Shown here piece by piece: positions 1-15,526 of a DNA stretch of 15,526 nt. This stretch comes from Octopus sinensis (Eukaryota). The stretch is from NCBI RefSeq assembly GCF_006345805.1, contig NW_021825449.1, positions 1 through 15,526 of the forward strand, in the 5' to 3' direction. How positions within the stretch are numbered: position 1 is the stretch's first letter; every line of letters starts with the position of its first letter. The notes below the pieces were generated by a model. That model had not been told where the DNA came from. It saw only the letters and a list, made by a program, of their open reading frames with translations, and made no database searches. The translations under genes and the position numbers were made by a program.

Positions 1-20
1 ATATATATATATACATATAT

Positions 21-185
21 ACGACGGGCTTCTTTCAGTTTCCGTCTACGAAATCCACCCACAAGGCTTTGGCTCGCCCGAGGCTTTTGTAGAAGACCAC
101 TTGCCCAAGGTGCCACGCATGGGAATGAACTTGGAACCATGTGGTTGGTAAGCAAGCTACTTACCACACACCGCAACTCCTGCGC
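21..185 (-). mobile_element. tRNA-derived SINE, family A, 5' head (body and tail lie beyond the window start)
   Basis: Reverse complement of the head at 14516-14680 (acgacgggcttctttcagtttccgtct...ttaccacaca...ctcctgcgc), flanked by (TA)n. Confidence 0.9.
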
Positions 186-230
186 ATATATATATCTATA
201 TATATATATATATATTATATATTATATAAG

Positions 231-261
<31 letters not shown>

Positions 262-746
262 GAGCATGTAGCAAAATAAGGCGCTGGAAAAAATATTCTT
301 CTATGGTATTTTTGAGTTTCAATCTCATTCGATAGAACTGATTGTGCTTTGACATTTAAAGAAAAAAAATCGTTCTATTTGCTTTTTGCTTTTCTCTCTT
401 CTATCGGTTTGTCTTTCCTCCCATTTCTTTACCTCACACTCTCTCGGCAATGATAAAAATACTAAACGAATAGATAAAATAAAATAAAAATAAAATAAAC
501 AGAAATTTTCTTTCTTTTCCCCATTTGATAAGATTTTGTTTTCCGTTGCTGAACAAAAGTAAAATATTAAATGTAAGTCTTTCTTGTCATATTCGACATA
601 TGAATTTTTTTTTTTTTTACTTTGGTTTTCATCATATTTTTTGTATGTCTTTCTCTTTCTCTCTCTCTCGGCTTTTTTTCTTTCATTATTTTTTCATTTC
701 TTTCTTTTAGGCCTTTTTTCTTTTCTTCTCCCCGCACACTTGCATA

Positions 747-952
747 AATAAATAAATAAATACACATATACGTGCACATACACATACACATACATAAATA
801 CATACATACATACATACATACATACATACATACATACGTACATACGTACATACATACATACATACTTATATGCAAATATACATACATACATACATACATA
901 CATACATACATACATACATACATACATACTTATATGCAAATATACATACATA
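747..952. repeat. (TAAA)n/(TACA)n microsatellite with a 64-bp higher-order duplication
   Basis: CATA/TACA units. The interruption cttatatgcaaata occurs at 865-878 and again at 929-942. Confidence 0.95.
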
Positions 953-1329
953 CTTCTTTGAGTATAGATAAATATTCACACACATATACATACACATATA
1001 AACATTTTTTCTTCGAAATTATTTTTCTGTTTCTTTGCTTCACTGTCTTTTCTTCCCAAATATCTTTCCCCTCTTTCCCCGTTTTATTATTTGTTTTCGT
1101 TTTATTATATTTATTTTTCGTCTTTTTTTCTTTTTTGCTACCGAGAGCTTAGAACTGGAACTAAGCTGTTTGCATGTTCGTTAATGCTTAGCTGAACGAC
1201 TGTGAAGAACTTGACTTCTGCCACGTTTGTACTTGAGAAGACGCCATTTTGTATTTGTCTTGCTTTCGTTGTCACTTCCTATATCGAGCGAGGAGGGATT
1301 GTCCACAAAGCAAACAAAATTAAGCAGAG

Positions 1330-1404
1330 AAAACAAAACAAAGCAAATACGGAAAGAGATGGAGAAGGAAAGTGAAAAAGAAGACGAAGACGAAGATGAG
1401 TGAT

Positions 1405-1437
<33 letters not shown>

Positions 1438-1660
1438 AATAAAACAGAGAAGAAGCAGAAGAAAAAGGAGAAATGGAAACAGAAGCAGCAGTAGCACAGC
1501 AGCAGCAGCAGCAGTGGCGAAGAAGAAGAAGAAGAAGATATAAGAGCGAGAACAAGGAGAAAAAGGAAAAAAAGGAAAATGAGGAAAAGAAGAAATATGG
1601 ACGAGAAGAGGAAGACGACAAAGAAGAAGAAGGAGGAAGAGGAGGAGAATAAGAAGAAGA

Positions 1661-1708
<48 letters not shown>

Positions 1709-1786
1709 CACGCAGACAGACAGACAGATAGTCAGGTAGTAGAGTGTAAAAGAAGAGAAAAGAAAAGAGAATGTGGAAATGATAAG

Positions 1787-1818
<32 letters not shown>

Positions 1819-1905
1819 AAGAAGAAGAAGAAGAAGAAGAAGAAGAAGAAGAAGAAGAAGAAGAAGAAGAAGAAGAAGAAAAAGAAAAAGAAAAAGAAGA
1901 AGAAG
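1330..1905. repeat. Composite purine-rich simple-repeat block: (AAC)n 1405-1436, (GCA)n ~1497-1512, (GA)n ~1663-1707, (GAA)~30 1789-1880
   Basis: Read directly from the sequence. It explains the poly-Ser/Cys ORFs in the ORF track. Confidence 0.97.
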
Positions 1906-2284
1906 ACAAAATGAAGTTCATGTTGTTATTGTTAAGTGTTAATACAGTTATTTTGATAACTACAATAACAAGTAGAAATCAGCAATGTTTCGTTATTCGA
2001 TTCGCTTTCCAAATAAAGCAGAAATCACATTCAGCTGCTATCGGATTGCCAAGGGAATTGTTGGGAATTAACTGTTCAAAGTTAGCTATAGATTTTAGAC
2101 ATGGATATATATATCAGCCAACGAATGAGACGATATGCTTGTTTAAGCTGGTTTCGATGAAATGGATGGTTTATATAGATATAAACCACGCAGAACTATA
2201 TCCTTTGTTGTTATTTCATTTCTAGATGCGTTTCATATCGTATACTTTTTCAAGTTATATTGAATACAGTATAAACATAATAGT

Positions 2285-2399
2285 CACAAATATTGGTTTT
2301 AAAGGCCAACAGTTTCGCGGGAGAGGCTAAATCGATTACATCGACCCAGGGTTCACCTGGTACTTATTTTATTGACTCCGAAAGGATGAAAGACAAACT
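2285..2399 (-). mobile_element. SINE family B, diverged 3' fragment
   Basis: atcgattacatcgaccc...ctggtacttattttattgactccgaaaggatgaaagacaaact matches the body of the copy at 7467-7676. Confidence 0.8.
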
Positions 2400-2575
2400 T
2401 TTTTGTGAAAAGCTATGATCATCTATGGTAAACTCTGTTGTTTCTCTCTCTTTTGTGCTATGCCTATACACATTAACGATTATGGATCTTCAGGCCAAAA
2501 TCAAAAGATTTATGATTCTTTCTTGGAAACGGTACAACAGCGATTTCCCGTTGCCTTCAACCGGTTTACTTTGAA

Positions 2576-2942
2576 CAGTGATTCTCAACCGGGGTCAATA
2601 TGGCTCCTGAGGGTCCATATAAGTTTTTTGGGATCCACGCAAAAAAAAAGGAAATCAGGGAATCTACAATAGTATTTTGAGGGCCCCTAAAAAAATTTTG
2701 CTTTAGGTGTATGTAATGGTATGTTTTATAAAAAAGGAAAAAAAATGAAAGAAATAAAGGTAATTTTTTCTCTAACATTTTATATAGTTCAACCTACACA
2801 AGTTAATGTGTGAAAAACAAAATAAGAATTTTGAAAGAAGTTTCTATAAAACTAAGTTTTAAACACTGAATGGTTATGGATGCCCACCAGAATATAATAG
2901 TAACCAAAAAGGTCTATAGATAGAAACGGTTGAGAACTCCTG
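2576..2942 (+). mobile_element. hAT (Charlie-like) non-autonomous MITE
   Basis: Imperfect TIRs CAGTGATTCTCAACC (2576-2590) and GGTTGAGAACTCCTG (2928-2942), 12/15 match. The 8-bp flanks actttgaa and atttagaa match 6/8 and resemble a hAT TSD with an NTCTAGAN-type target. Confidence 0.8.
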
Positions 2943-3516
2943 ATTTAGAACCTACTCTGCCTGTCTCCTGCTCTGTTGAGCTTACTCTTGAAGGCCAGGT
3001 TCTATTTAAGACTTAGGCTGGATGACTGGTTCGTGTAACATCGACACACAATGGTGGGTCGGTGTAATATATGTGTGGGAGCTAGTCCTTCTCCAAAATC
3101 TTGTAAGCTTTAGCCATTAGACTATTTTAGCTATCTCACTCCATAATTGGAGATACTGCCACCAGGGCCAGGGCAGAAATGAAAATAGTAGTGACTGAAG
3201 GATAACGCCATTCTCATAAAAACTCTTGAGCTCCCATCAGATGCAGTGTAATGTCTTGCCCAGGACAACTAGCTCTATCACACAGATCACTATTACACAG
3301 GCAATAACCTACACGGCAATGTAGAGACTTTCTCATTGGTTCAGTGTAGACATAATTGGTTTCGACGACTATCAAATTCAAAGACAAAAGGTTACTTTAA
3401 ATGTCAAAACATCAGATTTTAACAGATTACAACCTCTCCATCTTTGGTCAGCACTGAATTTTCAAAGACGTTTTGTGTGACGCTGCCATAAGGAAAACAT
3501 ATAACCTTACAGAAAA

Positions 3517-3553
3517 TACACACACGCAAACACACACATACACACATACACAT

Positions 3554-3595
<42 letters not shown>

Positions 3596-3662
3596 ACACA
3601 TAGATAGAAACGTGCACATACATACATGTATCGAAAGCGGGAGAAAATGAATGAGAATGACG

Positions 3663-3709
<47 letters not shown>

Positions 3710-3815
3710 GACAGAGACAGACAGAGAGAGAGAAAGAGAGTACACGAGTGAGAGTCACAGAGATATTGATAGATAAAGAGAGAAAGAGAGAAGGAGGGAG
3801 AGATTGACAGAGAGA
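3517..3815. repeat. (CA)n then (GA)n/(GACAGA)n microsatellites
   Basis: Read directly from the sequence. Confidence 0.95.
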
Positions 3816-3868
3816 AGCAAAGAAAATATAGTATATACATATTTACAAAAAGTTCACAAGGTACTTAC

Positions 3869-3991
3869 TTATAATAGGTCAATTGCAAAGCTAGCTGGAT
3901 GAAGGAGTCTGGACTCATATTCTGTGACTTTGGAAATTCTTTGCCAAAATTTGTAAAGCGAAGCACGTAGAGATCAAGATCGCTGATAAGT
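3869..3991 (-). CDS. ChAT: Internal coding exon of a choline/carnitine O-acyltransferase, most likely choline acetyltransferase (carnitine acetyltransferase not excluded)
   Basis: The minus strand reads tttcttgttttatattacAG | 123 nt | GTAAGT. The phase-2/phase-2 exon translates without stops as (x)LISDLDLYVLRFTNFGKEFPKSQNMSPDSFIQLALQLTYY(aa|, K or N). This matches the family motif DLD...F..FGK.F.K....SPD.FIQ.ALQL.YY[RK]. The exon call is strong; the gene symbol is tentative because it rests on 40 aa. Confidence 0.9.
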
Positions 3992-4042
3992 CTGTAATAT
4001 AAAACAAGAAATGTCATATGAGATTTGTTGCACTACAAAGAT

Positions 4043-4119
4043 ACACATACACTTACACACTTACACACGCACTCACACACACACACACACACACATACAT
4101 ACACACACTCACACACACA
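4043..4119. repeat. (CA)n microsatellite
   Basis: Read directly from the sequence; lies just upstream (minus-strand sense) of the exon acceptor. Confidence 0.95.
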
Positions 4120-4130
4120 AACATATCCAT

Positions 4131-4224
4131 TTCTACTCTAGGCACAAGGCCCGAAATTTTTGGGGAAGGGGCCAGTCGATTAGATCGACCCCAGTATGCA
4201 ACTCGTACTTAATTTGTCGACCCC
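4131..4224 (-). mobile_element. SINE family B, 5'-truncated 3' fragment
   Basis: ctctaggcacaaggcccgaa...gtcgattagatcgaccccagtatgcaact.gtacttaattt.tcgacccc is nearly identical to the first ~90 bp of the copy at 7467-7676. Confidence 0.9.
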
Positions 4225-4265
4225 GGCACAAACATATATATCAGCACATTGCAGTGTGCTGCGTG

Positions 4266-4494
4266 AGGCGGCGAACTGGCAGAAACGTTAGCACGCTGGA
4301 CGAAGTGCTAAACGGTATTTCGTCTGCCGTTACGTTCTGAGATCAAATTCCGCCGAGGTCGACGTTGCCTTTCATCCTTTCGATAAATTAAGTACCAGTT
4401 ACGTACTGGGGTCGATGTAATCGACTTAATTCCTTTGTCTGTCCTTGTTTGTCCCCCACTATGTTTAGCCCCTTGTGGGCAATAAAGAAACAAG
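4266..4494 (+). mobile_element. tRNA-derived SINE, family B, full length
   Basis: Head aggcggcgaactggcagaaacg (A-box-like TGGCAGAAACG), B-box-like gagatcaaattcc, central gcctttcatccttt-cgataaattaagtaccag, and a tail ending aataaagaaac. The head and body are the reverse complement of the head and body of the 7467-7676 copy. Confidence 0.9.
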
Positions 4495-4712
4495 TCTGCT
4501 GTGTATGCTCTACGAAAAGCATTTACATTAAGGTTTAACGTAATGTTGTATACTCCGAGTTTACGTCTGTGAATGAAGAGTAAATATACTGTTGTATTAG
4601 TTGTATAGGCTGTAGCATATAAACATTGCAAAAATATATATAAGGAAAAATACTAGGAAAAAACAAGCGGCAGTGGAGGGGGGAGACGCAAAAACAAGAC
4701 ACACACACACAC

Positions 4713-4782
4713 ACCAATTTTACATCAGATAAACACCCACACACACATGTGTGTGTGGGTGTTTATCTGATGTAAAATTGGT
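4713..4782. repeat. Perfect 70-bp palindrome (35-bp arms, no spacer)
   Basis: accaattttacatcagataaacacccacacacaca|tgtgtgtgtgggtgtttatctgatgtaaaattggt. The right arm is the exact reverse complement of the left arm. Confidence 0.97.
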
Positions 4783-4996
4783 TTTGTGGTAGAAAACTTT
4801 GAATAAAGATGGACGGAAGCAATCCAAAGGACAGCAGATCTTAGAGAGAAATAATTGTTCTCTGTAAGACTTGAGAAAGTATTTGAAATTATATTTTTTT
4901 ATATATCGGTTGCTCTTTATCAAATCCTGAATTTTAAAACGCAGTTTCATTGTGGCCGCTCCGAAAGCAAGAAAGCAAAAGAAAAAGACATAAAAA

Positions 4997-5110
4997 GGCC
5001 ATATCACGTTGAATGCACCGGTTCTCGTACGACCACCGAAGTTAAGCAACGTCGAGCCTTGTTAGTATTTGGATGGGTGACCACTTGGGAAACCTAGGTA
5101 CTGTAAGCGT
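4997..5110 (+). pseudogene. 5S rRNA-derived sequence (first ~6 nt missing, several substitutions, no oligo-T terminator)
   Basis: ggccatatcacgttgaatgcaccggttctcgtacgaccaccgaagttaagcaacgtcgagccttgttagtatttggatgggtgaccacttgggaaacctaggtactgtaagc aligns without gaps to metazoan 5S positions 7-120. A-box (agttaagcaacgtc) and C-box (tggatgggtgacc) are recognisable. Confidence 0.93.
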
Positions 5111-5169
5111 CACACAAGCGGTGGTGCATCAGCATGGCCGCAGCTCTGAGCTGAAATCAGAAAAAAAAA
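4997..5169 (+). mobile_element. 5S-headed retroposon (candidate SINE3 or 5S/LINE-tail chimera)
   Basis: The 5S body is followed after a 7-nt linker by gcggtggtgcatcagcatggccgcagctctgagctgaaa and A9. This tail is homologous to the 3' ends of family A SINEs and of the 8248-8306 fragment. Confidence 0.75.
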
Positions 5170-5524
5170 GAGCGCAAACCTCCGCCAAAGCAAAACCAAC
5201 GTCCTCTCAACGATTAGCCAGAGATGATTTTTAAAATGAGAATATCTGAAATAAACTCGACTGCTCTCACAAACGAGAATACTAAAAATGAACCCGACCA
5301 CTCTCAAGAATTAAGTAAGAAAAAAAAAAAACAGGAAAAATGATCCAGAATCGTTGTCCGTTACTAGATCAATCCTAAAATCTAATCAGTTCGTACCAGT
5401 CCCGAGACCAAACTTCCTTGAAAGTTTCATCCGAATCCATCCGGCGGTTCTTGGGGTATCCTGTCCACGGACAAACAAACACGAGTGAAAACAATACCTC
5501 CGCCTTAGCGAAGGCGGAGGTAAT
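5170..5524 (+). mobile_element. Helentron/HINE (DINE-1-like) non-autonomous rolling-circle element
   Basis: Terminal 12-bp hairpin tacctccgcctt-agcg-aaggcggaggta (5495-5522). The same motif cctccgcc sits near the other end (5179-5186) as an asymmetric subterminal inverted repeat. A short (ACAA)n precedes the hairpin, and no TSD is visible. Confidence 0.7.
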
Positions 5525-5695
5525 AATGCAACTTTGAACATGCGAATATTCGACAGTAAACGGTGTTGCGTAATCTCATGTTAGCCCCGATCAATCAAAC
5601 TTATAATAAAAAGCTCACCAACAATGACTATTCTGTTTCTTTTATCTTTCAAGCATGTGTACCAGGTCTACATTACTCAATAGTCTTTTATTTAA

Positions 5696-5890
5696 TTCTT
5701 TTACTTGTTTCAGTCATTTGACTGCGGCCATGCTGGGGCACTGCCTTTAGTCGAACAAATCGACCGCAGGATTTATTCTTTGTACGCCTAGTACTTATTC
5801 TATCAGTCTCTTTTGCCGAATCGATAAGTTACGGGGACGTAAACACACCAACATCGGTTGTCAAGCGATGGAGGGGACAAACACACCCAC
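5696..5890 (-). mobile_element. SINE family A, 3' half (no head present)
   Basis: ttacttgtttcagtcatttgactgcggccatgctgggg...gggacaaacac is the reverse complement of 14722-14910, and it ends in the internal microsatellite. Confidence 0.9.
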
Positions 5891-5954
5891 ACAAATACAT
5901 ACATACATATATATATATGTGTGTGTATGTGTGTGTGTGTGTTTGTGTGTGTGT

Positions 5955-6072
5955 GAAGGCGCATGGCTCAGTGGTTAGAACGTTGAGCTTACGATTGCGA
6001 GGTTGTGAGTTCGAATCCCGGACCGGGCTGCGTGTTGTGTTCTTGAGCAAGACACTTTATTTCACGTTGCTC
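5955..6072 (+). mobile_element. tRNA-derived SINE head, family C (3'-truncated)
   Basis: A box TGGCTCAGTGG (5964-5974), B box GAGTTCGAATCC (6007-6018), then gttgtgttcttgagcaagacacttt, a core-like motif typical of tRNA-SINEs. Confidence 0.88.
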
Positions 6073-6144
6073 GGTCTGGAAATCGAAACCACGGCCTTGC
6101 GATCGTGTGTGCAACACTTTAACTACTCGGTCACGTGCACCTTC
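6063..6144 (-). mobile_element. Second tRNA-derived SINE head in inverted orientation (related to family C)
   Basis: The reverse complement reads gaaggtgcacgtgaccgagtagttaaagtgttg...gtggtttcgatttccagaccgagcaacgtg, with A-box-like TGACCGAGTAG and B-box-like GGTTTCGATTTCC. Confidence 0.8.
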
Positions 6145-6383
6145 TCAGTGTTGTTAAAGCAACTAAGAAATGAATGACTGGTAGAGAAAACACGACGAAA
6201 TTTAGTAACATGGAACTCAAAAGTCAAACTGTCAAAGATTTGTACAGATCATTGAATATAGACACTGCCTGGCATTTATCTATTTGGAAATGGTCTGGAA
6301 ACTATTTATACAACTTGTTCTTCACAGATGGATCGATAAGGCTTGGTTGATAGACTAACAGATGGGAAGATAAAGAGAGACGA

Positions 6384-6384
<1 letters not shown>

Positions 6385-6425
<41 letters not shown>

Positions 6426-6434
6426 CTATATATG

Positions 6435-6502
<68 letters not shown>

Positions 6503-6663
6503 TATGATAAAACGTAGGTAAATTGGTCAACAGAAAGAAGAGAGAGAGAAAGGGAAGGAGAGATTGTTAGGAAGGGCGATAGATAAATAAATTGGGAGAT
6601 AGACAATGCGTGACATAGAAAGATGGATAAGATTGGTAGATAGATAGATAGATAGATAGATAG

Positions 6664-6718
<55 letters not shown>

Positions 6719-6733
6719 GATAGAGAGAGATAA

Positions 6734-6786
<53 letters not shown>

Positions 6787-6844
6787 AGCGGTTTTCTAAG
6801 AAGCAGTTGAAGGAGTAGCAAACAGTACTACAGAAAAAGAAGCA

Positions 6845-6875
<31 letters not shown>

Positions 6876-6901
6876 AAGAAGAAGAAGAAGAAGAAGAAGA
6901 A
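6385..6901. repeat. Microsatellite cluster: (TA)n 6385-6503, (TAGA)n ~6637-6754, (GA)n to ~6783, (GAA)n ~6848-6901
   Basis: Read directly from the sequence. Confidence 0.96.
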
Positions 6902-7313
6902 TGAGAAAAAGAAAGCATATTAATCGTGAGTGGAAGGAAAAGATTAGAAAGAAAGACAAAGAAGAGAAAAGAAAAGAAGAAAATCCTAAATGATCTTTAC
7001 GGAACATTAACGAAGTCTAAGAGATTGAAACGGAATGGAAAATTTGTCAACGGAAAGCCATTTCTCAACTCATTAGAAAAGGCAATAAAAGTTAAGATTT
7101 AATATATGAGCGGCAGTAGTTTTTCGCCAACTCTATAGCCATAGGCTGAATATATCTTAAGACTGCAATGCTGATTTCTTTTTGACTAAACACAAGGTCA
7201 ATTAAACGGAGAGTATAAACTATAGAGACGAGATTTTGCAGGTGGTGATGTTTCTTGAATGTAGTAGTATACCTACATCTTTGTCTTGCGTCTATTCAAT
7301 GGATATACTAGTT

Positions 7314-7859
7314 CAGTAGTTCTCAGCCGTTCGTTTTTTTTTCCATGGATCCACTTGCGTAGCTAGGCGGGGGTATTTTTAGAGGGGTGGCACTTTTAAA
7401 GGGGGAGCACTTTTGGGTCTGCTATAAGCAAAATGCGTTTTTTTTGTGGGGTCCGGGGTAGGCAAACTCTGCTCTAGGCACAAGGCCCGAAGTTTCTGGG
7501 GAGGGGACCAGTCGATTAGATCGACTCCAGTATGCAACTGGTATTTAATTTATCGACTCCTAAAAGATGAAAGGCAAAGTCGACCTCTGCGGAATTTGAA
7601 CTCAGAACATAACGGCAGACGAAATACCGCTAAGCATTTCGCCCGGTGTGCTAACGTTTCTGCCAACTCGCCGTCTTCCATTCACTGTATATTCAAAAAA
7701 TCCTACTGTATTTTTATAATTAAATATTATTAAGAATCGTATAGAAAATTGCAAATATTTTTTGTATTGTACAACTATATGCAATTTCTGGCACAAATTG
7801 TAACAGCTAAATCTTATATGGACCTTTTAGGTCATATGGACCCCTGTTGAGAACCACTG
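7314..7859 (-). mobile_element. hAT-like MITE related to 2576-2942, interrupted by a family B SINE
   Basis: The ends cagtagttctcagc (7314) and gttgagaaccactg (7846-7859) match 12/14 as TIRs. The reverse complement of 7815-7859 (cagtggttctcaacaggggtccatatgacctaaaaggtccatataa) closely matches 2576-2622. The TSD is poor (4/8). Confidence 0.6.
7467..7676 (-). mobile_element. tRNA-derived SINE, family B, full length (alternative tail)
   Basis: Reverse complement of the head and body of 4266-4426, but with the ctctaggcacaaggcccgaa tail. Confidence 0.92.
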
Positions 7860-7912
7860 TGCCAGGCAGCTTTCTTATATATTCTGTTTTGCCTTGTATC
7901 GTTTTTATGTTT

Positions 7913-8186
7913 TATCTTTTCCTTGTTTCAGCCACTGGACTACAGTCATGCTGGAGCATCGCTTTGAAGGGTTTTAATCGAACAAATCGGTCCCAGGACT
8001 TATCTACTTATCTTTTTTTTTCTTTCAAGCCTGGCACTTACTGTATCGGGCTCTTTTTGCTGAACTGCTAAGTCAGGCTGACATAAACAAACAAAACCGG
8101 TTGTCAAGTGGTGGTGGGGGGGACAAACACAAAGTCACACACACACACATACAAATGTATGTATATATATATATATATATATACAT

Positions 8187-8245
<59 letters not shown>

Positions 8246-8359
8246 AATCCTTAAGTCCTTAATAATGTTTCAGACCGAAGGCTGCGGCCATGCTGGGGCA
8301 CCACCGTTATATATATATATAATATATATATATATACACATACAAACACATGTATATAT

Positions 8360-8413
<54 letters not shown>

Positions 8414-8640
8414 ATATATAATATATATACATATATATATAATGCATACACACGTGCGCGCACATACACACATACACACATATGCGACGAGTTTCTTTCA
8501 CTTTGTCTTTCGAATCCACTCAGGAGGCTTTGGTCAGCTCGGGACTACAGTAACATACACTCGCACAAAATGTCACCCAGTAGCATTGAACCTGGAACCA
8601 TGTGATTGTGAAGCAAACTATTAACCACACAGCCACGCCC
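7913..8640 (-). mobile_element. Old, diverged full-length family A SINE with an expanded internal (TA)n/(CA)n
   Basis: Tail and body at 7913-8130 (ccttgtttcagccactggactacagtcatgctggagcatcgc...gggacaaacac), microsatellite at ~8130-8480, head at 8483-8640 (cgacgagtttctttca...accacacagccacgccc). Confidence 0.82.
8248..8306 (-). mobile_element. Isolated ~60-bp LINE/SINE 3' tail nested in the microsatellite of the old SINE
   Basis: The reverse complement is cggtggtgccccagcatggccgcagccttcggtctgaaacattattaaggacttaagga. It has the shared tail motif but a different stem-loop and a different terminal repeat. Confidence 0.8.
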
Positions 8641-9375
8641 AAATCAAAGAAATGGTTAAAATAGTCTGCATGTTTGAGTATATATCATATGACAAGATCA
8701 GTCATATTCTATATTAAACCTTTTTCTATTTTTCTTTTCACGCCTTTAAGATATGTTCTTAAAGCAGTTTCTTTTCTTGCACTTTGCTCTCTACTAAGTA
8801 TTTATATCAATCTCACCACGACTTACTAATGGAAAGGTTGATCTGCTTGACTTACAATTGGATTAACAAGGAAGTTGTTGAATATACGATGAAATAATCT
8901 CTAGCTTAGTAATGTCATAGATATCATGTGTTCTGTACGAAGTTGAAAGAAAAGTCGATTGCATTTTTTTTTCCAGATTTGTGTATTACACTTACTACTT
9001 TCAAAACTATTCATAATTTTGACTAATGACGCAGCCTGGCATAGGATGACTTACAAAAGCTTATATCGAACATACGAGAAGCGGTATGAATGAATCTTTA
9101 AGGAAAATTTTGGTCTTATAATGGGCTTATCATTTTAATGGTTTTTTTTTTACTTATGTCTTTTCAGTTATGTCAAATAACAAAATTTGTTGATGGACTC
9201 GTCTAAAAAATTTGAAGATGAGTCCAGCACTGCCCTAACTCTCATCAATTTCTTCAAGTATCATTTGAATAAGATAGAAGGGGAGGTGCTGTTTTATGGT
9301 GTGTTTATCGAAAGTTGGATGAGAGTGGCAAAACCAGTGAGGTTGATTGGGTCTACACTGATTATGCATATCCCT

Positions 9376-9546
9376 CAGGAACCCAACAATAATTGGCACT
9401 ATCTTCACCTTCTTCCTTTTCCACAGTCGAACTATCCCGTATTTAAGGGGGTTGTATGTGTCTATTTTTTCACCTTCCTTCTTGACTACTCGCGGGTCAA
9501 AGAGGCACGCAACATCAACATAAATTATTATTATCAAACTGGACAA
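9376..9546 (-). mobile_element. Decayed non-LTR retrotransposon fragment: C-terminal restriction-like endonuclease (RLE; R2/R4/NeSL-type clades)
   Basis: IIIYVDVACLFDPRVVKKEGEKIDTYNPLKYGIVRLWKRKKVKIVPIIVGFL matches the RLE pattern (PD)..IDVA.P.D.....KE.EK..KY..L..EI.RLW....V.VVP.IVGALG. The PD motif is lost and KY has become TY; no RT is present in the window. Confidence 0.8.
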
Positions 9547-10126
9547 TCTCGACCATAGTTTATTGCGTCCGCTACTTATACAAGTTTTTAGATAAATACT
9601 ACGTAAAGTATACTAGCCATCTCAATATGGCTAACCACTAAGGGTGGGTGTTACTGTAGCTTTTAGCCCCAGGAGATCATCGTCTCCAGCTGGCTTTAGG
9701 CACACTTTGTGCCCTTATGGTATTTGCAAAGGTAGGTCATCCCTCTCTCGTAAACCTAAGTGATACGCACGGACTGCAGTTTCTAGGTATTTGCCTGTCT
9801 TCGGCGTACGGCAATCAGTTGTACATTTAGATATGAGGCAGCTTTATTTTCTCGCCTAAGATTAAAAACTGCCATTAAGATATCATTATCATAAGCATAA
9901 TCATAAACATCAACGGGTTCTTCGTCGTTGGTATTGATGAGTTGTTGCTTCTATCAATAGATTTACGAGAGTGAGATTGCTTGCTTTGTTGTTGTTGTTG
10001 CTGTTGTGTTAGATTTTTTTTTGCAGCAGATTTTTAAAAGGTTTTATAAATGATTCACTGCGTGGCTTGAAAATAACAAGAAATTTTATTTTTTATTGTA
10101 GAGGAAAGATATGAAATGAAATGAAA

Positions 10127-10204
10127 AACAACAACAACAACAACAACAAAACATAAAACAGCAGCAATAACAACAACAACAACAAGAACAACAACAACAA
10201 CAAA
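10127..10204. repeat. (AAC)n microsatellite
   Basis: Read directly from the sequence. Confidence 0.95.
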
Positions 10205-11116
10205 GAACGTATTCGTTTTTTTTTCTTTTCTTTCTTTAATCTTTGTTGAATTATTTACGATTGGTTAAATTAATGAAAACCGCAAATAGAGAGAAGAAAT
10301 GGTAGTTGCCGAAAAATAAAAGACGAATCAGTTATAAAGAAAGAGAGAAAGAAAGAAAAAAAACAACAAAAAACAAATAAATAAAAGACAAAGAAAAGAA
10401 AGGAATGAAAAGATGTAAAGTATTTTACACCAAATTTTGCTTTCTTCCTACTGGAAATGGCTGCTGATAAAAAGATGGAGGGACAATGAAGAATGTTTAT
10501 CGAATAATACGGGAATTTATCCGAACATTTGTTAGAGAAACGTCGTGACATAAATGTGTTCCGGTTCGGAAATACAGAGTAATCGCCCCTTTGATCACAG
10601 TATTTCAATTTCTCCACGCTTCCGTCCAGCTCTGCTAAATTGTCAGAAAATTGGCAATAAAACTCGATCAAACTCAATTCTTAGAGAACTGATTGAAATT
10701 TGCGTGTTCTTTCGAGCGAATAAGAGCAATTTTTTTTTTCTTATCTCGGGCTATGAATACCACTCTATTTGTATTAAAGCGGGATTAAAACGGTGGCAGA
10801 CGGGAGTGGGGGAAATGCAGAGTGGATGGATAACAGACACACGTTAACACGATGAATGGAAATAAATATAAGTAAATAAATAAATACAGGAAAAGCCATT
10901 ACCGGATAGAATTTCACAATATGAATGCTACTGTTGGAATTACTGTGAATTCCCGCTACTCGTGTTGTGGCAAATGTAATAAACAACATATGTACTGAAC
11001 AGTAGCTTGGAGTCATAGATGAAATGAGTTCGAATTTTATCTTGATATGTAGTAGTTAGAGCGTGTACCAGTTTTAATTTTTACATGTGCTTTTATAATA
11101 GTCACAAGCAAACAGC

Positions 11117-11532
11117 GGATCTTTTCGGTTTGAACGGCAGTTTTTTAAAAATAATTTCCACGTAACTAAACACTTTTAAACTTCGTATACTGGTAGAATG
11201 TGTTTATAAAACATCTTTTTCTCTTGGCTTTATTGAGAAAATTCTATAGCTTGTAAGATATTTGTTGTTTTTTTTTCTTCAATTTCTGCAATTTCAACCA
11301 ATCAATGACGTCTATTGAGGTGAATACATTGTGCCGTATGAATATGTCCCTCGTTTAAGAAACAAATTGGGTTTATTTACATTTCTGAAAAGAAAAGATA
11401 CCCTTCTCCCCATCCCTAACCCTAACCCTAAAACAGATTGAAATGCAATAGATCGATACTAGGGTCATAATTATGGGTGACAATTTCATATGACACCGCT
11501 AGAAAGAACTGCTGTTCAAACCGAAAAGATCC
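11117..11532. mobile_element. Merlin-like non-autonomous DNA transposon (416-bp MITE)
   Basis: 26-bp TIRs ggatcttttcggtttgaacggcagtt (11117-11142) and aactgctgttcaaaccgaaaagatcc (11507-11532), 25/26 match. Perfect 8-bp TSD caaacagc at 11109-11116 and 11533-11540. GG-start TIRs with an 8-bp TSD fit the Merlin/IS1016 superfamily. Confidence 0.88.
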
Positions 11533-12083
11533 CAAACAGCAGCTCGCGAAACTTACCGAATGGCGCGCTTAAAAAGAAAAAATCTAGTCTTTTTAGTAGT
11601 ACGGCCTGCTTCATGATAAGCCATATCTCATGTGGCCCGCTTCTCAACAAAGCTTGATCATACCTGCTCTATAGTGACAGGGGATTACAAGTTGTGAAGT
11701 TGAGGCTCTCATGGCATTCCAGAAAGAATTTAGAACATGAATGAAATGTAATGGCTGCAGAAATTGACATAAAATTAAGCTGCTTACTCGGCTCAGGAAG
11801 AATATTTATTTATGTTATTCATCACACTATTAAAAGCTTAGTTAAGTGTAAGATTGCTAATTTATAGGCGTGTGAAAATTGAACGTAGAGAGTTTCATTA
11901 TTTTTGTTTTTTTTTATGTATCAGATGTGTACGTGAAGATGATTAACGGAAACTCTATGGTAATGTCCAGGAGTAATCTACGGGCAACAAAATATACGAA
12001 ATCTTACTCAAAGTAGAGAAATGCGATCATAGATCTGGACTTCTTCCTTTATCTTTAGAATGTCGTCATGAACGCTATAACCT

Positions 12084-12084
<1 letters not shown>

Positions 12085-12161
<77 letters not shown>

Positions 12162-12360
12162 AGTCTGTCTTTCGGTCTGTCTGTCTGCCTGCTTGTCTGT
12201 GTGTCTATACATTTGCATTTCTGTATATGTATATACATACATACGTACATACATATATACATACATACCTACATACATACACATTCGCACACACATATGC
12301 ATGTTTTATGTGTATGTATGTATGTATGTATGTATGTATGTACGTATGTATGCATGTATA
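12085..12360. repeat. (CTAT)n, (CTGT)n, (TACA)n and (TATG)n microsatellites
   Basis: Read directly from the sequence. Confidence 0.95.
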
Positions 12361-13001
12361 AAGATGATAGAGTCTTGAAGTTTTGCATGAAAGAACGTGC
12401 AGAGGAACTGAATGCGTGTGTCAACTTCACAAACTTCTTTCTTTCCACATTTGTATGACGTCATTATATTTCAATGATTTGGTTTTCAAGGCTCACAATT
12501 ATTTGAATATTCAGAAAAGCTACCAAATTTAAGCAACATTTTTTTTCTGAAACGCATGCATAACTTTCAAGGGTTCCAGATTAACTATCTTCAACTGGCT
12601 TTATCCAAGAAGAATCTGCCTGTGTGAGTCAGCAATTAGCTGATTCGTAAATCTGAAATGAATAGTCATTCATGATTAAACATGTACATTAGAACATACA
12701 ACAAAGAATAGGGACCAGCCGCACGGAAAATTGTTGATTAGCCGCAAGTCAGAGCGACTGAGCAGAATTATGATCAAAGGTGCTCCAACTGTAACCATTC
12801 TTTTATTTTTTTTGATTCGCGTTTGTTTGTTTTAGGTATGCTGTATGTACAGGACCACATGTTTCTGTGTTCTTATTTTCTAAGGCCATAGGATGTGATT
12901 TGAAACACTTTGTGCTATTTCTAGTTAGTTACGAAACTATATGGATGTTTCCACGTTGGCTCGGTATGAAGTCATTGAAAGCGATGAAGAAACAGAAAAA
13001 A

Positions 13002-13529
13002 GAGTGGTTGTGTGGTAAGTAGCTTGCTTACCAACCACATAGTTCCGGGTTCAGTCCCACTGCGTGGTACCTAGGGCAAGTGTCTTCTACTATAGCCTCG
13101 GGCCGCCAAATCCTTGTGAGTGGATTTGGTAGATGGACAACTGAAAGAACCCGTCGTATATATATATATATATATGTTATAATATATTTGTAATATATAT
13201 ATATCGAATATATATATGTATATATATATATTATACTATATATATAGATATATAATATATATCTATATATATATATATATATATATAAATGTACGTACGT
13301 GTGTGTATATGTTTGTGTGTCTGTGTTTGTCCCCCCAACATCTCTTGACAACCGATGCTGATGTGTTTACGTCCCCGTAACTTAGCGCTTCGGCAAAAGA
13401 GACCGATAGAATAAGTACTAGGCTTACAAAGAATAAGTCCTGGGTAGATTTGCTCGATTGACTAAAGGTGGTGCTCCAGCATGGCCGCAGTCAAATGACT
13501 GAAACAAGTAAAAGAGTAAAAGAGTAAAA
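13002..13529 (+). mobile_element. tRNA-derived SINE, family A, near full length
   Basis: A box tggttgtgtgg, B box ggttcagtccc, core-like cctagggcaagtgtctt, internal (TA)n, body, then tail ggtggtgctccagcatggccgcagtcaaatgactgaaac and (aagagta)n. Confidence 0.93.
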
Positions 13530-13895
13530 CAAACTAAAATATTAATGGTCTAAATATGTTATATTACCTAACATACAGTCAAAAGACAGATGGATCACCT
13601 GCAATGCGGTAGATGATTTTCGTATTCTTAAAACAATATATACCAGCTCAATGCTCGTTACTGACGGGAAAATGATAAGATTTTAGAATTAAATTGTTTG
13701 TCCATTTAAACTGCTACGTTTTAATATAAAAAAATGTTCAGTTTAAATATAAAAGTGTTTGAAAAGTATCTTTTCTTTTTCAGAAAAAAATATATGTTAT
13801 AAAGTGCTTTTTAATTGGGTATATTATTGAAATTTAGGTAGTTTTTCCCAGCGAAAGCTTAGTAAATAATCTTTTAACATTGCTTAACAAAAAAT

Positions 13896-14036
13896 TGCAG
13901 CGTGGAAGGTGTTTATAAGCCATTTAAGAAACACACAAAAACCGTTAGATTCACTTCAACATTTAAATTTAATTTGTCAAAATATTTTCGTCGCTTTGAG
14001 ACCGCGACCTGTTCACTGACAAAACTTCGTGCTGCA
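13896..14036 (-). mobile_element. Short hammerhead-bearing unit (solo Penelope-like pLTR or retrozyme-like monomer); boundaries uncertain
   Basis: Contains the hammerhead below and is bracketed by tgcagc (13896) and gctgca (14031-14036). The PLE link is inferred from the ribozyme architecture only. Confidence 0.45.
13973..14023 (-). ncRNA. Minimal type-I hammerhead ribozyme with a G3:C8 core variant
   Basis: Minus strand: stem I UUUGUCA - core GUGAACA - G - stem II GUCGC/loop GGUCUCAAA/GCGAC - GAAA - AUAU - UU - stem I' UGACAAA. All helices and the core spacing fit, and C3/G8 are swapped as a compensatory pair. Confidence 0.78.
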
Positions 14037-14515
14037 TCTCGCTATGCAAGTACATTTCCGTAATAACAAAAAATGTTTATTTCAAAAATATTTTATTTCA
14101 TAATCTGCAAACTCGTTATTTAAATTATTCAATATCCATATTAATTTCAATTAGCCAAGACTTTGTTTTCAATCATTATGGATTTCTCTAGATGATTGGT
14201 GGAGACATGATTACTATTTCTAGAAGATCTTGTAAGCATTTGTGAATATGCGTGTGTATGTTAGTAATATTTGTGACAGATGATAAATATCACAGATAAT
14301 TTTATTTTCATAATAATTTTGACTACAATGCCAAATTGAGATTTCAATGAAATCTAAGGCAAAACTTCCTCATTACATAAAAGAAGCGGTAAATGATAAA
14401 TTTCAGTGAATTATTTTTATTCACAATAAAGAATGTTTTCATGACTTCAAATTTTACAACTTTCACAGACCAATGGACGGACAGAGAAATAATATTATAC
14501 AAATTATATATATGT

Positions 14516-14923
14516 GGCGCAGGAGTGGCTGTGTGGTAAGTAGCTTGTTTACCAGCCTCATGGTTCCGGGTTCAGTCCCACTGCGTGACACCTTGGGCAA
14601 GTGTCTTCTACTATAGCCTCGGGCCGACCAAAGCCTTGTGAGTGGATTTGGTAGACGGAAACTGAAAGAAGCCCGTCGTATATATGTATATATATATATG
14701 CGTGTGTGTGTTTGTGTGTCTGTGTTTGTCCCCCCAACATCGCTTGATAACCGATGCTGGTGTGTTTATGTCCCCGTTACTTAGCGGTTCGGCAAAAGAG
14801 ACCGATAGAATAAGTACTGGGCTTACAAAAGAATAAGTTCCGGGGTCGAGTTGCTCGATTAAAGGCGGTGATCCAGCATGGCCGCAGTCAAATGACTGAA
14901 ACAAGTAAAAGAGTAAAAGAGTA
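14516..14923 (+). mobile_element. tRNA-derived SINE, family A, full length
   Basis: Begins ggcgcaggagtggctgtgtgg (A box), ggttcagtccc (B box), ccttgggcaagtgtctt, internal (TA)/(TG)n, then tail ggcggtgatccagcatggccgcagtcaaatgactgaaac and (aagagta)n. Possible short TSD tatgt. Confidence 0.94.
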
Positions 14924-15526
14924 TGTTTTCTACAATGTATATCTGATTTCTAGAGCAGATTAACATAATTCTTTCACTGTATCACTGAAGGCAGCTTGGA
15001 ACGCAATCCAAAACAAATGTGAAGTGTAAAACATTTTGGAATGATAAGGCACCTGGAATTGAGATGTTCATACCTTTGTGAAGAGTATCGGGGATATGGT
15101 TGAAATAGCTGTGATCGAAAATTGGAAGTGAGCCTCATTTTCATATTAATTACTTTTTCCATCGATTACCTTCTACATTATGACACTTGCCTTCTCCAAA
15201 TATGATAATTTTTGACGTAAGTGAATTTCACTCCTGAGGGCCTAAGCGACGTAAAAGAGGAATTTGTGCAAGGAAAGTGAGACTAGAAACCGTATTTCTA
15301 ACGCGTTTAGACGGGACATTATAATTTCTCTTCGACGCTTGTCAAGCCACTTACCAACGTGGAAGTATTTCAATTCGAACACTGAAGGAACAAAGCAGCA
15401 GACAAAGAACAACACAGACAAAACAATGATTTTAACTGAATATGGAAACTACATTGAGAAAAAAAAAACAAAATCACTAAACACTGACATTTTCTGTTAG
15501 TGTACTGAAATCAAGTGAAATCTAGT

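What the first reader, a model, noticed from the sequence alone, without database searches (positions are those of the whole stretch)
4997..5169. 5S rRNA head fused to a SINE/LINE 3' tail: candidate cephalopod SINE3
Seen: 5S positions 7-120 with recognisable A and C boxes. The T-run terminator is replaced by cacacaa, then a ~45-nt tail (gcggtggtgcatcagcatggccgcag...ctgaaa) homologous to the tails of family A SINEs, then A9. The first T5 downstream is at 5228-5232. Established: 5S-derived SINEs (SINE3) and snRNA/5S-LINE chimeras formed by template switching exist in other animals. Inference: this is either one copy of a 5S-promoter SINE mobilised by the same LINE as family A, or a one-off chimera. 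I do not know of such a family in cephalopods, but cannot search. It is antisense to the host gene.
Basis: partly seen in the sequence, partly recalled or inferred. Interest (0 to 1): 0.8.

Follow-up and report, generated by a model that had tools for sequence, protein, structure and literature searches.

The report
5S rRNA–LINE tail chimeric retrocopy
This is an old retro-copy of a 5S ribosomal RNA transcript welded to the last ~50 bases of an octopus LINE. It is one of many such fusions in this genome that were mostly made independently, so it shows the raw material of SINE birth and not an established 5S-headed SINE family.

Summary
Window 4997-5109 is 5S rRNA positions 7-119 (Rfam 83.5 bits). 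It is followed by GTCACACA, a ~41-nt two-hairpin tail and CAG(A)9.

The tail is the exact 3' end of a jockey/CR1-like LINE and is shared with tRNA-type SINEs.

5S+tail units are numerous and dispersed: 1581 first-look candidates, and all 40 scored span the junction. They do not behave as one SINE3 family:
- 77 exact junctions are nearly all different.
- The spacers reproduce the gene-specific 3' trailers of individual 5S genes in the chromosome-4 array, followed in about 60% of cases by T3-T8.
- One trailer class joins three or more tail types, or complete SINE heads.
- The youngest copies are identical to live 5S genes.
- A pre-tRNA (intron, trailer and T-run retained) and a U6-like 3' end are fused at the same tail boundary.

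Best reading (0.72): recurrent template switching by the LINE reverse transcriptase from its ~50-nt tail onto nascent Pol III transcripts. The window copy is an old, 5'-truncated product, about 8% diverged, with no T-run and no close sibling.

The source gene of its TCACACA trailer was not found.

The scan noted such fusions earlier elsewhere in this genome. No paper describing them in cephalopods turned up; Repbase and Dfam could not be checked.

The parts
4997..5109 (+). 5S rRNA-derived head, 5S positions 7-119. The first 6 nt of 5S are missing or replaced by A-rich sequence. There are 10 differences from the live A-variant gene, at positions 24, 39, 43, 61, 70, 78, 81, 93, 110 and 119.
   Evidence: Rfam hit at 83.5 bits; alignment to this genome's own 5S genes.
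5110..5116 (+). 3' trailer TCACACA of the source 5S transcript. The oligo-T that follows it in sibling copies is absent here.
   Evidence: The same trailer followed by T0-T7 is seen at many other loci.
5117..5157 (+). LINE 3' tail. Hairpin 1 lies at about 5118-5141 and hairpin 2 at about 5141-5153, followed by GAAAT (consensus GAAAC).
   Evidence: The 35-mer core has 1070 exact genome copies. About 18 of 30 sampled copies are 3' ends of a LINE reading frame. Fold: -21.3 kcal/mol, z -2.96. Hairpin 2 is kept by compensatory changes between tail types.
5158..5169 (+). Terminal CAG(A)9, the A-rich 3' end typical of this LINE's copies (consensus TAGA(A)n).
   Evidence: Comparison with LINE and chimera 3' ends.

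Best explanation
The element is a chimeric retrocopy. A jockey/CR1-like LINE reverse transcriptase primed at a nicked target, often a TA microsatellite, and copied the ~50-nt two-hairpin 3' tail of a LINE or SINE RNA. At the 5' edge of hairpin 1 it switched template onto the 3' end of a 5S rRNA primary transcript still carrying its gene-specific trailer. It then copied that RNA towards its 5' end; in the window copy it stopped 6 nt short.

The same accident has happened many times in this genome, with transcripts of different 5S genes and also with a pre-tRNA and a U6-like RNA. Most products keep the Pol III terminator between head and tail, so they cannot propagate as SINEs.

The window copy is an old product (about 8% diverged from live 5S genes). 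It lacks the T-run but shows no progeny.

Shown here: the composition, the LINE origin of the tail, the diversity and gene-specificity of the junctions, the orientation bias and the age spread.

Inferred: the template-switch step itself, and the reason for the fixed breakpoint. One possibility is an RNP-protected tail fragment; another is RT pausing after the hairpins.
For: 1. Abundance. 1581 first-look candidates; all 40 scored hits span the junction at 83-89% identity on many chromosomes.
2. Junction diversity. 48 exact junctions and 77 are almost all different, with backward-read controls of 0.
3. Gene-specific trailers. The spacers match private trailers of individual genes in the C4:131.78-131.98 Mb 5S array. 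Examples are ATTCCATTACC, ATTCCATTCC, ATTCCCTTCTG, ATTCCCTTTT, ATTCTATTAC and ATTCTTC (against 19, 27).
4. RNA-type 3' ends. By my hand count of the list, about 48 of the 77 junctions keep T3-T8, shorter than the genes' own T8-T20 runs, as expected for Pol III RNA 3' ends.
5. Free combination. The TCACACA trailer class is joined to ATCA, CCCA and TCCA tail types. In about 14 of 27 cases it is joined to a complete SINE 5' head.
6. Ages. The 5S parts differ from live genes by 0% to 11%. L060 is identical to one live gene variant; L035 has the same Rfam score and, as printed, the same sequence as the major variant.
7. Other Pol III transcripts. An intron-containing pre-tRNA with trailer and T6 is fused at the same tail boundary (L064). 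A U6-like 3' end (GTTCCATATTTTTT) is too.
8. Tail origin. The tail is the 3' end of a LINE whose reading frame ends 17 nt upstream. The best named protein match is 'jockey-like'.
9. Orientation. 77 sense against at most 4 antisense tails next to a 5S end.
10. Insertion as a unit. Whole units are flanked on both sides by (TA)n, and L012 has a 13-nt duplication around the whole unit.
11. No close relative. The window junction is unique within 2 mismatches, and the window copy shares no private mutations with other copies.
Against: - No present-day 5S gene with the window's TCACACA trailer was found. There was none among 52 distinct 5S-flank contexts in the loci fetched, most of them array genes, and no gene-like context among 27 exact TCACACA+TTT hits. 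The source of this class is therefore unknown.
- The tail breakpoint is nearly constant, within about 6 nt. L1-type chimeras have variable LINE lengths, and a constant boundary is also what a SINE family would show.
- The window copy has no internal terminator, so its build is SINE-competent.
- Target-site duplications could not be resolved for the window copy.
- The 1581 count is only a rough first-look number.
- No RNA data were obtained.
Confidence: 0.72

Rival explanations
1. True SINE3 lineage. The TCACACA-type 5S+tail units, or a T-less subset that includes the window copy, descend from one or a few master copies. These masters would be transcribed by Pol III from the 5S internal promoter through the tail and mobilised by the LINE.
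For: The window copy, L002, L005 and L013 all lack the T-run and carry tail type 1. The window copy and L002 share G>A at 5S position 110 (my reading of the alignment). The tail start is constant. No 5S gene with this trailer was found.
Against: The same trailer class carries T0-T7 and three or more tail types, plus whole SINE heads. No junction is shared within 2 mismatches. The mutation pattern is star-like, with no shared private mutations beyond CpG sites. The retrocopies lack the conserved upstream element present at nearly all the array genes seen.
Confidence: 0.15
2. Read-through master in the 5S array. A LINE tail inserted just downstream of a 5S gene, and read-through transcripts (5S + trailer + T-run + tail) were then retrotransposed.
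For: It would explain the gene-specific trailers and the constant tail start.
Against: None of the 5S copies that carry the array's upstream promoter motif has a tail after its terminator. Chimeras carry T3-T6 where the genes have T8-T20. Many different genes and tail types would each need their own insertion.
Confidence: 0.05
3. Adjacency at the DNA level. A tail-only LINE fragment inserted by chance, or by preference for T-runs, next to an existing 5S pseudogene.
For: Tail-only copies exist (6 of 30 sampled), and the LINE favours AT-rich targets.
Against: Orientation is 77 sense against at most 4 antisense. Whole units sit inside single TA microsatellites, and one has a duplication around the whole unit. 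Dispersed 5S copies start at 5S +1 with no promoter, so they are themselves retrocopies that needed a priming tail.
Confidence: 0.03

Closest known systems
U6/L1 and 5S/L1 chimeric retrocopies of mammals (Buzdin et al. 2002/2003, from my own knowledge; catalogue in bioRxiv 10.1101/2025.02.02.635956)
   Same: Both are two-part insertions: a small Pol III RNA lies 5' of the 3' end of a LINE and is made in one event. They arise recurrently and independently and do not self-propagate. In the sense-oriented U6 type, the small RNA's oligo-U end sits at the junction.
   Different: The LINE here is jockey/CR1-like, not L1. The LINE part is a nearly constant ~50-nt tail, not a variable length. The 5S is sense and near full length with its unprocessed trailer; human 5S/L1 chimeras are reported as mostly antisense and truncated (read). 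The first-look count here (1581) exceeds the 253 chimeras catalogued in that study.
SINE3, the 5S rRNA-derived SINEs (Kapitonov & Jurka 2003; HaSE3, CoeSINE5 and SINE-1_Pmo as reviewed in PMC5786205)
   Same: A 5S head carrying the internal promoter region, joined to a tail taken from the partner LINE's 3' end.
   Different: SINE3 families descend from master copies that share one junction and lack an internal terminator. Here the junctions are individual, most keep the terminator, and the youngest heads are identical to live 5S genes.
Stringent LINE/SINE pairs that share a 3' stem-loop (eel UnaL2/UnaSINE1, Kajikawa & Okada 2002; CR1 3' hairpin plus microsatellite; from my own knowledge)
   Same: A short structured 3' tail is shared by a LINE and its SINEs, and it appears to be all that is needed for copying.
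   Different: Recognition of this octopus tail by its LINE protein has not been tested. The fixed template-switch point at the 5' edge of the tail is not, to my knowledge, described for those systems.

Membership tests
SINE3 (5S-derived SINE) | 5' head derived from 5S rRNA, including the internal control region | tested here: met
   Rfam 83.5 bits. 5S positions 7-119 are present. Changes at positions 61, 70, 81 and 93 fall in the box A / IE / box C span. G61 is shared with other copies of the class, and G81 also occurs in live genes.
SINE3 (5S-derived SINE) | 3' tail derived from the 3' end of a partner LINE | tested here: met
   The tail 35-mer has 1070 exact copies. About 18 of 30 sampled copies are LINE 3' ends with an RVT_1 reading frame.
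SINE3 (5S-derived SINE) | Copies descend from master copies: a shared head-tail junction and diagnostic mutations distinct from the 5S genes | tested here: not met
   The 77 junctions are nearly all distinct and carry gene-specific trailers. The window junction is unique within 2 mismatches. No shared private mutations. The youngest heads equal live genes.
SINE3 (5S-derived SINE) | No Pol III terminator between head and tail | tested here: inconclusive
   Met for the window copy: there is no T4 before 5228. Not met for about 60% of the population, which keeps T3-T8 (my hand count).
SINE3 (5S-derived SINE) | The composite is transcribed by Pol III | not testable with these tools
   No RNA run was found. 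The retrocopies lack the upstream element shared by nearly all the array genes seen.
LINE template-switch chimeric retrocopies | Small RNA 5' of a LINE 3' end, in the same orientation, inserted as one unit | tested here: met
   77 sense against at most 4 antisense. Units are flanked by one (TA)n tract, and L012 has a 13-nt duplication around the whole unit. No duplication was resolved for the window copy.
LINE template-switch chimeric retrocopies | The junction lies at the 3' end of the small RNA as transcribed (oligo-U) | tested here: met
   Gene-specific trailers plus T3-T6 in most copies. The window copy has the trailer without the T's.
LINE template-switch chimeric retrocopies | Independent events, with no self-propagation | tested here: met
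   Trailers and tails combine freely, and other Pol III RNAs are captured at the same boundary.
LINE template-switch chimeric retrocopies | Variable length of the LINE part, as in L1 chimeras | tested here: not met
   Breakpoints cluster within about 6 nt at the 5' edge of hairpin 1. 6 of 30 sampled tail copies start there too.

The most novel reading that the evidence does not exclude
Octopod jockey/CR1-like LINEs may run a standing 'SINE nursery'. A ~50-nt tail RNA with a defined 5' end would be routinely joined by template jumping to nascent Pol III transcripts (5S, pre-tRNA, U6). Head-only Pol III units such as the TCACACA-type 5S, which has no visible gene in the array, might then persist as dispersed copies that are re-transcribed and re-acquire a tail at every cycle. 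That would be a SINE-like life cycle without an inherited tail.
Probability: 0.15. Interest if true: 0.7.

Novelty: new member of a known kind. Interest (0 to 1): 0.42.

Why it matters
SINEs are thought to be born when a LINE reverse transcriptase jumps from its own tail onto a Pol III transcript. Intermediates of that step are rarely seen in number. This genome holds a large series of them, of all ages, with the donor gene readable from the trailer. That makes the birth step, the in-vivo Pol III termination sites and the turnover of the 5S array directly measurable. It also warns annotators that 5S+tail hits in octopods should not be collapsed into a single SINE/5S consensus. The window copy itself is an ordinary decayed example.

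Tried and rejected
The array was therefore sampled only through the loci.
- The first antisense control used too short a gap and returned 0 hits. It was repeated with N{20,50}.
- The duplication search gave nothing usable outside microsatellites (observed mean 7.9 against control 6.5).
- Read laying on four DNA runs was swamped by repeats. It could not show an empty site in relatives, because alignments are cut at the masked A-rich stretch 4970-4997. No RNA run was found.
- ARAGORN in bacterial mode called the L064 tRNA as His. My reading of the anticodon loop is Lys(UUU) with an intron, which is an inference.
- The protein atlas gave only generic reverse-transcriptase clusters.
- Literature searches found no cephalopod 5S-derived SINE or chimera report. 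One search was wasted on over-broad terms and one lookup matched 'sinensis' instead of SINE. The octopus genome paper was not held.
- Rejected readings: a single-locus chimera and a single-master SINE family.

Full report
**Observation.** Rfam finds one family in the window, 5S_rRNA at 4991-5106, at 83.5 bits against a gathering score of 38. Aligned to this genome's own 5S genes, the copy runs from 5S position 7 (window 4997) to position 119 (5109), with 10 differences in 113 positions. It continues with TCACACA (5110-5116) and a tail from 5117 to 5157. The tail folds into two hairpins at -21.3 kcal/mol, z -2.96. The unit ends with CAG(A)9 at 5158-5169. The 26-nt tail core recurs at 8282-8307 on the minus strand, where it closes a tRNA-type SINE just after that SINE's internal (TG)n(TA)n tract. 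A 294-nt contig from an independent DNA run matches 4733-5026 without a difference. The one correction is that cacacaa does not replace a terminator: it is a trailer that in sibling copies is followed by the T-run.

**Is it a single locus?** No. A search of the window's own 2.72-Gb assembly with 4985-5175 gave 1581 first-look candidates. All 40 that were scored span the 5S/tail junction at 83-89% identity, on many chromosomes. Thirty copies aligned together show full 5S 5' ends (GCTTACGG...), unrelated flanks and the same tail start.

**Is it one SINE family?** The junctions say no.
- Exact-pattern searches returned 48 junctions and 77 junctions, with zero hits for the backward-read controls. 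Almost every junction is different.
- Between ...CTGTAAGC and the tail lies a spacer of a few recognisable kinds, then a T-run of 0-8, then 1-4 A's and the tail.
- The real 5S genes sit in an array at C4:131.78-131.98 Mb. They share a conserved upstream element (TATAGAATAAATAT...), and each has a private 3' trailer before a long T-run.
- Those private trailers reappear in the dispersed junctions. Examples are ATTCCATTACC, ATTCCATTCC, ATTCCCTTCTG, ATTCCCTTTT, ATTCTATTAC and ATTCTTC. There they are followed by only T3-T6, where the genes have T8-T20.
- That is the signature of Pol III primary transcripts ending in their terminator. It does not fit DNA adjacency or read-through.
- Heads and tails combine freely. 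The TCACACA class to which the window belongs is joined to three tail types (loop ATCA, CCCA or TCCA). In about half of 27 exact hits it is joined instead to the complete 5' head of a tRNA-type SINE.
- The 5S parts differ from live genes by 0% to 11%. L060 is identical to one live gene variant. L035 has the same Rfam score and, as printed, the same sequence as the major variant.
- The window's own junction is unique in the genome within 2 mismatches, and the window copy shares no private mutation with any other copy.

**What is the tail?** Its 35-nt core has 1070 exact copies. In a positional sample of 30 copies:
- About 18 are the 3' ends of a LINE. Its reading frame ends at TAATAA 17 nt upstream, so the LINE continues CAGTGTAGCACAAAACGGC|GGTGC...
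- 6 are tail-only copies that begin exactly at AAC(G)GC.
- 4 are SINE bodies joined to the tail through a microsatellite.
- One is a 5S chimera.
- One is a 95-nt tRNA with an intron-like insert, trailer and T6, fused at the same boundary (L064). I read it as pre-tRNA-Lys(UUU).

Further points on the tail:
- The LINE piece carries an RVT_1 domain. Its best named relative is 'RNA-directed DNA polymerase from mobile element jockey-like' of Octopus bimaculoides. Its YRPISLTS motif suggests the CR1/jockey group, which is my inference.
- Hairpin 2 is preserved between tail types by paired changes, CAGCU...AGCUG against CAGUC...GACUG.
- Among 32 exact T4+tail junctions, the upstream ends include the pre-tRNA, 5S trailers and GTTCCATATTTTTT. 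From memory, the last is the conserved 3' end of U6.

**Controls.** Next to a 5S 3' end the tail lies in the sense orientation 77 times and in the antisense orientation at most 4 times. Many whole units lie inside a single TA microsatellite, and L012 has a 13-nt duplication around the whole unit. For the window copy no duplication could be resolved.

**Mechanism.** The best reading is recurrent template switching. The LINE enzyme copies its ~50-nt recognition tail, then jumps onto the 3' end of a nascent Pol III transcript and copies that. The jump itself is inferred from the anatomy. What remains unexplained is why the breakpoints fall within about 6 nt at the 5' edge of hairpin 1, and why tail-only insertions start there as well. 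A protein-protected tail fragment with a defined 5' end, or pausing of the enzyme after the hairpins, would both fit.

**The window copy.** It is old (about 8% diverged from live genes), 5'-truncated by 6 nt and lacks the T-run. In principle Pol III could therefore read from the head through the tail to the T5 at 5228. It has changes inside the internal control region and lacks the upstream element of the real genes. No progeny were found.

**Main weakness.** No present-day 5S gene with the TCACACA trailer was found. A small true SINE3 lineage, or a dispersed head-only source copy, therefore cannot be excluded for this class. I give those readings about 0.15.

**Comparison with what is known.** The units work like the U6/L1 and 5S/L1 chimeras of mammals, which are recurrent and non-propagating (read). 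They have the ground plan of SINE3. They fail the defining SINE3 feature of descent from masters with a shared junction. They differ from L1 chimeras in the LINE clade, the fixed tail length and the sense-oriented, near-full-length, unprocessed 5S.

No paper in the searchable library describes 5S-derived SINEs or such chimeras in cephalopods. Octopus SINEs are reported there as the tRNA-Core and tRNA-Deu types. Repbase, Dfam and SINEBase could not be consulted.

Earlier notes of this scan recorded many 5S-tail fusions and two pre-tRNA fusions on other pieces of this genome, without settling whether they form a family or are one-offs. One of those notes names the species as Octopus sinensis, which I did not verify.

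**Verdict.** The feature is real. The specific element is ordinary. The population it belongs to is a useful natural record of the step by which SINEs are born. Novelty: a new member of a known kind. Interest: 0.42.

Noticed in passing
window 8240-8650 (minus strand): A tRNA-type SINE ('family A'). It has a head (GGGCGTGGCTGTGTGG...), a body, an internal (TG)n(TA)n tract and then the related tail AACGGTGGTGCCCCAGCATGGCCGCAGCCTTCGGTCTGAAAC, followed by more (TA)n. The microsatellite sits exactly at the tail boundary where 5S and pre-tRNA fusions occur.
   Followed up: partly
window 5170-5545: Another repeat starts right after the A9 run. Many contigs from four DNA runs align from 5169/5170 to about 5330 at roughly 87% identity, while 4786-4947 upstream is single-copy. 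Its identity was not determined. The T5 at 5228-5232 lies inside it.
   Followed up: no
G000:C4:131.78-131.98 Mb (L032-L059); possibly also C4:135.79 Mb: A 5S rDNA array on both strands, with a conserved upstream element (TATAGAATAAATAT(A/C)TTAAAATTTAC), two main gene variants (GAAAAC/GGGAACCC and GAAAGC/GGGAAACC) and gene-specific 3' trailers. Three further 5S hits at C4:135.795-135.797 Mb suggest a second small cluster.
   Followed up: partly
L057 (G000:C1:176744010) and 14 loci listed: 5S plus T-run fused directly to the 5' end of a complete SINE (GGCGGCGAGCTGGCAGAAACG... or AGGCGCAGGAGTGGCTGTGTGG...). This looks like a template jump at the very 5' end of a full-length SINE RNA. Four of the loci share TTTTTATAGGCG.
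   Followed up: partly
G000:C3:81815158-81815192: GTTCCATATTTTTT, which resembles the U6 snRNA 3' end, is joined to the same LINE tail. This would be a U6-tail chimera. The upstream sequence could not be fetched.
   Followed up: no
L061-L090 flanks, L012, L025, L026, L029, L030, L069: This LINE and its passengers are very often flanked by (TA)n, which suggests a preference for TA microsatellites as targets. Many full-length 5S chimeras are preceded by an extra G (GGCTTACGG), which is absent upstream of the array genes.
   Followed up: partly
window 13973-14023: Another first-stage note on this window reports a hammerhead-ribozyme-like motif. The Rfam gathering-threshold scan of the whole window found only 5S.
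   Followed up: no
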